Source of the DNA: an uncultured Acidobacteriota bacterium
Lineage (GTDB): Bacteria; Acidobacteriota; Thermoanaerobaculia; Multivoradales; UBA5704
Assembly: GCA_963700145.1 (NCBI GenBank)
Contig: OY969474.1
Location: 3,584,001-3,648,000, forward strand
Direction: 5' to 3'
DNA length: 64,000 bases
Each line of letters begins with the position of its first letter. Positions within the stretch are counted from its first letter, which is position 1. The notes under the pieces were generated by a model that saw nothing but the letters and a program-made list of their open reading frames with translations, did no database searches and was not told where the DNA came from. The translations under genes were made by a program, and so were the position numbers. Shown here piece by piece: positions 1 to 64,000 of this stretch.

Positions 1-98
1 TGCGGAGGGCGCATTCTAGCCCGCCAAGATGCGGCAACGCAAGGCGGGAAGGGCGCATTCCCGTGCCGCGGCGGGCGGCCGAATCTATACTCCGCGGC

Positions 99-902
99 AT
101 GGCTTCCCTCCCGGTCCTGCAGCCGCGCCGCGGGTTCGGGGAGACCGCCCGGCGCGACCTGTGGTGGCTGCAGCCGGTCGCCGTCTTCCTCGGGCTCTCG
201 ACCTTCGTCGTCTACTCGACCTGGGCGGCGTTCCAGGGCGAGCACTACCACTTCGGGCCGTACCTCTCGCCCTTCTACTCGCCCGAGCTCTTCGGCTCCT
301 CGCCGCACGCCTGGTTCGGGCCCCGCCCCGGCTGGTGGCCGGGGTGGCTGCCGTTCTCGCCGGCGCTCCTCATCCTCTGGGCGCCGGGGGGCTTCCGGCT
401 CACCTGCTACTACTACCGCGGCGCCTACTACAAGGCGTTCTGGGCCGATCCGCCGTCGTGCACGGTCGGCGAGCCGCGCCACCGCTACCGCGGCGAGAAC
501 TCCTTCCCGCTGATCGTCCAGAACGTCCACCGCTACTTCCTCTATCTGGCGCTCCTCTTCCTGCCGATCCTCGCCTGGGACGTCTGGAAGGCGCTCTGGT
601 TCACCGACCCGGCGACCGGCGCGGTCTCCTTCGGCGTCGGCGTCGGCACGCTGGTCCTGGCGCTCAACCTGGTGCTCCTCTCGGGCTACACCTTCGGCTG
701 CCACACCCTGCGGCACCTCGCCGGCGGCGGGCTCGACCGCCTCGCCGCCTCGCGCGGCCGCTACTCGGCCTACCGCTGCGCCGGCTGCTTCAACCGCCGG
801 CACATGCTCTGGGCCTGGTCGAGCCTCGTCGTCGTCGGCTTCAGCGACCTCTACGTCCGTCTCTGCTCGCTGGGCATCTGGAGCGACTGGAGGCTCCTCT
901 GA
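99..902 (+). CDS. Succinate dehydrogenase membrane anchor subunit (Sdh1/Rv0249c-like)
   Basis: Multi-TM protein with RLTCYYYR..YY, NVHRYF and YTFGCHTLRH motifs; directly upstream of sdhA/sdhB; ATG at 99. Confidence 0.8.
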   Translation: MASLPVLQPRRGFGETARRDLWWLQPVAVFLGLSTFVVYSTWAAFQGEHYHFGPYLSPFYSPELFGSSPHAWFGPRPGWWPGWLPFSPALLILWAPGGFRLTCYYYRGAYYKAFWADPPSCTVGEPRHRYRGENSFPLIVQNVHRYFLYLALLFLPILAWDVWKALWFTDPATGAVSFGVGVGTLVLALNLVLLSGYTFGCHTLRHLAGGGLDRLAASRGRYSAYRCAGCFNRRHMLWAWSSLVVVGFSDLYVRLCSLGIWSDWRLL

Positions 903-2734
903 GCTCGAACGGGCGATTCCGCAGCTTCGACTACGACGTGCTGGTGGTCGGAGCGGGCGGGGCCGGGCTGCGGGCGGCGATCGAGGCCTCGAAGTCCGGC
1001 GCCTCGGTCGGACTGGTCTGCAAGTCGCTCCTCGGCAAGGCCCACACGGTGATGGCCGAGGGCGGCATCGCCGCCGCTCTCGCCAACGTCGACGAGCGCG
1101 ACGACTGGCGGGTCCACTTCGCCGACACCATGCGCGGCGGCCAGTACCTCTCGCACCCCGTGATGGCCGAGCTGCACGCCAAGGAGGCGCCGGCCACGGT
1201 GCGCGAGCTGGAGGCCTGGGGGGCGCTCTTCGACCGCACCAAGGACGGGCGGATCCTGCAGCGCAACTTCGGCGGCCACCGCTACCCGCGGCTGGCGCAC
1301 GTCGGCGACCGCACCGGCCTCGAGATGATCCGCACGCTCCAGGACCACGGCATCCACTGCGGCATCGAGGTCCACATGGAGACGACGGTGACGGCGCTGC
1401 TGCTCGACGCGGGCCGCGTCGCCGGCGCCTTCGCCTACGAGCGCGAGAAGGGGCGGTTCCTCCTCTTCCGCGCCGCCGCCGTGGTGCTCGCCACCGGCGG
1501 CGTCGGCCGCGCCTACCGCATCACCTCGAACAGCTGGGAGTACACCGGCGACGGCCACGCCCTGGCCTACGAGGCGGGCGCCGAGCTGATCGACATGGAG
1601 TTCCTGCAGTTCCACCCGACGGGGATGGTGTGGCCGCCGTCGGTGCGCGGCATCCTGGTGACCGAGGGGGTGCGCGGCGAGGGCGGCGTCTTGCGCAACA
1701 GCGAGGGCCGCCGCTTCATGTTCGACGACATCCCCGCCGCCTACCGCGCGCAGACCGCCGACTCCGAGGAGGAGGGGTGGCGCTACACGCAGGGGGACAA
1801 GGAGGCGCGCCGGCCGCCGGAGCTGCTGACCCGCGACCACGTGGCGCGCTCGATCGTGCGCGAGATCCGCGAGGGGCGCGGCAGCCCGCACGGCGGCGTC
1901 TTCCTCGACATCTCCTGGATCAAGCAGCGGCTGCCCGACGCCGAGCAGCACATCAAGAAGAAGCTGCCGAGCATGTACCACCAGTTCAAGGAGCTGGCTG
2001 ACATCGACATCACCGAGCAGCCGATGGAGGTGGGGCCGACGACGCACTACATGATGGGCGGCGTGCGGGTGCACCCCGAGACGCAGATGTCGACCGTGCC
2101 GGGCCTCTTCGCCGCCGGCGAGTGCGCGGCGGGGCTGCACGGCGCCAACCGCCTGGGCGGCAACTCCCTCTCCGACCTCCTGGTCTTCGGCAAGCGCGCC
2201 GGCGCCTACGCCGCCGCCTTCGCCAAGGAGCAGGGGGCGCCGGCGGTCGACGAGACGCAGGCCGAGCGCGCGGCGGCGCGGGCGCTGGCGCCCTTCGAGA
2301 GCAACGGCCACGGCGGCGAGCGCGAGGGGCCGTATGCGGTGCAGCACGACCTCCAGGCCATGATGCAGGAGCTGGTGGGGATCGTGCGCAATGGGCCGGA
2401 GATGGAGCGGGCGCTCGCCGGGCTCGACGAGCTGCGCGGGCGGGCGGCGCGGGTGGCCGTCCCCGGCAACCGCGAGTACAACCCGGCCTGGCACACGGCG
2501 CTCGACCTGCACAACCTCTTCGTCGTCTCCGAGGCGGTGACGCGCGCGGCGCTGGCGCGGCCGGAGAGCCGCGGCGCGCACTTCCGCGAGGACCGGCCGG
2601 AGAAGGACGCGGAGTGGGGGAAGTTCAACCTGGTGCTCAAGAAGGGCGGGGACGGGCGGATGGAGCTGTCGCGCGCGCCCGTCCCCGAGATGACCGCGGA
2701 GCAAAAGGCGATCGTCGAGGCGGAGGCCAAGTAG
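899..2734 (+). CDS. sdhA: Succinate dehydrogenase/fumarate reductase flavoprotein subunit
   Basis: DVLVVGAGGAG FAD motif, AHTVMAEGG covalent-FAD His, LHGANRLGGNSL, ESRGAHFR. Start uncertain; CTG at 899 follows GGAGG. Confidence 0.93.
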   Translation: MSSNGRFRSFDYDVLVVGAGGAGLRAAIEASKSGASVGLVCKSLLGKAHTVMAEGGIAAALANVDERDDWRVHFADTMRGGQYLSHPVMAELHAKEAPATVRELEAWGALFDRTKDGRILQRNFGGHRYPRLAHVGDRTGLEMIRTLQDHGIHCGIEVHMETTVTALLLDAGRVAGAFAYEREKGRFLLFRAAAVVLATGGVGRAYRITSNSWEYTGDGHALAYEAGAELIDMEFLQFHPTGMVWPPSVRGILVTEGVRGEGGVLRNSEGRRFMFDDIPAAYRAQTADSEEEGWRYTQGDKEARRPPELLTRDHVARSIVREIREGRGSPHGGVFLDISWIKQRLPDAEQHIKKKLPSMYHQFKELADIDITEQPMEVGPTTHYMMGGVRVHPETQMSTVPGLFAAGECAAGLHGANRLGGNSLSDLLVFGKRAGAYAAAFAKEQGAPAVDETQAERAAARALAPFESNGHGGEREGPYAVQHDLQAMMQELVGIVRNGPEMERALAGLDELRGRAARVAVPGNREYNPAWHTALDLHNLFVVSEAVTRAALARPESRGAHFREDRPEKDAEWGKFNLVLKKGGDGRMELSRAPVPEMTAEQKAIVEAEAK

Positions 2735-3484
2735 ATGGCATCGGCGACCTTCCGTATCTGGCGCGGCGCCGCCGACGGCGGGCGGTTCGAGGACTACACG
2801 ACGGACGTGAGTGAGGGCATGGTCGTCCTCGACGCCGTTCACCAGATCCAGGCCGAGTCGGCGCACGACCTGGCGGTGCGCTGGAACTGCAAGGCCGGCA
2901 AATGCGGCTCCTGCTCGGCCGAGGTCAACGGCAAGCCGCGCCTGATGTGCATGACGCGCCTCTCCGAGCTGCCGCTCCAGGAGCCGGTGACGATCGAGCC
3001 GATGAAGGCCTTCCCGGTGGTACGGGACTTGGTGACCGACGTCTCCTGGAACTACGAGGTCAAGAAGCGGATCAAGCCGTTCCAGCCGCGGCCGCCCGAC
3101 GCCCCCGACGGCACCTGGCGGATGGACCAGGCCGACGTCGACCGCGTGCAGGAGTTCCGCAAGTGCATCGAGTGCTTCCTCTGCCAGGACGTCTGCCACG
3201 TGCTGCGCGACCACCGCCTGCACCAGGAGTTCATCGGCCCGCGCTTCCTGGTCCACGTCGCAGCGCTCGAGATGCACCCGCTCGACGTCGCCGACCGCAC
3301 GGCGGACTTGAAGCGCGCGCAGGGGATCGGCTACTGCAACATCACCAAGTGCTGCACCAAGGTCTGCCCCGAGAACATCGCCATCACCGACAACGCGATC
3401 ATCCCGCTCAAGGAGCGGGTGGTGACCCGCTTCTACGACCCGCTCGGGCGCCTCGTGCGCGCCCTGCGCGGTGAGGAGGCCTGA
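2735..3484 (+). CDS. sdhB: Succinate dehydrogenase/fumarate reductase iron-sulfur subunit
   Basis: CKAGKCGSC..C [2Fe-2S], CIECFLCQDVC and CNITKCCTKVCP clusters. Confidence 0.93.
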   Translation: MASATFRIWRGAADGGRFEDYTTDVSEGMVVLDAVHQIQAESAHDLAVRWNCKAGKCGSCSAEVNGKPRLMCMTRLSELPLQEPVTIEPMKAFPVVRDLVTDVSWNYEVKKRIKPFQPRPPDAPDGTWRMDQADVDRVQEFRKCIECFLCQDVCHVLRDHRLHQEFIGPRFLVHVAALEMHPLDVADRTADLKRAQGIGYCNITKCCTKVCPENIAITDNAIIPLKERVVTRFYDPLGRLVRALRGEEA

Positions 3485-3984
3485 TGTTCGAGCTCAAGCG
3501 GCTGTCGAAGGCGGCGGTGCCTGCGGCGCTCGAGAAGGCACAGCGCTACCGGCTGCTCAACGAGCCGCTGGAGGCCGAGAGCATCTGCCTCGACGTGCTC
3601 GAGGTGGAGCCGGAGAACCAGCGGGCGCTGACGACGCTGCTGCTCGCGCTCACCGACCAGTTCGAGGAGCGGCTGGCCGAGGCCGTGCCGCGCGCCCGCG
3701 AGGTGCTCGAGCGCCTGCGCGACCCCTACGGCCAGGCCTACTACGAAGGGCTGGTCGCCGAGCGCAAGGCCAAGGCCCAGATGCGCCGCGGCGGCCTCGG
3801 CGCCGCCCACGCCGTCTACGAGGGGCTGCATCGGGCGATGGCCTGCTTCGAGCGCGCCGCCGCCCTCCGCCCGACCGGCGACGACGAGGCGCTCCTGCGC
3901 TGGAACACCTGCGCCCGCTTGCTGATGAGCCACCGAGAGCTGACCCCCGCGCCGCCGGACGCCGGGGAGCAGATGCTGGAGTAG
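3484..3984 (+). CDS. Hypothetical alpha-helical (TPR-like) protein in sdh operon
   Basis: TGATG overlap with sdhB, host-like codon usage, helical-repeat character. Confidence 0.75.
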   Translation: MFELKRLSKAAVPAALEKAQRYRLLNEPLEAESICLDVLEVEPENQRALTTLLLALTDQFEERLAEAVPRAREVLERLRDPYGQAYYEGLVAERKAKAQMRRGGLGAAHAVYEGLHRAMACFERAAALRPTGDDEALLRWNTCARLLMSHRELTPAPPDAGEQMLE

Positions 3985-3997
3985 AGTGCCAAAAGCG

Positions 3998-4555
3998 ATG
4001 GCAAGCTCGGACACAGAGCGGGAGGCACGGCCGGCGGGTACCCCGGTCAAGGACCGCCAGACGGTGACCCCGGAGGGCGTGCGGACGGCGCCGCGGATCG
4101 ACGGGGTCGTCGTGCGGCCCGCCGTCACCCACCCCGACGACCGCGGCGAGCTGTGCGAGATCTACAACCCGGCCTGGGGCGTCCATCCGGAGCCGCTGGC
4201 CTACGTCTACCAAACCATGGTGCGGCCGAGGAAGGTCAAGGGCTGGGTCGTCCACTACCTCCAGGACGACCGGATCTTCGTCATGCTGGGGACGCTCCGC
4301 TGGGTGCTCTACGACGCCCGCGAGGGCTCGCCGACGCGCGGCCTGCTGAACCAGATCTTCCTCTCCGAGCGCAACCGCGCCCTCCTCGTCATCCCCCGCG
4401 GCGTCTATCACGCGGCGCAGAACGTGGGCGACCGCAACGCCTACTTCGTCAACTGCCCCACCCGGCCCTACGACCACGCCGATCCCGACAAGTACCGCCT
4501 GCCGCTCGCCAACGACCTCATCCCCTTCCGCTTCGAGGACGGCCTCGGCGGCTAG
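3998..4555 (+). CDS. RmlC-like cupin (dTDP-4-dehydrorhamnose 3,5-epimerase family)
   Basis: HPDDRGELCE, VKGWVVH..QDD, LVIPRGVYHA cupin motifs. Confidence 0.8.
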   Translation: MASSDTEREARPAGTPVKDRQTVTPEGVRTAPRIDGVVVRPAVTHPDDRGELCEIYNPAWGVHPEPLAYVYQTMVRPRKVKGWVVHYLQDDRIFVMLGTLRWVLYDAREGSPTRGLLNQIFLSERNRALLVIPRGVYHAAQNVGDRNAYFVNCPTRPYDHADPDKYRLPLANDLIPFRFEDGLGG

Positions 4556-4573
4556 ACGGCACGCGAGGCCGGC

Positions 4574-5812
4574 ATGAGCGAGGGCGCGCCCCCCCTCGTC
4601 AGCGTCGTCATCGCCACCTACAACTGGAGCAGCGTGCTGCGCTACGCGGTGGCGAGCGCGCTCGGCCAGACGCTCGCCGCGATCGAGGTGCTGGTCGTCG
4701 GCGACGCCTGCACCGACGACTCCGAGGAGGTCGTTGCCGGCTTCGGCGACCCGCGCCTGCGCTGGCACAACCTGCCCGAGAACTCCGGCAGCCAGGCGGG
4801 CCCCAACAACGCCGGCCTCGCCCTGGCGCGCGGCGAGTACGTCGCCTACCACGGCCACGACGACCTCTGGCACCCGACCCATCTCGAGACGCTGGTCGCG
4901 CTCGCGCGGCGCGTTCCCGGCGACCTCTTCTACGCCCTCGCCGCGATCGTGCACCCCGACGGCGAGCGGCAGATCTCGGGGCTGACGGCGGCGGGGGAGC
5001 TGGCGCCCGGCGAGTTCGTGGTGCCGTCGAGCCTGCTCCACCGGCGCAGCCTCGTCGAGGAGATCGGCCCCTGGCCCGATCCCTGGACCGTCCACCTGCC
5101 GGTCGATGCCGAGTGGCTCGATCGCGCCCGGCGCGCCGGCAAGGTGTTCGTCGGCAGCGAGCGGCTGACGGTCTTCAAGTTCCCCTCGAGCACCCGCAAG
5201 GGCTCGTACCGCGAGCGCCCATCCCACGAGCAGGAGGCGCTCGCTCGCCGGCTGCGCGAGGAGCCGGACCTGCAGTTCCGCGAGCTGCTGGAGATCACCC
5301 GCTCCTTCCTCGTCCGCGGCCCGCGCCCGCTCGGCGCGCCGGTCCTGATCGAGAACGCGCCCCCCGGCTGGCACACCCGGAAGCTGCGGCTGATCCGCGG
5401 CCTCGCCACACCCGACGCGCCGATGCAGCCGCTGCCGGCGGACCTGCCGCCGGAGACCTTCGGCCTGCGCGCCGAGAGCGTCCCGCCGCGGGCGGCGCCC
5501 GGAGAGACGCTCGCCGTCGCAGTCGAGATCCGCAACGGCTCGCCGCTCTCACTGGCGAGCACGTCTCCCAACCCCGTCCACCTGAGTTACCACTGGCTGG
5601 ACCCGGACGGCGGGGTCGCCCTGTTCGACGGCCTGCGCTCCGCCTTGTTTCCTCCCCTCGGTCCGGGCGCCGCGGCCGTCTACCCCGTCGCCGTCACCGC
5701 CCCCGACGCGCCGGGCCGCTACACGCTCCGTCTGGCGCTCGTCCAGGAGGAGGTCCGCTGGTACGACGAGCCGCGGGAGGGGGCGGAGTGGGAGGTGGAG
5801 GTCCTGGCATGA
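4574..5812 (+). CDS. GT2 glycosyltransferase with C-terminal Ig-like domain
   Basis: VSVVIATYN, GDACTDDS, GEYVAYHGHDDLW; C-terminal HLSYHW..PGRYTLRLALVQE beta-sandwich. Confidence 0.85.
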   Translation: MSEGAPPLVSVVIATYNWSSVLRYAVASALGQTLAAIEVLVVGDACTDDSEEVVAGFGDPRLRWHNLPENSGSQAGPNNAGLALARGEYVAYHGHDDLWHPTHLETLVALARRVPGDLFYALAAIVHPDGERQISGLTAAGELAPGEFVVPSSLLHRRSLVEEIGPWPDPWTVHLPVDAEWLDRARRAGKVFVGSERLTVFKFPSSTRKGSYRERPSHEQEALARRLREEPDLQFRELLEITRSFLVRGPRPLGAPVLIENAPPGWHTRKLRLIRGLATPDAPMQPLPADLPPETFGLRAESVPPRAAPGETLAVAVEIRNGSPLSLASTSPNPVHLSYHWLDPDGGVALFDGLRSALFPPLGPGAAAVYPVAVTAPDAPGRYTLRLALVQEEVRWYDEPREGAEWEVEVLA

Positions 5813-5875
5813 CGCTGGCATCACAGCGATTACCTCGTAGCGCAAGGTCTACTCGAAGCCATCCTGGGAGACCTG

Positions 5876-6345
5876 GTGGCCAACAACGGCTTCTTCGCCC
5901 GGCCGGAGATGCGGCCGCTCTACGAGGACATCCGCTTCCCCGAGCACCTGGACCCGGCGCAGGCCGACGGCCGCGTCCACTTCTGGTTCGGGCCCGCCGG
6001 CACCGTGACGCCGCTGCACCACGACGTGATGAACGTGCTGATGGCGCAGGTCCGCGGTCGCAAGCGGGTGACGCTCATCTCCCCCGACCAGACGCACCGG
6101 CTGTACAACGAGATCGGGGTCTTCAGCGAGGTGGACCCCGAGGACCCCGACCTCGAGCGGCACCCGCTCTACCGCGACGTCGAAGCGCTGCGCGTGGACC
6201 TCGCGCCTGGCGAGGTGCTCTTCCTGCCGGTCGGCTGGTGGCACCACGTGCGGGCGCTCGACGTCAGCGTCACCGTCACCTTCACCAACTTCGTCCACCG
6301 AAACGAGTTCGAGTGGCTGAACCCGGACGGGCGCCCCGACGTGCG

Positions 6346-6349
<4 letters not shown>
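5876..6349 (+). CDS. JmjC/cupin-8 2-oxoglutarate Fe(II) dioxygenase, probably N-terminally truncated
   Basis: WFGPAGTVTPLHHD (HxD), QVRGRKRV, LAPGEVLFLPVGWWHHV; only 157 aa. Confidence 0.75.
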
Positions 6350-10064
<3,715 letters not shown>

Positions 10065-10078
10065 CGTCGAACACGGCG

Positions 10079-10138
10079 GGCACGTAGGCCCGCCGCTACG
10101 AACGGCACCCGTAGCGCCCGGCCTACGTGCCGGGCGTT
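10079..10138. repeat. GTAG-type REP-like inverted repeat pair between panB and panC
   Basis: GGCACGTAGGCC..GCTACG / CGTAGC..GGCCTACGTGCC arms; 29 nt recur identically at 58413-58441. Confidence 0.75.
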
Positions 10139-10149
10139 CTTCCGCAGCC

Positions 10150-11004
10150 TCATCCGTACAGCTTCCGCGCCGCGTCCTCGGCGGGACGGGACGCGCCGTA
10201 GCTCTCTTCGGCGGCCGGGAAGCGGCCGGCGCGGACGTCGGCGGCGAAGCGGGCGATCGCCTCGCGCGAGGCGAGCCCGAGCTCGGCGTAGCGGCGCACG
10301 AAGCGCGGCGCGATCCGCTCCTCCAGCCCCAGGAGGTCGTGGTAGACGAGCACCTGTCCGTCGCAGTGCGGGCCGGCGCCGATGCCGATCGTCGGGATGG
10401 CGAGCCGCTCCGAGACCTCGGCCGCCAGGCCGGTCGGCACGCACTCGAGGACCAGCGAGAAGGCACCGGCGGCCTCCAGCTCGGCGGCGGCGGCGAGGAT
10501 CGCCTCGGCCGCCCCGGCCTCGCGCCCCTGCACCTTGTAGCCGCCGAGGCGGTGGAGCGACTGCGGCGTCAGGCCCAGGTGGGCCATGACCGGCACCTCG
10601 GCCTCGACCAGCGCCGCCACCACCTCCGGCCGCCCGCCCTCGATCTTGACCGCCTGGGCGCCCCCCTCCTTGACGAAGCGGATGGCGTTGGCGACCGCCT
10701 GCGCGGGCCCCAGGTGGAAGGAGCCAAACGGCATGTCGGCGACCAGCAGCGCGCGCTCGACGCCGCGGCGCACGGCGCGCACGTGGTGGAGCATCTCGTC
10801 CATGGTGACGGCGAGGGTGTCGGGGTGGCCGAGCACCACCATGGCGAGCGAGTCGCCGACCAGCACGACGTCGGCGCCGCCGGCGTCGGCCGTGCGCGCC
10901 TGCGGGAAGTCGTAGGCGGTGACCATGACCAGGCGCTCGCCGCGCCGCGGGGCGGCGGTGACCCAGGGGACGGTGATCGTCTTGGGGCTCGCTTCGGGGG
11001 CCAT
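10150..11004 (-). CDS. panB: 3-methyl-2-oxobutanoate hydroxymethyltransferase
   Basis: MVTAYD, LVGDSLAMV, ADMPFGS, VKIEGG, HLGLTPQS, IGIGAG..DGQVLV. Confidence 0.95.
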   Translation of the reverse strand: MAPEASPKTITVPWVTAAPRRGERLVMVTAYDFPQARTADAGGADVVLVGDSLAMVVLGHPDTLAVTMDEMLHHVRAVRRGVERALLVADMPFGSFHLGPAQAVANAIRFVKEGGAQAVKIEGGRPEVVAALVEAEVPVMAHLGLTPQSLHRLGGYKVQGREAGAAEAILAAAAELEAAGAFSLVLECVPTGLAAEVSERLAIPTIGIGAGPHCDGQVLVYHDLLGLEERIAPRFVRRYAELGLASREAIARFAADVRAGRFPAAEESYGASRPAEDAARKLYG

Positions 11005-11100
11005 CGGCTCCTCCTTCCGCTCTGGCGGACGGAAGGGCGGCGGTGCGCGCGCAGGTGGAACCGCGCGCGGAGCGCCTCTGCTCGCGGCCGGCCCGGAGTC

Positions 11101-11205
11101 GGGGTGCCTGTCCGTCGGGATCAGGCCCCCTGGAGGGCGGCGCCGCGCGAGCGCTCGGAGCCGATGTCTTCCGTCTCGGTCCCGCACCAGGCGGGATCCA
11201 AGCGG
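11101..11205 (-). ncRNA. pan-motif-like leader RNA (two hairpins with bulged A) upstream of panB
   Basis: Minus strand CUUGGAUCCCGC..GCGGGACCGAG and GCCUGAUCC-CGAC-GGACAGGC in the 5' UTR of panBCD; matches my recollection of the pan motif. Confidence 0.7.
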
Positions 11206-11298
11206 TGAGGGAACTTTAGCACGAAGTCGTTCTATATTTCGGGGAGGTATTCCCGTTCGATCGAGCTCAGAGCAGTTGAATCGTTGGGAGGCGCCGAT

Positions 11299-13560
11299 AT
11301 GTGGCTGGGACGCTTTTGGCGTTGGCTCAAGCTGATCTACCTCTTTCTCCTGCCTACACGCTTCAGCCTCTTCGCTGTCGTGATCATGGGGTGGGCGTTC
11401 CTCATGTCCGGCCAAGGTGGAGACATCCTTCGCGCCCTGGTCGAATACGATCCCTGCAAGGCACTCAGTCCGCACTACTGGCGGATGTTCGCGTTCGTCC
11501 TCGCCGCCAGCGCCTTTTCGCTGCAGGCGTGGTACTGGACGCGGCAGATCCTGCGGGTGAAGCCGCCGTCGCACATCAAGGACGACGACTACTTCGCCTA
11601 CCCGCCGCCGCCAGATTGCTTCCCCCGCACCGCGGTCTGGGTGCCGCGACTTCTCGGCGCCCTCGGGTTCATCATCCCCATCATCGCGTTCATCCGGATC
11701 GGCCGTTCCTATACGGCCGACGCGCCGACCGCCGTGAAGTGGATGCTCCTCTGGCTGACCCTCGCGCTGACAGCCTTCATCATCTTCGTCGTCTTGCGGC
11801 GCGCCTTCCTTCGCCGCCGGAAATCGACGCTCGTGCCGCGCGAGCCGCGGGACTTCGACCGCACGACGAAGCTCGTGCTCGCCGTCACCGTCCTCGCCGC
11901 GCTGGCTTTCTTCGTCTGGGCGACCCTGGACCCCGCCGGCATCGCGCCGCTGGGATCGGCTTCCGTCGTCCTCCTGACGGCCGCACTCTGGGTCCCCCTG
12001 GGCACCGTTCTCGTGTTGTTCGGCATCCGTCTCCGCTTCCCGATCCTGACCGCGCTCCTCGTCTGGGCGCTGCTCTTGAGCCCGTTCGCGGATCGGAATC
12101 ACGTCATCCGCACCATCGACGGGGACGGCGCGGGACTGGTCGACCGCCCCACCGCCGTCGAGCAGCTCGACGCCTGGTACGAGCGCGTGGCGCCGCGTCA
12201 CGCCGGAGGCGAGGTGCCGATCTTCGTCGTGGCGACCGAAGGGGGCGGCATCCGTGCGGCGTACTGGACGGCGGCGGTGTTGACTGCCCTGCAGGACAGC
12301 TACCCGGAGTTCGCCGATCACCTCTTCGCGATCAGCGGCGTCTCCGGCGGCTCGCTCGGTGCCGTGGTGTTCGACGCGCTGGTCGCCCACGGGCCGGCGC
12401 CGGTCGATCCAGACGAGAACGTCTGCCCGGGAAGAGATCGGACGAAGATGGCGCAGGAGAGGGCCACGCTGCGCTATGCCGCGAAGCAGATCCTCTCATT
12501 CGACGCCCTCACCCCCACCTTGGCCAGCCTGACCCAGCCCGATCTGGCGCAACGCTTCCTGCCCTTCGGCTTCCCCGACCGCGAGCAGGCGCTCGAAGAG
12601 GCCTGGGAGCGCGCATGGTCGAGCGCGATGGGAGGAAACGCCCTCTTCTCGCAGGGAGTCCTGGCCACGGCGGAGGCCAACAAAACCCTTCCCTCGCTCT
12701 TCCTGAACGGGACGATGGTGGAGACCGGCGATCGCATCATCACCAGCAATAGCCGTATCCATCCGCGCGATCCGAAGGCCGCGTGCGCGGTGAACGATCC
12801 GAACGCCGTCGGCAATCCCCTCTGCGAGTTCCGCAACGCATTCGACGCGTTCGCGGACCTCCAACGCGACATCCCGTTCAGCGCCGCCGCCGGCATGAGC
12901 GCGCGCTTCACCTACCTTTCTCCTGCCGGGCGCCTGCCGAAAGAAGGTTCCGACGACACGCTCGCCGGCCACGTCGTCGACGGCGGCTACTTCGAGAACT
13001 CGGGCGCCGTGACGGCGGGGGAGATCGTCGGCCTGATCCGGCGCGTCGCGGCGACGCGTCCCGGCTGGAAGCTCCACCCTTACGTGATCCTCATCGACTT
13101 CAAGGACCGTTCGCAGCGCTGCAGGGAAGATCCGGCCCAGTGCGTCCCCGACCCCGCCGAGAAGCCGTTCCCCGGCACGCCGGGCGCAGCCGGTCCGAGG
13201 CCGGCACCGCCCGAGACCTGGGTCAACGAGGTGCTGTCGCCGTTGCGCGCGCTCCTCAACACGCGCAACGGGCGGGGGTCGCAGGCCGTAGGCGACCTGC
13301 GCGAGATGCTCGCGGCGCGGTTGGATCAGCCCAACATCATCGAGTTCCGGCTCATCCAGCGCCGCGTTCCGTTGCCGCTCGGCTGGGTGCTGTCCGAGCG
13401 CTCACGCATCGAGATCGACCGGGCGACGCGGACCGAGGGCGGCAACGTCTGGGCGATGAAGCAGATCGGCAAGCTGCTCGGCGCCGCCTCTCTCCCCGCC
13501 GATCCGGTGGCGCAGAGCGCCGAGGCCAGCGCGCGCGAGCTGAAGCGGGAAAGCCAGTAA
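11299..13560 (+). CDS. Membrane-anchored patatin-like phospholipase
   Basis: N-terminal multi-TM region; GGGIRAAYW, SGVSGGS nucleophile, DGGYFENSG. Confidence 0.8.
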   Translation: MWLGRFWRWLKLIYLFLLPTRFSLFAVVIMGWAFLMSGQGGDILRALVEYDPCKALSPHYWRMFAFVLAASAFSLQAWYWTRQILRVKPPSHIKDDDYFAYPPPPDCFPRTAVWVPRLLGALGFIIPIIAFIRIGRSYTADAPTAVKWMLLWLTLALTAFIIFVVLRRAFLRRRKSTLVPREPRDFDRTTKLVLAVTVLAALAFFVWATLDPAGIAPLGSASVVLLTAALWVPLGTVLVLFGIRLRFPILTALLVWALLLSPFADRNHVIRTIDGDGAGLVDRPTAVEQLDAWYERVAPRHAGGEVPIFVVATEGGGIRAAYWTAAVLTALQDSYPEFADHLFAISGVSGGSLGAVVFDALVAHGPAPVDPDENVCPGRDRTKMAQERATLRYAAKQILSFDALTPTLASLTQPDLAQRFLPFGFPDREQALEEAWERAWSSAMGGNALFSQGVLATAEANKTLPSLFLNGTMVETGDRIITSNSRIHPRDPKAACAVNDPNAVGNPLCEFRNAFDAFADLQRDIPFSAAAGMSARFTYLSPAGRLPKEGSDDTLAGHVVDGGYFENSGAVTAGEIVGLIRRVAATRPGWKLHPYVILIDFKDRSQRCREDPAQCVPDPAEKPFPGTPGAAGPRPAPPETWVNEVLSPLRALLNTRNGRGSQAVGDLREMLAARLDQPNIIEFRLIQRRVPLPLGWVLSERSRIEIDRATRTEGGNVWAMKQIGKLLGAASLPADPVAQSAEASARELKRESQ

Positions 13561-13579
13561 TGCGGAGGCCGGGGCGGGC

Positions 13580-14230
13580 TCAGCCCGCCCCGCGCGCCAC
13601 GTAGTACTCGGTGCCCTTGATCGGCCGCTGGAGCTGGTGGACCAGCTCCTCGAAGTCCTCGGGGCGCTCGGGGAAGTTGAGCTGGCGGGTGTCGACGACG
13701 AGGAGCGGCGAGGCCTTGTAGTAGTGGTAGTAGTGGTTGTAGGCGTCGATCAGCTCGGCCATGTACTCGGTCGAGATGTGCTTCTCGACGGTACGCTGGC
13801 GGCGGCGGATGCGCTCCATGCAGGTCGACAGGTCGGCGACCAGGTAGACCACCAGGTCCGGCGGCGGCACCTGCGGCTCGAGGAGGGCGTAGAGCTTGTC
13901 AAAGAGCATCAGCTCGTCGTCGCCGAGGTTCAGGTAGGCGAAGATCCGGTTCTTCTGGAAGGTGTAGTCGGCGACCAGCAGGCGGTCGAAGAGCTCGCGC
14001 TGGGCGAGGTCGCGCTGCTGCTTGTAGCGCGAGAGCAGGAAGTAGAGCTCGGTCTGGAAGGCGGCGCCGGGGCGGTCCTCGTAGAAGTCGCCGAGGAAGG
14101 GATTGTTGACGTCCTCGAGGACCTTCACCCCCTCGAAGCGCTGGGCGAGCATCTCGACCAGCGTGGTCTTGCCCACGCCGATGGGGCCGTCGACCGCCAG
14201 GTGGTGGTAGCCGAGGGACTCTTGGCTCAA
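13580..14230 (-). CDS. Deoxynucleoside kinase
   Basis: DGPIGVGKTTL P-loop, NPFLGDFY, FLLSRYKQQ, PDLVVYL; TTG start overlaps mqnE stop. Confidence 0.9.
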   Translation of the reverse strand: MSQESLGYHHLAVDGPIGVGKTTLVEMLAQRFEGVKVLEDVNNPFLGDFYEDRPGAAFQTELYFLLSRYKQQRDLAQRELFDRLLVADYTFQKNRIFAYLNLGDDELMLFDKLYALLEPQVPPPDLVVYLVADLSTCMERIRRRQRTVEKHISTEYMAELIDAYNHYYHYYKASPLLVVDTRQLNFPERPEDFEELVHQLQRPIKGTEYYVARGAG

Positions 14231-15393
14231 TGGGCGGGGGCGGGGCTGGGCGTTGGGGCCGGGCGCTGCTCGATCGGGTTGTAGAGGGTGTCCCTCTCGA
14301 TCGGCTCGAAGCCGGCGAGGCGCACGATCCGCTCGAGCTCGGCGCGCGAGAGCGACTGCTCGGTGTGCGCGCCGGCCATGTGGTAGATGTGCTCCTCGAC
14401 CACCGTGCCGTCGAGGTCGTCGGCGCCGAAGCGCAGCGCCACCTGCGCCAGCTTCGGCGTGATCATCACCCAGTAGGCCTTGACGTGCGGCACGTTGTCG
14501 AGCACGAGGCGGGCGGCGGCGATCTGGCGCAGGTCCTCGAGGCCGGTGGTGTGGAAGCGCAGCCCCATGTAGTTGTTCTCGGGGTGGTAGGCGAGCGGGA
14601 TGAAGGCGTTGAAGCCGCCGGTCTCGTCCTGCAGGTTGCGCAGGCGCAGCAGGTGGTCCACCTGGTGCTCCGGCCGCTCGACGTGGCCGTAGAGCATCGT
14701 GCAGTTGCTCCTGATCCCCATGCCGTGGGCGACGCGGTGGACCTCGATCCACTCGCCGGCGTCGAGCTTGCCGTCGCAGATGATCTGGCGCACCTCGGGG
14801 TGGAAGATCTCGGCGCCGCCGCCCGGCAGCGACCCCAGCCCCGCGTCGCGCAGCCGCCTCAGCACCTCTTCGATCGAGATCCGCTCGTGCTTGGCGAACC
14901 AGCCGATCTCGATGGCGGTGAAGGCCTTCAGGTGCGCGTTGGGGAAGCGCTCGCGCAGGCCGCGCAGCATCTCGCAGTACCACTCCAACGACAGATCGGG
15001 GTGGAGGCCGCCGACGATGTGGAACTCGGTGACCCGGTTGCCCCCCTGCTCGGCGGCGTGGCGGTAGACGTCCTCGTGGCTCATCTCCCAGGCGTGTCCC
15101 TCGCCGGGGAGCGCCGCGAAGCTGCAGAACTTGCAGTTGTAGGTGTAGACGCAGACGTTCGTCGGGTTGATGTGCCGGTTGACGTTGAAGAAGGCGGCGT
15201 TGCCGTGGAGCTTCTTGCGCACCGCGTCGGCCAGGCGCCCCAAGGGGAGGACGGAGGTCGTCGTCAGGGCGAGGAGGGCGTCGGCCTCGTCAAACCGCAC
15301 CCCGTCCCGGACCTTGGCCGCCAGCTCCCGCAGCGGGGCCGGGAAACGGCTCGGTTCGATCTCCGGACAGGGGGGCGGGAGGGGGGTCGGCAT
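14227..15393 (-). CDS. mqnE: Aminofutalosine synthase (radical SAM, CofH/MqnE family)
   Basis: NRHINPTNVC, EFHIVGGLHP, LKAFTAIEI, PGGGAEIF, HVKAYWVM, FGADDLDGTVVEEHIYHMAGA. Confidence 0.88.
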   Translation of the reverse strand: MPTPLPPPCPEIEPSRFPAPLRELAAKVRDGVRFDEADALLALTTTSVLPLGRLADAVRKKLHGNAAFFNVNRHINPTNVCVYTYNCKFCSFAALPGEGHAWEMSHEDVYRHAAEQGGNRVTEFHIVGGLHPDLSLEWYCEMLRGLRERFPNAHLKAFTAIEIGWFAKHERISIEEVLRRLRDAGLGSLPGGGAEIFHPEVRQIICDGKLDAGEWIEVHRVAHGMGIRSNCTMLYGHVERPEHQVDHLLRLRNLQDETGGFNAFIPLAYHPENNYMGLRFHTTGLEDLRQIAAARLVLDNVPHVKAYWVMITPKLAQVALRFGADDLDGTVVEEHIYHMAGAHTEQSLSRAELERIVRLAGFEPIERDTLYNPIEQRPAPTPSPAPAH

Positions 15394-15458
15394 GGCCGCC
15401 GGCAGTATACCGCGCGCCTTCCGGGTGGGACGGCGGCGGTTGCCATGATCCGCCGCAC

Positions 15459-18143
15459 GTGACCCGCTGCGCCGTCTGCGGTACCACCCTCCCGGGCGGC
15501 AGCCTCTGCCCGCGCTGCAACTCTTTGCCCACCGAGCTCCCGCCGCTGGAGGCGGCAGCGCCGCGCGCGCGGACCCCTCCGCCACTCCTCAGCTCCTCCG
15601 CCGCCGACTTCGCGCCCGGCGAGCTGTTCGCCGAGCGCTACCGGATCGTCGCCCTCCTCGGCCGCGGCGGGATGGGCGAGGTCTACCGCGCCGACGACCT
15701 GCGGCTCGGCCAGACCGTCGCGCTCAAGTTCCTGCCCGCTGCGCTGACCGGCGACCCCGGCCGCCTGGAGCGCTTCTACGCCGAGGTCCGGCTCGCCCGC
15801 GAGGTCTCCCATCCCAACGTCTGCCGCGTCTACGACGTCGGCGAGGCCGGCGGGCGCTCGTACCTGGCGATGGAGTATGTCGACGGCGAGGACCTCGCCT
15901 CCCTGCTGCGCCGCATCGGCCGGCTCCCCGAGGACAAAGCCGTGGAGGTCGCCCGCCAGCTCTGCGCCGGGCTCGCCGCGGTGCACGACCGCGGCGTCCT
16001 CCACCGCGACCTCAAGCCGGCCAACGTCATGCTCGACGGCCACGGCCGCGTGCGCCTGACCGACTTCGGGCTCGCCGCCGCCGCCGCCGAGGCCAAAGGG
16101 AGCGACCTCTCGGGGACGCCCCAGTACATGGCCCCCGAGCAGTTCGCGCTGCGCCCGCCGAGCGTGCGCAGCGACCTCTACGCCCTCGGCCTCGTCCTCT
16201 ACGAGCTCTTCACCGGCAAGCCGGCCGTCGCCGGCGCGACGTTCGAGGAGCTGCGCCGTCGCCATCAGCAGGATCCCCCGACGCCCCCCTCGCGCGTGCG
16301 CCCGGGCCTCGATCCGGCCGTCGAGCGGGTCATCCTGCGCTGCCTCGAGAAGGAGCCGCAGAGTCGCCCCGCCTCGGCTCTCGAGGTCGCGGCGGCCCTG
16401 CCAGGAGGCGACCCGCTGGCGGCGGCCCTGGCGGCCGGCGAGACCCCCTCGCCCGAGATGGTGGCCGCCGCCGGAGCCGAGGGAGCGCTGCGGCCGGCGA
16501 CGGCGTTGGCGTGTCTCGCGGGGGTCGGCGTGGGGCTGCTCTGCCTCGCGCTCATCGGGAGCACCTATTCTCTCGGCGGGCGAGTGGGCGCAGAGATCAA
16601 GCCCCCGGAGGTGCTGGCGGAGCGGGCGCGCGGCATCGTCGCAGCCGCGGGGTATCCCGACGCGCCGGCCGACCGCGGATACGGCTTCGACGTCTCGCAG
16701 GAGCGGCGCCGCTGGTTGCGCGAGCAGCAACGCGGCGGTCCCGCCAGGCGCGCGCTCGCGGCCGTAGCGCCCCCGATCCTCCAGTTCTGGTACCGGCAGA
16801 GCCCTGGTCCCCTGGTCCCGGTGACCTTCTTCGGGGCGCAAAACACACCCTTCCCGGTCGTCAGCCCGTTCGACCCGCCGCCGCTCGAGCCGGGGATGGT
16901 CTCGCTCCTCCTCGATCCGGAGGGGCGACTCCTGGCGTTCACGGCGGTCCCCGCGAAGGTGCTCGCCGCCGGCGCGCCCGCCGCGGGGCCTCGCTGGGAA
17001 GCCCTGTTCGCCGCCGCCGGGCTCGACCGGACGCGGTTCCGGCCGGTCTCGCCGCGCCGCACCCCGCCCGTCTTCGCCGACGCCCACCCGGCCTGGGCGG
17101 GGGTGCTGCCCGGCCAGCCGCCGGTGCCGATCCGCGTCGAGGCGGCGGCGCTCCACGGCCGGCCGGTCCATTTCGAGATCTTGGGGCCCTGGAGCCTCGC
17201 CCCGACGACGGACGAGGCGCCGAGCCGCGGGGAGCGCGCCGCCCAGATCCTTCTCGCCACGATCTTTCTGGGGCTGATCGTCGGCCCGGCCCTCGCCGCC
17301 CGCCGCAACCTCCGGCTGGGACGGGGCGACCGCCGCGGCGCCTTCCGGGTCGCGGCTTGTGTCGTCGCGTTCTTCTTCGCCTCCTGGGCCGTAGGCGGAA
17401 AGCACGTGCCTGCCCTCGCCGAGCTCGGCCTGTTCGTGATGACCCTCTCCTGGGCCGTGCCGGTGGCCGGGTGGGTCTGGCTCCTCTACCTCGCGATCGA
17501 GCCCTACCTGCGCCGGCGTTGGCCCCATACCCTCGTCTCCTGGAACCGGCTCCTCGCCGGCCGCTGGCGCGACCCGCTGGTCGGCCGCGACATCCTGTTG
17601 GGGGTGCTGGTCACCGTCGCTGTCCTCGTCTTCATCCGCGTCATCGGCGCCCTGGGCGACTGGATCGAAGGTACACGGTATCTGCCCGCCGAACCTTCCG
17701 CGGCGCTCAACGGCACGGCGAACGTCCTCTCGGACGTGCTGAGGGCCCCGATCGCGGGGTTCCTGTTCGCCTTCAGCTTATTCTTCATCTTCTCGCTGCT
17801 GCGCTCGCTCGCGCGGCGCGACCTCGTGGCCGCCGGGCTCTTCGTCCTCCTGCTCGTCGCCAAAGACACGCTGCCGAGCTATACGCCGGTCGTCAGCGGC
17901 GCCATCGCGATCGTCTTTTACGTCTCCATCGTCGCCCTGGCGCGCGGTCCGGGCCTCCTGGCGCTCGCCGCCTTTGCGCTGCCCGTTCCCTTGGTCAGCT
18001 TGGTGCTCACCCCCGACCCCGACGTCTGGTACGCGGAGGCCGGTTTCATCGCGGCGCTGGTCTGCCTGGCGCTGGCCGGCTACGGCGCCTGGGTGGCGCG
18101 CGCCGGGCAGCCGCTCTTCCGGGGAGACCTGCTCGAGCGCTAG
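15459..18143 (+). CDS. Hanks-type Ser/Thr protein kinase with extracytoplasmic and multi-TM C-terminal region
   Basis: LGRGGMGEVY, VALKFL, HRDLKPANV, DFG, GTPQYMAPE; several hydrophobic segments. Confidence 0.92.
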   Translation: MTRCAVCGTTLPGGSLCPRCNSLPTELPPLEAAAPRARTPPPLLSSSAADFAPGELFAERYRIVALLGRGGMGEVYRADDLRLGQTVALKFLPAALTGDPGRLERFYAEVRLAREVSHPNVCRVYDVGEAGGRSYLAMEYVDGEDLASLLRRIGRLPEDKAVEVARQLCAGLAAVHDRGVLHRDLKPANVMLDGHGRVRLTDFGLAAAAAEAKGSDLSGTPQYMAPEQFALRPPSVRSDLYALGLVLYELFTGKPAVAGATFEELRRRHQQDPPTPPSRVRPGLDPAVERVILRCLEKEPQSRPASALEVAAALPGGDPLAAALAAGETPSPEMVAAAGAEGALRPATALACLAGVGVGLLCLALIGSTYSLGGRVGAEIKPPEVLAERARGIVAAAGYPDAPADRGYGFDVSQERRRWLREQQRGGPARRALAAVAPPILQFWYRQSPGPLVPVTFFGAQNTPFPVVSPFDPPPLEPGMVSLLLDPEGRLLAFTAVPAKVLAAGAPAAGPRWEALFAAAGLDRTRFRPVSPRRTPPVFADAHPAWAGVLPGQPPVPIRVEAAALHGRPVHFEILGPWSLAPTTDEAPSRGERAAQILLATIFLGLIVGPALAARRNLRLGRGDRRGAFRVAACVVAFFFASWAVGGKHVPALAELGLFVMTLSWAVPVAGWVWLLYLAIEPYLRRRWPHTLVSWNRLLAGRWRDPLVGRDILLGVLVTVAVLVFIRVIGALGDWIEGTRYLPAEPSAALNGTANVLSDVLRAPIAGFLFAFSLFFIFSLLRSLARRDLVAAGLFVLLLVAKDTLPSYTPVVSGAIAIVFYVSIVALARGPGLLALAAFALPVPLVSLVLTPDPDVWYAEAGFIAALVCLALAGYGAWVARAGQPLFRGDLLER

Positions 18144-18164
18144 CGCGGACGGACGGCGCCCGCA

Positions 18165-18199
18165 AAGCGAAGAGCCCGCGGCCGGATGACCGCGGGCTC
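18165..18199 (-). terminator. Intrinsic terminator after beta-helix paralog 1
   Basis: GAGCCCGCGG/CCGCGGGCTC stem followed on minus strand by TTCGCTTT. Confidence 0.65.
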
Positions 18200-18230
18200 C
18201 TGAGGACGGGCGGCGAAACGCCTTACTGCT

Positions 18231-19142
18231 CTACTGCTTGACGAGCGGAGACAGGGCGCCGGTGTTGGCCCCATTGCCGGAGAAGTAGTTGTCGCCGAAC
18301 GAGCCCACCGACCCGGCGGTGATGGTGAAGCCCGCCGTCGGGTTGTTGGTGATCGCGCTGCGCGACAGCCGGACGGTCGAGGTGCCGGCCGTGGTGATGC
18401 CGCGGGTGTTGTGCGAGATCACCGAGTTGTCGACGTTCACCTGGCCGTTGCCGGCGGCGTCGACGCCCGCGATCGTGTTGCCGCTGGCGGTCGCGGCCTC
18501 GAGGGTGAAGATCGCGCCGTTTCCGGCGAAGATGCCCGTGGCGTTGTTGGCGAGGATCGAGTCCGTGATCTGCACCTTGGCGACCGGGGAGCCGACGCTC
18601 GGGAAGACCGCGACGCCGGCGGCGATGTTGTTGGCGATCGTCGATTCGCTGATGAAGACCTGCGTCGTGGCGAGGGAGCCGATGTTGATGTCCACCCCGC
18701 GGCCCGGGTTGCCGCGGAAGCCGGTGATGTCGCAGTTCTCGATGTGCACCGCCTTGGCGCTCAGGATGCGCACGCCGTTGAGGCCGGTGCCCGCGCCGTT
18801 GATCGACAGGTTGCGCAGGGTGATGGTGTCGGTCGAGAGGGCATTGATGATGACCCCGTTCACACCGGCGGCGAGGATGCCGGCGAGGGTCCCTTCGCCG
18901 TTGATGGTGATCGACTTGGTGATCGTGACGCCGCCGAAGCCGCCCGGATCGAGCACGCTGATCTCGCCGCCGGCCGCGGTCTTCGAGATCGCGCCGGCGA
19001 AGGTCTTGCACGGCGCCGTACGGCTGCACGGGTTGGCGTCGTCGCCGACGCCGGAGACCCAGGTGCGCGTCGCCTGCGCCTGAGCGCTCATGGCGACGAC
19101 GACGAGAATTAGGGCGTAAAGGATCGCGCAACGGCTACGCAT
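18231..19142 (-). CDS. Secreted right-handed parallel beta-helix protein (paralog 1)
   Basis: Signal peptide ending AQA, TRTWVSGVGDDANPCSRTAPCKT head, Asn-ladder repeats. Confidence 0.85.
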   Translation of the reverse strand: MRSRCAILYALILVVVAMSAQAQATRTWVSGVGDDANPCSRTAPCKTFAGAISKTAAGGEISVLDPGGFGGVTITKSITINGEGTLAGILAAGVNGVIINALSTDTITLRNLSINGAGTGLNGVRILSAKAVHIENCDITGFRGNPGRGVDINIGSLATTQVFISESTIANNIAAGVAVFPSVGSPVAKVQITDSILANNATGIFAGNGAIFTLEAATASGNTIAGVDAAGNGQVNVDNSVISHNTRGITTAGTSTVRLSRSAITNNPTAGFTITAGSVGSFGDNYFSGNGANTGALSPLVKQ

Positions 19143-19220
19143 CTCTGGTCTCCTCCCAGTCAGTTGTGAGAACGACAAAAACGGAGAAGGAGTGTACACC
19201 GGCTGCGGCGCTAGACGCAA

Positions 19221-19258
19221 GAAAGCGAAAGAGCCCGCGGCCGGCAGGCCGCGGGCTC
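19221..19258 (-). terminator. Intrinsic terminator after beta-helix paralog 2
   Basis: Same GAGCCCGCGG stem-loop plus U-rich tail on minus strand. Confidence 0.65.
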
Positions 19259-19281
19259 CTGAGGACGGGCGCTAAGCGCCC

Positions 19282-20199
19282 TTACTGCTTGATGAGCGGC
19301 GAGAGGGCGCCGGTGTTGGCCCCGTTGCCGGAGAAGTAGTTGTCGGCGAACGAGCCGATCGTCCCGCCGGTGATCGTGAAGCCCGCCGTCGGGTTGTTGG
19401 TGATCGCGCTGCGCGACAGACGGACCGTCGAGGTGCCGGCCGTCGTGATCCCGCGCAGGTTGTGCGAGATCACCGAGTTGTCGACGTTCACCTGGCCCGG
19501 CGCGACGGTGCCAGCGCTGTCGATGCCCGCCACGGTGTTGCCGCTGACTGTCGTCGCCTCGAGGGTAAAGATCGCGCCCTCGCCGGCGAAGACGCCCGAG
19601 GCGTTGTTGGCGAGGATCGAGTCCGTGATCTGCACCTTGACGGTCGGCGTGCCGCTGATGGGGACGACGGCGACGCCGGCGGCGATGTTGTTGCCGATCG
19701 TCGACTCGCTGATGAAGACCTGGGTCGAGGTGCCGGTCGAGAGGTTGATGTCCACGCCGCGGCCCGGGCTGCCGCGGAAGCCGGTGATGTCGCAGTTCTC
19801 GATGTGCACCGCCTTGGCGCTCAGGATGCGCACGCCGCGCAGGCCGTTGCCCGCGCCGTTGATCGACAAGTTGCGGAGGACGACGGTGTCGGTGGAGGTG
19901 GCATTGATGATGACGCCGTTGATGAGGGAGGCGAGGATGCCGCCGAGCGACCCTTCACCGTTGATGGTGATCGACTTGGTGATCGTGACGCCGCCGAAGC
20001 CGCCCGGATCGAGCACGCTGATCTCGCCGCCGGGCGCGGTCTTGGAGATCGCGCCGGCGAAGGTCTTGCACGGCGCCGTGCGGCTGCACGGGTTCGCGTC
20101 GTTGCCGACGCCGGACACCCACGTCCGTGTCGCCTGCGCCTGAGCGCTCATGGCAACGACGAGGATAAGAATGTAAAGGACGGCGCAATGCTTACGCAT
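19282..20199 (-). CDS. Secreted right-handed parallel beta-helix protein (paralog 2)
   Basis: Highly similar to the flanking paralogs. Confidence 0.85.
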   Translation of the reverse strand: MRKHCAVLYILILVVAMSAQAQATRTWVSGVGNDANPCSRTAPCKTFAGAISKTAPGGEISVLDPGGFGGVTITKSITINGEGSLGGILASLINGVIINATSTDTVVLRNLSINGAGNGLRGVRILSAKAVHIENCDITGFRGSPGRGVDINLSTGTSTQVFISESTIGNNIAAGVAVVPISGTPTVKVQITDSILANNASGVFAGEGAIFTLEATTVSGNTVAGIDSAGTVAPGQVNVDNSVISHNLRGITTAGTSTVRLSRSAITNNPTAGFTITGGTIGSFADNYFSGNGANTGALSPLIKQ

Positions 20200-20254
20200 C
20201 TCTGCTCCTCCGTTGGTTGTGATAACTGAAAAAACGGACAGGAATCATACACCG

Positions 20255-20290
20255 AAAGCGAAGAGCCCGCGGCCGGCAGGCCGCGGGCTC
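20255..20290 (-). terminator. Intrinsic terminator after beta-helix paralog 3
   Basis: Third copy of the same stem-loop. Confidence 0.65.
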
Positions 20291-20311
20291 CCGAGGACAA
20301 GCGCGAAAACG

Positions 20312-21229
20312 CTACTGCTTGATGAGCGGCGAGAGGGCGCCGGTGTTGGCCCCGTTGCCGGAGAAGTAGTTGTCGCCGAACGAGCCGATCGTCCCGCCGG
20401 TGATCGTGAAGCCCGCCGTCGGGTTGTTGGTGATCGCGCTGCGCGACAGCCGAACCGTCGAGGTGCCGGCCGTGGTGATGCCGCGGGTGTTGTGCGAGAT
20501 CACCGAGTTGTCGACGTTCACCTGGCCCGGCGCGATGGTGCCGGCGGCGTCGATGCCCGCGATCGTGTTGCCGCTGGCGGTCGCGTTCTCGAGCGTGAAG
20601 ATCCCGCCCTCGCCGGCGAAGACGCCCGAGGCGTTGTTGGCGAGGATCGAGTCGGTGATCTGCACCTTGGCGGTCGGCGTGCCGCTGGTGGGGACGACCG
20701 CGACGCCGGCGGCGATGTTGTTGGTGACCGTCGACTCGCTGATGAAGACCTGCGTCGAAGTGCCGGTGGCGAGGTTGACGTCCACGCCGCGGCCCGGGCT
20801 GCCGCGGAAGCCGCTGATGTCGCAGTTCTCGATGTGCACCGCCTTGGCGCTCAGGACGCGCACGCCGCGGAGGCCGTTGCCCACGCCGTTGATGGCGATG
20901 TGACGGAGGGTGATGGTGTCGGTGGCGGCGGCGTTGATGGTCACCCCGGTCACCAGCGAGGCGGTGATGCCGGCGAGCTGCCCTTCACCGTTGATGGTGA
21001 TGGACTTGGTGATGGTGACGGCGCCGAAGCTGCCCGGATCGAGGACGCTGATCTCGCCGCCGGCCGCGGTCTTGGAGATCGCGCCCGCGAAGGTCTTGCA
21101 GGGCGCGGTGCGGCTGCACGGGTTGACGTCGTCGCCGACGCCGGAGACCCAGGTCCGTGTCGCCTGCGCCTGAGCGCTCATGGCGACGACGAGAATGAAG
21201 ACATACAGGAACGCGCAACGGCTACGCAT
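20312..21229 (-). CDS. Secreted right-handed parallel beta-helix protein (paralog 3)
   Basis: Highly similar to paralogs 1 and 2; GGAGGAG RBS. Confidence 0.85.
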   Translation of the reverse strand: MRSRCAFLYVFILVVAMSAQAQATRTWVSGVGDDVNPCSRTAPCKTFAGAISKTAAGGEISVLDPGSFGAVTITKSITINGEGQLAGITASLVTGVTINAAATDTITLRHIAINGVGNGLRGVRVLSAKAVHIENCDISGFRGSPGRGVDVNLATGTSTQVFISESTVTNNIAAGVAVVPTSGTPTAKVQITDSILANNASGVFAGEGGIFTLENATASGNTIAGIDAAGTIAPGQVNVDNSVISHNTRGITTAGTSTVRLSRSAITNNPTAGFTITGGTIGSFGDNYFSGNGANTGALSPLIKQ

Positions 21230-21280
21230 CTTTGCTCTCCTCCGGTTAGTTGTGAGGTCTTCGGCGATCGGGAAACGAAA

Positions 21281-21309
21281 ATGTTACACCCGCCGGGAGC
21301 GGATGGCAA
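21281..21309 (-). promoter_or_regulatory. Putative sigma70-type promoter of beta-helix paralog 3
   Basis: Minus strand TTGCCA-17 nt-TAACAT; GGTG-TAnnnT also precedes the other two paralogs. Confidence 0.45.
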
Positions 21310-21328
21310 CTTGCGCGAGCGCAATTTA

Positions 21329-22186
21329 CTAAACGAGCAGGTCCATTGCCGTCGCCGCGAAGAGCCAGACGGCGAGCATGCCGTTGGCGGTAAAAAAGGC
21401 GGCGTCGAGGCGCGAAAGATCGCCGGGGCGGACGATCCAGTGCTGGTAGGCGAGGAGCGCGAGGCAGCCGAGCCAGCCGAGCCAGTACCAGGCGCCGAGC
21501 CCCGGCGGGTAGACGCGCGGCAGGAGCGCGAGGAGCGCGAGCATCGCGGCATGAAAGAGGGCCGAGAGCCAGAGCGCCGGCACGGTGCCGAAGCGGGCGG
21601 GGATCGAGAAGAGCCCGGCGCGGCAGTCGAAGTCGAGGTCCTGCAAGGCGTAGAGGACGTCGAAGCCGGCGACCCAGAGAAGGACGGCGCCGGCGAGGAG
21701 GAACGGCGTCGGCGCGACGTCGCCGCGCACCGCGATCCAGGCCCCGAGCGGCGCGCCCGAGATCGCCAGGCCGAGCAGCAGGTGCGAGGCCCAGGTGAAG
21801 CGCTTGGTGTAGGAGTAGCCGCAGAGGATCAGCAGCGCCAGCGGCGCGAGCGCCAGCGCCAGCGGGTTGAGCTGCCACGCCGCCAGGACGAGGAGCGCGG
21901 CGCTGGCGAGGACGAAGAGCAGCACGAACCCCGGCGTCAGGAGGCCCGCGGGCAGCGCGCGCGACGCGGTGCGCGGGTTGGCGGCGTCGATCGTCCGGTC
22001 GGCGAGCCGGTTGAAGCCCATCGCCGTGCTCCGCGCCCCGACCATCGCGACGACGATCCAGAAGACCGTCCGCCAGGACGGCCACCCTTCGGCGGCGAGC
22101 AGCATCCCCAGGAAGGCGAACGGCAGCGCGAAGAGCGTGTGCTCGAACTTGATCATCTCGAGCACGATCCCGAGCCGCCCCTTCAC
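21329..22186 (-). CDS. mqnP: UbiA-family prenyltransferase of the futalosine menaquinone pathway
   Basis: MIKFEHTLFALPFA, AMGFNRLADRTIDAANPRT..R.LP, YSYTKRF, GFDVLYALQD; mqnE nearby. Confidence 0.8.
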   Translation of the reverse strand: MKGRLGIVLEMIKFEHTLFALPFAFLGMLLAAEGWPSWRTVFWIVVAMVGARSTAMGFNRLADRTIDAANPRTASRALPAGLLTPGFVLLFVLASAALLVLAAWQLNPLALALAPLALLILCGYSYTKRFTWASHLLLGLAISGAPLGAWIAVRGDVAPTPFLLAGAVLLWVAGFDVLYALQDLDFDCRAGLFSIPARFGTVPALWLSALFHAAMLALLALLPRVYPPGLGAWYWLGWLGCLALLAYQHWIVRPGDLSRLDAAFFTANGMLAVWLFAATAMDLLV

Positions 22187-23805
22187 CGCTCCTCCGGCTT
22201 CGGCTCGATCGGGCGCCCGCTCGCCTCCCACGCCCGCCATCCTCCGGTCAGGGCGCGCGCGTTGCGCCACCCCGCCCGCTGCAGCTCGCGCGTCACCCGG
22301 ACGCTCGTGCGCTCCTCAGGTCACGTGCAGTACGAGACGAGCCAGGTGTCCGGCGGCAGGCCCCACGCCCCGACCACCTCGACCGCGTTGTCCGGCGGCA
22401 CGCGGACGGCGCCGCGCGCCCGCTCGGAGCTCTCGCGGTAGGCGCCCTCGCTGCGCACGTCGAGGAGCACGACCGGCTCCCCGCGCCGCTCCAGCTCGGC
22501 GAGCTCCTCCAGCGTGATGCGCTCGGGGTCTCCCTTGTCCAAGGCCGCCGCCCCCTCGGGGACCGTCGCGACCGCAGGGGGCGGCACCGGCGGCGCCTCC
22601 GCGACGGCGCCGGCGGGCGCCGGCCGCAGGAAGACCTGCGAGCCGCCGTGGATGACGACCGACAGCAGCACGACGAGGGCCGTGATCTCGAAGAGCTCGC
22701 CGGCGCGCGGCAGCCCGGCGAAGACGGCGAGGAGCACGAGGAGGAGCGAGCTCAGGCCGCGCGGGCCGAACCAGGCGGCGAGCAGGCGACTGCGCCGGTC
22801 GAGGCTGCTGCCGGCGAGGACGGCGAGCAGCAGCGGGGCGCGCACGAAGAGGGCGACCGCGGCGAAGAGCAGCGCCGCCGGGCTCAGCGCCGTGAGGCCG
22901 CCCCAGATCGCCGAGCTGCCGAGGGCTACGAAGGTGAACAGCAGCCCCAGCTCCGCGGTCGCCTGCCCGTAGTCGAAGAAGCACTCGCAGAGCTCGACGT
23001 CGAGGGCGGCGATCGTCAGCCCGGCCGCGAAGGCGGCGAGGAAGCCGCTGCCGCCGACCGCCTCGGCCGCGGCGAAGGCGGTCAGCGCGACGCCGAAGCC
23101 GTAGAGCGACTCGTAGTCGCGCCGCACGCCGACGCGGCGGCGGATGACGTGGAGGGCGCCGATCGCCACCAGGCCCACGACCACCCCGCCGGCGATGCCG
23201 GGCACGAAGAGGCCGAGCGCCGCCCGCCCCATCTCGGCACCCCCCGGCGGCGCCTCGCCCGGCACCAGGAACCGCATGGCGACCAGCACCACCGGCAGCA
23301 GAACGGCGTCGTTCATGCCGCTCTCGAGGCGGAGGGCGTAGCGGGCCGGGGGCGGCAGGCTGGGGTTGCGCAGCAGGCCGCGCAGGAGCACCGGGTCGGT
23401 CGAGGCGAGGGCCGCGCCGACGATCGCGCTCTCGGCCACCCCCAGCCCGAGGATGCCCCAGGCGGCGAGCCCGATCGCGGCCGCGGTCAGCAGCGTCGCC
23501 GGGCCGAGGATCAGGGCGGCGAGCCGCAGGTGGTGCCGGAGGTCGGCGAAGGTGATGTCCACGGCGTCGGTGAAGAGCACGAGCACCAGCCCGAGCGTCG
23601 CGACGGCGCGGATCGTGGGCGAATCGACGGCGAGCGAGACGAGCCCCAGCCCGAACGGGCCGAGGGCGGTGCCGAGCGCGAGGAAGACCAGCGTCTGCGG
23701 CAGCCGCGTGCGGTCGGCGACCCCCGACAGCAGCGCCGCCGTCAGGACCACGGCGCCGACGATGCCGAAGATGCTGATCATCGGCTCGATGTCGTGCAGG
23801 CTCAA
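22183..23805 (-). CDS. NhaP/CPA1 cation:proton antiporter fused to a C-terminal rhodanese domain with in-frame UGA (putative selenocysteine, + strand 22321-22323)
   Basis: LASTDPV, ESGMND, WFGPRGLSS CPA1 motifs; LLDVRS..YCT-UGA-PEERTSVRVTRELQRAGWRNARALTGGWRAW rhodanese continues to a stop overlapping the mqnP GTG. Start TTG 23805 or ATG 23781. Confidence 0.85.
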
Positions 23806-23867
23806 GGTCGCGCCGCGAATCTATCAGCCGCCGTTTGATGAGCGGCGGTCCGGCGAGCTGGCTGCCC

Positions 23868-24785
23868 TCAGGGACAGGTGTCGAACGCGTTGGTGTCCTG
23901 CACCGGCTGGAAGGGCGTCCCGAGGTCGTTCAAGTAGATCTGCTGTGCCCCGGTGTGGCTGTCCGTGACGTAGATGTCGACTTGGACGTCCGTCAGGCCG
24001 CCGGCGAACACCCAGAACCTCCCGAACGGGGCGCAGGCGTCGAGCACCTTGATGACGACCTCGACGTTGCTGGGGCTGAAGAACCAGAGGTAGCCGGTGT
24101 CGTCGGTGAGCTTGACCACCGCGGCGCGGCCCGCCGCGGTCTGCGTCCGCCAGAAAGCCACCACCTCGAAGCGCTCCTGGTTGAGGCAAAGGACGTGCGA
24201 CAGGGCGGCGCAGGTGTGGGGGACCTTGAGAGCGACGTTGTCGAAGTGTGCCACCGCCTCGCCCCCCGCGCCGAACTTGGCGACGACGAGCCCGATCCGG
24301 ACGCCTCGCGCCTCCAGCGGCACGGTGAAGCGGAGCCCGGCGTCGGGGCTCGGATGCCAGGCGCCGTCCGTCACCTCCCCGGCGAACCCCCCGGTGCCGA
24401 GGAACTCGCTGCCCGGGCTGCACGTCGGGTCGTTGTACCAGGTGATCGGGGTATGCACGATCGCCGTCACCCCGCCCGTCGCCTCGAGGCGGTAGTCGTA
24501 GCGGCGCACGAGCACCATGCCGCCGGTCACCGGGACGCACTCGGAGAACGCGATCTCGGCGGCGTTGGCCGCCGGATGCGCGATGGAGGTGCGCAGCGAC
24601 CCCGAGTTCGGCAAGCCGAAGGCATCGATCGGGCTGAAGGTGGGGGGCGAAGTGAACCCCTCCCACGGCGCGACGTTAGTGTCGAAGGTGCCGTTCTGGA
24701 GCAGGTTCTGCGCCGCCGCCGGCGCAGCGCCGCAGCAGAGCACGACCGCGAGGGCAAGGCAGCGGCAGCGTCGGTTCGTCGCCAA
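23868..24785 (-). CDS. Secreted protein with NLLxNG(T)FD N-domain and conserved Cys-flanked C-terminal domain
   Basis: GGAGG + TTG, signal peptide, LCLNQERF..GYLWFFSPSNVEVVIKVLDAC..FWVFAGGLTD..QDTNAF. Confidence 0.75.
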   Translation of the reverse strand: MATNRRCRCLALAVVLCCGAAPAAAQNLLQNGTFDTNVAPWEGFTSPPTFSPIDAFGLPNSGSLRTSIAHPAANAAEIAFSECVPVTGGMVLVRRYDYRLEATGGVTAIVHTPITWYNDPTCSPGSEFLGTGGFAGEVTDGAWHPSPDAGLRFTVPLEARGVRIGLVVAKFGAGGEAVAHFDNVALKVPHTCAALSHVLCLNQERFEVVAFWRTQTAAGRAAVVKLTDDTGYLWFFSPSNVEVVIKVLDACAPFGRFWVFAGGLTDVQVDIYVTDSHTGAQQIYLNDLGTPFQPVQDTNAFDTCP

Positions 24786-24834
24786 GTTGTTCGACCTCCT
24801 GAAGTGGTTCAGAGAATATCGCAGGCAACGACGT

Positions 24835-25140
24835 TCAACGCTCGCCCCGGTCCTGGTCCAGCAGCTCGGCCGAGGTGATGCCTTCGAGGGCGGCCGGCAT
24901 CCGCTCGTAGATCTCCGGCCGGTTCGGGCCGCCCAGCCGGATGCTCCCCCGCCGGACGAGCTCGGCGAGGCCTGGATAGCGCTGCAGCAGGTCGAGCTGG
25001 TGCTCGTTCCGCGGCTCGGGCGGCCGCAGCTCGGCCACCACCTGGCTGCGATCGGTGACCAGGACGGTTTCCCCTTGCCGCACTTTGCGCACGTAGTCGC
25101 TCAGCCGTTTCTTCAGCTCGCGGATGTCGACACTGTGCAT
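24835..25140 (-). CDS. Phd/YefM-family antitoxin (no intact toxin downstream)
   Basis: VDIRELKKRLSDYVRKVRQGETVLVTDR..VAEL. Confidence 0.8.
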   Translation of the reverse strand: MHSVDIRELKKRLSDYVRKVRQGETVLVTDRSQVVAELRPPEPRNEHQLDLLQRYPGLAELVRRGSIRLGGPNRPEIYERMPAALEGITSAELLDQDRGER

Positions 25141-25310
25141 GGCCCGGAAATGTTCCGCGTGTAGCCATCTGGGCAACGGCCGGTAGCGCGGCCTTCGTCC
25201 GATTGCTTCCTGACTATCACCAAGCCGATTCGTGGTGAAGCTCGCGGAGCACGCACCCAGACCTTAGGCCACCAAGCCCCTCACCGGGCGGCACGGTGAC
25301 GGTCTCAACC

Positions 25311-26769
25311 GGGGTTGTCCCTCCCGCTGTTGAAAGAGCAATGAGGTGAAGGCGGCTCCTCGGCCCACCTGATCGAGAATCGGGTTGGTCGAATAACCGG
25401 CCCCGCCAGGGGGCCAAGGAGCCGTGATGAAGACGAGAGCAGAAAGGCGGGTGGTGTGGCAAGGGGGCCGTGCGGCGCGCATCAGCCACGGGCTACAAGC
25501 GCTGCTGCGGCCGATGGTCGAGGGCATCGAGGCCAGCCGCCAGGGGCTGCTGGAGCTGTTTCACGCCGCGGGCGTCGAGGCCCTGGGGCGGCAGCTCGCG
25601 GACGAGGTCGAGGCCGTCGTCGGTCCGAAGCGTCGGCGCAATCCGACCCGCGAGGCGTACCGCTGGGGCTCGACGGCGAGCGAGTTCGTGCTGGGTGGCC
25701 GCCAGGTGGCGCTGCCGCGACCGCGCGTCCGGCGACGCGACGGTGGCGAGATGAGCTTGCCTTCGGTGCGCGCCTTTCAGGACGAAGATCCCTTCACGGA
25801 GCGGGTGATCGAGCAGGCGCTGGTCGGCGTCTCGCAGCGCCGCTACGGTCGGAGCTTGGAGCCGCTCGCAGAGTCGGTGCCGGAGCGCGCGACGAGCAAG
25901 AGTGCGGTCCAGCGCCGGCTGGTGGCGGGGACGCGTCGTCTGCTGGGCGCGTGGCTGCGCCGAGACCTGTCGGACTTCCAGCCCCTGATCCTGATGATCG
26001 ACGGGCTGGAGGTGGCCGGCCACACCCTGGTGGTGGCACTCGGCATCGCGCGCGACGGGACCAAGCGGGTGCTCGGCCTGCGTGAAGGCGCGACGGAGAA
26101 CGCGGCGCTCTGTACCGGCCTGCTCCAGGAGCTGTTGGAGCGAGGCCTCGCGATGCCGCCGCGCTTCTTGGCGGTGCTCGACGGCGGCAAGGGGCTGCGC
26201 AAGGCCGTGCGCGCCGTCTTCGGGGACGCAACCCACGTCCAGCGCTGCCAGCTCCACAAGCGCCGCAACGTCCGCGACCACCTGCCCAAGCAGCTCCAAG
26301 CCCGGGTCGACCGCCTGATGGTCGAGGCCTACCAGAGCGCTCGCTTCGACCTCGCCAAGCGTCGCCTCGAGCAGCTTGCCCGCTGGCTCGAGCACGCAGG
26401 CCACGCGGGCGCCGCGGGCAGCCTGCGCGAGGGCCTCGACGAGACCCTCACCGCCTTGCGGCTGAAGCTGCCCGACGCTCTGCGCCGGTTGCTCGCCTCG
26501 ACCAACGCGATCGAGAACACGATCGGCTCGATCCGTACGACGACGCGCAACGTCAAGCGCTGGCGCGGCGGCGACATGGTGCTGCGCTGGGTCGCCCTGG
26601 CGCTGTGTGACGCGGAGGCTGGCTTCCGGCGTGTCAAGGGACATCGGCACCTCGGGGCTCTCGAGCTCGCGCTCGCGGCGATCGAGGAACCGACGAACAC
26701 CAAGGCCGTGGCATGATCAACCGAGCCGCTTTCCCTCTTTCGGCTTTCAACAGGGAACGGGGCATCCCC
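25311..26769 (+). mobile_element. IS256-family insertion sequence
   Basis: Imperfect ~47-bp terminal inverted repeats (GGGGTTGTCCCTCCCGCTGTTGAAAG.. / ..CTTTCAACAGGGAACGGGGCATCCCC) around a Mutator-type transposase. Confidence 0.88.
25424..26716 (+). CDS. IS256/Mutator-family DDE transposase
   Basis: ILMIDG, GTKRVLGL, VLDGGKGL, QRCQLHKRRN, STNAIE. Confidence 0.93.
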   Translation: MMKTRAERRVVWQGGRAARISHGLQALLRPMVEGIEASRQGLLELFHAAGVEALGRQLADEVEAVVGPKRRRNPTREAYRWGSTASEFVLGGRQVALPRPRVRRRDGGEMSLPSVRAFQDEDPFTERVIEQALVGVSQRRYGRSLEPLAESVPERATSKSAVQRRLVAGTRRLLGAWLRRDLSDFQPLILMIDGLEVAGHTLVVALGIARDGTKRVLGLREGATENAALCTGLLQELLERGLAMPPRFLAVLDGGKGLRKAVRAVFGDATHVQRCQLHKRRNVRDHLPKQLQARVDRLMVEAYQSARFDLAKRRLEQLARWLEHAGHAGAAGSLREGLDETLTALRLKLPDALRRLLASTNAIENTIGSIRTTTRNVKRWRGGDMVLRWVALALCDAEAGFRRVKGHRHLGALELALAAIEEPTNTKAVA

Positions 26770-26942
26770 CCAACGTCGTCGCGAAGTGGTTTTTTCAAAG
26801 AGGATGGCACCGACAGGGCCGAGGCCCTTCTGATGACTCCTTGGGAGCTGGCGAGGGCTAAAGCTCCGAGTTTTTCACCCGCGGCCGCAACCTACCGCCA
26901 CGTTTTTGGACTAGGGGTGAAAATTTAGGTAGTCTCGGGCGC

Positions 26943-28064
26943 ATGAGCGCGACTGAGCGCTATCTCGTGCCGCAGGTCCTGGCCGACCTGCGGCGGAAGA
27001 TGGTCTTCGTGGCGGGGCCGCGGCAGGTGGGCAAGACCACCCTGGCGCGGGGCCTGCCGGGGGGTGCCGAGGGCTACCTGAGCTGGGACGTCCCCGAGGA
27101 CCGGGAGCGGATCCTCCGGCGGGAGCTGCCGCCGGGCGATCTTTGGGTCTTCGACGAGATCCACAAGTATCGGCTGTGGCGGAACTACCTGAAGGGCCTG
27201 TACGACGCGCGGCGGCGGCCGCGGCAGCGGATCCTCGTCACCGGCAGCGCCCGCCTCGACCTCTACCGCTACTCGGGCGATTCACTCCAGGGCCGCTACC
27301 ACTTTCTGCGCCTTCACCCGCTGTCGGCGGCCGAGCTGGGGCTCACCACCGCCGCCGATCTCGAGCGCCTCCTCACCCTGGGCGGTTTCCCCGAGCCCTA
27401 CTTCGGCGGCTCGGAGGTGGAGGCCCGGCGCTGGTCGCGCGAGTATCGGAACCTGCTGATCCGGGAGGAGGTGACGAGCCTCGAGCGGGTCCAGGACCTC
27501 GGGCGGCTGGAGCTCCTCATGCTCCAGCTCCCGGAGCGGGTGGGCTCGCCGCTCTCGATCAACGCCCTGCGCGAGGACCTCGAGGTCAGCCACAAGACCC
27601 TGTCCACGTGGCTCGCCATCCTCGAGCGGCTGTACGCCGTGTTCCGCCTGCCGCCGATGGGGGCGCCGGCGCTGCGGGCGGTCAAGAAGGCGCAGAAGGC
27701 CTACACCTTCGACTGGACCCTGGTGCCCGACCCGGCGCTCCGCTTCGAGAACCTGGCGGCGTGCCATCTGCTCAAGTGGGTCCACTTCCAGCAAGACAGT
27801 CAGGGCCGGGACGTCGAGCTGCGCTACTTCCGCGACCTCGAGGGACGGGAGGTGGACTTCGTCGTGACGGAGCGGCGCCGGCCGGTTCTGATGGTGGAGT
27901 GCAAGGCGGACGACGCGCCCCTCGACCGGAGCCTCCGCTACCTCAAGGCCCGCTTCCCTGATTGCCCCGCGTGGCAGCTCTCGGCCCGCGGCGCTCGCGA
28001 CTACCAGACGCCGGAAGGAATCCGCGTGGCGCCGGCGCTGGCGCTCCTCGGGCAGCTCGTCTGA
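26943..28064 (+). CDS. AAA+ ATPase (AAA_14/DUF4143) with C-terminal nuclease-like motif
   Basis: GPRQVGKTT, FDEIHK, VTGSA, GGFPEP, FEN, EVDFV..VECK. Confidence 0.88.
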   Translation: MSATERYLVPQVLADLRRKMVFVAGPRQVGKTTLARGLPGGAEGYLSWDVPEDRERILRRELPPGDLWVFDEIHKYRLWRNYLKGLYDARRRPRQRILVTGSARLDLYRYSGDSLQGRYHFLRLHPLSAAELGLTTAADLERLLTLGGFPEPYFGGSEVEARRWSREYRNLLIREEVTSLERVQDLGRLELLMLQLPERVGSPLSINALREDLEVSHKTLSTWLAILERLYAVFRLPPMGAPALRAVKKAQKAYTFDWTLVPDPALRFENLAACHLLKWVHFQQDSQGRDVELRYFRDLEGREVDFVVTERRRPVLMVECKADDAPLDRSLRYLKARFPDCPAWQLSARGARDYQTPEGIRVAPALALLGQLV

Positions 28065-28068
28065 AGCG

Positions 28069-28485
28069 TCAACGTCGGCCGGGCTTCTTCCTCGCCGCTC
28101 CGGGCTTCGTCTTCTTCGCGGCGGATTCCAGGATGCCCGGGTTGATGATGCCGCCGCCGATGCCGCCCATGACGCCGCCGCGGCCGGTCGGTGGCTTGAT
28201 CAGGATGACGCGGACGATCGTGCTGTTGCTCTTGCCGGGCTGGACGTCGTGGTCGATCGATACGGTCCACCCGTGGTTGAAGCCGTCGCGCAGCAGGGCG
28301 AGCATGCCCTCGCGCGCCGGGCCGCGGTTGTCGTCGCGCAGCTTGAAGCCCATGGCCTTGCCCGGCAGCCCCTGGAACTGGACGACGACCTCGACGTCGA
28401 GCTGGTCGGCCGGCGGCCCGAACTTCGAGCCCAGCTCGTGCACCCGCAGCAGACTGAGCTTCCCGGTCACGTTCTCGATGCCCAT
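28069..28485 (-). CDS. Hypothetical protein, paralog of the C-terminal domain of the upstream propeller protein
   Basis: LRVHELGSKFGPPADQLDVEVVV..GMLALLRDGFN; GGAGG RBS. Confidence 0.75.
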   Translation of the reverse strand: MGIENVTGKLSLLRVHELGSKFGPPADQLDVEVVVQFQGLPGKAMGFKLRDDNRGPAREGMLALLRDGFNHGWTVSIDHDVQPGKSNSTIVRVILIKPPTGRGGVMGGIGGGIINPGILESAAKKTKPGAARKKPGRR

Positions 28486-28502
28486 GGCTCGCCTCCGTTT
28501 CG

Positions 28503-31229
28503 CTAGCGTGCGATGACGCGGACGATCCGGCCGGTCCGGCAGCCGGAGCGCACGAACTCGATCCGCACCGGCCGGCCGCGGTTGAATGTGTCGCGCAAGA
28601 CGTCGAGCATGCCTTTCGCCACCCGGCGGTCGGCGTTGTCGCGCAGCTGCAGGCCGAAGGCCTTCTCCGGCTCGCTGTCGAGCTCGACGATGACCTCGGC
28701 GTCGAGCCGGTCGGTCGGCGGGCCGAAGCCGCCGCCCAGCTCGTGGACGCGCAAGCGCGTGATCCGGCCCTCGGCGGCCTGCAGGCTGCCGAGCGGGAAG
28801 TCCCAATCGGGCGGCAGCGGGGAGAGGCGCAGCAGGCCGCGGTTGCTGGTCGCCACACGTAGAGCGCGCGCGGGCAGGAGACGAAGTCGTAGGCCGCGTT
28901 GACGGGACGCATGGCGGCGGCCGACGACAGCAGCAGGTGGGTCCACGTCCGGCCGTCGAGGGTGTGGAAGACGCCCGCCGGGCCGATCGCGAAGCGGACG
29001 CCGGCACGGTCGGGGTCGAACAGCATGTCGCGGATGAGGGCCTGGTCGGGATCGCCGTCGACCGGGTTGTCGCGGGGGTACTTGAAAAGGGAACTGCCCG
29101 TTCTCGGTGACGGCGGCCTCGAGCGGCCTGTCGATCCCCCAGCTCGCGCCGCCGTCGTCCGAGCGCCAGACGTGGTCCTCCACCAAGTAGACCAGGCTCG
29201 GGCGGTACGGATCGACGAAGAAGCGGCGGACGAAGAGAGGCGGGGACGGCTGCGGGAATGGCCCGCTGCCGACTTCGGGCACGAGCTGCTGCCAGGCCGC
29301 CATGCCCGCGGTCCACCTCCACAAAGTGGGCGCGTGTTCACCTACGAGCCCCGCGCCGGGGAGCGTCCCGCCGGTCTCCTTTGGGGGAGCGCTGACGTAG
29401 AACACCGGCGCCGCGTGGCCGCCCGAGACCTGGACCACAGAGACCTCGGGGCTCGGCAGCGGCGGCCCGACGAGGAAGACGCGCACGCCGGGGTCGTCGG
29501 CGGTCTCGGACGTCAGCCAGTGGCTCTCGTGCTCGATCGAGCTCAGCTTCGTGGTCCGCAGCAGCACCGGCCCCGAGGCGCTGAAACGGAGGACCACGAA
29601 GTCGCCGTCGGGCGGCGGCGTCTCGCCGCGCAGCGTCAGGACGAGCGGCCGGTAGCCGAGCCCGACGAAGTTGCTCACCGCCGACCACGCCGCCTTGAGC
29701 TTCGTGGGGTCGGTCTCGCCGTCCGGCGGCGGGGCGCCGGGGATGAGTCGTGCCTCGCGCGTGCCGAGCGCGGCGTTCGGCGGCGTGGCGTCGGGGCTCA
29801 CGTAGAGGTGGAGAAGCCCCGTGCCGGTGCCGGCGTCCCCCTTTTCGTCGCGCGGCGCGAAGACGATCAACCGGGAGGGCTGGAGGGGGTCGGCGAAGCA
29901 GCAGTCGTTGTCGCCGCCGAGGTAGTGCTGCGTCTGCCAGCGGGCGCCGCCGTCCCGGCTCCAGAAGCCGGAGTTGTCCGGCCCGCCGAAGCAGATCCCC
30001 GGGCCGCGGCGCCCGGGGTTGACCGCCACGTTGACCAGGCCGAGCGTCGCGAGCCCTTTGCCGTTCCGCCAGCTCCGCGCGCCGTTGGTGCTGAAGTTGG
30101 CGCCGCCGTCGTTGACCAGCAGGATGCGCCCGTGGCGCGTCAGCGGGGTGTCGGTGGCGAGCGGCCGCCGGAAGTCGGGGGTGAGCGCGAGGCCGTGCGG
30201 ATCGAGGTGGCAGTTGCGGTCCTCGATGCGGAACCAGCTTCCGGTCGCGTTCGGCTCGCCGAACGTGGCCTGCAGCGTGCGGCGATCGGAGGCGATGAGG
30301 TGGAAGAACCCGTTCGGCGCCAGGTGGGCGGCGACGAAGCTGGTGCCGCTGGCGGTCGTGCCCGGGAAGTCCGACCGCATCGGCGGCAGGCGCGTCCAGG
30401 AGCCGGGAGCGCCGGCGGGGAATGTCGGGAAGTCGCCGCGGTGGACGATCCCTTCGCCGTCCTCGAACGTCGCGACGTAGAGGAGGGTCGGGTCGCCCGG
30501 GTGGATCGAGAGGCTGCGCGAGCTCTGGCCGCTGCCGTCGGCCGGCGGGCCGAGGGAGAGCGGCTGGGGGTCCTGGCGCCAGGTGAGCCCCTCGTCGAGC
30601 GAGAACCAGATGTGCGAGCCCGCGGCGTAGACGCGGCGGCGGCCTCCGAGCACGGTACGGCGCGCGACCGCGACGTACCACACACGCTCGTTGTCGGGGT
30701 CCTGCTGCGGCACGCTCTCGGTCCAGGTCAAGCCACCGTCGAGGCTGCGGGCGACGGCGAGCCCGCCGGCGGCGAAGACGAGGCGCGGGTCGTCCGGCGC
30801 CGCCCCCAGGCAGCTTGCCTCCTCCACGTCGGCGCCGCGCACGAACTGGTGGACGCGGCCCCACGTCGCGCCGCCGTCGGCCGAGCGCCAGACGCCCGCC
30901 TGGTCGGGGCGGCGAGCGTCGCGGCCCACCGCCGCGAGCACGACGTCCGGGTCGGCCGCCGAGACCAGGAGGTCGTAGACGTTGGGGACGGGGAGCGCGC
31001 CGGGGACGGCGGCGCCGGCGACGGCGGGCTGCGGCCACTCCAGGTGCCGCCAATTGCGGCCGCCGTCGTCCGACCGCCACACCCCGGAGTGCCCGCCCAG
31101 GTAGCCGCGGAACCCGTCGGGCGAGAGGGCGCAACAGAGCGCCTTACCCGACACCGACTGGAGGATGCGCCCGATGCGCAGACTGGTGTTGTCGTCGCGC
31201 GGGCTGACGTCCTCGATGCGCACGGCCAT
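28503..31229 (-). CDS. BNR/Asp-box beta-propeller (sialidase/GH74-like) protein with two compensating frameshifts
   Basis: Repeated WRSxDGGxxW Asp-boxes; 28856-29085 reads sensibly only in an alternate frame. Confidence 0.75.
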   Translation of the reverse strand: MAVRIEDVSPRDDNTSLRIGRILQSVSGKALCCALSPDGFRGYLGGHSGVWRSDDGGRNWRHLEWPQPAVAGAAVPGALPVPNVYDLLVSAADPDVVLAAVGRDARRPDQAGVWRSADGGATWGRVHQFVRGADVEEASCLGAAPDDPRLVFAAGGLAVARSLDGGLTWTESVPQQDPDNERVWYVAVARRTVLGGRRRVYAAGSHIWFSLDEGLTWRQDPQPLSLGPPADGSGQSSRSLSIHPGDPTLLYVATFEDGEGIVHRGDFPTFPAGAPGSWTRLPPMRSDFPGTTASGTSFVAAHLAPNGFFHLIASDRRTLQATFGEPNATGSWFRIEDRNCHLDPHGLALTPDFRRPLATDTPLTRHGRILLVNDGGANFSTNGARSWRNGKGLATLGLVNVAVNPGRRGPGICFGGPDNSGFWSRDGGARWQTQHYLGGDNDCCFADPLQPSRLIVFAPRDEKGDAGTGTGLLHLYVSPDATPPNAALGTREARLIPGAPPPDGETDPTKLKAAWSAVSNFVGLGYRPLVLTLRGETPPPDGDFVVLRFSASGPVLLRTTKLSSIEHESHWLTSETADDPGVRVFLVGPPLPSPEVSVVQVSGGHAAPVFYVSAPPKETGGTLPGAGLVGEHAPTLWRWTAGMAAWQQLVPEVGSGPFPQPSPPLFVRRFFVDPYRPSLVYLVEDHVWRSDDGGASWGIDRPLEAAVTENGQFPFQVPPRQPGRRRSRPGPHPRHAVRPRPCRRPLRDRPGGRLPHPRRPDVDPPAAVVGRRHASRQRGLRLRLLPARALRVATSNRGLLRLSPLPPDWDFPLGSLQAAEGRITRLRVHELGGGFGPPTDRLDAEVIVELDSEPEKAFGLQLRDNADRRVAKGMLDVLRDTFNRGRPVRIEFVRSGCRTGRIVRVIAR

Positions 31230-31318
31230 GGGGGTCTCAGGGGGCCTTCACTTGAAAGCGTGCCGCGCCGGGGTCCGCACGGGACGGTGGCATCCGGGCG
31301 TATGCTCCCGCCGAGCCG

Positions 31319-31765
31319 ATGCACGCCACCACCTCCGCAACTCCTCAGACGGTCCTCGAGGCGCTCCGCGAGCGGCTGGCGCGGCGGCCGGAGGTCCTCG
31401 AAGCGTACCTCTTCGGCTCACACGCGCGGGGCGAGGCGGCGGCGCACAGCGACCTCGACCTCGCCGTCTACGTCGACCCCGAACGCCTGCCGCCGGCCCC
31501 GTACGGCTACGCCGCCGCGCTCGCCGGCGACCTGATGGCCGGGCTCGGCGTCGAGCGGCTCGACGTCGTCGTCCTCAACGACGCCCCGCCGCTGCTCTAT
31601 CACCGGGTGCTGCGCGACGGCGAGCGGCTGCTGAGCCGCGACCTCGCCGCGACGACGACGCGGGAAGGTCGCGCCCTGTCGCGCTACTGCGACTACCGGC
31701 AGCAGCTCCGCAAGGTGGACCGGGAGCTCGACAGGCGCCTGGCCGACGGCAGCTTCGGGCGATGA
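31319..31765 (+). CDS. Minimal nucleotidyltransferase antitoxin (MntA family)
   Basis: YLFGSHARG....SDLDLAV, DVVVLNDAPPLL. Confidence 0.88.
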   Translation: MHATTSATPQTVLEALRERLARRPEVLEAYLFGSHARGEAAAHSDLDLAVYVDPERLPPAPYGYAAALAGDLMAGLGVERLDVVVLNDAPPLLYHRVLRDGERLLSRDLAATTTREGRALSRYCDYRQQLRKVDRELDRRLADGSFGR

Positions 31766-31766
31766 G

Positions 31767-32210
31767 ATGAGCCCCGGGCGTCTCGACGCGGCCGTCGTCC
31801 GCCGCCACTTGCTGGCGCTCGACGAGGCGCTGCAGGTCCTGCGCGGCCATCAGGGGCGGAGCCTCGAGGAGCTGGCGTCAGACCGGGAGGAGCGCTGGAT
31901 CGTCGAGCGGGGGCTCCAGCTCTGCGCCCAGAACGCCCTCGACGTGGCGACCCACCTCGCGGCGAGCGCCGGCCACGACGTGCCCGACTACGCCGCCGCC
32001 ATCGATCGCCTCGTCGAGATGGGTGTCCTGCCGCCCGATTTCGGCGCCCGCTTCCGCGGCATCGCCGGCTTCCGCAACGTCGTCGTCCACGGCTACCTGA
32101 ACGTCGATGTCGCCCTCCTCCACCGCCTGCTCAACGAGCACCTCGACGACTTCGCGGAGTTCGCGCGGTGCGTGGGGTCGTACGTGGCGCAGCCAAGTGC
32201 CGGTCTGTAG
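31767..32210 (+). CDS. HEPN/DUF86 ribonuclease toxin (HepT family)
   Basis: VERGLQLC..D, GFRNVVVHGY (Rx4-6H-Y). Confidence 0.88.
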   Translation: MSPGRLDAAVVRRHLLALDEALQVLRGHQGRSLEELASDREERWIVERGLQLCAQNALDVATHLAASAGHDVPDYAAAIDRLVEMGVLPPDFGARFRGIAGFRNVVVHGYLNVDVALLHRLLNEHLDDFAEFARCVGSYVAQPSAGL

Positions 32211-32261
32211 GGCCACCAAGTTTCTGCCGCCCTTCGCGGTGACGAATCTACAATAGGGGTC

Positions 32262-33893
32262 GTGGCGAAGGGCGGCAGACGTGCCAGCGCGGACTCGGTG
32301 CCACTGGGCCGAGCGAGAGAAATTCTCTCGTCTAAGAATCTCGACGCAGCTCTGCGAGTCTCCTGCGTTCTTTCCGCCTTCAACTGTTTTGCTCCCGAGC
32401 CGTATTGTCTTCCAACCTATATCCACTACTCTGTAACCCGACTGCTGGTGCTGGCTCTTCTGACGAGTCGTGCTGGACACGAGACCCGAGGGATCTTCTT
32501 CTTCGAAGACCTCGCCCCGCTACTCAACGACTGTAAGGAACACCTTCATGACCCCAACCTGATGGACCGTCTCGTGAGAGCAAATCGATCCACCAGAGCC
32601 CGCTTGGAGTTTCACCGGTTCCTGGCTGTCCTCGGGAACGTCCAGATCGCCCATAGTGAGTCAGATATCAGGCTCTCGATGCCACGGATGGTTGCTCTAT
32701 TCTCACGCCTTCCGAAAGAGGAGCGCGGGAAGATTCCGCCTGACCGCCTCGTCTTAGTCGACGCGATTCTTCCCGAAATTGTGACCAAGCTCGGAGCAAC
32801 AGTTGAAAACCTAGGGCATCTGCACCGATTTCTCCTCGCCTACTACCAGGATTTTTTCGAGCGGCATTTGCTTCGGCACTTGACACCGCGGAGAGACCCG
32901 GCGAATGCATTGGACCAAATTCGAGCGCTGTTTAGCGCTTCTCTCCATTTCTCAGATCAGGAACACCCACTAGAGATCAAGCTTAGTCGATTTGCGGATG
33001 GCATCCCTATTCGTGAATACCTGGTGCTCTTTGGGCGGACGGTAGAGGAGCTTAGGCTGATCGATAAGCAACCTGAGTACCAAGGCCACCCAAGCAGTCG
33101 GTTGGCAGCGCTGGATCGCTACCCGGTCGTCCGATCACCGCGAGAGTCATTTCTGGTGCCGGAGTTAACGGTGTTCGCAAAGTCGTTTCCTTTCGTTCTC
33201 GACTTCAGCTTGCTTGAGCTTCTGGATCGGCAGAAGTACGATGCGTTTCGCGGCGTAGTTCAGGAGTTGTATCTGAGGTGCCTCGCCGAGGATCGACTCC
33301 CTGAGTGTCTTGTTATACGGGAGAGAACGTACGGCAAGCCCGAGCGCGCGGGTCCGGATCTGGCGATTGGTGATGTGAGCGACCGGCAACTGATCCTTGT
33401 CGAATCGAAGGCACGGAGAATGAAGCCCGAAACCATCACTGGAATGACAGATGAAGCAATAGACGCGAACCTAACTGATGTCTATGCGGCGCTAGAAAGG
33501 GCACCGGCGAAGATCGAGCACCTCTATGCTGGACTTCCTGTCTATGGGGATGTCCAACGGTCGATCAATGTCACGAAAGGTAAGCAGCCGATCTGCGTGG
33601 TGGTTTTGAGCAACTCGGCACTTCTCCTCGCTGAGTTGGTGCGCCAGCGCATGAGGGACGTTGCATCACCTCTCCACGATTTTAGTCTGCCTTTCTGCAT
33701 TCTCTCTCTTGAGGCCTTCGAGAACGCGCTAGAGATCTCAAGGGCGGAGAGAATACCTCTTGGCGTACTCCTCATAGAGCACTGGGAGGCGGCCGAGAAG
33801 GGCGATCCAGGAACACCGATGGCCGACATGTGGGGCGGTAGACAACCACCAGCACTCTCTGAGCGGTTTGTCCATCGATATTACCCCGATTAG
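32262..33893 (+). CDS. Low-GC hypothetical protein with C-terminal PD-(D/E)xK-like motif
   Basis: Long ORF with foreign codon usage; GPDLAI..LILVESKA; start uncertain. Confidence 0.65.
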   Translation: MAKGGRRASADSVPLGRAREILSSKNLDAALRVSCVLSAFNCFAPEPYCLPTYIHYSVTRLLVLALLTSRAGHETRGIFFFEDLAPLLNDCKEHLHDPNLMDRLVRANRSTRARLEFHRFLAVLGNVQIAHSESDIRLSMPRMVALFSRLPKEERGKIPPDRLVLVDAILPEIVTKLGATVENLGHLHRFLLAYYQDFFERHLLRHLTPRRDPANALDQIRALFSASLHFSDQEHPLEIKLSRFADGIPIREYLVLFGRTVEELRLIDKQPEYQGHPSSRLAALDRYPVVRSPRESFLVPELTVFAKSFPFVLDFSLLELLDRQKYDAFRGVVQELYLRCLAEDRLPECLVIRERTYGKPERAGPDLAIGDVSDRQLILVESKARRMKPETITGMTDEAIDANLTDVYAALERAPAKIEHLYAGLPVYGDVQRSINVTKGKQPICVVVLSNSALLLAELVRQRMRDVASPLHDFSLPFCILSLEAFENALEISRAERIPLGVLLIEHWEAAEKGDPGTPMADMWGGRQPPALSERFVHRYYPD

Positions 33894-33987
33894 AGACCTT
33901 CGCCGGTCCGCTTGGTGACGGGTCCGGCGGGGCGCCCGCGATCGCCGCGGGCGCCCCCAGCAGGAGGGCCGAGAGGAGGAGGGCCAT
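33894..33987 (-). pseudogene. 5' remnant (signal peptide) of a secreted-protein gene truncated by the low-GC segment
   Basis: MALLLSALLLGAPAAIAGAPPDPSP just after the protease stop, running into low-GC DNA. Confidence 0.4.
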
Positions 33988-34002
33988 GGCGGCCGCCTCA
34001 GC

Positions 34003-34911
34003 TCACAAGCTCGGCTTGTAGACCGCCACGATGTCCTGCATGCGGGTGTCCTGGCCGCCGGAGAACTCGAACATGCAGGGGTCGTCGGTGTAGTCCATGA
34101 AGTTGGTGATCGGATCGAGGCCGGCGGACGGGCAGGTGTCGCGGCCCACCGGGCAGCCGGAGGCCGGGCTCGCTTCGGCCGGCGTGTCGGCGACCAGGTC
34201 GCCCGGCTCGTTGCAGCCGCCGTCGAAGGTGTGGAGCAGCCCCAGGTAGTGGCCCACCTCGTGGGTGCCGGTGTCGCCCTCGTTGTACGGCACGGCACTG
34301 CCGCCCGGCAGGGTCGAGTAGAGGACGACGACGCCGTGCATGAAGCTGTCCTCGGGGAAGGACTGCGGCAGGTAGGCGAAGCCGAGGATGCCGCCCTTCG
34401 GCGCGCAGAGGTAGAAGTTGAGGGTGTGCGCCGGATCGACCGCCAACGCCCGCTTGATGTTGCGCTCGGCGCCGTAGCAGGAGCCGAACCAGGCGTTGTT
34501 GGCCACCCGGTTGACGACCGCCTTGGTGAAGGAGAAGCCGGCGGCGGCGAAGGCGTCGTTCATGACGTCGATCTGGGCGTCGAGCTGCTCCTCGGGGACG
34601 TTGCCGGTCTGCGTGCCGTCGCGCTCGGTGCGGTAGATGACGTGGAAGGCGACGGGCACATTCGTGCCGCGGCTCGGGCGCGCCTCGCCGAAGATGGCGC
34701 GGTACTGGCCGAGCGTGTGCTCGACGGCCGCGTTCTCGGCGGGGGTCGGGGTCGGGGTGGCGCAGCGGACGCCGCGCTGGATGGTGCCGTGCGGGCTCAG
34801 GAAGTGGATGTCCTGCGCGGGGAGCTGGCGGCGGCGCGGGAGCTCGTCGGCCGCGGCGGGCGCGGCGAGGACGAGCGCCAGCGCGATCGACACGAGAGCG
34901 CGATGGGCCAT
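34003..34911 (-). CDS. Secreted M43 (pappalysin/ulilysin-like) zinc metalloprotease
   Basis: Signal peptide, RCAT Cys-switch, HEVGHYLGLLHTF, VADTP, NFMDY Met-turn. Confidence 0.9.
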   Translation of the reverse strand: MAHRALVSIALALVLAAPAAADELPRRRQLPAQDIHFLSPHGTIQRGVRCATPTPTPAENAAVEHTLGQYRAIFGEARPSRGTNVPVAFHVIYRTERDGTQTGNVPEEQLDAQIDVMNDAFAAAGFSFTKAVVNRVANNAWFGSCYGAERNIKRALAVDPAHTLNFYLCAPKGGILGFAYLPQSFPEDSFMHGVVVLYSTLPGGSAVPYNEGDTGTHEVGHYLGLLHTFDGGCNEPGDLVADTPAEASPASGCPVGRDTCPSAGLDPITNFMDYTDDPCMFEFSGGQDTRMQDIVAVYKPSL

Positions 34912-34972
34912 GAGCAGTCTCTCCTCTCTGAAAGGGTGGGGTGCGGCGAGGATCCTACCCCCAACCGGGGGG

Positions 34973-35025
34973 TTGACGGCTAGATGCGACATCTGTAGCA
35001 TCCGTGATGCGACAAATGTAGCACC
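34973..35025 (+). promoter_or_regulatory. TTGACG -35 element plus two tandem BlaI/CopY-type operators
   Basis: GATGCGACATCTGTAGCATC (34983-35002) and GATGCGACAAATGTAGCACC (35006-35025), resembling TACA-NN-TGTA. Confidence 0.75.
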
Positions 35026-35044
35026 GAGCCTTGGAGGCCGCCGC

Positions 35045-35443
35045 ATGCCGCGATCGATCCAGCAGGAGCTGAGTCGCCGGGAGCGCCAGATCATGGACCT
35101 GCTCTTCGAGCTGGGCGACGCCCCGGCCGAGGAGGTGCGCCGGCGGCTGCCGGAGCCGCCGAGCTCCTCGGCGGTGCGGGTGATGCTGGCGCGGCTGGAG
35201 AAGAAGGGGTTCGTGCGCCACCGCGAGGAGGGGCAGCGCTTCCTCTACGCGCCGGCGGTCTCCAAGACGCGGGAGCGCCGCTCGGCGCTGTCGCGGCTGG
35301 TGCGCACGTTCTTCGACGGCTCGACTTCCCAGGCGCTCACCGCTCTCCTCGACGTCGCCGAGGACCTCTCCGACGAGGAGCTGGCGCGGCTGACGGCGGC
35401 CATCCACGAAGTCGACGCGAAACGGAAGGAGGAGGAGTCATGA
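35045..35443 (+). CDS. BlaI/MecI/CopY family transcriptional repressor
   Basis: LSRRERQIMDLL, SAVRVMLARLEKKG, LVRTFFDGS; GGAGG RBS. Confidence 0.92.
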   Translation: MPRSIQQELSRRERQIMDLLFELGDAPAEEVRRRLPEPPSSSAVRVMLARLEKKGFVRHREEGQRFLYAPAVSKTRERRSALSRLVRTFFDGSTSQALTALLDVAEDLSDEELARLTAAIHEVDAKRKEEES

Positions 35444-37128
35444 CGCCGGAGACTCTCACGGTCGATTTCGCCGCCATCGCCCTGGACGCCGCGGGGAAGG
35501 GCGCGCTGCTCGCGCTCGCCACTCTGCTGGCGCTCGGCGCGCTGCGCCGGGCCTCGGCGGCCAGCCGCCACCTGCTGCTCGCGCTCACCGCTGTGGCGCT
35601 GGTCCTGCTGCCCGCGCTCGCCTGGCTGCTGCCGGCGCGCGAGCTGCCGCTGCTGCCGGCGCCGGCCGCCGGCGCGGCGGCGGCCCCGCTCCCCGCTACC
35701 GGCGTTGCGCACGTCGCGATCGCGCCCGACACCGGCCTGCCGGCGGAGGCGGCGCGGTCCTGGCCGGCCGCCGCGAACGAGGCGGAGGCCTGGCGCGGCG
35801 CGCCGGTCGACTGGCGCGCGGCCGTGCTCGCGATCGGCCTCTTCTCGCTCGCCGTCTCGGCCCTCCTCTTGCTCCGCCTGGCGGTGGCGGTGCGGCGGCT
35901 CGCCGGGCTGCGCGCCGGCGCCGAGGCGGCGCCCGCGGCCTGGCAGGAGCTCTTCGCCGACTGCCGGCGGCGCCTCGGCGTGACGCAGGAGGTCGGCCTC
36001 GCCGTCTCGCCGGCGGTCGCGGTGCCCGTGACCTTCGGCCTGCGGCGGCCGCTGGTGCTGCTGCCCGAGAGCGCGAGCGCCTGGGAGGTGCCGTCGCTGC
36101 GCGAGGCGCTGCTCCACGAGCTGGCGCACGTCAAGCGGCGCGACTGGCCGGTGCAGCTCCTGGCGCGGGTCGCCTGTGTCCTCCACTGGTTCGACCCGCT
36201 GGCCTGGGCGCTCGAGCGCCGGCTCCTGCTCGAGGCCGAGCGGGCCTGCGACGACCAGGTGCTCGGCGCCGGCGCGGCGGCGACCGCCTACGCCGGGCGG
36301 CTGGTGACGCTGGCGCGGCAGACCCGGCGGCCCCGCTACGGCGACGCCGCGGCCGCCGTCGCCTTCGCCCGCCCGGCCGGGCTCGCCACGCGGGTGACGG
36401 CGATCCTGGACTCCGGCGTCAGCCGCTGCGCGCCCCGCCGCGCCGCCGTGGCGGCGGCCGTGACGGCGGCGGCGTTCGTTCTGCTCGCCGTGGCGCCGGC
36501 CCGCGTGGTGCGGGCCGAAGGAGCGCCCGAGCGGCCCCACCGGGAAACCGAGCGCGACCGCCACGACGAGAACGACGACTCCTGGCTCGACGCGATCGAG
36601 GACGGGATCCGGGACGGCCGGCGCGAGGCCCTGCTGGAGGCCGCGGCGGACGGTGAGGCCGACGCCGTGCGGTTCCTCCTCGACTGCGGCGCCGATCCCG
36701 ACGGCTTCGTCCCCGGCGACGGCACGCCGCTCCTGGTGGCCGCCGCGGAAGGGCACGAGGAGGTGGTCCAGGTCCTGCTCGCGGCGGGCGCCGATCCGAA
36801 CCTCCCGGCGCCCGGCGACGGCAGCGCCTTGATCGCCGCGGCGCACGAGGGGCAACTCGAGGTCGCGCGCCTGCTGCTCGCGGCCGGCGCGGAGGTGGAC
36901 CTCGTCGTCGACGGCGACGAGAACCCGCTGATCCAGGCGGCGTGGGAGGGCGAGCTGGAGATGGTGCGCCTGCTCCTCGACGCCGGCGCCGACCCCAACG
37001 TCCGCGTCGTCGTCAACCGCACCGACTACGACTCCGACGGCGAGGTGCGCACGCCGCTGCGCATGGCCCACCGCGGCGGCCACGAGGCGGTCGAGCGGCT
37101 GCTCCGCGAGCGCGGGGCCAGGTACTGA
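35440..37128 (+). CDS. M56 (BlaR1-type) metallopeptidase with C-terminal ankyrin repeats
   Basis: LLHELAHVKRRD, HWFDPL, ERACDDQVL; ankyrins GTPLLVAA..GH..VV..LL..GADPN. Confidence 0.9.
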   Translation: MTPETLTVDFAAIALDAAGKGALLALATLLALGALRRASAASRHLLLALTAVALVLLPALAWLLPARELPLLPAPAAGAAAAPLPATGVAHVAIAPDTGLPAEAARSWPAAANEAEAWRGAPVDWRAAVLAIGLFSLAVSALLLLRLAVAVRRLAGLRAGAEAAPAAWQELFADCRRRLGVTQEVGLAVSPAVAVPVTFGLRRPLVLLPESASAWEVPSLREALLHELAHVKRRDWPVQLLARVACVLHWFDPLAWALERRLLLEAERACDDQVLGAGAAATAYAGRLVTLARQTRRPRYGDAAAAVAFARPAGLATRVTAILDSGVSRCAPRRAAVAAAVTAAAFVLLAVAPARVVRAEGAPERPHRETERDRHDENDDSWLDAIEDGIRDGRREALLEAAADGEADAVRFLLDCGADPDGFVPGDGTPLLVAAAEGHEEVVQVLLAAGADPNLPAPGDGSALIAAAHEGQLEVARLLLAAGAEVDLVVDGDENPLIQAAWEGELEMVRLLLDAGADPNVRVVVNRTDYDSDGEVRTPLRMAHRGGHEAVERLLRERGARY

Positions 37129-37133
37129 CCGCC

Positions 37134-39383
37134 GTGGCGCGGCGCTCCCGCTGGTGGGCGCTCGCCGCCCTCCTCGCCCTCGTTCCGCCCGCGGCGGGCG
37201 CGCAGACGGCGCCGGCCCCCGCGCCCGCCGTCCAGCAGACGCGCTTGGAGGTCGTCCGCACCGACGCGCCGGTGCGGATCGACGGCGTCCTCGACGAGCC
37301 GGCGTGGGCGGCGGCGACCGCCATCCCGCTGCCTTACGAATGGTTCCCCGGCGACAACACGCCGGCGCCGGTCGAGACGACGGTCCTCGTCACCTACGAC
37401 GCCGAGCGCCTCCTCGTCGCCTTCCGCGCCGCCGATCCGAAGCCGGCGGAGATCCGCGCCCGCTTCGCCGAGCGCGACGCCGCCCTCGAGGACGACCGCG
37501 TGGGCTTCATGATCGATCCGTTCCATGACGGCCGCCGCGCCTTCCAGTTCCAGATCAACCCGCTGGGCGTGCAGCTCGACGCCGTCAACTCCGACGTCGA
37601 GGACACCGAGGACTTCTCCTGGGACGCCATCTGGGAGTCGGCCGGCCGGATCGGCGGCGACGGCTACACGGTCGAGGCAGCGGTCCCCTTCCGCCAGCTC
37701 CGCTTCCCCGGCGCCGGCGCGCCGCAGAGCTGGGGCTTCCTCGCCTTCCGCGAGTGGCCGCGCTCGCTGCAGCACCGGCTGCGCTCGATCGTCACCGACC
37801 AGGACCGCGACTGCCTGGTCTGCCAGTTCCAGGAGCTGGCGGGCTTCACCGGCCAGGAGACCGGCCGCAACCTGGAGCTGACGCCGACCCTCACCGGCAG
37901 GCTCACCGAGGAGCGCGCGGACTTCCCCGACGGCCCCTTCGAGACCGCCGACGAGGAGCTGGAGCCGGGGCTCTCGGTGCGCTGGGGCGTCACTCCGAAC
38001 GTCTCGCTCAACGCCACGCTCAACCCGGACTTCTCGCAGGTCGAGGCCGACGCCGCGCAGCTCGACGTCAACGAGCGCTTCGCCCTCTTCTTCCCCGAGA
38101 AGCGCCCGTTCTTCCTCGAAGGCGCCGACCTCTTCGAGACGCAGCTCCCGCTGGTCTTCAGCCGCACCGTGGCGGACCCGGTGGCCGGTCTCAAGGTCTC
38201 CGGCAAGGAGGGCGCCCACGCCTTCGGCCTCTCGCTGGCGCGCGACCGGATCAACAACCTGATCCTGCCGGGCAGCCTGTCCTCGAGCCTCGCCACGCTC
38301 GACGAGGAGGTGACGAGCGGCGTCCTGCGCTACCGCCGCGACCTCGGCGAGACCTCGGCCGTCGGCGTGCTCTGGACCGGGCGGGAGGGGGCCGACTACG
38401 GCAGCCACGCGGCCGGCGTGGACGGCCTCTATCGCTTCACCGACAGCGACTCGGTGCGCTACCAATTCGCCGGCTCGACCACCCGCTACCCGGACGCCTT
38501 CGCCGCCGAGCAGGGGCAACCGGGCGGCGGCTTCGACGGCCACGCCCTGGCGCTCTCGTATATCCACGCCGACCGCGACTGGACCTGGAACGCCCGCTAC
38601 AACGAGCTCCACCCCGGCTTCCGCGCCGACAGCGGCTTCGTGCCGCGGGTCGGCGTGCGCAGCGGCTCGGCGGGAGCGGAGCGACGCATCCGCGGCGTCG
38701 AGGGAGGGTGGTTCTCGAACCTCTATCTCTTCCTGGGGGTCGACGGCACGCGGGAGTACGACGGCGCCTGGAACGAATGGGGCTCCGACCTGGTGTTCGT
38801 CTACGAGGGCCCGCGGCAGAGCGTGCTGGAGGCGGCGATCGCGCCCAACCAGGAGCACTTCGAGGGCGTGACCTACCACAACACCCGCTACAGCGTCGGC
38901 GCCTCGATCCAGCCGACCCGCGACTCGGAGCTGGAGCTGGAGGTGCGTTGGGGCGAGGCGATCGACTTCACCAACAGCCGCCAGGGCGAGTTCGTCCTCT
39001 TCGCGCCCGCCGTCGAGCTGCGGCTGGGGCGGCGCTTCCAGGGGGAGGTGAGCTGGACCCACCAGAGCTTCGACGTCGCCGGCGGGCGGCTCTTCGACGT
39101 CGACCTGGCGCAGACCCGCCTGCTCTACCACTTCGGCCGCCGCACCTACCTGCGCGCCATCCTGCAGTACGAGTGGCTGGACCGGGAGCCGGCGCTCTAC
39201 ACCGTGCCGGTCGACCGCAAGACCGAGGACCTGCTGACGCAGCTCCTCTTCTCCTACCGCCTCGACGCGCAGACGGTCCTGCTGGTGGGCTACTCCGACA
39301 GCCACCTGGGGATCGACGCGATCGACCTCACCCAGACCGACCGCACGGTGTTCCTGAAGCTCGGCTACGCCTGGCTGCTCTGA
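37134..39383 (+). CDS. CBM9-like domain + DUF5916 outer-membrane beta-barrel protein
   Basis: IDGVLDEPAW, NPDFSQVEAD, FFPEKRPFFLEG, C-terminal FLKLGYAW. Confidence 0.85.
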   Translation: MARRSRWWALAALLALVPPAAGAQTAPAPAPAVQQTRLEVVRTDAPVRIDGVLDEPAWAAATAIPLPYEWFPGDNTPAPVETTVLVTYDAERLLVAFRAADPKPAEIRARFAERDAALEDDRVGFMIDPFHDGRRAFQFQINPLGVQLDAVNSDVEDTEDFSWDAIWESAGRIGGDGYTVEAAVPFRQLRFPGAGAPQSWGFLAFREWPRSLQHRLRSIVTDQDRDCLVCQFQELAGFTGQETGRNLELTPTLTGRLTEERADFPDGPFETADEELEPGLSVRWGVTPNVSLNATLNPDFSQVEADAAQLDVNERFALFFPEKRPFFLEGADLFETQLPLVFSRTVADPVAGLKVSGKEGAHAFGLSLARDRINNLILPGSLSSSLATLDEEVTSGVLRYRRDLGETSAVGVLWTGREGADYGSHAAGVDGLYRFTDSDSVRYQFAGSTTRYPDAFAAEQGQPGGGFDGHALALSYIHADRDWTWNARYNELHPGFRADSGFVPRVGVRSGSAGAERRIRGVEGGWFSNLYLFLGVDGTREYDGAWNEWGSDLVFVYEGPRQSVLEAAIAPNQEHFEGVTYHNTRYSVGASIQPTRDSELELEVRWGEAIDFTNSRQGEFVLFAPAVELRLGRRFQGEVSWTHQSFDVAGGRLFDVDLAQTRLLYHFGRRTYLRAILQYEWLDREPALYTVPVDRKTEDLLTQLLFSYRLDAQTVLLVGYSDSHLGIDAIDLTQTDRTVFLKLGYAWLL

Positions 39384-39424
39384 GGATCGGGCGCGGGGCT
39401 ACGGCTCTGCGGCCGCCGGCGCGC

Positions 39425-41545
39425 TCAGCGCGGCCGCGCCAGGAGCGACCAGACCTCCGCGAAGACCGGGTGGAGGTCGGCGGCGAGACCGAGCTCCAGC
39501 CGCTCGCAGGCGGAGCGGAAGGGGTCGGCGTCCGCCGCCGGCGGCGGCGGCCAGGCGACGTCGAGACGGTTGAGCCCCGGCCGCAGGCTCGCCGCCGGCA
39601 GGCGCAGCGTCCCGCGGGTCCAGGTCTCGCCCATCGGGAGGGCGCCGGCGGGCCGGCCGTTGACCGTGACGGCCGCGGGCGTGGCCGGGCCCGGGCGGCG
39701 CGCCGTCAGCTCCAGCTCCACGTCCTGCCGGCCGTCGCCGACGAGGCAGAACGATGACACCGGCCACGGCGCGCGGTAGGTCGCCCGGCGGTCGAGGTCG
39801 TCGTAGTCCATGACGTCGGGGAAGAAGCGCTCGAGCGGCTCCCAGAGGTAGAAGGGGTCGGCGAGGTCCGTTCCCTCCGCGCGCGGGGCGTGGTGCGCGA
39901 GGAGGAGCCGCGTCGCGAGCGCCCGCGCCGGCGTGCCGCGGCGCTCTAGCACCGCGACGGCCGCCGCGAGGAGGTCGGCGTCGAGGTGGTCCCAGCGCCA
40001 GCCGTGCTGGAGGGTAAGCCGGCAGGAGGAGGCGAGGTTGCGCCGCTGCGCCGGCGTCAGGACCGCCGGACAGGGAGCGCAGCGCGCCTCCAGCAGGTCG
40101 AGCAGCGCCACCTCGGCCCCCGGCGAGGCGTCCAGCGCCGCGTCCAGCCAGTGCTCCAGGATCGGCCCCTTGGCGCCGGCCGCGAGCAGGCGGTGGGCGG
40201 AGTGGATGGCGGCGCCGAGCATCGCGGCGGCGTCCGCCGCGGGCGCGACGGCGGGGGCCGGCAGGCGCGCGAGGAGCGACGGCCACTCCTCGTCGGTCGC
40301 CGCCATGCCCGAGAGGCGCAGCACCTCGGCGGCGGCCGCGGCCATCGCCACCTGCATCCCTTCGCGCGTCAGGTGGCAGTAGTCGAGGAAGAGGCGGCGC
40401 CCCGGCAGCGCCCCGTCGAGGTGGCGGGCGAAGACCTCGCGCAGGTCCACGCAGGCGAAGCCGTGCCGCGCGGCGAGCTCGCGCAGCAGCTCGCGCGCCG
40501 CGGTCGTGGCCTGCGGCGCGCCGAGGAACGCCATCGTCGCGTAGTGGGCGGCGTCCACCTCGGCCAGCAGGTCGGCGCGCGCCTCCGCGGCGGCGCCGAG
40601 CGCCGCCCGCGCCCGGCCGCGCAGCCGCCAGGAGGTTGGGCAGGCGCCGCCGTCGAGCGCGAGGAGACCTTCGGCCGCGTCGGCGGCCGCCGCAGGCTCG
40701 CCGCGCGCCAGGTGCGCGCCCGCCCGCCGGTAGAGGTCGTACCAGGCGGCCACGCCGTCGCCGGGGAGGTGGGTCACGGGCTGGCGCGTCTCCCAGTCCG
40801 CGAGGTTGACCTCCGGCACCACGACGACGACCGGGATGCCCACGGCGCGGGCGATCGTCGCGATCAGCTCGAAGGCCGCCTCGGCGGCGCGGCGCACCCC
40901 TTCCCGCGCCAGGTGGACCGGGCCGCCGAGCCCTTCGCCGCGTAGGCGCTCGGCGTAGCGCAGCCGGGCACGCACGGAGGGGGCGTATTGCGAGACCTCC
41001 GGGGTCTCGAGCAGGTTCCAGTTGTTGCCGGTGAAGAGCACGAGGACGTCGGGGTTGATCTGCAGCGCCGCCCGCACGGTGGCGGCGAGGCTGGGGAGCG
41101 TCTCGTCGGTGCGGGCGAGATCGACGACCTCGACGTCCGCGCTGCCGAGCGCCGCCCGGAGCTGCCCTTCGAGCACCTGCGCGGGGGTCAGGTGCGGGGC
41201 GTAGAGGTAGCCGGCGGCGACCGACTCGCCGAAGAGGCAGACGCGCAGCGGCAGCTCCGCCGTCTTCGGCCGCAGCACCTTGCGCGCCGCGTGGTGGTCG
41301 CCGAGCGGGTGAGGGTCGGGGCGGACGAAGAGCCGCCCGCGCTCGTCCTCCGCCGGCTGCCAGACGGCGATCGGCTCCGGCAGGCGCCGCCCCGGCGCCG
41401 GCGCTGCGCCCGGCGCTCCGGCGCTGGGGCCGGCACGGAAATCGTCGAGCCCGCCCGCGGCCTGGAGCCGCCGCGCCGCGCGCAGCCCCGCCGGTGTCGC
41501 CAGCCAGGCGGCGAGCCGGGCACTGAGCTCCTTGCCGCGGCTCAT
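39425..41545 (-). CDS. SGNH/GDSL-hydrolase-like protein with TPR-like segment
   Basis: RVCLFGESVAAG, FTGNN, FLDYCH (DxxH); ATGA overlap with carbamoyltransferase. Confidence 0.7.
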   Translation of the reverse strand: MSRGKELSARLAAWLATPAGLRAARRLQAAGGLDDFRAGPSAGAPGAAPAPGRRLPEPIAVWQPAEDERGRLFVRPDPHPLGDHHAARKVLRPKTAELPLRVCLFGESVAAGYLYAPHLTPAQVLEGQLRAALGSADVEVVDLARTDETLPSLAATVRAALQINPDVLVLFTGNNWNLLETPEVSQYAPSVRARLRYAERLRGEGLGGPVHLAREGVRRAAEAAFELIATIARAVGIPVVVVVPEVNLADWETRQPVTHLPGDGVAAWYDLYRRAGAHLARGEPAAAADAAEGLLALDGGACPTSWRLRGRARAALGAAAEARADLLAEVDAAHYATMAFLGAPQATTAARELLRELAARHGFACVDLREVFARHLDGALPGRRLFLDYCHLTREGMQVAMAAAAAEVLRLSGMAATDEEWPSLLARLPAPAVAPAADAAAMLGAAIHSAHRLLAAGAKGPILEHWLDAALDASPGAEVALLDLLEARCAPCPAVLTPAQRRNLASSCRLTLQHGWRWDHLDADLLAAAVAVLERRGTPARALATRLLLAHHAPRAEGTDLADPFYLWEPLERFFPDVMDYDDLDRRATYRAPWPVSSFCLVGDGRQDVELELTARRPGPATPAAVTVNGRPAGALPMGETWTRGTLRLPAASLRPGLNRLDVAWPPPPAADADPFRSACERLELGLAADLHPVFAEVWSLLARPR

Positions 41546-43308
41546 ACGAAGGTGTAGAGGTCGCCGGGCATGCCGCCGCCGGCCGCGAAACCGCTCCGCC
41601 GCCGCTGCCGCCAGACCGGCAGCAGCTCCCGCCACTCCTCCGGGAGCGCCTCGCGGTCGAGCAGGAAGTCCTCGAGCGCCAGGCAGTCGATCTCGGCGTC
41701 GGCGAAGCAGTAGAGAGCGTCCACCGGCGAGCAGACGATCGGCTCGCCGCGCACGTTGAACGAGGTGTTGAGCAGCAGCGGACACCCGGTGCGGCGGTGG
41801 AACGCCGCGAGGAGAGCGGCGAAGCGCGGCGCGGTCGCCGGATCGACGGTCTGCGGCCGCGCCGAGCCATCGGCATGGGTGACGGCGGGGAGGTCGAGCG
41901 GCGAGGTCACGGCGCAGGTCTCGAGCATGAAGGGCGAGGGGTGCGCGAGCGCGAAGTGGCCGGCGGCGTGCGCCGCGAGGACGCTCGGCGCGAAGGGGCG
42001 GAAGCCCTCGCGTCGCTTGACCGCGCGGTTGAGGCGGTCGCGCATCCCGGGATCGCGCGGATCGGCCAGCAGGCTCCGCGCCCCGAGCGCGCGCGGCCCG
42101 AGCTCCATCGCTCCCTGGAACCAGGCCACGACCTTCCCGGCGACGAGCCGGTCGACCACCGCCTCGAGCAGCTCGGCTTCGCGGCCGCGGAAGTCGCGGG
42201 CCGCGAGGCCGGTCGCGGCGAGCAGGCCGGCGACCTCGTCCGCCGTCCAGCGCGGGCCCAGGAAGACGTGCCGCAGCGGCTCGGGCGGCCGGCCGCCGGC
42301 CAGCTCGACGTGGGCCAGCGCGGCGGCCCCGAGGCAGCCGCCGGCGTCGCCGGCGGCGGGCTGCACGAAGAGCTCCGCGAAGCCGCTCTCGCGCCGGATG
42401 CGGCCGTTGGCGGCGGCGTTGAGCGCCACGCCGCCGGCCATGCAGAGGTTGCGGGCGCCGGTCTCGGCGCGCAGCCAGCGGGCCTTCTCGAGCAGCACCT
42501 CCTCGAGGACGAGCTGGAGGCTCCGCGCCAGGTCGCGGTGGAAGCGGGTGAGCTCCGTGCCGGGGCGCCGGGGCGGCTCCCCCAGCAGGTCGCAGAGCGC
42601 GGCGGAGTACATCCGGCGCCCGCGCACGAAGTCGAAGTAGCGGAGGTCGAGCGCGAGCTCCCCGCCGGGTCCGCACTCGACGAGCGCCCGCAGTGCCGCG
42701 ACGTAACGCGGCTCGCCGCAGGCGGCGAGGCCCATGACCTTCCCCTCGCCGTCGTCGACCGCGAAGCCGAGGTAGGAGGTGAGCGTCGAGTAGAAGAGCC
42801 CCAGCGAGTGCGGGAAGTGGACCTCCGCGAAGAGGTCGAGACGGCCCGCCTCGCCGCGGCCGTAGGTCGTGGTGGCCCACTCGCCGACGCCGTCGACGGT
42901 CAGCAGGGCGGCCGCGGGGAAGCCCGAGAAGAGGAAGGCGCTGGCGGCGTGGGAGCGGTGGTGAGGGAACGAGACGATCGGCCCCTCGTAGCCCAACCCC
43001 TCGCGGATCGCGCGCTCCGGGCGGCCGGGGTCGAGCCAGGCGAGGTCCGGCGCGGGCCCTTCGGGCGGCCCCGCCCAGAGCTGGCGGGCGAGCTTGTCGA
43101 CCGGCTGCTCGTAGTAGGCGACGCAGTCGAGGTCGGCCACGCCCAAGCCGCCGGCGCGCAGGCAGGAGCGGAAGGCCGCGGCCGGCAGACGCGGGTCGTG
43201 CTTGAGGCGCGAGAACCGCTCCTCCGCGGCCGCCGCCACGAGCCGGCCGTCGCGGAGCAGGCAGCAGGCGGAGTCGTGGAAGAAGGCCGAGATGCCGGCG
43301 ACGTTCAA
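41542..43308 (-). CDS. O-carbamoyltransferase (NodU/CmcH family)
   Basis: GISAFFHDSA, EERFSRLKH, HHRSHAASAF, DGVGE, GGVALN, GPRALGARS, LLNTSFN; TTG start. Confidence 0.92.
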   Translation of the reverse strand: MNVAGISAFFHDSACCLLRDGRLVAAAAEERFSRLKHDPRLPAAAFRSCLRAGGLGVADLDCVAYYEQPVDKLARQLWAGPPEGPAPDLAWLDPGRPERAIREGLGYEGPIVSFPHHRSHAASAFLFSGFPAAALLTVDGVGEWATTTYGRGEAGRLDLFAEVHFPHSLGLFYSTLTSYLGFAVDDGEGKVMGLAACGEPRYVAALRALVECGPGGELALDLRYFDFVRGRRMYSAALCDLLGEPPRRPGTELTRFHRDLARSLQLVLEEVLLEKARWLRAETGARNLCMAGGVALNAAANGRIRRESGFAELFVQPAAGDAGGCLGAAALAHVELAGGRPPEPLRHVFLGPRWTADEVAGLLAATGLAARDFRGREAELLEAVVDRLVAGKVVAWFQGAMELGPRALGARSLLADPRDPGMRDRLNRAVKRREGFRPFAPSVLAAHAAGHFALAHPSPFMLETCAVTSPLDLPAVTHADGSARPQTVDPATAPRFAALLAAFHRRTGCPLLLNTSFNVRGEPIVCSPVDALYCFADAEIDCLALEDFLLDREALPEEWRELLPVWRQRRRSGFAAGGGMPGDLYTFV

Positions 43309-43319
43309 GCGGCTGCGGC

Positions 43320-43958
43320 CTAGCGCGCCGGACCGGCGATCAGCTCGGCGAGCGCGGCGAGGTCGCCGACCGCGTGCGTGGCGGGGCCGGGGCGTGCGTG
43401 CGGGCGCTCGACGTAGACGGTGGTGAGCCCGAGCGAGCGGGCGACGTCGAGGTCGTAGTCGGCGTAGGCCGAGACGTGCCACCAGGCCGCGGATGGCGGG
43501 ACCCCTAGCCGCGCCGCCACAGCGTGCCAAAACCGCGCGTCCGGTTTGTAGAGCTGCAGTTCCTCGGCGGTGATCCAGCCGGCGAGGTGGAAACCGAGCT
43601 GCTCCTGCGCCTGCTCGCCGTGCGCGCGGTCGCTGTTGGTCATGGCGACGCAGGGGGCGACGGCCTGGAGGCGGCGCAGCCCCTCGCGCGAGTCCGGGTA
43701 GAGCGGCCAGGTGCCGACGGCGGCGCCGATCCGGTCCGCCGCCTCGGGCGCGAGGCCGACCTCCTCGACGAGGCTGCGGGCGGTGATCTCGCGGTAGGGG
43801 CGAAACTCGCGCTCGAGGACGGCCTGGCGGTCGACGATGCGGTCGAAGTCGCCCGGCGCGACGGTGACTCCCTCCGCGCGCAGCGCTTCCTCCAAACCGC
43901 GGCGCCAGTCGATGACGGTGCCGAAGATGTCGAAGGTGAGGAGGGCGGGGCGGGGCAT
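43320..43958 (-). CDS. HAD-family hydrolase (haloacid dehalogenase type II-like)
   Basis: FDIFGTVIDW, MTNSD, YKPD, HVSAYADYD. Confidence 0.85.
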   Translation of the reverse strand: MPRPALLTFDIFGTVIDWRRGLEEALRAEGVTVAPGDFDRIVDRQAVLEREFRPYREITARSLVEEVGLAPEAADRIGAAVGTWPLYPDSREGLRRLQAVAPCVAMTNSDRAHGEQAQEQLGFHLAGWITAEELQLYKPDARFWHAVAARLGVPPSAAWWHVSAYADYDLDVARSLGLTTVYVERPHARPGPATHAVGDLAALAELIAGPAR

Positions 43959-43981
43959 GGCGAGGCAGAATAACGCGTGCC

Positions 43982-44073
43982 TTGTCATTCCGAGCGCAGC
44001 GAGGAATCTGGGGGGCGGGTCCGGCCCGCTGAGCGTCCCCCGCCCAGATCCCTCGCTACGCTCGGGATGACAA
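43982..44073. repeat. GTCATYC-family palindromic repeat pair (copy A)
   Basis: TTGTCATTCCGAGCGCAGCGAGGAATCTGGG ... CCCAGATCCCTCGCTACGCTCGGGATGACAA. Confidence 0.85.
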
Positions 44074-46016
44074 GTAGGGCGCTCGGCACGGCGTGTGGGG
44101 CGCTCCTCGCCGCCGTGCTCCTCGCGGCCTGCCGCGACGAGCCGCGGCCTGCCGCTCGCCCCGCCATACCGACAGTGCCCGAGCTCGCCGCCGCCGCGGA
44201 GGGCGGCCGGCCGGTCCTCTTCGTCGGCCTCGACGGCGCCGACTGGCAGCTCCTCGACCGTTACGCCGCGCGCGGGCTCATGCCGAACCTGGCGGCTCTC
44301 GTCCGCGAGGGGCGCGCCGGCGTGCTGCGCACGCAGCAGCCTCCGCTCTCGCCGCTGCTCTGGACGACGATGACGACCGGCGTCGGGCCGCTCGCCCACC
44401 GCATCCTCGACTTCACGCGGCGCGACCCGGCGACCGGCGCCGAGGAGCCGATCACCGCCGCCGAGCGGCGGGCGCCGGCGGTCTGGAACATGGCGAGCTG
44501 GGCCGGTCGGCGGGTGGCGGTCTTCGGTCTCTGGGCGACCTGGCCGGCCGAGCCGGTGAACGGCCTCCTCGTCGCCGACCGCCTCGCCTCGTTCACCGCG
44601 CGCGGCGGCGCGCCGGCGGCGGGGGTGGTCTTCCCGCCGGAGCGCGAGGCGTGGGCGCGCGCGGCGCTCGCCGCCGCCGAGCGCGAGGTGGATCACGCGG
44701 CGCTCCGCGCCTATCTCCCCTGGCTCGACCGCGCCGCCTACGACGCGGCGGCGGCGCACCCCGACCCCTATGCCGACCCGACCGCCGCGCTCCGCCGCAT
44801 CCTGGTCGAGACCCGGGCCTGGCACCGGCTGGCGAGCGAGTGGATCGCCCAGGAGCGCCCGGACCTGGCGCTCGTCTACCTCCAGGGCACCGACACGATC
44901 GGCCACGTCTTCGCGCCCTTCGCGGCGCCGCGGCAGCCCTCGGTCTCGGCCGACGACTTCGCGCGCTACTCGTTCGTGCCGGAGCGCTACTTCGCCGAGG
45001 TGGACCGCCTGCTCGGGGAGTACCGCCAGTTGGCGGAGCGGAACGGCGCGGTGCTGGTGCTCGCCTCCGACCACGGGTTCCTTTGGGGCGAGGGACGGCC
45101 GGAGCGGCTGGCCAGCGCGGCGGCGGCGACGGCGGGGCGGTGGCATCGCGAGGAGGGGATGTACCTGCTCTGGGGGCCGGGGATTCGGGCGGGGGAACGC
45201 GCGAACGGCTCGATCGACCAGGTGTGCGCCACGCTCCTCGCGCTGCTCGGCCTGCCGCCGGGCAAGGGGCTCGCGGGGCCGCCGCTCCCGGGCGCGCCCC
45301 CGACGCGCGAGGGGCCCTTCGACTACGCCGCGCACTTCCGGCCGGTGGAGCGGGCGGCGGTTCCGGCAGCGAGTGAGGAAGAGCTGGCGAAGCTCCGGGC
45401 GCTCGGCTATCTCCCGCGCACGAGCCGTTCTACCCAGCCCTCTTCCGCCGCCGACCCCACCCGCACCCCCGCCTCCTGGAACCACGAAGGGCTGCTCCTC
45501 CGCCAGGCCGGCCGCCCGCGCGAGGCGCGCGCCGCCTTCGAGCAGGCGCTGGCGCTCGACCCCGCGCACGCCTCCGCGCTCTGGAACCTCTCCGAGCTGC
45601 TCGCCGCGGCAGGCGAGCGGGACCGGGCGGACGAGCTGCTGCTGCAGGCCCTCGCCGCCGGCCTGCCGGAGGGCCCCGAGCGCGTCGCGGCGCGCGCCCT
45701 CGTCTACCGCCGCGGCGGCGAAACGGCGCGCGCCCTCGCCCTCCTCGACCGCGCCCTCGCCGCGCGACCCGACGCCCCGCGCCTCCTGCTCCTGCGCGGC
45801 CGCGAGCGCCTCGACCGCCGCGACTGCGCCGCCGCCCGCGGCGACTTCTCGCGCGCGGTCGCCCTGTCGCCGCGAGACCCCCTCGCCCACGCCTCCCTCG
45901 GCCTCGCCTACCTGTGTCTGGGAGACGAGAGCGCGGGCCGCGCCTCGCTCGAGCGCTCGCTCGCGCTCGACCCCGACCAACCGGAGATCCGGCGTTTCCT
46001 CGCGCCTGGAGGCTGA
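44067..46016 (+). CDS. Alkaline-phosphatase-superfamily (phosphodiesterase/sulfatase-like) lipoprotein with TPR repeats
   Basis: LAAC lipobox, VGLDGADW, SPLLWTTMTTG, DTIGH, SDHGF, LRALGY, C-terminal TPRs. Confidence 0.85.
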   Translation: MTSRALGTACGALLAAVLLAACRDEPRPAARPAIPTVPELAAAAEGGRPVLFVGLDGADWQLLDRYAARGLMPNLAALVREGRAGVLRTQQPPLSPLLWTTMTTGVGPLAHRILDFTRRDPATGAEEPITAAERRAPAVWNMASWAGRRVAVFGLWATWPAEPVNGLLVADRLASFTARGGAPAAGVVFPPEREAWARAALAAAEREVDHAALRAYLPWLDRAAYDAAAAHPDPYADPTAALRRILVETRAWHRLASEWIAQERPDLALVYLQGTDTIGHVFAPFAAPRQPSVSADDFARYSFVPERYFAEVDRLLGEYRQLAERNGAVLVLASDHGFLWGEGRPERLASAAAATAGRWHREEGMYLLWGPGIRAGERANGSIDQVCATLLALLGLPPGKGLAGPPLPGAPPTREGPFDYAAHFRPVERAAVPAASEEELAKLRALGYLPRTSRSTQPSSAADPTRTPASWNHEGLLLRQAGRPREARAAFEQALALDPAHASALWNLSELLAAAGERDRADELLLQALAAGLPEGPERVAARALVYRRGGETARALALLDRALAARPDAPRLLLLRGRERLDRRDCAAARGDFSRAVALSPRDPLAHASLGLAYLCLGDESAGRASLERSLALDPDQPEIRRFLAPGG

Positions 46017-46020
46017 TCGC

Positions 46021-46110
46021 CCCCACCCAGATCCTTCGCTGCGCTCAGGATGACAGGGCGCCCATCGTCATCCTGAGCGCAGCGCAGCGGAGCGAAGGAT
46101 CTGGGCGGGG
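46021..46110. repeat. GTCATYC-family palindromic repeat pair (copy B, inverse arm order)
   Basis: CCCAGATCCTTCGCTGCGCTCAGGATGAC ... GTCATCCTGAGCGCAGCGCAGCGGAGCGAAGGATCTGGG. Confidence 0.85.
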
Positions 46111-46170
46111 GCCTGTGTTACATTCGCTTTCGTCGATTCATCGCAGCTCTTACCGCTGAGGAGGTTCGCG

Positions 46171-48996
46171 ATGCACCAGCTTCGCCGCGCCTTCGTCCTT
46201 TCCACGCTGCTCGCCGCCGTCGCCGCGGCGGCCTTCGCCCAGACCACCGGCGGCATCGTCGGCCGCGTCACCGACGAGCAGGAGGGCGGCCTCCCCGGCG
46301 TCACCGTCGAGGCGCGCAGCCCGGCCCTCCAGGGGAGCCGCACCGCCACGACCGACGAGATCGGCTTCTACCGCCTGACGCTCCTGCCGCCCGGCGACTA
46401 CACCGTCAGCTTCACCCTCTCCGGCTTCGCCCCGGAGACCCGCTCCGGCGTTGCCGCGGCGCTCGCCAAGGACACCACCCTCAACGCGGTCCTGCGGCCG
46501 GCGGCTGCCGAGGAGATCACCGTCACCGCCGAAGTGCCGGTCGTCGACACCACCTCGACCAGCCTCGGCGCCAACCTCGACGCACGCGCCATCCAGACCC
46601 TGCCGACCGGCCGCAACTACTCGTCGGTCGTGCAGATCGCCCCCGGCGTCTCCTCCGACGCCCACCCCGAGAACACCGGCCAGTCCTCGATCACCGTCTA
46701 CGGCTCGACCGGCGCCGAGAACGTCTTCTACGTCGACGGCGTTAACACCACCGGCGTCGAGTACGGCTTCCAGGGCAAGGAGCTCAACTTCGAGTTCATC
46801 CAGGCGGTAGACGTCAAGACCGGCGGCTACGAGGCCGAGCTCGGACGCTCGACCGGCGGCATCATCAACGTCATCACCAAGAGCGGCGGCAACGAGTTCC
46901 ACGGCGACGTCTTCGCCTACCACGACGCCGACGGCCTGCAGACCAGCGCCAAGGAAGTGGTCTCGACCGGCGGCACCCAAGTGGGGTTCACACGCGAGGA
47001 CTACGGCTTCGACCTCGGCGGGTACCTGCTCAAGGACCGCCTCTGGTTCTTCGGCGCCTACGACAAGGTGGGCCACGACCTCGACAACTCGCTGCCGGCG
47101 CCGCGCGCAGGGCAGGTCGTGACCTCCGAGAGCGAGCGCGACCTGGCCGCCGCCAAGCTCACCTGGCGCGCCAGCGAGAACCACTCCTTCATCGGCAGCT
47201 TCTTCCAGGACCCGCGCGACGACACCGGTGCGATCAACGACGCCCAGCACACGCTCAACGGCGAGCCCTCGACCTTCACCGGCGTGCGCGGCTTCGGCGG
47301 CAAGGACTACGCGCTGCGCTACGAGGGCATCCTGGGCGGCGACTGGGTGCTCGCCGCGCAGGTGGCGCGGCACGAGGAGGAGAATTCGGTCGGGGGGACC
47401 GGCGCCGACGTCATCCAGTACCGCATCGTCGCCGAGGACTTCCTCCAGACCGGCGGCTTCGGCCTGGTGCAGACCAAGGACTTCCAGCGCGACTTCGCCG
47501 GGCTCTCGGCCACCCGCTTCCTCGGCCGGCACGAGCTCAAGGCCGGCTTCGAGACCGAGGACCAGGCCGCCGAGGTGGTGCGGCGCTTCTCCGGCGGCCA
47601 GCAGGTGGACGTCCACTCGGCCGGCGGCCGCAACGTCTACAGCCACTTCTACTGGACGACGCCCGACGCGACGATCACCAACGCCCCGATCTCAGCCCTC
47701 GTCGCCTCGCCCGAGCACGAGAACACCACCGTCTTCCTCCAGGACCGCTGGGCGGCGCGCCCGAACCTGACCTTCAACCTCGGCGTGCGCTGGGACCGCC
47801 AGGAGATCATCGACGCCTCGGGGGTCAAGCGGATCGACTTGAAGGACGACTACGCGCCGCGCCTGGGCTTCGTCTGGGACCCGAGCGGCGAGCACGCGAG
47901 CAAGCTCTTCGGCTCCTACGGCCGCTACTACGAGCAGCTCCCCATGGACCTGGTCATCCGCTCCTTCTCCTTCGAGCGGCAGGCGCGCATCTTCAACTTC
48001 GACCCGGTGGGGACGGCGCCCGACCCGGCGGCGGAGGCGGCGCTGCAGCGCGAGTCGGCGATCTTCGGCGGCTTCACCGAGCCGGTCCAGCCCGGCCTCG
48101 AGAACCAGTACATCAACGAGTACCTGCTCGGCTACGAGCGGCAGGTGCTGCCGGACGTGGCGGTGGGGATCAAGGGCATCTACCGCGACTACGGCCAGGT
48201 GGTCGAGGACTTCCTCTGCGCCGACGACGGCACCTACTGCATCGGCAACCCGGGCGAAGGGATCATGAGCCGAGTCTTCACCCTCGACTACGCGCAGACC
48301 TTCCCGGCGCCGGAGCCGAAGCGGGTCTTCAAGGGGGTGCAGCTCGACGCCACCAAGCGCTTCTCCAACAACTGGCAGGGGCTCGCCTCCTACCTCTACT
48401 CGAAGCTCGACGGGAACTTCGACGGCCTCTTCGCCCCCTTCACCAACATCGGCCCCGACCCCAACATCACCGCCGCCTACGACTACTTCGACTTCTTCAC
48501 CAACGGCAGCGACCTCTCGCGCATCACCAATGAAGGGCCGCTGTCAAACGACCGCCGGCACCAGTTCAAGGCCTCGGGCGTCTACTTCACCCCCTGGAAG
48601 CTCTCGGTCGGCGTCTCGGCCTACTACCGCACCGGCACCCCGGTCACCCGCTACGGCTACTCCGACATCTACGGCCGCTACGAGTTCTTCCTGACCAAGC
48701 GCGGCGCCGAGGGGCGGACCCCGGACACCTACGAGGCGGACGTCCACCTGGGCTACCCCTGGGAGGTGGGCCCGGTGACGGTGAACTTCCTCCTCGACGT
48801 CTTCAACATCCTCGACGCGCAGCGTCCGGTCCTGCTGGATCAAAGATGGGGCTTCGAGGAAGCCCACAACGACGACCCCACCCCGGCCAACCCGCCAGGC
48901 GATCCTGGGTCTGGGCCCCCTCGCCCACGCTACAAACAGCCGGTCCTGCGAACACCGCCGACCTCAGCGCGGATCGGGGTGCGGGTGAGCTTCTAG
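46171..48996 (+). CDS. TonB-dependent receptor (carboxypeptidase-regulatory-like N-domain)
   Basis: GAGGAGG RBS, signal peptide, LPGVTV, GRSTGGIINVITKSGGNEFHG, terminal RVSF. Confidence 0.92.
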   Translation: MHQLRRAFVLSTLLAAVAAAAFAQTTGGIVGRVTDEQEGGLPGVTVEARSPALQGSRTATTDEIGFYRLTLLPPGDYTVSFTLSGFAPETRSGVAAALAKDTTLNAVLRPAAAEEITVTAEVPVVDTTSTSLGANLDARAIQTLPTGRNYSSVVQIAPGVSSDAHPENTGQSSITVYGSTGAENVFYVDGVNTTGVEYGFQGKELNFEFIQAVDVKTGGYEAELGRSTGGIINVITKSGGNEFHGDVFAYHDADGLQTSAKEVVSTGGTQVGFTREDYGFDLGGYLLKDRLWFFGAYDKVGHDLDNSLPAPRAGQVVTSESERDLAAAKLTWRASENHSFIGSFFQDPRDDTGAINDAQHTLNGEPSTFTGVRGFGGKDYALRYEGILGGDWVLAAQVARHEEENSVGGTGADVIQYRIVAEDFLQTGGFGLVQTKDFQRDFAGLSATRFLGRHELKAGFETEDQAAEVVRRFSGGQQVDVHSAGGRNVYSHFYWTTPDATITNAPISALVASPEHENTTVFLQDRWAARPNLTFNLGVRWDRQEIIDASGVKRIDLKDDYAPRLGFVWDPSGEHASKLFGSYGRYYEQLPMDLVIRSFSFERQARIFNFDPVGTAPDPAAEAALQRESAIFGGFTEPVQPGLENQYINEYLLGYERQVLPDVAVGIKGIYRDYGQVVEDFLCADDGTYCIGNPGEGIMSRVFTLDYAQTFPAPEPKRVFKGVQLDATKRFSNNWQGLASYLYSKLDGNFDGLFAPFTNIGPDPNITAAYDYFDFFTNGSDLSRITNEGPLSNDRRHQFKASGVYFTPWKLSVGVSAYYRTGTPVTRYGYSDIYGRYEFFLTKRGAEGRTPDTYEADVHLGYPWEVGPVTVNFLLDVFNILDAQRPVLLDQRWGFEEAHNDDPTPANPPGDPGSGPPRPRYKQPVLRTPPTSARIGVRVSF

Positions 48997-49424
48997 TCGC
49001 CCAGCGGATTGCGCCAGCGCAAGCCTGGGAAGCGCGAGAAGTCGCCGTCAGTCGAGTGCAGCTCGCACTGATGTTCGATCGCCAGGGCGGCGAGATGAGC
49101 GTCGGTCGTGAGATTCCCTGCCGCGCCCAAGCTGCGTAGGAGGTCAAGTACGATGCCGGCGTGCCTCTCGCCGGGGTGCAGGATCGTCACTTGGGGACGC
49201 TCCAGCCAGGAGGCCACGATGTCGCAAGCCGCGGCAACGGGCAGCGGCTTGATGAGCACCTTGCGGTGCGTCGTGAGGCGAATGAAGCCCAGGACCACCG
49301 CCCACGCGAGGCTGACCGGCTCGTCGCCCGAGAGGAGCCCCTCCCACCAGAGCTTCGCCTCGGCATGCACCCGAGACTCGCGGTTGTAGGCGTGAATTAG
49401 GAGGCTGAGGTCCGGCAGGATCAC
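48993..49424 (-). CDS. vapC: VapC PIN-domain toxin
   Basis: MILPD..LIHA, GNLTTDAHLAALAIEH, STDGDFSRFPGLRWRNPL. Confidence 0.9.
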   Translation of the reverse strand: MILPDLSLLIHAYNRESRVHAEAKLWWEGLLSGDEPVSLAWAVVLGFIRLTTHRKVLIKPLPVAAACDIVASWLERPQVTILHPGERHAGIVLDLLRSLGAAGNLTTDAHLAALAIEHQCELHSTDGDFSRFPGLRWRNPLGD

Positions 49425-49681
49425 TGCTGGAGCTTGGCGGCGCTCTCGGCCGCTTCCAGCTCATCGACCAGTTGGTTCAGCTTGTCTGGATCGATGCCCG
49501 GACGAAACCTGAGGTCCTGCGCCTCGACGCGGAACGGCGGGGCAGAGCGCGGCTTGCCGGCCAGCCCCAGCCCCGAGCGCAGCGTCTCGTTGACCACCGC
49601 CGCGGCGCTCTTGCCGCGGCGTCGCACTTCCTGATCGACACGCTGCGCGACGTCCTCGTCGAGGGTGACGGTGGAGCGCAT
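49421..49681 (-). CDS. vapB: VapB-type ribbon-helix-helix antitoxin
   Basis: MRSTVTLDEDV..VVNETLRSGL; GTGA overlap with vapC. Confidence 0.85.
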   Translation of the reverse strand: MRSTVTLDEDVAQRVDQEVRRRGKSAAAVVNETLRSGLGLAGKPRSAPPFRVEAQDLRFRPGIDPDKLNQLVDELEAAESAAKLQQ

Positions 49682-49712
49682 GGCTACATGCTGAGGTCGA
49701 CCGCCAGTGAAG

Positions 49713-49922
49713 TCAAGGACTTACCCGCCGGATCCGGTACTCGCCGCCGGGGAAGGCCCAGACGAGGGCTTCGATCGTGCCGTCGGGTTTCGCCGCGACG
49801 TTGACCGGCGTGTAGTCCTGGGGGGAGAAGAAGGTGGTGTCGGAGGTGGGGAAGAGCAGCCACTCGCCGAGGAACGCCGCGTCGCCGTCAAAGCGCAGCT
49901 CCTCGATCTGGCCCACCGCCAC
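49713..49922 (-). pseudogene. Probable 3' remnant of a host gene cut by the low-GC insertion
   Basis: Host-like codon usage resumes directly after the low-GC ORF stop; no RBS. Confidence 0.35.
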
Positions 49923-51812
49923 CTAGTCGCCACGCGATTGAAGTACGGCTGCCATTCTGGTGAGTCGTTCAAACTCCTCGGAGTTGGGTCGAGCCATAGG
50001 GATCACGGCTCGATAATCCACCAGAGAAATCGTATTTTCAGGTGGCAGTGTATGGGCGATGAACTTGAACCCTAGAATGATCGCTGCAACGCGCTCGTCA
50101 AATAGCTCTACCCAGAACGGTCCGTGCTGTTCACTGAATTCGTGGCTCTTGGCCTTGACGAAGCGCTCAATATCCCGCTCTGAACCTATCTGGAAGGCGT
50201 AGGGGGACCCTACTTCGTGAATTCGTTCAAGAGAAATGAAGATTAGTCCGCGTCCCCGGCCCCCAGGCTCAATTCGCCTCTCCGTTTGTTCCCACGCCTT
50301 CTGAAGATTGGCGCGGATACTCGACCCACTGAATGGTCGCTTGCACTGAATGAGGAACTCTGTTCCCTCGAAGGTGAATTTCACATCATCGAATCCAGAA
50401 ATCGCGATCTCATTTGAGAGCAATTCCGCGGCTATCTCGAGTTCCAAGCGGCGATTTCGAGCTTCGTTAGTATTGGGGTCCTCTTCCTGCGGGCAAAGGG
50501 GCGCATTCAACGCCTTGCGCAGTGCCTCGCGAGGCAACCGGTGAGATGGCATCCTACTGAACTGGCGATGGATCTGCGTTAAGATCGATCCTTCCGTTAG
50601 GCTGTAGTAGGTGTTTCTATTGTCCCACAGCCTGAGAAATGAAGCCGGCTCGAGCGATGCGACATCTCGAATTATTCCTTCGAGGTTTGCTTCAATCTCC
50701 TCTAGAACTGTTCCGGCAGTCTGATAGCCAACAATTTTCTCATACCAAGTTCGGGCGACCTTGACTCCTGCGAGGATCTCAGCAAATCCGCGGCGAGTGT
50801 AATTGTTTGGCTTGTCTTTGGCGTCCATTTGGAACATCCCGCGCTTGTAGGAATCTATCGCCCCAATGAACGGAATGAAGCCTGCTAGGGCGGGAAGGAG
50901 GTACCGGGTGGTGGTGAGGAGCCCGACGGCGGCCGCGGCGGGGGCGGCGAGCCAGGGGCGGTAGAGAGCGATGAGGGCGGCGTCGCGGGTGCCGAGGCCG
51001 GCGAAGGTCAGGGGGACCAGGCCGGCGAGGATGGCGAGGGGGGCGAGGGCGAGGTTGACGAGCGGCGGGGTCCAGGCGCGGACGGCCAGGATGAACAGCC
51101 ACACCTGCTGGAACTGAACCCACCACAGGAGCAAGGAGAGGGCGGCGATCTCCGCCGCGCGGCGGGGCTGCGTGCGGAAGTGCTCTCTCACTTCCTGCCA
51201 GGCGGCGGCGAGGCGCGCCGCGCGCTCCTCGAAGCGCTTGGGGATGAGCACGCGGGCGGCGGAGAAGAGCAGGTGGGCGAAGCCGCGTGAGCCGAGCGCC
51301 AGGAGCCCGGCGGCGACCGCACCCAGCACCCCCCACGTGAGCAGTTGCATCGGCTGGCTCTTCTCGGGCAGCCAGAGCAGTCCTACGGCGCACCAGGCGA
51401 GGAGAGCCAAGACGTCGCAGGCCTTCTCGAAGACGACGAGCGAAAAGGCGAGGGAGCCGGACAGCTCGGCCTTGCCTTTCATGAACCAGCTTTTCGCCAG
51501 GTCGCCGGTCTTCGAGGGGAGGACGAGGTTCATCACGTCGGCGAGGAAGATCAGCCGGAGGGCGAAGCGATAAGGAAAGCCCGCGGGCCGCGGCACGAGG
51601 CGCTTCAGGCGCCAGGCCTGGAGGAGCTTGATCGGAAAGATGGCGAGGACGGAGACGGCGAGGAGGCCGGGATGGGCCTGCGCGAAGACGCGGCCGAGGC
51701 CGCGCAGGTCGAGCGTCCAGTAGACAACACCGAGAAAGACGAGGCTGATGGCTAGCGAGAGGAGCTGGCGCCCCCGCCCAGATCCTTCGCTTCGCTCAGG
51801 ATGACGGGCCAT
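49923..51812 (-). CDS. Lysylphosphatidylglycerol-synthase-like (flippase/UPF0104) membrane protein, in frame with a low-GC ~300-aa domain (own ATG at 50837/50828)
   Basis: NLVLPSKTGDLAK, FEKACD, PLTFAGLGTRDA; abrupt composition change near 50890. Confidence 0.75.
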   Translation of the reverse strand: MARHPERSEGSGRGRQLLSLAISLVFLGVVYWTLDLRGLGRVFAQAHPGLLAVSVLAIFPIKLLQAWRLKRLVPRPAGFPYRFALRLIFLADVMNLVLPSKTGDLAKSWFMKGKAELSGSLAFSLVVFEKACDVLALLAWCAVGLLWLPEKSQPMQLLTWGVLGAVAAGLLALGSRGFAHLLFSAARVLIPKRFEERAARLAAAWQEVREHFRTQPRRAAEIAALSLLLWWVQFQQVWLFILAVRAWTPPLVNLALAPLAILAGLVPLTFAGLGTRDAALIALYRPWLAAPAAAAVGLLTTTRYLLPALAGFIPFIGAIDSYKRGMFQMDAKDKPNNYTRRGFAEILAGVKVARTWYEKIVGYQTAGTVLEEIEANLEGIIRDVASLEPASFLRLWDNRNTYYSLTEGSILTQIHRQFSRMPSHRLPREALRKALNAPLCPQEEDPNTNEARNRRLELEIAAELLSNEIAISGFDDVKFTFEGTEFLIQCKRPFSGSSIRANLQKAWEQTERRIEPGGRGRGLIFISLERIHEVGSPYAFQIGSERDIERFVKAKSHEFSEQHGPFWVELFDERVAAIILGFKFIAHTLPPENTISLVDYRAVIPMARPNSEEFERLTRMAAVLQSRGD

Positions 51813-51875
51813 GGCGCCCTACCCTTCGACGTCATCCTGAGCGGAGCGAAGCGCAGCGAAGGATCTGGGCGGGGG
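51771..51875. repeat. GTCATYC-family palindromic repeat pair (copy C)
   Basis: CCCAGATCCTTCGCTTCGCTCAGGATGAC ... GTCATCCTGAGCGGAGCGAAGCGCAGCGAAGGATCTGGG. Confidence 0.85.
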
Positions 51876-51889
51876 ACGCCTCGACACAC

Positions 51890-52942
51890 TCACCCGCTGT
51901 AGGGGAACTGCGCGCCGTACCAGCTCGTGGCGATCAGCCGCTCGGCCGCCGGTTTGCCGGAGAAGCGGTACCAGAGGTGAGTGTTGTAGACCAGCGCCAG
52001 GCGCGCCAGCACCTGGATCAGCGGCGTGTCGAAGAGGAGCGGCTTGAGCGGCGAGGCGCGGAGCTTCTTGTGGACGAAGCCGACGGCGTTGGCGCGCGGG
52101 CGGGCGAAGCGCTCGGGCGCGACGTCGTCGCCCACCACCTCGCCGTCGATCGAGCCCAACCCCTCGCGCTCGGCGTTGGCGAGGTAGCCGATCTCGCGCG
52201 GCTCGAAGCCCATGTGGCGGGCGGCGGCGGCGTCGGCGGCCACCAGGTCGTGCGAGGCGAGCACCAGGTCGGCGACGCGGATCGTGCCGGTGCGCGGGCC
52301 CTTCCCCTCCTGGACGACGGTGCCGTCGATCACGGCGAAGCTCGGCGCCAGCGCGCGGTTGATGTCCACGATCACGCGGTGGAGGACGGGGTGGAAGTTG
52401 TGGCGGAAGGTCGGCAGGCACCCCCACTGGTTCTTGAGCGCGGCGGTGATGGTCGAGAGGTGGTGGCACTTCATGACCGGCAGCGAGACCAGCGAGTCGG
52501 CCTCGAGGATCGCGCGCGGGAAGGCGAGCTTGCGCACCGCCAGGCCGTCGACCTCGACGTCCACCAGCTCCTCTCGCGACAGGTCCACGTACTCGACGCC
52601 GTACTTCGCCGCCAGCCGGTCGTAGCCCCAGCGCGGCGCCGCGCGGCGCACGTTGTCGGCGCCGACGATCTGCGAGTCGCCCATGCGGATGACCGCGCCG
52701 GGGAGCCCTTCGCGCAGGGTCCGCAGCACCCCTTCGATCACCCACGGCGAGGTGTTGGTCCCCGGCACCAGTGGGAAGGAGAGGGTGTTGATCTTGAGGA
52801 AGATGCGCTTGCCGGCGACGTGCCGCCGCCAGTCGGCCAGCTCCATGGCGCGGCGGACGGCCGCCTGGACCCCCTCCTCGCGCCGCACCCGCACCCGGGC
52901 CACGCGCGGCAGGGCGGGCTCGGGTCGCGTCGCAGGCTGCAT
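51890..52942 (-). CDS. DUF362 domain protein
   Basis: IFLKIN, VSLPVMKCH, TAALKNQWG, VIDG..EG.GP, DLVAAD. Confidence 0.8.
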   Translation of the reverse strand: MQPATRPEPALPRVARVRVRREEGVQAAVRRAMELADWRRHVAGKRIFLKINTLSFPLVPGTNTSPWVIEGVLRTLREGLPGAVIRMGDSQIVGADNVRRAAPRWGYDRLAAKYGVEYVDLSREELVDVEVDGLAVRKLAFPRAILEADSLVSLPVMKCHHLSTITAALKNQWGCLPTFRHNFHPVLHRVIVDINRALAPSFAVIDGTVVQEGKGPRTGTIRVADLVLASHDLVAADAAAARHMGFEPREIGYLANAEREGLGSIDGEVVGDDVAPERFARPRANAVGFVHKKLRASPLKPLLFDTPLIQVLARLALVYNTHLWYRFSGKPAAERLIATSWYGAQFPYSG

Positions 52943-52983
52943 GGTCGTCGTAGCATAGCGCCCGCCACCCCCATGAACCCGCG

Positions 52984-53946
52984 ATGAAGCTGGTCATCCA
53001 GATCCCCTGCTACAACGAGGCGGAGAGCCTGCCGGCGACGCTCGCGGCGCTGCCGCGCCAAGTGCCGGGGATCGACCGCGTCGAGTGGCTGGTCGTCGAC
53101 GACGGCTCGACCGACGCGACCGCCGAGGTGGCGCGCGCGCACGGCGTCGATCACGTCGTCCGCTTGTCGTCGAACCAGGGCCTGGCGCGCGCCTTCATGG
53201 CCGGGCTCGAGGCCGCGGTGCGCGCCGGGGCGGACGTCATCGTCAACACCGACGCCGACAACCAGTACGACGCCGCCGACATCCCGAAGCTGATCGAGCC
53301 GATCCTGGCGGGTCGCGCCGAGATCGTCGTCGGCGCGCGCCCGATCGCCGAGATCGCCCACTTCTCGCCGGCCAAGAAGCTGCTGCAGAAGCTGGGCAGC
53401 GCGGTGGTGCGCCTGGCCAGCCGCACCGAGATCCCCGACAGCCCGAGCGGCTTCCGCGCCATCAGCCGGGCGGCGGCGCTGCAGATCAACGTCTTCTCCG
53501 AGTACACCTACACGCTCGAGATGGTCATCCAGGCCGGGCAGAAGAACATCCCGATCACCTGGGTGCCGGTGCGCACCAACCCCGACCTGCGGCCGTCGCG
53601 GCTGGTCAAGGGGCTCGGCGACTACGTCCGCCGCTCGATCTTCACCATCTTCCGCATCACCCTGCTCTACCGGCCGCTGCGCTCCTTCTTCTGGGCCGGC
53701 GCGGCGCTCGTTTTCCCGGGGTTCCTGCTCCTCGTGCGCTGGCTCGTCTTCTATCTCCAGGGCTCGGACCGGGTGCGCGCGCCGAGCCTCATCCTGGCGG
53801 CGATCCTGGTCCTCGCCGGCTGCCAGCTCTGGACGCTCGGCTTCCTCGCCGACCTCATGGCCGCCAACCGGCGCCTGCTCGAGGACGTGCAGCTCCGCCT
53901 GCGGCGGATGGAGGCGGGAACGGAGAAGAGCGGGGCGGGGGAGTGA
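52984..53946 (+). CDS. GT2 glycosyltransferase (polyprenol-phosphate glycosyltransferase-like) with two C-terminal TMs
   Basis: [28 protein letters not shown]. Confidence 0.9.
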
Positions 53947-55361
53947 GCGCGGCGCCGGTCTGGGAGCGCTTCCGCCGCGAGGTGATCGACCCCGGCAACT
54001 GCATGCACTGCGGCGCCTGCGTCGGGCTGGCGCCTGAGCTGCTCGAATTCACCGAGACGGACCGCGGACCGCTGCCGCGGCCGCGCCGGGCGCTCGGCGC
54101 CGCGGATGACGAAGCGCTCCGCCTCGCCTGGGCGGTCTGCCCGGGCCGCGGCGTTCCCTACCCCGAGCTGTTCTCTTTTCTCGGCTACCCCGTGGACGGC
54201 CCCGCCCGGCTCCTCGGCCCGCACCTGAAGCTCTGGACCGGCCACGCCGCCGAGCCCGAGGTGCGGCGGCGCGGCGCCTCGGGCGGGGTGATCAGCCGCG
54301 TGCTGATCCATCTCCTGGAGTCGGGCGCCGTGCAAGGGGCGGTCGTGCTGCGGCAGGGGGCGCGCGGGCCGGAGGCGGCGGCGCCGGTCATCGCCACGAC
54401 GCGCGAGGAGGTGCTGGCGGCGGCGCAGAGCGTCTACGCGGTGACCCCGGTGCTCGACCTCCTCCCTGCGATGGCCGTCTTCCCCGGCCGGCTCGCCTTC
54501 GTCGGCCTCCCCGAGCAGGTGGCGGCGCTGCGCCTGCTGCAGGCGGCGGGGCACCCGGCGGTGCGCAAGGTGGACTTCGTCCTCGGACCCTACGTCGGCA
54601 CCAACATGTACCGCGGCGCGGTGCGCGCCTTCCTGCGCGCGCAGGGGATCCCGGACGAGGTGCCGATCACGCGGCTGGAGTGGCGGGCGGGGGAGTGGCC
54701 GGGGCACCTGCGCGTCGAGACCGCCGACGGCCGGGTGCTCACGGCGCAGAAGTTCTATTACAACTACCTCATCCCCTTCTACGCCTCGCGCAACTGCCAG
54801 ATCACTCCCGACTTCGCCAACGAGGCGACCGACCTCTCGGTCGGCGACGCCTGGTCGCCGGAGCTGGAGGCGGCCGGCGGCGGCTGGTCGGTCGTGGTCG
54901 GGCGGAGCGCGCGCGCGGTCGCGCTGGTCGAGGAGATGGCGGCGCGCGGGCTCCTCGTCCTCGAGCCCCTCGCTTTCGAGCGCGCCGCGGCGATGCACGG
55001 CCACATGATCGACTTCAAGAAGCGCGGCACCTTCGTGCGGCTCGACGCGCAGCGGCGGCGCGGGCTGCCGGTGCCGGAGTACGGCTACCGGCCGGCCTCG
55101 GTCCCGCGCGACCGGCGGCTCGTCGAAGGAGTGATCCGCGCCGCCTTCGCGGTCGGCCGCCGGCGCTGGGCGCGCCGGCTCGTCGAGGCGTTGCCGCTCG
55201 GCGTTGTCGGGCCCGCCTTCAACGCCCTGCGCAAGGGGTGGAAGCAGGCCTCGAAGCCGACCAAGCGGAAGGGGCTGGCGGAGGTCGAGTTCGTGGTGAC
55301 GCCGCAGCCGGAGCGCTGGCGCGAGGTGCTCTCGGCGGGACGCGAAGGGGCGGCGGCGTGA
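53943..55361 (+). CDS. F420 hydrogenase/dehydrogenase beta-subunit (FrhB/FdhB)-like Fe-S flavoprotein
   Basis: [39 protein letters not shown]. Confidence 0.8.
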
Positions 55362-56953
55362 CCGCGCGCGCGGCGCTCGCCGACTACGCGCGGCGGCAGC
55401 TCCCGCGCGTCCTGACGCAGATGGACCGCGACCCGGACTCCCCGACTTTCGGCTGCTTCGACCGCCACCACTGGCACTACAAGGTGCGCGACTTCCCGTC
55501 GGCCATCCTGCAGCAGGGGGCGTGGGCGGTCGAAGCGCTGCGGCGCGGCTGGTTGCCGCCGCCGGGGAACGGCGCGGCCGACGGCGCGACGGTCGAGCGC
55601 TGGGCGGTGGCGGCGGTCAACGCTCTCGGCCGCATGGTCGACCGGCGCGGCGGCGTCGACGAGTACTACCCCTTCGAGCGCAGCTTCCCCGCCGCCGCCT
55701 TCGGCCTCTGGACCGCGGCGCGGCTCGCCACCGACTGGCGTGCCGAGGCGCCGCACCTGCTCGACAGGATCGACTGGCCACCGCTGGCGCGCCTGGCGCG
55801 GGCGCTCGGCCGCCGCGCCGAGACCGAGGCCGCGAACCAGCAGGCGGCGGCGCTCGCCGGCCTGGCGCTGGCGGCGGGGGAGGAGCGCTTCGGCCTCGCG
55901 CGCGGCGCCGCCGAGCCGCACGCCGCGCGCCTCTTCGCCAGCCAGCACGCCGAAGGGTGGTTTCCCGAGTACGGCGGCCCCGACTTCGGCTACCTCACGG
56001 TCACCCTCGACGCCCTGGCCGACTACGAGGAGGCGACCGGCGACCCGCGCGCCGCCGCCGCGGCGGAGCGCGCGGTGGAGTTCCTCGCGGCGCTCGTCGG
56101 CGCCGACGGGCGCCTCCCCTCGACCCTCAACAGCCGCAACACCGACTACGTCGTCCCCTACGGCCTGGCCCGTGCTGCCGCCCGCTCGCCGCGCGCCGCC
56201 TGGCTGGTCGAGACCCTCTTCGCCGGCGCCGCCGACCCGGCGCACTTCCTCGCCGCGACCGACGACCGCTACCACGCGCACTACGTCGGCGCGAGCTGCC
56301 TGCGCGCGCTGCCGCACCTCGAAAGGCTGGCGCCGCCGGAGGCGCCGCCGCAACGGGGCGCCGTCTGGTTCCCCGGCTGCGGCCATCTCGCGCACCACGC
56401 GGCGGACGGGAGCTGGACCGCCTACGTGGCGGCGAAGAAGGGCGGCGTCGTGCGCGTCCACCGGCGCGGTGCGCCGCCGCTGGCCGAGCACGGCTGGCGG
56501 GTGGGCGAGGGAGAGAAGTTGTGGACGAGCAACTGGTGGTCGGACGACTGGCAGGTGGAGAAGGAGGACACCGCGGTGACGGTGCGCGGCCGGATGCACG
56601 CGGCGGGCTTTCTGGTGCCGACGCCGCCCAAGCACGCCGCCCTCCGCTTCCTCGCGTGGCTCTTCGGCCCGCGCCTCCTGCCCTGGCTGCGGCGGCGTCT
56701 GATCTTCCGCCCGCACGCCGCCACCGGCCCGCGGTTCGAGCGGCGCGTCGAGGTCTCGGACGCCGGAGTCGCGGTGCGCGACCGGATCGAAGGGGCGGCC
56801 GGTCTCACCCCGCGCCGCGCCCCCCGCCAGAACCTCCGCCACGTCGCCAGCGCCGACAGCTTCAGCCCCGAGGAATTGGCGGCGGGGCTCGTGGGGACGA
56901 TGGATTTGGATTCGGACGGGATCCTTCGGGCAACTTGGACGTGGACCAAGTAA
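55358..56953 (+). CDS. Hypothetical protein, probable (alpha/alpha)-toroid (heparinase II/III-like architecture)
   Basis: [35 protein letters not shown]; GTGA overlap. Confidence 0.65.
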
Positions 56954-57068
56954 GTCATCCCGAGCGAGAGCGAGGGATCTGGGCGGGGGGCGGTGCGTGA
57001 AAGGCGCGGGTCCAGAAGGTGTCCGCGCCACCCCTGCCCCCAGATCCCTCGCTCTCGCTCGGGATGAC
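56954..57068. repeat. GTCATYC-family palindromic repeat pair (copy D)
   Basis: GTCATCCCGAGCGAGAGCGAGGGATCTGGG ... CCCAGATCCCTCGCTCTCGCTCGGGATGAC. Confidence 0.85.
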
Positions 57069-58841
57069 ATGCGAGGCGGGCCGCCGCGGCCCCGGCCCCG
57101 GCTTTTTTCCCACCCGATCTTCCTCGCCCTCCTCCTCGCCCTCCCCCTCTTCGCCTGGGGCATCTCCTGGGGTCTCCCCAGCCGCCTCGGCTGGGCGGGC
57201 GACGAGATCATGCCGCGCGCCGTCGAGCAGGCCGCGCGCCGCGGCTTCGCCGGCGGCTGGCACACCAAGTACCCGCCCGTCCACTACATGGTCCTCGCCG
57301 CCCTCCACGCGCCGGTCCGCGCGCTCGCCGGCGACGACGTCTCGCCCGCCGAGCTCAATCACCGCCTGATCCTCGCCAGCCGCTGGCTCTCGGTCCTGAT
57401 GGCCCTCGGCGCCGTCTGGGCCGTCTACCGCGCGGCGCGCGAGCTGACCGACCGCCGCGGCGCCGCCCTCGCCGCCCTCGCCGTCGCGCTCGCGCCGCCC
57501 TTCGTCTACTTCGCCAAGACCGCCAACCCCGAGATGCCGATGCTCTTCTGGCTGGCGCTCTCCCTTTGGCTCTACCTCCGCGTCCTCCGCCGCCACCGCC
57601 TGCGCGACTGGCTCCTCCTCGCCGCCACTGCCGCACTCGCCGTCGGCTCCAAAGACCAGGCCTACGGCTTCTACCTCCTTGCTCCCCTCGCCCTCCTCCC
57701 CTCCCTAGCCCGCCACCGCCGCGCCGAAGGCAAGCCCGGCGGCCCAAGCACCCTCCTCGACCGCCGCGTCCTCCTAGCCGTCGCCGCCGGCCTCGTCGCC
57801 TTCGCTCTAGCCTTCAATCTGCCGGCGAACTGGCAAGGCTTCCAGCGCCATCTCAACACCCTAACCGGCGCCGGCGCCGCCTCCGAAGAGGCCCAGGAGT
57901 ACCCAGCCACCGTAGCCGGCCACCTAGCCAACCTGACCCAGAACCTCCGCCACCTGGTTTTCTGCCTAGGTGGGCCCCTCTTCGTCCTGACCGTGGCAGG
58001 CGCCGCCTTCGCCCTAGCCCGCCCCCGCGACCCGAGTCACCGCCGTCTCCTAGCCCTCCTCCTCCTAAGCCTCTCCTACACCGCCACCTTCCTAGCCCCT
58101 ATCCTTTTCAGCCGCGACCGCTACACCCTCCCGCTAGCCCTAGTCCTAACCCCCTGCGCCGGCGCACTTCTCACGCGCCTCCTCGCCAAGTCCCGCGGCT
58201 CAACTCACTACCTCCTCGCCGCCGCCCTGACCATCGTCTTCGCCTGGAGCGCCCTCCGCGCTGTCTCCGTCAACCGCCGCATGACCCACGACTCCCGCTA
58301 CCAAGCCGAGACCTGGCTCTCCACCCACCCCGGCCGCCCCATCGCCATAGGCCGCCCCAAACACGTCCCCCGCATCGCCCGCGTCGATTGGCGCAAAGTC
58401 CACCGCGCAGAAAACGCCCGGCACGTAGGCCGGGCGCTACGCAACGCCGACTACATCGTCATCAACGTAACCGACCTCCGCACCCCAGCCGAGCGACGCG
58501 TCTACGAAGAACTCCTCTCCGGCAACCTCGGCTACCACCTAGCCCATCGCTTCCGTTGGACCTCGAAGTGGGACGTCCTCTCAACGCGATGTGTCCTCAG
58601 CACCCTCGACCTGGTGAACCCGCACCTAGCCGTTTTTTCCAGGCAGGAGAAAACGGTGCCGGGCGGTTCGCGGGGTGCTCCTCCGGGGAGCTCTTCGCAA
58701 GCGCCGGCAATGTTCCTCGCAGGCCGCAGTCGATCCGGCGCGCAGCGAAGCGCAGCCGCGCGCCTCCCCGCGGCAGTCCTCTTGGCGCGCGGCGGTCCCC
58801 GGAGGAGCACCCCGCGAACCGCCCTCTCGCTAACCCCTTAG
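57069..58841 (+). CDS. ArnT/PMT-like (GT-C) membrane glycosyltransferase
   Basis: WGLP..WAGDE, YPPVHY, multiple TMs, RDRYTLPL; 3' end runs through a structured repeat. Confidence 0.8.
   Translation: MRGGPPRPRPRLFSHPIFLALLLALPLFAWGISWGLPSRLGWAGDEIMPRAVEQAARRGFAGGWHTKYPPVHYMVLAALHAPVRALAGDDVSPAELNHRLILASRWLSVLMALGAVWAVYRAARELTDRRGAALAALAVALAPPFVYFAKTANPEMPMLFWLALSLWLYLRVLRRHRLRDWLLLAATAALAVGSKDQAYGFYLLAPLALLPSLARHRRAEGKPGGPSTLLDRRVLLAVAAGLVAFALAFNLPANWQGFQRHLNTLTGAGAASEEAQEYPATVAGHLANLTQNLRHLVFCLGGPLFVLTVAGAAFALARPRDPSHRRLLALLLLSLSYTATFLAPILFSRDRYTLPLALVLTPCAGALLTRLLAKSRGSTHYLLAAALTIVFAWSALRAVSVNRRMTHDSRYQAETWLSTHPGRPIAIGRPKHVPRIARVDWRKVHRAENARHVGRALRNADYIVINVTDLRTPAERRVYEELLSGNLGYHLAHRFRWTSKWDVLSTRCVLSTLDLVNPHLAVFSRQEKTVPGGSRGAPPGSSSQAPAMFLAGRSRSGAQRSAAARLPAAVLLARGGPRRSTPRTALSLTP
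58661..58824. repeat. 164-bp multi-stem element with perfect 29-bp terminal inverted repeat (copy 1)
   Basis: 58661-58689 is the exact reverse complement of 58796-58824; internal stems and GCGAAGC. Confidence 0.85.
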
Positions 58842-59575
58842 AGGAAGAGCCCCTGAATGGTCCCTTGGATTTCTTTCGCTTTTTGGTAGGGATCAGAAGC
58901 CTTCCGAATCGGCCGCCCCACCACGATGTAATCCGCCCCCGACAAAAACGCCTCCTCCACGCTAACCACCCGCTTCTGGTCATCCACAGCCCGGTTCTCC
59001 ACCGGCCGAATCCCCGGCACAACAACCAGAAGCTTCTCCCCAAGCTCCTCCCGCAGAGCCCGAGCCTCCAACCCAGAAGCCACCACCCCATCACACCCGA
59101 TCGCCAACGCCCGCCGCGCCCGCGACAACACCAACTCCTCCACGTCCACCCGAAACCCCAGATCCTCCAGGTCCCCCCGATCCAAGCTAGTCAGCGCCGT
59201 AACCGCCAGCACCTTCAACCCCTCCCCCCGCTCCCGGCAAGCCGCCTCCAGCATCCCGTCGTTCCCGTGCACCGTCGTCAGCGCGATCCCCCGCCCCGCC
59301 AGCCGCCGCACCGCCGCCCCCACCGTCTCCGGCACGTCGAACAGCTTGAAATCCGCGAACACCTTCGCGCCGCGCCCGTGCAGCCAGTCGATCAGCGCGA
59401 ACGCCTCGCCCGTCATGAACAGCTCCAGCCCCACCTTGTAGAACGACACAGCCTCGCGCAACGTCTCGACGAGCCGCCGCGCCTCCGCCACTTCGGGCAC
59501 GTCGAGGGCGAAGATCAACCGCTCTTCGGGGGGGATCTCCTTGGTCGAGAGGAAGTGCGGATCGGGCGCGCTCAC
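58838..59575 (-). CDS. pyrF: Orotidine-5'-phosphate decarboxylase
   Basis: RLIFALD, YKVGLELF, DFKLFDVPETV (DxKxxD), VPGIRP, DDQKR, VVGRPI. Confidence 0.95.
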   Translation of the reverse strand: MSAPDPHFLSTKEIPPEERLIFALDVPEVAEARRLVETLREAVSFYKVGLELFMTGEAFALIDWLHGRGAKVFADFKLFDVPETVGAAVRRLAGRGIALTTVHGNDGMLEAACRERGEGLKVLAVTALTSLDRGDLEDLGFRVDVEELVLSRARRALAIGCDGVVASGLEARALREELGEKLLVVVPGIRPVENRAVDDQKRVVSVEEAFLSGADYIVVGRPIRKASDPYQKAKEIQGTIQGLFL

Positions 59576-59581
59576 GGCCCG

Positions 59582-61393
59582 CTAGGCTAGCAGCCGCGCC
59601 AGGTGCCCGGGGTCCACCGGCTTCGTCAGGTGCAGGTCGAAGCCCGCCTCGCGCGAGCGGCGGCGGTCCTCGTCGCGGCCGTAGCCGGTCACCGCGATGA
59701 GCCGCGCGTCGCGCGTCGTCGGGTCGCGCCGCAGCTCCTTCGCCACCGCGAAGCCGTCCATGCCGGGGAGCCCGAGGTCGCAGAGCACCACCTCCGGATG
59801 GAAGCGGCGCGCCGCCTCGACCCCCGCCGAGCCGTCGTAGGCGAGCGCCACCTTGTGACCGGAGAGCACCAGGAAGTCGCGCAGCGTGGCCGCCGCGTCC
59901 GGGTTGTCCTCGACCACCAGGATCCGCCGCGCGTGCCGCTCCTGCTCGGCCGGCCGCTCCGCCGCCGCCGCCGGCTCCGCGGCTTCGACCGGCAGCAGCA
60001 TCGTGAACTCCGCGCCGCGCCCCAGGCCCTCGCTCCGCACATCGACCTCGCCGCCGTGCAGCTCGACGAGCCCCTTCGCCACCGCCAGCCCCACCCCGAG
60101 GCCGCCCTTCGTCCGCTCCAGGCTGTGGTCGGCCTGGGTGAACGGCTCGAAGACGTGCGGCAGGATCTCCGGTCCGATGCCCATGCCGGTGTCGCGCACC
60201 ACGACCGCGGCGCGCCGGCCGCCGCCGTCGCGCGCCACCCGCACCGTCACACGGCCGCCGGCGCCGGTGAACTTGGCGGCGTTGCGCAGCAGCTTTTCGA
60301 GCGCCTGGCCGAGCCGCGCCCGGTCGCCCTGCACACCCAGCCGCTCGCGCGGCAGGTCCAGCGAGACGGTCAGCCCGGCCGCCTCCAGCGCCGGCCGCTC
60401 CCGCTCGACCGCGGCGCGCACCAGCTCCACCAGCTCGAGCGGCTCGCAATGCAGCTCGACCTCGCCGCGCGTCACCCGCTCCACCTCGAGCAGGTCGTCC
60501 ACCAGGGCGGCCTGGTGGCGCACCTGCCGCTCGGCGGTCTCGAGCGCCCGCCGCCGGGTCGGGTCGCCTTCCGAGCCGCTCAGCCGCAGCACCTGCAGGG
60601 CGTTGCTGATCGTCCCCAGCGGGTTGCGCAGCTCGTGCGCCAGCATCGCCAGGAACTCCTCCTGCCGCCGCTCGGCGCGCGCCAGGGCCGCGCGGTGCTC
60701 GGCCAGCCGCTCCTTCACCTCCTCGAGCTTGCGCTCGATGGCGCCCGCCCGCTCGAGCTGCTCCAGCATCCAGGCGGCACCGTCCTCGGGCGCGGCGTTG
60801 CCAAGCACCATCTCCGCCGGCTCGTAGTAGAAGTTGGCGCAGAGGCGGCGGCCGATCAGCGCCAGCGGGTGGGTGCGGAGGGCGCCGGTCTGGGTCTCGG
60901 GGGGGAAGCGGGAGAGGTCGTACTGGCAAAGGACGATGGCGAGGCTGTGCTCGACGAAGCGGTGGAGCCGCGCCTCGTAGCCGAGGAGCGGCGCCGCCGC
61001 GCCGGCGTCGAGCGGCGCGCCCCCCGACGAGGCGCCGATCACCCAGGCCAGGTCGATCGCCAGCCGCAGGCCGGGACGGCCGTCCTCGACGGCCTGTTGC
61101 TCGCACTGCCGGAGGAGGTCGAGGAGGGCGCCCGGGTCGAACCGGCCGCGGCCCTGGAGGTCGGGGTGGCTGTGGAGCGGGACCCAGCTGCCGTCGGCGG
61201 AGCCGGCGAGCCCGAGCTCCTGCTCGACGCGCCGGCAGTCGGCCTCGGCGGCGAGCAGGACGCAGCGCTCGCCGGCCGCCAAGCCTCCCTTGAAGAAGGC
61301 CACCTGCGCCGCGCGCTGCTCGGCGGCGCGCCGGAACATCTGGCAGAGGTGATCGCCCCGGCGCAGCCGTGCGATCCTGGTCTCGAGGTCCAA
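59582..61393 (-). CDS. MEDS-domain hybrid sensor histidine kinase with receiver domain
   Basis: GDHLC, LCQYD..THP MEDS; LAHELRNPL, NAAKFT, DTGMGI, GLGVGL; REC VVEDN..CDLGLP..KP; TTG start. Confidence 0.9.
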   Translation of the reverse strand: MDLETRIARLRRGDHLCQMFRRAAEQRAAQVAFFKGGLAAGERCVLLAAEADCRRVEQELGLAGSADGSWVPLHSHPDLQGRGRFDPGALLDLLRQCEQQAVEDGRPGLRLAIDLAWVIGASSGGAPLDAGAAAPLLGYEARLHRFVEHSLAIVLCQYDLSRFPPETQTGALRTHPLALIGRRLCANFYYEPAEMVLGNAAPEDGAAWMLEQLERAGAIERKLEEVKERLAEHRAALARAERRQEEFLAMLAHELRNPLGTISNALQVLRLSGSEGDPTRRRALETAERQVRHQAALVDDLLEVERVTRGEVELHCEPLELVELVRAAVERERPALEAAGLTVSLDLPRERLGVQGDRARLGQALEKLLRNAAKFTGAGGRVTVRVARDGGGRRAAVVVRDTGMGIGPEILPHVFEPFTQADHSLERTKGGLGVGLAVAKGLVELHGGEVDVRSEGLGRGAEFTMLLPVEAAEPAAAAERPAEQERHARRILVVEDNPDAAATLRDFLVLSGHKVALAYDGSAGVEAARRFHPEVVLCDLGLPGMDGFAVAKELRRDPTTRDARLIAVTGYGRDEDRRRSREAGFDLHLTKPVDPGHLARLLA

Positions 61394-61687
61394 CGTCCAC
61401 CCCCCGTGAGGGAGGGGTTGCCTTGCGCCGCGGGACTTCGTAGTGGCAACCCCTGGTGCGTTCCCGCGACGCAGGGAGCCAGGGGTGCAAGAACTGTGCG
61501 CGCCGGAAGTCGCGCAGACAGCGTGCTTTGGGCGGCACGCGGCATGCGGTGCGCAGCGCCGGGGGCGGCCCAAGCCAAGTCCCGTCGCGTGAGCGATTTG
61601 ACGGGGGGCGCCCTCGCGCCCTAGAACGCCATTTATTGCTTGACAGAGCGCTGCATCACTGGCTAGAGTTGCCGCAGGTGACGACAA

Positions 61688-63040
61688 GTGACGCGTGAGC
61701 GGCACCCGCCGCGCGAGGACCTCGAGCGCTTCCTGCGCGGCGAGCTGACGGCGGCCGAGAGCAAGGGCCTGGTCCGCCACCTCCTCGCCGGCTGCGCCGA
61801 CTGCCTCGGCGAGACGCGGCGCCTCTGGGGCGGCCGGCGGGGCGCGGCCGGCGCACCGGAGAGCGCGGCGCCGCCCGCCGGAGTCTACGGCGAGCTCTTC
61901 CGCAAGCTCTTCGCGCAAGGCCCGGCGCGCGAGGCGGCGGTGGCGCGCGACCTCGAGCGGGCGCCGCGCCTCGCCGCGGACCTCCTCCGCCACCCGCACG
62001 CGCGGCGCCTGACGCTCGTCGCCAACGCCGAGCGCTTCCGCAGCGTCGGCCTCTGCGAGCACCTCCTGGAGTCGGCGGCCGCTCTCTGGCGGGAGGACCC
62101 GCCGGCCAGCGCCGAGCTCGCCGAGGTGGCCGGCGCCGTGGCGCGGCGCCTCGACCCGCGCTGCGCCGGGCCGTCGCTCGCCGCCAGCCTCGAGGGGCGG
62201 GCCTGGGCCTACCGCGGCAACGCCCTGCGCCTCGCAGGCGACTTCGCCGTCGCCGAGGAGGCGCTGGCCCGCGCCGAGCCGCTCGTCGAGCACGGCAGCG
62301 GCGACCCGCTGGAGCGCGCCGAGCTCCACGCCCTGCGCGCCGCCCTCGCCGCCGACCGCGGCCGCCCCGCCGCCGCCCTCGCCCTCTACGACCGCGCCGC
62401 CCAGCTCTACCGCGCCCTCGCCGAGCGCCACGCCCTCGGCCGCACCCTGCTCGAAAAGAGCGCCGTCCCCGCGCCCGCCCTCGCCGAGGCGGCGCGCCTC
62501 GCCCTCCTGCGCGAGGGTGTCGGCCTCCTCGACGACCGCCTAGAGCCCCACCTCGCCGCCGCCGCCCACCACCGCCTAGTCGCCGGCCTCTTAGACGCCG
62601 GCCACCCCGGCGAGGCCCTCCTCTACCTCCAGAAAGCCCGGCTCCTCGACCGCAAGCAGGGCGACCGCGCAGGCCTCCTCCGCCTCCTGCGCCTGGAAGG
62701 CAAGATCGCCGAATCCCTGGACCGCCCCGAAGACGCCGAGCGCCTCCTCCTAGAAGCCTGGATCGGCCTCGTCGGCCTCAAGCTCGGCCAAGACGCCGCC
62801 ACCGTCACCCTCGACCTCGCCCGCCTCTACGCCCGCAACGGCCGCATCGCCGAGGCCCGCGGCTTGGCCCTCAAACTCTCCCCCCTCTTCCACGCCGAGG
62901 GCCTAGACCGCGGCGCCATCGTCGGCCTAGTCGTCCTCCGCCGCCTCCTGGAGACCGAATCCGCCAGCCCCCAGTTCCTAGCCGAGCTAGTCGGTTACTT
63001 CCGCCGCCCAACCCCGGCGCAGCTCCGCCAAGCCAGCTAA
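61688..63040 (+). CDS. TPR-repeat protein with N-terminal zf-HC2-like motif
   Basis: HP....LERF..HLLAGCADC; AWAYRGNALRLAGD helical repeats. Confidence 0.75.
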   Translation: MTRERHPPREDLERFLRGELTAAESKGLVRHLLAGCADCLGETRRLWGGRRGAAGAPESAAPPAGVYGELFRKLFAQGPAREAAVARDLERAPRLAADLLRHPHARRLTLVANAERFRSVGLCEHLLESAAALWREDPPASAELAEVAGAVARRLDPRCAGPSLAASLEGRAWAYRGNALRLAGDFAVAEEALARAEPLVEHGSGDPLERAELHALRAALAADRGRPAAALALYDRAAQLYRALAERHALGRTLLEKSAVPAPALAEAARLALLREGVGLLDDRLEPHLAAAAHHRLVAGLLDAGHPGEALLYLQKARLLDRKQGDRAGLLRLLRLEGKIAESLDRPEDAERLLLEAWIGLVGLKLGQDAATVTLDLARLYARNGRIAEARGLALKLSPLFHAEGLDRGAIVGLVVLRRLLETESASPQFLAELVGYFRRPTPAQLRQAS

Positions 63041-63067
63041 CAGGTCTTTGGATGCTGGGTGGGGGAA

Positions 63068-63232
63068 GCCCGGGGGTCGGGTGCCCCCGGCGGGAACCTC
63101 TGAGCGAGCGCCGGGCAACGCCCGCTGCATTCGACATCGACCCCGGCGCAAAGCGAAGCGGAGGCGCGAGCCCACCCCCCGCAATCCACAAGGCTCGCGC
63201 CGGTTCCCGCCGGGGGCACCCGACCCCCGGGC
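63068..63232. repeat. 165-bp multi-stem element with perfect 31-bp terminal inverted repeat (copy 2)
   Basis: 63068-63098 is the exact reverse complement of 63202-63232; same internal architecture as copy 1. Confidence 0.85.
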
Positions 63233-63258
63233 GGGGCGGGGGGTCTTAGTTCCTTATC

Positions 63259-64000
63259 TCAGCCGGCCTGCTTCTTCTCCCACTCCTCCTTAGTCATCCA
63301 CTCCACCACCCCCCGCTTCTTGAGCTCCTCCGCCCGCGCAAACCCCGCCTCCAACCGCCCCTCCAGCACCTCAGCAAGCTCCACCTGCGACTGCGTAGGC
63401 CTCCCCTCGTAACTGTTCACCGCCCCGTACAGCAACCCCAACTTCTCCCGCAACTGCTCCTCCCCCGACAACCACCCCCCCGCCGACGTCGCCACCAGCT
63501 CCTTCCGCAGCCCCTCCCAATCCGCCGCCAGCTTCGTCGCCTTCTTCTTGTCCGCCTGCTCCTTGGCGTCCGTCACCGCGTCCGCCAGGTACGTCAGCCG
63601 CCCGAGCATCTCGTAGAGCCGCCACACCAGCTTCTCCTGCTCCTTGCGGTCCGCGTCGGCGTGGCGTGACCGCGGGTCGGCCACCAGCTCCACCTTCCCC
63701 GGGTACGTCTGGTCCCCCTTGACCACCTTGAACGTGTAGGCGCCGAGCGGCACTCGCGGCCCCAGCATCGCGTAACTGTTGAGCACCAGCGAGTTCGCCG
63801 GCGGCATCTTCGGGGGCTTGGCGCGCATCGGCCAGGACACCCGGTTGATCCCCTTCCGCTTGCCGCCGGGGAGCGTCGTCACCAGCTTCCCGTCGGCGTC
63901 GTAGACCTCGACCTTGAGGTCGCCGAAGAGGTGCCGCTTCTTGAGGTAGTAGACGATCGTCGCCTCCTCCGGCGGGTTGAAGGCCACGAACTCGTCGTCG
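63259..64000 (-). CDS. C-terminus of a large protein, likely BNR/VPS10 glycosyl-hydrolase-like (partial)
   Basis: NPP.EATIVYYL, KGINRVSW, GPRVPLGAY, DPR, PTQSQ; frame open to the window edge. Confidence 0.7.
   Translation of the reverse strand, partial: DDEFVAFNPPEEATIVYYLKKRHLFGDLKVEVYDADGKLVTTLPGGKRKGINRVSWPMRAKPPKMPPANSLVLNSYAMLGPRVPLGAYTFKVVKGDQTYPGKVELVADPRSRHADADRKEQEKLVWRLYEMLGRLTYLADAVTDAKEQADKKKATKLAADWEGLRKELVATSAGGWLSGEEQLREKLGLLYGAVNSYEGRPTQSQVELAEVLEGRLEAGFARAEELKKRGVVEWMTKEEWEKKQAG

Follow-up and report, generated by a model that had tools for sequence, protein, structure and literature searches.

Positions 22186-23805 on the minus strand of the window (the whole stretch of 64,000 nucleotides of Acidobacteriota DNA that was analysed) encode, in our view with high confidence, a single membrane selenoprotein of 540 residues, made up of a cation/proton antiporter, a flexible linker and a rhodanese domain carrying selenocysteine (Sec). 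The features of the locus are collected in Table 1. The first-pass annotation of this DNA had described an antiporter frame ending in ..VSYCT* that continues past the UGA until a GTGA overlap with the following gene, and this was confirmed from the sequence: the 494 codons before the UGA are followed in the same frame by 45 further codons (PEERTSVRVTRELQRAGWRNARALTGGWRAWEASGRPIEPKPEER) and then by a second TGA (22185-22183), which overlaps the GTG start codon of the next gene (22186-22184). For the start of the protein an ATG at 23781 is an alternative; the position of the TTG used here is occupied by ATG in the closest relative (L022).

Table 1. Features of the selenoprotein locus and its downstream neighbour, in window positions.
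Feature	Position	Strand	Remarks
Full selenoprotein CDS	22186..23805	-	540 codons; TTG start at 23805; true stop TGA at 22183-22185
ORF up to the UGA	22321..23805	-	494 codons, ending in ...VSYCT, then TGA 22323-22321
NhaP/CPA1-type antiporter domain	22627..23805	-	aa 1-393; 13 transmembrane helices
Cys273-Glu-Cys275 (ELCECF)	22981..22989	-	second Cys pair; loop joining helices 9 and 10, predicted to be cytoplasmic
Pro/Ala-rich linker	22525..22626	-	aa 394-427; pLDDT below 50 at residues 412-421
C-terminal rhodanese domain, CxU type	22198..22524	-	aa 428-536
Cys493 codon TGC	22327..22329	-	two residues before Sec; invariant in alignment A2
In-frame UGA, very probably Sec495	22321..22323	-	assigned by comparative criteria and Sec machinery
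SECIS-like hairpin	22287..22307	-	8-position helix CGAGCGUC/GACGCGCG around the loop CGGGU
UbiA-family prenyltransferase (MqnP-like)	21329..22186	-	GTG start overlaps the selenoprotein stop (GTGA)

The UGA is very probably read as selenocysteine, as judged by its conservation among relatives. One in-frame TGA together with a full-length match was found in 13 of 61 genomes (the genome itself and 60 relatives), at identities down to 52%. Every one of the 14 orthologue loci that extend over this column has the TGA there, and conservation of the protein continues beyond the UGA. In a larger set of 80 named loci, the column is covered by 52, with TGA in 47 of them and TGT or TGC in the other five. 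Cys is also found there in the paralogues L056 and L063-L066. Among fusion proteins that read through this position, 10 of 11 have Cys in the Sec column and the remaining one has Thr. The homologues with Cys anticipated by the first-pass annotation do exist, and its central claim, a Sec codon in the active-site loop of a CPA1 antiporter-rhodanese fusion, is upheld. The codon is also covered by contigs of four soil metagenome runs from four studies, with no listed difference on it, the comparison being made at the level of contigs only. No RNA runs appeared among the sequencing runs listed as containing the stretch.

The machinery for Sec insertion is present in the genome. A search for selA, selB, selC and selD had been suggested, and all four were found above curated cut-offs: selA with 442.9 bits, selB with 361.8 bits, selD with 339.5 bits and carrying an in-frame TGA of its own, and a tRNA-Sec with 70.3 bits and the anticodon TCA. 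In the relatives, selA was detected in the five Sec-form genomes tested (in one of them in fragments), and was missing from two of five Cys-form genomes.

Downstream of the UGA, the hairpin at 22287-22307 behaves as its SECIS element, as judged from sequence comparison. The hairpin GCGUC-CGGGU-GACGC of the first-pass annotation was found at 22304-22290, starting 16 nt past the UGA, and this 5-bp stem with its loop is the apical part of a larger conserved SECIS-like element, whose helix starts 13 nt and whose loop starts 21 nt after the UGA, the whole spanning 13 to 33 nt. In the genus of the window the helix includes one A.G mismatch. The energy of the hairpin itself is unremarkable, with -11.9 kcal/mol for a 29-nt piece (z -0.84; 39 of 200 shuffles fold as well) and a folding z of +0.36 for an 86-nt piece. 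The DNA of the window is GC-rich, and its own hairpin is no stronger than chance there. The hairpin was judged to be above chance because of its conservation and covariation across relatives, not because of its own energy. Over 69 distinct sequences, 82.2% of the cells of the helix are paired in register versus 21-48% when the helix is slid, and six of the eight helix pairs change on both sides, a number reached by none of 500 shuffles. In register, the five apical base pairs are all formed in 44 of 47 TGA forms versus none of five Cys forms. In the genus of the window, a C-G pair has become U-A through the combined changes Ala to Val and Ala to Thr. Fourfold-degenerate sites are all but fixed within the stem, where one Ala codon is GCC in 63 of 64 cases, the Val codon is GTG in 46 of 47 and a second Ala codon is GCG in 56 of 58, and such sites are free to vary in the loop and outside the stem; the encoded SARVA motif is constant in UGA forms and variable in Cys forms. 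The locus would offer a clean natural example of an amino-acid sequence shaped by the SECIS element embedded in it. The hairpin is shared with stand-alone CxU relatives in sister genomes. When 22150-22400 was scanned against Rfam with an E limit of 10, only two matches, both put down to chance, were returned and none was to a SECIS family, which is as expected for bacterial SECIS elements.

Public annotation ends the protein at the UGA. Twenty-one of the 22 matches in the protein search are antiporter calls that cover the query region only before the UGA, including the 495-aa call of the window itself and an NCBI record that is titled "cation:proton antiporter" and nothing more, and 34 of the best 150 representatives stop at the residue preceding the UGA. 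The truncation by standard pipelines expected in the first-pass annotation was confirmed, and as a consequence the rhodanese domain and the selenium site are invisible in annotation.

Two readings of the locus do without selenium. A true stop or a sequencing error, leaving a truncated antiporter or pseudogene with a relic frame downstream, would agree with the behaviour of the gene callers and with the ordinary local energy of the hairpin, but it is very improbable when faced with a TGA column kept in every orthologue and in 47 of the 52 named fusions over several phyla, with a conserved downstream protein, a covarying hairpin and Cys partners, and with independent metagenome contigs that cover the codon. 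Near-cognate decoding of the UGA, with Cys or Trp inserted as a standard amino acid, is hardly to be expected either, since the genome has the full selABCD set, a structured element lies in register with the UGA in UGA forms only, and selA was never seen to be missing from a genome with a Sec form.

The antiporter part of the protein matches PF00999 (E 5.4e-40, 137.8 bits against a Pfam cut-off of 26.2), and the transport-site motifs T136-D137, E161, N165-D166 and R349 line up with PaNhaP in a residue alignment. The AlphaFold2 model (pLDDT 90.9, pTM 0.87) was matched by Foldseek to PaNhaP (4cz8_B) with a TM of 0.74, normalised to the target, and also to the MjNhaP1 fold (4czb). The 13-helix fold is the same, and the TD, E..ND and GPRG motifs align; by contrast, the solved PaNhaP and MjNhaP1 proteins share around 20% identity with the window protein and are without the rhodanese domain, the Sec and the Cys-x-Cys at the loop of helices 9-10. 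Two NCBIfam equivalog models gave scores under their cut-offs, NF003716 (K+/H+ antiporter) with 128.6 versus 355 bits and TIGR00831 (Na+/H+) with 56.5 versus 279.6 bits. The predicted topology places 18 Lys and Arg residues inside versus 3 outside, and from this charge distribution and the helix count the rhodanese domain is predicted to be cytoplasmic. The Cys273-x-Cys275 pair is co-conserved with the rhodanese fusion in the sequences compared, being kept in 24 of 25 Sec-truncated fusions and 6 of 7 Cys fusions, versus 12 of the 45 CPA1 homologues that span the loop and seem to be unfused, with the three groups sorted by simple tail patterns.

The rhodanese fold that the first-pass annotation saw across the UGA corresponds to a single Pfam domain (PF00581, aa 432-528, 31.6 bits against a cut-off of 22.2) that spans residue 495. 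The NCBIfam model NF041203 (rhodanese_LYCAU) aligns to aa 422-536 over its profile positions 15-126 of 126, with 83.9 bits and an E of 7.2e-24, below its curated cut-off of 115. The order of the active-site loop is Cys493-Thr-Sec495-Pro-Glu-Glu; its Cys-x-Sec motif reads Y-C-T-U in the window and F/Y-C-A-U in the orthologues, and the Glu at +3 from Sec is invariant in 69 of 69 sequences. In classical rhodaneses, the catalytic Cys opens a loop of six residues, most of them basic. Judged by its distance from the conserved helix and GG landmarks, Sec495 would occupy the canonical position of this Cys. In an ungapped alignment with 6mxv_A, the Cys of the CGGGFRS loop falls on residue 495; HMMER aligned the catalytic Cys of YnjE to Cys493, not to Sec495. 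A reading of the loop as the CX5R motif of arsenate reductases or Cdc25, possible in the window itself as C493-X5-R499, was rejected because the orthologues have Ala in the place of R499.

Selenoproteins with a CxU rhodanese domain were already listed, in the reviews PMC13188914 and PMC9312934 (NCBIfam NF041203). The rhodanese-like selenoprotein "form 3" (CxU) is this NF041203 type, which PMC9312934 names "COG0607 form 2". The fusion of such a domain to a 13-helix NhaP-type antiporter was not found in the literature searched, and supplementary selenoproteome tables may list it. What was announced as a hidden selenoprotein is, then, unlisted as an antiporter fusion and previously listed as a domain type. 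The window protein and the NF041203 family agree in their domain, in having Cys-x-Sec in the active-site loop and in where the SECIS element lies, but the family consists of small single-domain proteins of around 126 residues and the window protein is a 540-residue fusion with PF00999. Likewise, the stand-alone CxU relatives retrieved have signal peptides, whereas the domain in the window is a predicted cytoplasmic tail of the antiporter. CxU-domain relatives include secreted stand-alone proteins, and the domain is also found on VTT/DedA membrane proteins, so that a catalytic domain fits as well as a sensor. Several transporter-linked selenoproteins have been predicted (YeeE/YedE, SO_0444 Cu/Zn efflux, a cation-transporting ATPase and SaoP, in a table of PMC13188914), all by comparative genomics only; as in the window protein, Sec is within or attached to a membrane transporter, but they belong to other transporter families, none of them CPA antiporters, and neither "antiporter" nor "exchanger" occurs in that review. 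The fusion would bring a CPA-type secondary transporter into this short list.

The gene downstream passes the cut-off of TIGR01475, a generic UbiA-like model, with 303 bits, and scores below the cut-offs of the MqnP models, so its earlier identification as mqnP was not sustained. Its adjacency to the fusion was found only in the three closest genomes (L021-L023). The overlap is restricted to the window and to two genomes that are at least 93% identical; an orthologue of the same genus at 83% lacks it, as do all other genera. When the flanking ORFs of 13 orthologue loci and 52 named loci were clustered, conserved neighbours appeared only among close kin (genus g1 and the Gemmatimonadales); in the same loci no partner gene conserved across phyla and no metal-resistance genes conserved next to the fusion were found. 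The proposed functional coupling to menaquinone prenylation, and any function based on the operon, were dropped because neighbours are conserved within close kin only, and from gene order the UbiA/MqnP-like gene is to be taken as a neighbour, not as a shown part of the selenoprotein system.

For the function of the fusion, it is possible, if short of probable, that a cytoplasmic Cys-x-Sec redox switch gates cation/proton exchange, in line with the redox or (seleno)persulfide switch that the first-pass annotation put forward as an inference. A reversible selenenylsulfide could form between Sec495 and Cys493, or the two could bear a sulfane or selenium adduct; their state would report oxidants, electrophiles or sulfane sulfur and would change how the rhodanese domain acts on the antiporter at its cytoplasmic face, perhaps via the co-conserved Cys273-x-Cys275 pair. 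The outcome would be a gated Na+(K+)/H+ exchange, functionally comparable to ligand-gated KefC. The glutathione-gated K+/H+ exchanger KefC (8bxg, 8by2) is a CPA antiporter whose C-terminal sensor lies in the cytoplasm and answers thiol chemistry. The resemblance is no more than an analogy of function: KefC is a CPA2 protein with a KTN/RCK nucleotide-binding domain, and no KTN/RCK domain was found in the window protein by Pfam and NCBIfam scans. More doubtful is the specific form of this proposal, a selenium-based gate in which Sec495/Cys493 would swap redox state with Cys273-x-Cys275 and in which exchange, and with it cytoplasmic pH, would answer to oxidants, electrophiles and sulfane sulfur. 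To our knowledge, selenium-based redox gating has not been described for CPA antiporters.

A different function for a real Sec, which we consider rather unlikely, is that the rhodanese domain works as a membrane-tethered enzyme (a sulfur or selenium transferase, or a chalcogen or metalloid reductase), with the antiporter as its anchor or local proton source. The probable catalytic position of Sec, the occurrence of the CxU/CxC domain alone with signal peptides and on VTT/DedA proteins, and the mostly catalytic nature of known selenoproteins (in the available text of PMC13188914 and PMC9312934) speak for such an enzyme; its loop, however, is acidic, with Glu at +3 throughout, which sets it apart from the anion-binding loops of sulfurtransferases, and no partner gene conserved across phyla was found. 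In CPA antiporters, a cytoplasmic C-terminal domain usually has a regulatory role, which argues against a tethered enzyme; the Foldseek matches of the model to KefC, SOS1 and SLC9C1 can be compared. It is still less probable that the domain is a soft-metal sensor or site (Cys493, Sec495 and Glu498, perhaps with Cys273 and Cys275) controlling cation/proton exchange, a function that would suit the two conserved Cys-x-Cys/Sec pairs, predicted to lie on one and the same membrane side, the invariant acidic residue of the loop and the ties of several predicted transporter selenoproteins to metals (in the available text of PMC13188914), but that finds neither metal-resistance genes conserved alongside the fusion nor a metal-binding family matched in Pfam or NCBIfam.

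If the redox gate were real, selenium-based control of an antiporter would operate in soil bacteria from seven or more phyla. By record titles, Sec forms belong to Acidobacteriota, Gemmatimonadota, Chloroflexota, Planctomycetota, Myxococcota, Actinomycetota and Neomarinimicrobiota. Strain-designated carriers, again by record titles, are Dictyobacter aurantiacus S27 and Ktedonospora formicarum SOSP1-1, in which bench tests of selenium and gating would be possible if cultures are available.

The fusion gene runs from a TTG start to an in-frame UGA, and the same frame continues past it for 45 further codons, PEERTSVRVTRELQRAGWRNARALTGGWRAWEASGRPIEPKPEER, to a second TGA. One rhodanese domain extends over the UGA behind an exchanger domain; the antiporter-rhodanese fusion described in the first-pass annotation was recovered by Pfam, and all statements of that annotation on the sequence (frame, UGA, rhodanese continuation, GTGA overlap and hairpin) were found to be correct. 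The protein used for searches and folding carried one extra C-terminal residue, as the real stop was translated too.

Features of the fusion locus, its surroundings and related loci
Feature	Position	Strand	Details
Fusion gene, first ORF	23805-22321	-	TTG start at 23805; TGA at 22323-22321; C-terminus ...LVSYCT
Stop closing the read-through	22185-22183	-	TGA; shares GTGA with the GTG start of the next gene
Na+/H+ exchanger domain	aa 22-389		Pfam, E 5.4e-40
Rhodanese domain, single	aa 432-528		Pfam; across residue 495 (UGA)
SECIS-like hairpin	22304-22290	-	GCGUC-CGGGU-GACGC; 16 nt past the UGA
Tandem genes	19282-20199; 20312-21229	-	305-aa products, 87% identical
Small ORF	24835-25176	-	Phd/YefM antitoxin-like N-terminus; 29.1 bits, just below the Pfam cut-off of 29.8
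Transposase ORF	25424-26716	+	Mutator family (IS256-like); PF00872, E 4.5e-33
tRNA-Sec	window's genome		70.3 bits (gathering score 47)
selA	window's genome		442.9 bits, above curated cut-off
selB	window's genome		361.8 bits, above curated cut-off
selD (locus L018)	G000:C1:3788741-3789661		339.5 bits; one in-frame TGA
selA, Acidimicrobiia MAG	G069:C1:2396666-2397962		several neighbouring frame-shifted pieces
VTT/DedA-rhodanese L061	470-1231	-	TGA
VTT/DedA-rhodanese L063	338-1177	-	Cys

Conservation of the UGA was studied in 61 genomes (the window's own and 60 relatives). In 13 of them the query matched over its full length, with a single in-frame TGA and identities of 52-100%, and in one additional genome the gene was split over two contigs, one of which ends before the UGA column. 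All genomes with an orthologue belong to the window's family; with this query none was detected in G002 (91% complete), one of the four other same-genus genomes. The codon was TGA in all 14 orthologue loci covering the column, and the protein beyond it is kept, e.g., ...FCA-U-x-x-EATSARVALELRRAGWPRAVALTGGW.AW. Among 20 other rhodanese regions, a non-random sample of 19 hand-picked from this search plus L050, TGA occupied the column in 12 and Cys codons in five (motifs such as YCTCPNE), the remaining three being a canonical rhodanese with a shifted alignment, a region with Ala and one without coverage of the column.

An exhaustive search of representatives gave 6590 matches at E <= 0.001. Within the best 150, 34 terminate at the residue preceding the UGA, bearing out the earlier remark that pipelines shorten the gene, and 11 run through the column, ten with Cys and one with Thr. 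A scan of named genomes produced 80 loci, in 52 of which the rhodanese part reaches across the column (47 TGA, five TGT/TGC), so that homologues with either codon, whose search had been proposed, do exist; no rhodanese was matched in the remaining 28, some of which are interrupted by contig ends. Judging from record titles, Sec forms occur in Acidobacteriota (Thermoanaerobaculia, Pyrinomonadaceae, Blastocatellales, Bryobacterales, Holophagales), Gemmatimonadales, Chloroflexota (including Dictyobacter aurantiacus S27 and Ktedonospora formicarum SOSP1-1), Gemmataceae, Myxococcota (Kofleriaceae and others), Acidimicrobiia, Rubrobacteraceae and one Neomarinimicrobiota MAG. Soil-metagenome contigs from four runs of four studies span 22321-22323, and none of the 40 differences listed for them (73 further ones exist) falls there.

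The selenocysteine machinery, another check proposed, was detected in the window's genome (5.46 Mb, single contig), where all four components exceed curated cut-offs and ARAGORN calls a tRNA-SeC with anticodon TCA. Its selD is probably a selenoprotein in its own right. selA was present in all five Sec-form fusion genomes tested, in one as adjacent fragments only, and in three of five Cys-form genomes. The split selA of a Sec-form Acidimicrobiia MAG reflects either decay of the gene or a fault in the assembly.

The SECIS-like hairpin announced in the first-pass annotation is unremarkable in its own energy: a fold of -11.9 kcal/mol was computed for the 29-nt piece (z -0.84; 39 of 200 shuffles equal it, in GC-rich DNA), an 86-nt piece around it is no stronger than chance (z +0.36), and no Rfam family matched the region. 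This weak local energy is due to an A.G mismatch at one helix position in the window's genus, where one C-G pair has also become U-A through two substitutions (Ala to Val and Ala to Thr). Comparison nevertheless upheld the hairpin, as all UGA forms carry it in identical register, an eight-position helix from 13 nt after the UGA enclosing five loop nucleotides, C-G-K-G-Y. Pairing was scored in alignment A4 (72 sequences, 69 distinct): paired cells make up 82.2%, and shifting the partner by 1-3 columns lowers this to 21-48%; both sides change at six of eight pairs, and none of 500 shuffles attains the observed values for four of five measures. The smaller alignment A1 gave the same picture. The five apical pairs are complete in 44 of the 47 named UGA forms (four of five in the other three) and in none of the five Cys forms. 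The helix is embedded in T-S-A-R-V-A codons, and its fourfold sites are frozen (Ser AGC 67/67, Ala GCC 63/64, Val GTG 46/47, second Ala GCG 56/58), whereas codons outside the stem vary: loop Arg (CGT 39, CGG 29), Thr (ACG 33, ACC 18, ACA 14) and Leu (CTG 21, CTC 18, CTT 15, CTA 8). Cys-form peptides differ at these codons (SVHVA, SGRVT, SMKVA), and therefore RNA, not protein, appears to hold the sequence. Codon conservation, Cys partners, machinery and the covarying hairpin together support the hidden selenoprotein first suggested, the UGA very probably being read as selenocysteine by means of a SECIS of its own.

An AlphaFold2 model of the fusion (91 aligned sequences; mean pLDDT 90.9, pTM 0.87) has 13 membrane helices, which a disordered linker (412-421) connects to a rhodanese fold with strand 488-492, Cys493-Thr-Sec495 and a helix from 496. 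Structurally it most resembles PaNhaP and MjNhaP1 (target-normalised TM 0.72-0.76). The PaNhaP motifs TD, E..ND and GPRG align with T136-D137, E161, N165-D166 and R349, and therefore the transporter looks intact; scores for the NCBIfam named K+/H+ and Na+/H+ antiporter models are far below cut-offs. Helix number and the Lys/Arg count of predicted loops (18 inner, 3 outer) predict that the rhodanese domain is cytoplasmic. NhaP proteins carry their C-terminus on the cytoplasmic side.

Regarding function, a Cys-x-Sec redox switch in the rhodanese tail might gate the antiporter, a reading that we hold tentatively. Helices 9 and 10 are joined by a loop, predicted to lie inside, that holds a second pair, Cys273-x-Cys275. 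Of the sequences covering this loop, 24 of 25 Sec-truncated fusions and 6 of 7 Cys fusions have the pair, as against 12 of 45 homologues that seem to be unfused; these groups were drawn by simple tail patterns and contain related, non-independent sequences. A catalytic role of the Sec domain is only slightly less likely than gating. In an ungapped alignment with rhodanese 6mxv_A, the Cys of its CGGGFRS loop falls on residue 495 with identical spacing to the Gly and GG landmarks, which would put Sec495 at the canonical catalytic position and Cys493 two residues before; this placement is not beyond doubt, since HMMER aligns Cys493 instead with YnjE. Glu follows at Sec +3 in 69 of 69 sequences. 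Metal sensing by the domain seems improbable.

The Sec domain type is already known. The NCBIfam model NF041203 ('rhodanese_LYCAU, rhodanese-related (seleno)protein') covers aa 422-536 with 83.9 bits, without reaching its cut-off of 115; the CxU rhodanese selenoprotein is listed in PMC13188914 and, as 'COG0607 form 2, CxU', in PMC9312934, and a UxU form of rhodanese-related sulfurtransferase was reported (PMC1976440). Full-text search returned nothing pairing rhodanese with NhaP, the words 'antiporter' and 'exchanger' are absent from PMC13188914, and, by titles and abstract openings, none of the works found on rhodanese, antiporter and selenocysteine appears to treat this fusion. The fusion to a CPA1 antiporter is an unannotated variant and, within the literature searched, an undescribed one. 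Loci L061 and L063 show the same CxU/CxC rhodanese domain in a second membrane-protein setting, fused C-terminally to proteins of the VTT/DedA family. Stand-alone CxU rhodanese selenoprotein genes with the same SECIS hairpin and hydrophobic, signal-peptide-like N-termini occur in sister genomes of the window's family (L050-L060); the fusion query found none in the window's own genome.

The proposed coupling to mqnP was not supported. The next gene downstream scores above the cut-off of TIGR01475, a generic UbiA-like model, and below those of the MqnP models, and the adjacency is confined to the window and two genomes with at least 93% identity, being absent in the same-genus orthologue (83%) and in other genera. 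No neighbour gene conserved across phyla was found among the fusion loci compared. Both tandem genes encode proteins with signal-peptide-like N-termini and right-handed beta-helix/NosD-like repeats, neither matching an NCBIfam family. On the other side, a small antitoxin-like ORF is present, and about 1.6 kb separate the selenoprotein gene from the transposase ORF upstream of it.

Follow-up and report, generated by a model that had tools for sequence, protein, structure and literature searches.

What could deplete one DNA strand of G on both sides of a hairpin, through two convergent genes that are read in opposite directions? Local base composition in bacteria is usually ascribed to replication, transcription, codon selection, or foreign origin. 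In the window analyzed here (a 64,000-nt stretch of contig OY969474.1 from an uncultured Acidobacteriota soil bacterium), an initial annotation had described such a G-poor halo around a structured element and proposed a local, oriented mutational process centered on that element. We found that a compositional halo around this hairpin repeat holds genome-wide and that it is a local, oriented process centered on the element. C deamination on the - strand, which had been put forward as one possible cause, did not stand up as the main one.

Results

The element at the center of the halo is a copy of a repeat that we designate family 1. This copy (copy A) lies at 58661-58824 on the + strand. Its outer stem is formed by arms at 58661-58698 and 58787-58824, a 38-nt inverted repeat that is 89% complementary, and its interior, between the outer arms, is the conserved core with two inner helices, giving a three-way junction. 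Copy A is the top match genome-wide (nhmmer score of 103.5 bits). Its RNA fold reaches -127.1 kcal/mol with a z-score of -7.9, and the DNA fold of the opposite strand has a z-score of -8.0. Immediately 5' of copy A there is a small A/T-rich hairpin with a T run (inverted repeat I2; 58630-58656, + strand), which had no fit to the terminator consensus in a consensus scan; similar T-rich stretches were found 5' of many copies in the copy alignment. The frame listed for a GT-C-type glycosyltransferase (PMT_2; 56997-58841, + strand) crosses the element and reaches its stop at 58841, and pyrF, encoding orotidine 5'-phosphate decarboxylase, occupies 58838-59575 on the - strand. Both flanking ORFs are intact, as had been noted, with PMT_2 and OMPdecase domains, respectively, and pyrF is colinear with 11 orthologues in an alignment.

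A recount returned exactly the base composition given initially for the two flanks, with 32 C and 9 G at 58021-58080 and 33 C and 9 G at 59101-59160, and for the balanced panC control at 9601-9660 (21 C, 21 G). The CTA codons that had drawn attention in the GT-C gene account for 15 of its 91 Leu codons, all within 57705-58539, and pyrF contains 9 TTG and 4 GTT codons. The halo had been placed at 57600-59340; it is present there but is wider, extending over about 57000-59500. In 200-bp windows, GC skew is -0.2 to -0.5 over about 57000-58600 and 58800-59500, and close to 0 across copy A itself and outside both halo edges. The left (5') part of the halo (about 57000-58600) falls within the + strand GT-C/PMT_2 gene, where the + strand is G-poor and C-rich. 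The right (3') part (58840-59500) falls within the - strand pyrF, where the + strand is again G-poor and the skew is -0.28 to -0.50. Third-position GC skew is -0.55 in the GT-C/PMT_2 gene. On the coding strand of pyrF it is +0.74 to +0.86 over codons 83-205, and whole-gene values for pyrF in 7 other genera are -0.06 to -0.39. Across the 5.46-Mb genome, skew in 1-kb windows has a standard deviation of 0.066, and its absolute value exceeds 0.25 in 33 of 10,910 windows, which merge into 22 regions. The longest extreme-skew region of the genome is 57001-59500 (2.5 kb, skew of -0.308). The second copy in the window, copy B, lies at 63080-63212 on the + strand (genome position 3647080-3647212; nhmmer score of 82.6 bits). 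Its halo, at 62200-63700, matches that of copy A in sign, with 200-bp skews between -0.18 and -0.32 to the left of the copy and between -0.35 and -0.56 to its right, and oriented flank skews of -0.25 and -0.22.

Family 1 is a three-way-junction repeat of about 135 nt, with 40 full copies in the genome by nhmmer. When copies are aligned, the arms vary at nearly every position and the internal core is the conserved part. The outer stem is hypervariable, with GC, CG, TA, and AT pairs in the same column, and its complementarity is held by paired (compensated) changes between copies, such that 35-40 of the 40 copies are paired. Copies are also conserved at orthologous sites between species, and this conservation, together with the compensated stem changes, suggests that the element has a function. 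Among the genomes searched, family 1 is confined to one Thermoanaerobaculia genus. At 10 loci with pattern matches outside the Thermoanaerobaculia, 7 matched over at most 51 nt and 3 had no match, with a halo at 0 of 10, while a metagenome scan recovered same-genus orthologues only and no further lineages. Rfam 15 returned no family at gathering score (the best match, MIR1437, scored 20.8 bits where 168 is required), and a scan for promoter and terminator consensus sequences at the element found nothing. At the pyrF locus, filled and empty sites set side by side showed no clear target-site duplication.

With all 40 oriented copies pooled, G falls to 0.26-0.29 within ±700 bp compared with 0.365 far away, while C rises to 0.44 from 0.36, A rises to 0.16 from 0.133, and T is flat. 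The G depletion reaches about ±1 kb from the element and decays symmetrically. Oriented skew is -0.1 or lower in 29 of 40 left flanks and in the same number of right flanks (29 of 40). Of 57 extreme-skew regions, 29 are at a copy, all 29 with the predicted sign. Skew therefore tracks both the position and the orientation of the element across the 40 copies, which is the genome-wide check that had been suggested initially. Copies separated by 4-40 kb can have opposite genomic signs (for example, 2318245+/2321912- and 3700754-/3740675+). The members of the latter pair are about 40 kb apart and lie on one side of dnaA (3.471 Mb), so that the halo is independent of replication direction. The genome has no clear cumulative skew and almost no replication skew, and halo skew is several-fold stronger than any other skew within it. 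Long skewed stretches lacking the element are almost absent, and the long orphan halos center on copies of a second element family described below. About 8 of the 40 copies have a narrow or weak halo despite being shared between species; the weak-halo copy at 2996095, for instance, has orthologues in two other records. Since weak-halo copies, too, are shared between species, age by itself was dismissed as the cause. The copy alignment revealed no consistent sequence difference between weak-halo and strong-halo copies, and none of the genes neighboring the weak-halo copies (TolQ/TolB, ComEC, QueG, MFS, a methyltransferase, an HtrA-like protease, SDR, and an Endo III-like protein) accounts for the weakness.

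It had also been claimed that the skew does not flip with gene orientation, and this holds: the top-strand sign is equal in co-oriented and anti-oriented genes, with mean flank skews of -0.15/-0.19 and -0.13/-0.17, respectively. G is lost mainly at third codon positions on either gene strand. In co-oriented genes, top-strand third-position G falls from 0.41 to 0.17; the corresponding fall in anti-oriented genes is from 0.54 to 0.24. Codons swing in opposite directions. For alanine, GCC makes up 0.78 in co-oriented genes and GCG 0.73 in anti-oriented genes. Amino-acid usage shifts as well, with Gly at 0.81-fold in co-oriented versus 1.35-fold in anti-oriented genes and Thr at 1.29-fold versus 0.86-fold. 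C runs, which are normally avoided (0.56 of shuffle expectation), reach 0.89 in halos, a level that random input would give. Selection for G-quadruplexes was rejected, with 39 bottom-strand motifs observed compared with 41.6 in shuffles.

Sister species G002, from the same genus, lacks the element at four orthologous sites, and three of the four are without a halo (skew of +0.01 to -0.11, versus -0.13 to -0.30 in G000). The exception is the pyrF locus, where G002 has no element and yet shows a skew of -0.30/-0.14; if the element causes the halo, this requires secondary loss of the element. G002 has 4 matches to the element, 2 of which are weak, and its halos are weak. In genus g6, the same GT-C/pyrF synteny without the element has a skew within ±0.11. 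A different hairpin repeat family with 99 copies has no halo. The second element family (family 2), of similar build, has 4 diverged copies with halos (-0.18 to -0.35) and 16 near-identical copies with no halo and unskewed surroundings; an Rfam scan of its loci gave no match. The 16 similar family-2 copies represent a recent burst, and the lack of halos at these young copies means that halos are slow to form. A third repeat, found in three orphan skew regions, was rejected as a candidate, being itself C-rich with flanks that have no halo. From these comparisons, the element may cause the halo after insertion, with polarity set by its asymmetric conserved core, a reading that we regard as about evenly balanced between right and wrong.

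The same halos recur around orthologous and other copies in separately assembled MAG records from related species, where oriented skew is -0.10 or lower in 27 of 38 left flanks (counting left flanks of at least 600 nt only). Soil-metagenome contigs from other runs match pieces of the halos, either with 0 differences or as relatives diverged by 5-9%, and metagenome contigs show the locus-specific halos again. Given these records and the intact ORFs, the probability that the halos are a sequencing or assembly artifact of this genome is negligible.

On terminal branches, polarized substitutions carry a directional bias on the element strand, with G>C, G>A, and C>A raised and C>G lowered. On the G000 terminal branch, halo zones with 2835 G and 4795 C sites contain 93 G>C versus 52 C>G substitutions, 74 G>A versus 60 C>T, and 48 C>A versus 12 G>T. 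Outside halos, the same pairs are balanced (36/42, 25/24, and 4/6). The lineage of the DATLOC record shows the same direction, only weaker. Because the bias is found on terminal branches, the process is still active. At fourfold sites in halos, G>C occurred at 33 of 269 sites and C>G at 18 of 969 (odds ratio of 7.4, p = 1.6e-11). When both lineages are pooled, fourfold G>C is 43/538 in halos versus 41/1396 outside, and C>G is lowered, at 29/1938 versus 36/1324; a lowered per-site C>G is a signature of fixation bias. However, fourfold C>A was found at 16 of 969 sites in halos versus 1 of 662 outside, an approximately 10-fold rise that leaves G unaffected and peaks within ±500 bp of the element, while G>T is not raised in halos even though it removes G. 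The overall fourfold rate in G000 is 7.2% in halos compared with 4.6% outside (p = 0.004); it is not raised in the DATLOC lineage (3.8% versus 3.7%).

Read on the bottom strand, opposite the strand with the element's top sequence, it is C>G, C>T, and G>T that are raised, and the complementary top-strand classes are unchanged or lower. This spectrum fits lesions on one strand better than it fits avoidance of G. Deamination of C on the - strand does not suffice alone, because G>C rather than G>A dominates, with C up by about 0.07 and A by about 0.03. An enzymatic deaminase footprint (APOBEC- or DddA-like) was likewise rejected: no TC/CC preference was seen, and C>G dominates over C>T. By 5' neighbor, bottom-strand C>T is 2.6-4.2% for all four bases, a comparison whose power is limited by codon constraints.

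Discussion

An account that we judge to have about an even chance of being correct is that the element seeds repeated exposure of the opposite strand or repeated resynthesis against it. The top strand would be interrupted again and again at or near the element, with a nickase, a structure-specific nuclease, or mismatch-repair-type excision as candidate agents. The interrupted strand would then be excised and resynthesized in both directions, over lengths ranging from a few hundred to about 1000 nt, while the bottom strand would be transiently single-stranded and then serve as the only template. Bottom-strand lesions such as damaged C and oxidized G would be copied into mutations, whereas those on the top strand would be erased. 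Purifying selection and the strong third-position G/C preference of the genome would filter the outcome, and third-position filtering would make synonymous G>C dominant among fixed changes. Such nick-primed resynthesis, in which the element strand is replaced from the other strand, would fit the full spectrum better than C deamination, but it could explain the lowered C>G only by adding the erasure of top-strand lesions. To our knowledge, insertion of C opposite a damaged C or an abasic site is not an established bacterial activity, so the G>C excess would lean on the fixation filter. More tentatively, and on balance doubtfully, the elements may be cis-acting, oriented “mutator beacons” at which a factor recognizing the core opens or replaces one strand for about 1 kb both ways. 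As mutator beacons, they would exert a heritable, strand-specific substitution drive on nearby genes, and two element families would share this property.

Selection offers a different reading of the same substitutions. A fixation bias would keep the element strand depleted of G and enriched in C and A across about 1 kb to the left and right, the reason being that the element functions as RNA or single-stranded DNA and that its flanks must stay unstructured. Such flanks might, for example, let a factor that prefers C, such as Rho, be loaded, or leave the hairpin as the sole stable fold in DNA of 72% G+C. The joint rise of fourfold G>C and fall of C>G in halos is what such a bias predicts, and by our estimate a scaled advantage of about 1.3-2 yields both the substitution pattern and the fourfold G:C of 269:969. 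The retention of the element at orthologous sites with a compensated stem and the slow formation of halos, absent from young family-2 copies, are also compatible with selection. However, G>T, which removes G, is not favored, while the G-neutral C>A is up about 10-fold. Selection would also have to override codon preference and shift amino acids in about 30 sets of unrelated housekeeping genes and, where flanks are anti-oriented, would need a functional transcript or strand of at least 2 kb antisense to the genes. Promoter and terminator consensus sequences are absent near the element. C-run avoidance in halos is relaxed rather than shaped. We consider selection unlikely, though worth keeping in view. 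Strand-specific biased gene conversion would imitate a fixation bias and would account for the G-C transversion as the most asymmetric class. Here, the top strand of the element would always be the single-stranded donor near the element, and mismatch repair, which sees G/G and G/T well and C/C poorly (a hierarchy known from work on E. coli MutS and pneumococcal Hex), would let C and, less so, A donor alleles survive. The symmetric decay over about 1 kb would be the distribution of tract lengths, and the genome encodes MutS, MutL, and a ComEC-type competence protein. Such conversion does not predict the approximately 10-fold rise in C>A, though. Known uptake sequences number far more than forty per genome, so forty copies fall well short, and oriented recombination signals such as Chi act one-sidedly, whereas the halo is two-sided. 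This explanation seems improbable to us.

We assign a similarly low probability to transcription asymmetry, in which a heavily transcribed bottom-sense unit would run through the element, possibly with R-loops, and the bottom strand, left exposed as the non-template strand, would gain C>T and G>T. The bottom strand does become enriched in G and T, as is classical for a strand that is not transcribed, and the equal sign on both sides is as expected for a process passing through the element. Quadruplex-type bottom-strand motifs (39 in 42 kb of halo versus 5 in the control) could stabilize R-loops, but this G-run excess matches base composition (39 versus 41.6 in shuffles). Transcription of this kind would require, at about 30 loci, promoters that lie within unrelated coding genes at a distance of about 1 kb, and no promoter consensus was found. 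Moreover, the halo is centered on the element and fades both ways instead of being bounded by transcription units, and it is as strong beside co-oriented genes, whose transcription predicts the opposite sign. Finally, the element might enter already skewed DNA in a fixed orientation, as the skewed, element-free pyrF locus of G002 would allow. That preference is very improbable and is already largely refuted by the lack of a halo at the other three empty G002 loci and at the syntenic g6 locus, by the negative pyrF third-position skew in 7 of 7 outgroup genera, by the near absence of long skewed stretches without an element (with long orphans centered on family 2), by directional substitution on terminal branches long after insertion, and by young family-2 copies residing in unskewed DNA.

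Family 1 shares features with several known systems. Like REPs and REPINs, it consists of tens of intergenic, hairpin-forming, G+C-rich copies, and it resembles REPINs, as described in the portions of that literature available to us, in vertical inheritance at orthologous sites across species. The REP/REPIN-RAYT arrangement differs in that it includes a RAYT (Y1 transposase, PF01797) gene, which usually has the repeats on either side. Within the element's genus, 0 of 5 genomes carry PF01797, G000 (single-contig, 95% complete) among them, whereas all 16 of the 16 other relatives searched do. The element is also longer, with a conserved asymmetric core and a hypervariable stem, whereas it is the hairpin-arm units that are conserved in REPs. 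In those same portions of the literature, there was no report of compositional halos around REPs or other bacterial repeats. Family 1 recalls MITEs as a short non-coding repeat with inverted ends, and family 2 as a recent burst. However, MITE termini are conserved across copies and shared with an autonomous IS, while those of family 1 vary from copy to copy, with paired changes keeping them complementary, and we found no related transposase or autonomous IS partner. The genes between or beside paired copies are ordinary housekeeping genes, with no partner IS or related transposase among those flanking paired copies.

The halo itself also has counterparts. As in replication and transcription asymmetry, which is usually explained by damage to the more often single-stranded strand, one strand is G/T-rich and the other C/A-rich, mostly at third codon positions. 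Unlike replication skew, its sign is not fixed within a replichore; unlike transcription or codon-usage asymmetry, its sign does not follow the coding strand. Instead, it follows the orientation of a 135-nt element and is confined to about ±1 kb. APOBEC kataegis and vertebrate somatic hypermutation produce local (about 1 kb), strand-coordinated changes at C, namely C>T and C>G on one strand, tied to excision and resynthesis. The halo differs from these in having no deaminase-type context and in keeping one sign to the left and to the right, which resection at a double-strand break would not do; it is also slow, selection-filtered, bacterial, and repeat-seeded and does not consist of single events. 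Diversity-generating retroelements are likewise bacterial and perform cis-defined, directional local mutagenesis, but their targets are the adenines in a variable repeat, altered by means of a reverse transcriptase and a template repeat, while halos change G and C sites in unrelated flanking genes (G>C, G>A, C>A). The three reverse transcriptases in the genome score as defense types (retron type XI, UG22, and Drt4/6), and all lie far from any element copy.

We found no earlier description of an element-centered directional pressure on sequence evolution in the parts of the literature available to us. A 135-nt repeat sets the strand composition, codon choice, and amino-acid usage of its neighbors over about 2 kb, whatever their reading direction. 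Halos distort analyses of codon usage, horizontal transfer, and dN/dS, and they can be used as a detector, from sequence only, for elements with such activity. If the pressure is selective, it would point to a nucleic-acid function that needs G-poor flanks on a kilobase scale, which would be equally unexpected. If it is mutational, a site- and strand-specific DNA transaction (nicking, excision, or exposure) would have been active for the lifetime of the genus, offering a natural system for how single-strand exposure shapes genomes. Should the mutator-beacon reading be true, the drive would be powerful enough to remodel codon usage and alter amino-acid composition in about 30 housekeeping loci, and these elements would represent the bacterial, germ-line equivalent of targeted hypermutation.

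A G-poor halo at the GT-C/pyrF locus

The initial annotation described a G-poor + strand on both sides of a structured repeat, and its base counts were exact: 32 C and 9 G at 58021-58080, 33 C and 9 G at 59101-59160, and 21 C and 21 G in a control stretch at 9601-9660. By domain match, the flanking genes are a GT-C type open reading frame with a PMT_2 domain (56997-58841, + strand) and a full-length OMP decarboxylase gene, pyrF (58838-59575, - strand). CTA accounts for 15 of the 91 leucine codons of the GT-C frame, all within 57705-58539, and pyrF holds nine TTG and four GTT codons. In 200-bp windows, GC skew runs from -0.2 to -0.5 over approximately 57000-58600 and 58800-59500, and is near zero across the element itself and outside both edges of this “halo”. 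The genome carrying the window, G000, is a single contig of 5,455,767 bp (71.5% G+C) in which 1-kb skew has a standard deviation of 0.066 and 33 of 10,910 windows lie beyond |0.25|; the GT-C/pyrF locus is the longest run beyond that value (2.5 kb, -0.308).

The GT-C frame extends across the element (58620-58841) and stops at 58841, so that about 70 C-terminal residues would come from the repeat. In G002, a genome of the same genus with no element here, this gene stops no more than a few codons from the pyrF stop codon. The left halo edge coincides with the GT-C gene start and with repA, a palindromic repeat of about 115 nt (56954-57070). Within 58392-58478, a short hairpin (approximately 58407-58440) gives a weak CRISPR-DR29-like Rfam match (E 0.67); summed contig depth here is about 1800 in one soil run versus tens elsewhere, which suggests a short sequence widely repeated in that soil community.

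Structure and distribution of the element

Copy A of the family-1 element (58661-58824, + strand) has a 38-nt inverted repeat and an 88-nt interior, and nhmmer placed a second copy at 63080-63212 (+). Iterated nhmmer searches of G000 found 40 full copies, 12 of them within 2.62-3.34 Mb, and one partial copy. The core is conserved between copies and asymmetric, and the consensus fold of the element is a three-way junction. The outer stem of about 27 pairs varies in sequence by copy, while every position is paired in 35-40 of the 40 copies, and GC, CG, TA, and AT pairs all occur within one alignment column. As RNA, the copy A stretch folds at -127 kcal/mol (z -7.9); the opposite strand as DNA reaches z -8.0. 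G-T type cells (14) do not clearly outnumber A-C type cells (10), so these data do not tell RNA from DNA, or which strand folds. No Rfam family matched the element, and a promoter and terminator consensus scan found neither at it. The core pattern is present in four MAG records titled Thermoanaerobaculia and elsewhere solely as fragments of at most 51 nt; among relatives, matches were confined to the same genus.

Two copies lie around the only MutL gene of G000 (domain 1643485-1643814, -): one just upstream and co-oriented (1644502-1644639, -), the other on its far side at 1639714. This placing may be chance.

Halos follow element orientation genome-wide

With all 40 copies turned to one orientation and composition read on the top strand (the strand with the element sequence), G drops from 0.365 to 0.26-0.29 within about ±700 bp; there C climbs to 0.44 (from 0.36) and A to 0.16 (from 0.133), and T is unchanged. 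By 1.0-1.5 kb all four frequencies have come back to baseline. On each side, left and right, 29 of the 40 flanks have oriented skew at or below -0.1. Among 57 regions with |skew| above 0.22 in 800-bp windows, 29 are at a copy, and copy orientation predicts the sign in all 29, with none opposite. Most copies that seem halo-free in wide windows do have a narrow halo, extending a few hundred bases. About eight have weak halos only, though they are present in more than one species, and neither their own sequence in the copy alignment nor their neighbor genes account for this weakness. At 4081070-4081432, two divergent copies 100 bp apart have a strong halo solely outward of the minus copy; on the other side the two polarities may cancel.

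Two long orphan halos (centers approximately 4,624,850 and 5,152,230) contain a second element family, at 4624763-4624952 (L070) and 5152144-5152327 (L071). Family 2 is about 188 nt long, has 20 copies (these two and 18 more), is built like family 1 with a variable outer stem, and shares with it the short motifs GCCGGCAAC, GCAGTCCAC, and GCGAAGCGC. Halos of -0.18 to -0.35, with the polarity of family 1, surround its four diverged copies, whose stems carry compensated changes; the 16 near-identical young copies, often inserted beside repA ends, have about none. repA itself (99 copies in G000, also present in other genera of the family) has no halo, with oriented flank means of -0.009 and -0.021. 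Some short orphan skew regions are explained by the composition of another repeat, C-rich and about 147 nt long, with 18 copies (at 665346, 1825792, 4187612, and 15 other sites); its flanks show no halo.

Gene and replication direction

Third-position counts, taken from a crude GC3-based gene caller, show top-strand G falling from 0.41 to 0.17-0.21 in genes co-oriented with the element; in anti-oriented genes it falls from 0.54 to 0.24-0.35. C goes up in both classes, A increases from about 0.027 to 0.07-0.13, and T is flat. Because the top-strand shift is the same in both orientations, codon usage moves opposite ways: halo codons are GCC 0.78, GGC 0.86, and CTA 0.09 in co-oriented genes, and GCG 0.73, GGG 0.64, TTG 0.18, and GTT 0.10 in anti-oriented genes. 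Amino acid use also differs between co- and anti-oriented genes (Gly x0.81 versus x1.35, Val x0.97 versus x1.31, Thr x1.29 versus x0.86, Pro x1.07 versus x0.82).

Replication-associated GC skew is almost nil in G000, with no clear signal genome-wide; dnaA lies at 3.471 Mb, and the gene-strand bias switches near 2.6-2.9 Mb. Opposite-orientation copies merely 4-40 kb apart have opposite genomic halo signs. The halo is independent of both gene direction and replication direction.

The element appears to precede the halo

Over the whole gene, pyrF coding-strand GC3 skew in seven other genera is -0.06 to -0.39; at codons 83-205 in four same-genus genomes with the element here, it is +0.49 to +0.94. 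One genus with GT-C/pyrF synteny and no element stays within ±0.11 across the locus. G002 has just four element matches and lacks the element at three further loci, where its empty flanks have skews of +0.01/-0.11, -0.01/-0.07, and -0.04, versus -0.13/-0.21, -0.20/-0.30, and -0.24 in G000. The pyrF locus departs from this pattern: the flanking matches in G002 are 14 nt apart, with no element between them, and skew is still -0.30/-0.14; the element was probably lost secondarily. Comparison across these genomes indicates that the element came before the halo.

In separately assembled MAG records, 38 left flanks are 600 nt or longer, and 27 of these have oriented skew of -0.10 or lower; the single one at +0.10 or above faces an inverted neighboring copy. 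Halo pieces have matches, some exact and some to diverged relatives, among the contigs of other soil runs, and locus-specific halos are reproduced in metagenome contigs. Halos in these separate records and runs rule out a sequencing or assembly artefact.

Substitution spectrum

We aligned 11 loci from G000 and two other records and assigned each change found in just one of the two closest lineages to its branch. A further locus, which holds two inverted copies, was left out, and two weak-halo loci were tallied apart. In the halo zone (60-900 bp from the element; 2835 G and 4795 C sites), the G000 branch carries 93 G>C and 52 C>G, 74 G>A and 60 C>T, and 48 C>A and 12 G>T changes; more than 1.5 kb away, the corresponding counts are 36/42, 25/24, and 4/6. 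On the branch of the second closely related record, the halo-zone pairs are 40/28, 39/40, and 27/7. Substitutions total 402 in 10,425 halo-zone sites versus 159 in 8,526 outside. Judged from these branch-specific changes, the halo-forming process is still running.

Fourfold sites of nine halo loci (ancestral C 969, G 269, A 65, T 26) gave G>C at 33/269 versus C>G at 18/969 (odds ratio 7.4, p 1.6e-11), and 10 versus 11 in the second lineage (odds ratio 3.4, p 0.007). G>A stood at 12/269 versus 12/969 for C>T (p 0.002), and G>T at 1/269. Relative to outside rates, G>C is up approximately three- to four-fold and C>G down approximately two-fold, while C>A rises about ten-fold (16/969 versus 1/662), mostly within ±500 bp of the element. 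G-C exchanges are the commonest fixed change outside halos too (78/159 on the G000 branch), so the dominance of G>C probably reflects a filter against third-position A/T.

Mechanism and relation to known systems

The phenomenon is confirmed as genome-wide, orientation-locked, replicated across lineages, and associated with two element families. The oriented local process centered on the element that the initial annotation proposed is supported by the 29 concordant signs, the 40 oriented copies, and the separate MAG records, and its independence of gene orientation by the third-position fall in G in both gene classes. Deamination alone, which had been suggested as a cause, is not supported: G>C is foremost and C>A is raised. 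No deaminase-type neighbor preference was seen at halo substitutions.

Simple avoidance of G does not predict the halo spectrum, as G>T, which removes G, is not raised, and C>A, which keeps G, is. C runs stand at 0.56 of shuffle expectation normally and 0.89 in halos, and G-quadruplex-type motifs on the G-rich strand number 39 in halos versus five in control DNA, and the halo count equals the 41.6 predicted from composition; this looks like random input, not design. Such composition, with a spectrum unlike G avoidance, leads us to favor a strand-asymmetric repair or damage process. We keep two rivals, selection that favors flanks poor in G and gene conversion specific to one strand, because the lowered C>G is equally what fixation bias would give. 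Gene conversion would draw on the C/C blind spot of mismatch repair.

Seen from the bottom strand, C>G, C>T, and G>T are raised, the changes to be expected of damaged cytosine and oxidized guanine, and the complementary classes are not. Under the repair or damage process we favor, stretches of the top strand reaching a few hundred to 1000 nt to either side of the element would be replaced time after time, with the bottom strand meanwhile exposed as template; top-strand lesions would be erased, lowering C>G. G000 has MutS, MutL, and ComEC genes. Gene searches brought no enzyme for this process to light: the three reverse transcriptase genes of G000 (474447, 1963756, and 4151947; L082-L084) score as defense types, namely retron type XI (RT-protease), UG22, and Drt4/Drt6.

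Our searches of the full-text literature turned up no description of a compositional halo around a bacterial repeat. The element resembles REP/REPIN sequences in copy number, location, and vertical persistence, but differs from them by their defining features: its arms are not conserved, and the Y1 transposase/RAYT (PF01797) was found in none of the five genomes of the genus, versus 16 of 16 other relatives searched. The halo is similar in kind to replication or transcription skew, yet follows neither direction. Its scale, and the joint presence of C>T and C>G on one strand, recall somatic hypermutation and single-strand mutation clusters, but the halo has no sequence context and the same sign on both sides. 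By contrast with both, the halo would record a slow germ-line process.

Follow-up and report, generated by a model that had tools for sequence, protein, structure and literature searches.

Two structurally related elements lie in the analyzed window, a 64,000-nucleotide stretch of Acidobacteriota DNA, and both are encoded on the plus strand, each between convergent open reading frames, as originally predicted (Table 1). The predicted outer arm pairs were confirmed as perfect, at 29 bp in copy 1 (58661-58689/58796-58824) and 31 bp in copy 2 (63068-63098/63202-63232); the latter corresponds to 29 bp when read in the family fold. The inner architecture was borne out with respect to the presence of P2, the 3-nt linkers, GCGAAGC, P3 and the loop lengths (P2 of copy 1 has a 27-nt loop containing GCAG), but P2 is longer than had been claimed. 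The two compensatory pair changes in P3 that were said to distinguish the copies are visible. Folding z-scores were -9.2 for copy 1 using RNA parameters and -9.9 for copy 2 using DNA parameters, with 0 of 200 shuffles folding as well in either case. In the window genome, the 3' end of the upstream frame contains copy 1, and the bases just before the element read CAG, versus TAG in genome G004.

Table 1. Features of the two window elements, their halos and flanking genes
Feature	Position	Strand	Details
PMT-type glycosyltransferase gene, flanking host gene	56997..58841	+	Frame reads through copy 1
5' halo of copy 1	57660..58650	+	G-poor at silent sites; score -0.47 over 700 bp; outer limit approximate
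Unpaired 5' foot of copy 1, ACGGT-type	58653..58660	+	
Family A element, copy 1 (three-way junction)	58661..58824	+	
P1 5' arm, copy 1	58661..58689	+	Partner 58796-58824
P2 arm, copy 1	58690..58753	+	2 bp, T·C mismatch, 6-bp helix CTTCGC/GCGAAG, internal loop, upper stem
P3 stem-loop, copy 1	58755..58793	+	GCAGTCC in loop
3' halo of copy 1	58835..59820	+	Score -0.80; across pyrF on minus strand; outer limit approximate
pyrF (OMP decarboxylase), flanking host gene	58838..59575	-	
TPR-repeat protein gene, flanking host gene	61688..63040	+	
5' halo of copy 2	62070..63060	+	Score -0.65; outer limit approximate
Family A element, copy 2	63068..63232	+	P2 63097-63161 with tandem G·A; P3 63163-63201
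3' halo of copy 2	63240..64000	+	Score -0.61; runs to window end
Flanking host gene, 3' end; this part without firm family	63259..64000	-	

The proposal of a structured, non-autonomous element with many more copies held, as the family search recovered 40 full copies and one half copy with strong covariation. These copies, designated family A, are intergenic, multicopy three-way junctions of ~165 bp that are vertically inherited within one order of Thermoanaerobaculia only. Across the genus, copies persist at orthologous sites; loss and replacement also occur freely, and intergenic sites show gain as well as loss. No target-site duplication was seen on reading filled and unfilled sites. In agreement with the view that the element belongs to no named family, the window gave no Rfam match at gathering thresholds, only sub-threshold ones, and viral contigs, PLSDB and phage records contained nothing that matched the element. 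The convergent setting of the window copies is atypical (8 of 40), with co-directional (28) and divergent (4) junctions making up the rest. Between co-directional genes, 14 copies are sense and 14 antisense, and the element strand is leading for 24 copies and lagging for 16; thus, no orientation bias relative to genes or replication forks was found. Genes of all functional kinds occur beside the copies (71 + 70 proteins scanned), and no recurring neighbor family, transfer gene or reverse transcriptase (RT) was found among these 141 proteins. The closing stem P1, 28 bp in the family, is hypervariable in sequence yet paired, and the arms are the least conserved part of the element. The loops are rich in A/C. 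The unpaired 5' foot also varies, being CGG[T/A] before 26 of 40 copies and GGGGGA before seven.

Covariation is present in every helix. GCGAAG pairs with an upstream CT[NN]GC, and the pair states among 40 copies are GA/GA (20), TC/GA (7), CC/GG (7), GC/GC (2), TG/CA (1), CG/CG (1) and others (2); in two inner stems, some copies have tandem G·A pairs where others have Watson-Crick pairs. This weakens the idea of a GCGAAGC mini-hairpin, since the motif serves chiefly as the 3' side of an inner helix and covaries with its upstream partner, although an alternative fold with a GNA triloop at this position is compatible with 37 of 40 copies. The claim that structure is under selection is likewise weakened, in that outer-arm covariation alone is no evidence of selection. 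Between orthologous copies, arm changes comprised 33 compensated doubles versus nine singles, and 18 of the 33 were transversions, which points to copying from arm to arm. Seemingly perfect covariation in hairpin arms should therefore be read with caution, as copying can produce it instead of selection. Mismatches in P1 were G·T in 73 cases versus A·C in 62 (106 copies), and eight versus six in the 40-row alignment, which is mostly from the window genome. The lack of a G·T excess, together with the lack of orientation bias, suggests that family A probably acts as single-stranded DNA. For 31 of 40 copies, nearest-neighbor DNA energies gave the reverse strand as the more stable fold.

A feature that the original prediction did not contain is a strand-specific substitution halo around family A copies. 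On the folding strand, the G fraction at silent sites drops from 0.41 to 0.16 to either side of the element, and the effect fades by 1-1.4 kb, giving a symmetric zone of ~2 kb in total that is centered on the element. The halo was found at 38 of 40 copies (z -24 versus 2000 random intergenic sets), and both exceptions have an opposite-facing copy within 1 kb. Conversely, 36 of the 50 strongest skew peaks of the genome lie within 1 kb of a family A or B copy, with the correct strand in 36 of 36. No halo was detected at 63 solo SRM repeats or at three GTAG-type REP sets of the window genome (65, 13 and 82 copies). The halo is equal in sense and antisense genes and lacks a narrow sequence context. 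It is also equal for leading- (24) and lagging-strand (16) copies, and a replication-strand cause was rejected.

The halo is made by G>C, C>A and G>A changes on the folding strand. When changes were polarized on the element strand, four-fold G>C numbered 129/685 near versus 181/2367 far (p 1e-15), C>A 67/2814 versus 16/2710 (a four-fold rise, p 2e-8) and two-fold G>A 66/616 versus 44/1061 (p 4e-7). C>T was unchanged near copies, and the rise of G>A at four-fold sites was not significant (p 0.22). At orthologous sites filled in one genome and unfilled in another, changes stood in the predicted direction at 161:87 (nine loci, two opposing the trend) and 172:100 (five loci, one opposing), and the ratio at both-filled sites was 173:209. 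These comparisons indicate that the element causes the halo. The two sides differ in divergence, with the 5' flank exceeding the 3' flank at each of the 25 orthologous loci compared. Coding divergence on the 5' side is ~2x background, codon positions 1-2 included. The 3' side is skewed without divergence above background, at 0.014-0.025 for positions 1-2 (background 0.028) and 0.022-0.023 for C/T at third positions (background 0.048). In a flux test, the near/far ratio of C>G was 0.56 (0.45-0.71) versus G004, 0.99 (0.73-1.40) versus G001 and 0.84 (0.56-1.42) versus G003. Near/far ratios of G>C were 2.3-3.9, where pure fixation bias predicts 1.6-2.1. The outcome thus lies between pure mutation and pure fixation bias.

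All five genomes of the genus show the halo, and it is absent from well-sampled genomes of other families. At homologous elements elsewhere, the halo difference was 0.00 in genus g18 (31 loci), +0.02 in G039 (22 loci), 0.00 in G060 (10 loci) and -0.04 in G058 (nine loci), so the fold by itself is insufficient. Single loci in L189, G142 and G034 hint at further halo lineages. The host encodes MutS, DinB, ImuA/B and DnaE2. MutS, DinB/ImuB, DnaE2 and Fpg were each found in all five genomes tested per search, with no split between halo and no-halo lineages. UdgX scored above its cut-off in 4/5 genus genomes versus 0/16 other element-bearing genomes, a correlation that amounts to a single lineage contrast.

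Searches for Y1, Y2, RAYT, RT, IS110 and HUH-motif proteins revealed no enzyme that might mobilize or cut family A. The suggested HUH/RAYT link was not supported, as no Y1, Y2 or RAYT gene was found in the window genome. PF01797 (Y1) was absent from the five genus genomes, G039 and G058, and none of 30 Y1 loci contained a full match of family A model R2. NF047646 (RAYT) occurred in one of five genus genomes, flanked by a different GTAG REP. Y2/IS91 enzymes were searched for because the C-B composite, which is related to family A, carries CAAG at its right end. PF04986 (Y2) was absent from G000, G001, G003 and G004, 30 Y2 loci yielded no match of family A, B or C, and a six-frame HUH-motif scan gave no match. 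A non-autonomous IS91/ISCR element was rejected, as no Y2 transposase with matching ends was found. No association with RTs was seen, the three RT genes lying away from all copies. IS110 was rejected as mobilizer, the only adjacent IS110 being inserted into an arm copy. A classical MITE was excluded by the weak conservation of the arms and by filled and unfilled sites free of target duplication.

Several known systems resemble family A in part. As with REP/REPIN-RAYT systems, it is dispersed, intergenic, vertically inherited palindromic DNA with no visible target duplication, it has an unpaired 5' foot and it is targeted by IS110. GTAG repeats carry an unpaired foot that is GTAG, GGAG or GAAG in some subfamilies, as described in PMC3733652. 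In contrast to REP hairpins of 20-40 bp, whose GTAG foot is fixed and which often form inverted doublets, family A is a ~165-bp three-way junction with a hypervariable stem of constant length and a variable foot; moreover, no RAYT is flanked by family A, and the GTAG REPs of the window genome lack a halo. The Ssn/SRM system (NTS, CGTC; described in PMC11893778) is present in the host, which has an SRM-ssn-SRM cassette and 185 SRMs, the Ssn gene lying at 2172797-2173072 of the window genome, and Ssn homologues occur in six of 15 element-bearing genomes and four others. The CTGAGC...GCGAAG helix of P2 matches the SRM hairpin, and an SRM lies within 110 bp of 15 of 40 family A copies. SRMs within the C-B composite are later insertions. 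In G034, a triplicated ssn unit has an A-like copy behind it. SRMs flank the ssn loci, and one of 10 genomes with an Ssn match has an A-like copy next to such a locus. SRMs differ in being simple hairpins without a halo, and family A does not flank ssn on both sides. Diversity-generating retroelements (DGRs) likewise tie a cis element to local base-biased hypermutation (PMC5737381). Family A differs in having no template/variable repeat pair or linked RT, in targeting G rather than A and in a zone of ~2 kb of housekeeping genes on both sides. The lack of a linked RT also separates it from retrons.

Kataegis, the clusters of single-stranded DNA damage in eukaryotes, shows strand-coordinated C>G and C>T over ~1 kb. 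The family A halo is similarly coordinated on one strand over about a kilobase, but it is tied to a repeat, has built up over evolutionary time and has no narrow context. IS110 bridge RNA and IS1111 seekRNA have two arms with variable loop segments, and their loops are complementary to target and donor DNA. Family A is of similar size and also has two arms with variable loop segments. A guide role was rejected, as the loops do not match their own flanks (7.64 versus 7.56 nt). The literature search found no local strand-specific substitution zone anchored on a bacterial repeat.

Directly visible in the genomes are the covarying fold, the gain and loss of copies between genes, evolution in place during which the two arms change jointly, two-sided G loss on the folding strand and raised 5'-side divergence. 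We consider it about an even prospect that family A is a long-lived non-autonomous intergenic element, one strand of which folds into a three-way junction with a 28-bp closing stem and serves as a recurrent strand-specific processing site. The folded strand would be extruded and then cut or peeled out by an enzyme, and ~0.6-1 kb of the folding strand on each side would be removed and re-made from the intact opposite strand; such re-synthesis restores the element and so would explain its persistence. The exposed template may be damaged (C deamination, abasic sites, oxidized G) or copied at low fidelity, and C opposite C, A opposite G and A opposite C/U would evade MutS and be fixed as G>C, C>A and G>A. 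MutS is reported to correct C:C mismatches very poorly and G:G most efficiently (PMC3167615), and in Caulobacter, G:C>C:G transversions depend on ImuBC (PMC3901139). Fold-back priming may copy one arm from the other, and a genus-confined host factor, with UdgX acting with ImuABC as a candidate, might make the processing visible. Points against this reading are the negative searches for a cutting enzyme, the missing halo at homologous elements of other families, the intermediate flux result, a 3' side that is skewed but not diverged beyond background, the non-significant G>A at four-fold sites, the opposing filled/unfilled loci, the single lineage contrast behind UdgX and the DNA energies in favor of the reverse strand. 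More tentatively, and with less than even confidence, this could represent a new class of cis-acting mutator, in which a folded single-stranded DNA signal, an enzyme and host UdgX/ImuABC yield RT-free strand-specific diversification of the 5' kilobase, strand-biased 3' replacement and copy-out spread, with families A, B and C as three substrates of one system.

Strand-biased gene conversion, which we judge unlikely, would have the element release or guide its own strand and flank as the invading strand in recombination; heteroduplex donors with C·C or A·G would escape repair and G·G would be rejected, driving fixation towards C and A and homogenizing the 3' flank between lineages. The lowered C>G near elements versus G004 (0.56), the 3' flank that is less diverged than background and, in 25/25 loci, than the 5' flank, and the MutS mismatch hierarchy agree with this, as does the modulation of transformation in Neisseria by SsnA/NTS described in PMC11893778. 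It leaves the doubled 5' divergence unexplained, positions 1-2 included, and G>C ratios exceed those expected from pure fixation bias; nor does any transfer gene recur beside elements. Quite improbable is selection for G-poor, unstructured flanks that allow a host-useful single-stranded DNA or RNA structure, such as a priming or protein-loading site, to fold properly. G is avoided by whichever silent route is available (G>C at four-fold, G>A at two-fold sites), 3'-side rates approach the fixation-bias prediction, and the element is retained at orthologous sites across the genus, but 5' divergence is raised at amino-acid-changing positions, C>A is up four-fold, other families keep the same fold without a halo and copies are freely lost or replaced.

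Also improbable, and slightly more so, is a structured non-coding RNA gene or retro-element, whose transcription or R-loops would expose one strand. Covariation in all helices, A/C-rich loops and a slight enrichment of G on the coding strand in ribosomal-protein genes are in its favor; against it are the absence of a wobble preference in P1, the equal sense and antisense counts, the presence of the halo on both sides and the location of the three RT genes, the one examined being retron-like. Insertion of an inert element into already skewed regions is largely refuted and hardly credible. Skew does persist at the element-free copy 2 site in G004 (G 0.16) and at the element-free L067 site in G000 (G 0.18), but both are losses, as outgroups carry the element. 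Furthermore, sites filled in G002 only show no halo in G000 (G 0.36-0.50), and the halo is symmetric about the element.

If the element causes the halo, codon usage across ~2 kb is reset by a non-coding sequence of 165 bp, and the amino-acid divergence of housekeeping genes to one side is about doubled. The halo would then preserve a trace of where a single DNA strand undergoes processing in vivo, and it provides a sequence-only route to such elements, having uncovered family B, and to dating element loss. This bears on the persistence of REP-like repeats and their cost to hosts. C-B composites lack a halo; youth does not account for this, as several occupy orthologous sites in G004, and the halo is possibly cancelled by the opposite-facing C half. 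Genes between paired copies, which were toxin-antitoxin-like and efflux genes, offered no mobilizer.

Family A, the ~165-bp three-way-junction repeat, is a group of palindromic intergenic repeats of a new form, and its effect on neighbouring DNA is well supported. The two window copies are as first described: the outer arms are perfect over 29 and 31 bp, the inner stems are alike, both copies lie on the + strand and convergent ORFs stand on either side. Their folding z-scores are -9.2 and -9.9. On their flanks lie genes for a PMT-type glycosyltransferase and a TPR protein, pyrF, and one gene without a firm family. Rfam gave no match at gathering level in the window and only sub-threshold matches in 58500-63400, in keeping with the original prediction, which recognised no named family in the element. 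The search for further copies that it had proposed was carried out with an iterated profile, which detected the element 40 times in full and once as a half copy in the window genome (5.46 Mb, 71% GC, single contig).

In the closing stem, P1, counted outward from the junction, each of positions 1-28 has a Watson-Crick pair in 35 or more of the 40 copies, against 20 copies at position 29 and 13 at position 30; the length of P1 is thus fixed and its sequence free. Under the corrected structure, 95.6% of cells are paired and 33 of 49 pairs have double changes. The claimed covariation was borne out, with a score of 0.513 (39 window-genome copies plus one of G039, a genome of another family) against 0.113 for shuffled and at most 0.09 for slid alignments. 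Among 106 distinct copies of other genomes, aligned as related rows fitted to the model, 89.4% of cells are paired, 47 of 49 pairs have double changes and the score is 0.546. In 24 of 27 orthologous pairs of copies (three were skipped by the parser), 571 P1 base pairs are unchanged, 33 have compensated double changes, 18 of them transversions, and 9 have single changes. Better evidence of constraint than these compensated changes comes from a stem length that stays constant, from the junction and from the G·A swaps. Tandem G·A replaces Watson-Crick pairs at three sites (32, 23-30 and 41-42 of the 106 copies), always on one strand, which identifies it as the strand that folds. Nearest-neighbour energies count against this call, being better for the reverse strand in 31 of the 40 copies; the energy model undervalues sheared G·A pairs. 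P1 mismatches include 73 G·T and 62 A·C, no excess of wobble, and they are rich in purines (AG 72, GG 41, AA 11 vs CT 8, CC 7, TT 24), a spectrum that favours DNA rather than RNA as the folding molecule. The proposed GCGAAGC mini-hairpin stood only in part: GCGAAG forms the 3' strand of the lower helix in P2, where it and its pairing partner covary, while a GNA triloop is compatible with 37 of 40 copies.

Each copy is typically surrounded by a halo, in which the element (folding) strand is poor in silent-site G. At four-fold sites within 500 bp, on both sides, sense genes have element-strand G reduced from 0.41 to 0.15-0.17, and antisense genes have coding-strand C reduced from 0.54 to 0.21-0.26. 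The halo holds a plateau out to 600 bp and has disappeared by 1-1.4 kb. Its score is negative in 38 of 40 copies (z -24 vs 2000 random intergenic sets), the window copies scoring -0.47/-0.80 and -0.65/-0.61; the two copies without it each have an opposite-facing copy less than 1 kb off. Among the 50 strongest skew peaks, 36 lie within 1 kb of family A or B, with the strand correct in 36/36. No halo was seen at 63 solo SRMs (CGTC-type hairpin repeats tied to the nuclease gene ssn), three GTAG-type sets (65, 13 and 82) or 70 generic GTAG hairpins. Within the genus, the sense-minus-antisense difference is -0.57 in G004 (31 loci), -0.38 in G001 (20) and G003 (17), and -0.20 in G002 (8). Elsewhere it is close to nil (genus g18 0.00, 31 loci; G039 +0.02, 22; G060 0.00, 10; G058 -0.04, 9; G173 0.00, 4), and in G055 it is -0.13 near and -0.15 far, which makes that genome uninformative. 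Copies of G060 are the most diverged within their genome yet have no halo, so age cannot be the whole explanation of the contrast.

Filled and unfilled sites were compared by BLAST projection, with paralogues possibly mixed in at two loci. Where the element is in the window genome and not in G004, four-fold differences number 161 C:G vs 87 G:C (7 of 9 loci this way, p 3e-6); where it is only in G002, they number 172 vs 100 in the opposite sense (4 of 5 loci), and where both genomes have it, 173 vs 209 (26 loci). Substitutions were polarised with G001/G003 and are given on the element strand as near/far rates. Four-fold G>C is 0.188/0.076 and C>A, mostly before G, 0.024/0.006; C>G is 0.049/0.061, C>T 0.030/0.030 and G>A 0.039/0.030, while two-fold G>A is 0.107/0.041. 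Divergence is higher in the 5' than in the 3' kilobase at 25/25 loci against G004 (0.080 vs 0.042; a 26th had no usable sites), at 12/15 against G001 and at 8/10 against G003. At codon positions 1-2 against G004, in both gene orientations, the 5' flank reaches 0.055 and 0.046 (background 0.025) and the 3' flank 0.025 and 0.014 (background 0.028). Hence the 5' side is hypermutable, and the 3' side is skewed but quiet.

We give even chances to a halo caused by repeated cutting or peeling off of the folded strand, with two-sided resection followed by refilling. If the element strand were the one newly synthesised or coming in, G>C and C>A would arise from C·C and A·G mispairs; the opposite strand, when exposed, may be a source of the same changes through deaminated, abasic or oxidised bases. 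In E. coli, correction is very poor for C:C, most efficient for G:G and context-dependent for A:G (available text of PMC3167615). In Caulobacter, G:C>C:G depends on ImuBC (excerpted from PMC3901139), and ImuC effects on spontaneous spectra are described as only minor in the accessible part of PMC7198004. The window genome encodes MutS, DinB, ImuA/B and DnaE2; halo-free genomes too have MutS, an ImuB-like protein and a second DnaE. A UdgX-family protein is above cut-off in 4/5 genus genomes (not found in G001, 81% complete) and in 0/16 other element-bearing genomes, a correlation with the halo that amounts to a single lineage contrast. UdgX acts on ssDNA, where it traps abasic sites, and it promotes C>G. 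UDG-family genes number four in the genus genomes tested vs one or two in other families.

A flux test came out intermediate between pure mutation and pure fixation bias, with C>G ratios of 0.56, 0.99 and 0.84 and G>C ratios of 2.3-3.9. Strand-biased conversion as the cause of the halo is unlikely; selection for unstructured flanks is a decidedly weak candidate, and a route through RNA or an R-loop is less probable still. Considerations of mispairing, repair and host factors lead us to prefer cutting and refilling over all three.

Family A works like a REP-type repeat, but membership tests placed it outside REP-RAYT, MITE, IS91, bridge-RNA and DGR systems. Its closest tie is to Ssn/SRM, in which SsnA cleaves ssDNA near its hairpin on one strand only, and not dsDNA or RNA (available portion of PMC11893778). 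The SRM helix is carried by P2, an SRM lies within 110 bp of 15/40 copies, and in G034 three tandem SRM-ssn-SRM units are followed by an A-like element; however, Ssn was found in only 6/15 element-bearing genomes. The window genome has 185 SRM matches and an SRM-ssn-SRM cassette, and the SRMs appear to be later insertions. GTAG, CGTC and TIR repeats have been described, none of the form of family A in the accessible text of PMC3733652, and ssDNA more complex than a hairpin is termed a rare case in that of PMC5737381. Neither family A nor a repeat-anchored strand-specific halo in bacteria is reported in the literature covered, chiefly search listings and openings of abstracts, with passages of the papers cited here, largely outside subscription journals. 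Family D, a GTAG-type REP with 70 copies, has a RAYT that survives in G002; none was found in the window genome.

Positions of repeats, genes and skew peaks
Feature	Location	Remark
Family A copies	window 58661-58824, 63068-63232
CGTC/SRM (Ssn-type) repeats	window 56954-57068	inverted doublet
Family D REP	window 58415-58440 (-)	within glycosyltransferase ORF
SRM-ssn-SRM cassette	window genome 2172797-2173072
Tandem SRM-ssn-SRM units	L187:700-2870	G034
Family B multi-stem element and C-B composite	L385:252-815, L386:652-823	about 20 sites in window genome
Stand-alone UdgX-family gene	L381:1353-1985
RAYT of family D	L371	G002
Reverse transcriptase genes	L144, L145, L146	531-558 aa
Head-to-head A copies	L026:1988-2408	window genome 4081063/4081291
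A copies with flanks, arrays	L084:4850-5760, L324, L337	G055, G033, G161
IS110-family element	L095:880-2680	G058
Skew peaks without intact A or B	window genome, about 4984300, 3981400, 3205300, 4910000	strong, silent-site

An unbiased scan for skew peaks revealed family B, a second multi-stem family (20 full copies) that has GCAGTCCAC and GCGAAGC in common with A. Its four solo copies have the halo (-0.63/-0.64), and the 16 in composite with element C score -0.01/-0.25. The composite spans 440-600 bp (element C, an optional SRM doublet, B), lacks terminal inverted repeats, is often followed by CAAG at its right end and occurs also in metagenome contigs and in G001, G003 and G004; an autonomous counterpart was not found.

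The initial family A model (R1) matched 15/61 genomes, comprising 4/4 others of the genus, 10 of other families and 0/32 others of the family. The corrected-structure model (R2) matched 27/151 class genomes, all in one order, and 4/151 phylum genomes; copy numbers are lower bounds, 48 or 19 candidates having been scored per genome. When 185,579 species genomes were scanned for the pattern, 81 stretches came up, and each of the 80 matches listed is from Thermoanaerobaculia or Acidobacteria; there was no match in viral contigs, plasmids or phages. By our own uncurated gene calls, with neighbours doubtful for two copies, the copies between co-directional genes divide into 14 sense and 14 antisense, and a further 8 stand at convergent and 4 at divergent junctions. 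With the origin set at dnaA, 24 are leading and 16 lagging. Most sites are common to relatives, and the suggested comparison there turned up several that are empty, deleted or replaced, with no target duplication visible on inspection by reading.

Three reverse transcriptase genes were noted, and the L144 product looks retron-like from its sequence, with a putative C-terminal protease-like domain. Family A copies with their flanks form tandem or clustered arrays in three genomes, with a period of about 327 bp in G055. The head-to-head pair is kept in G002, G003 and G004, and in the window genome the right arm of one copy is replaced by a GTAG REP. In G058, an IS110-family element lies within a tandem P1-arm copy adjoining a family A copy, which makes the repeat an IS110 target. 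Among the skew peaks without intact A or B, that at 3981400 contains a B remnant, and the other three may be sites of lost elements.
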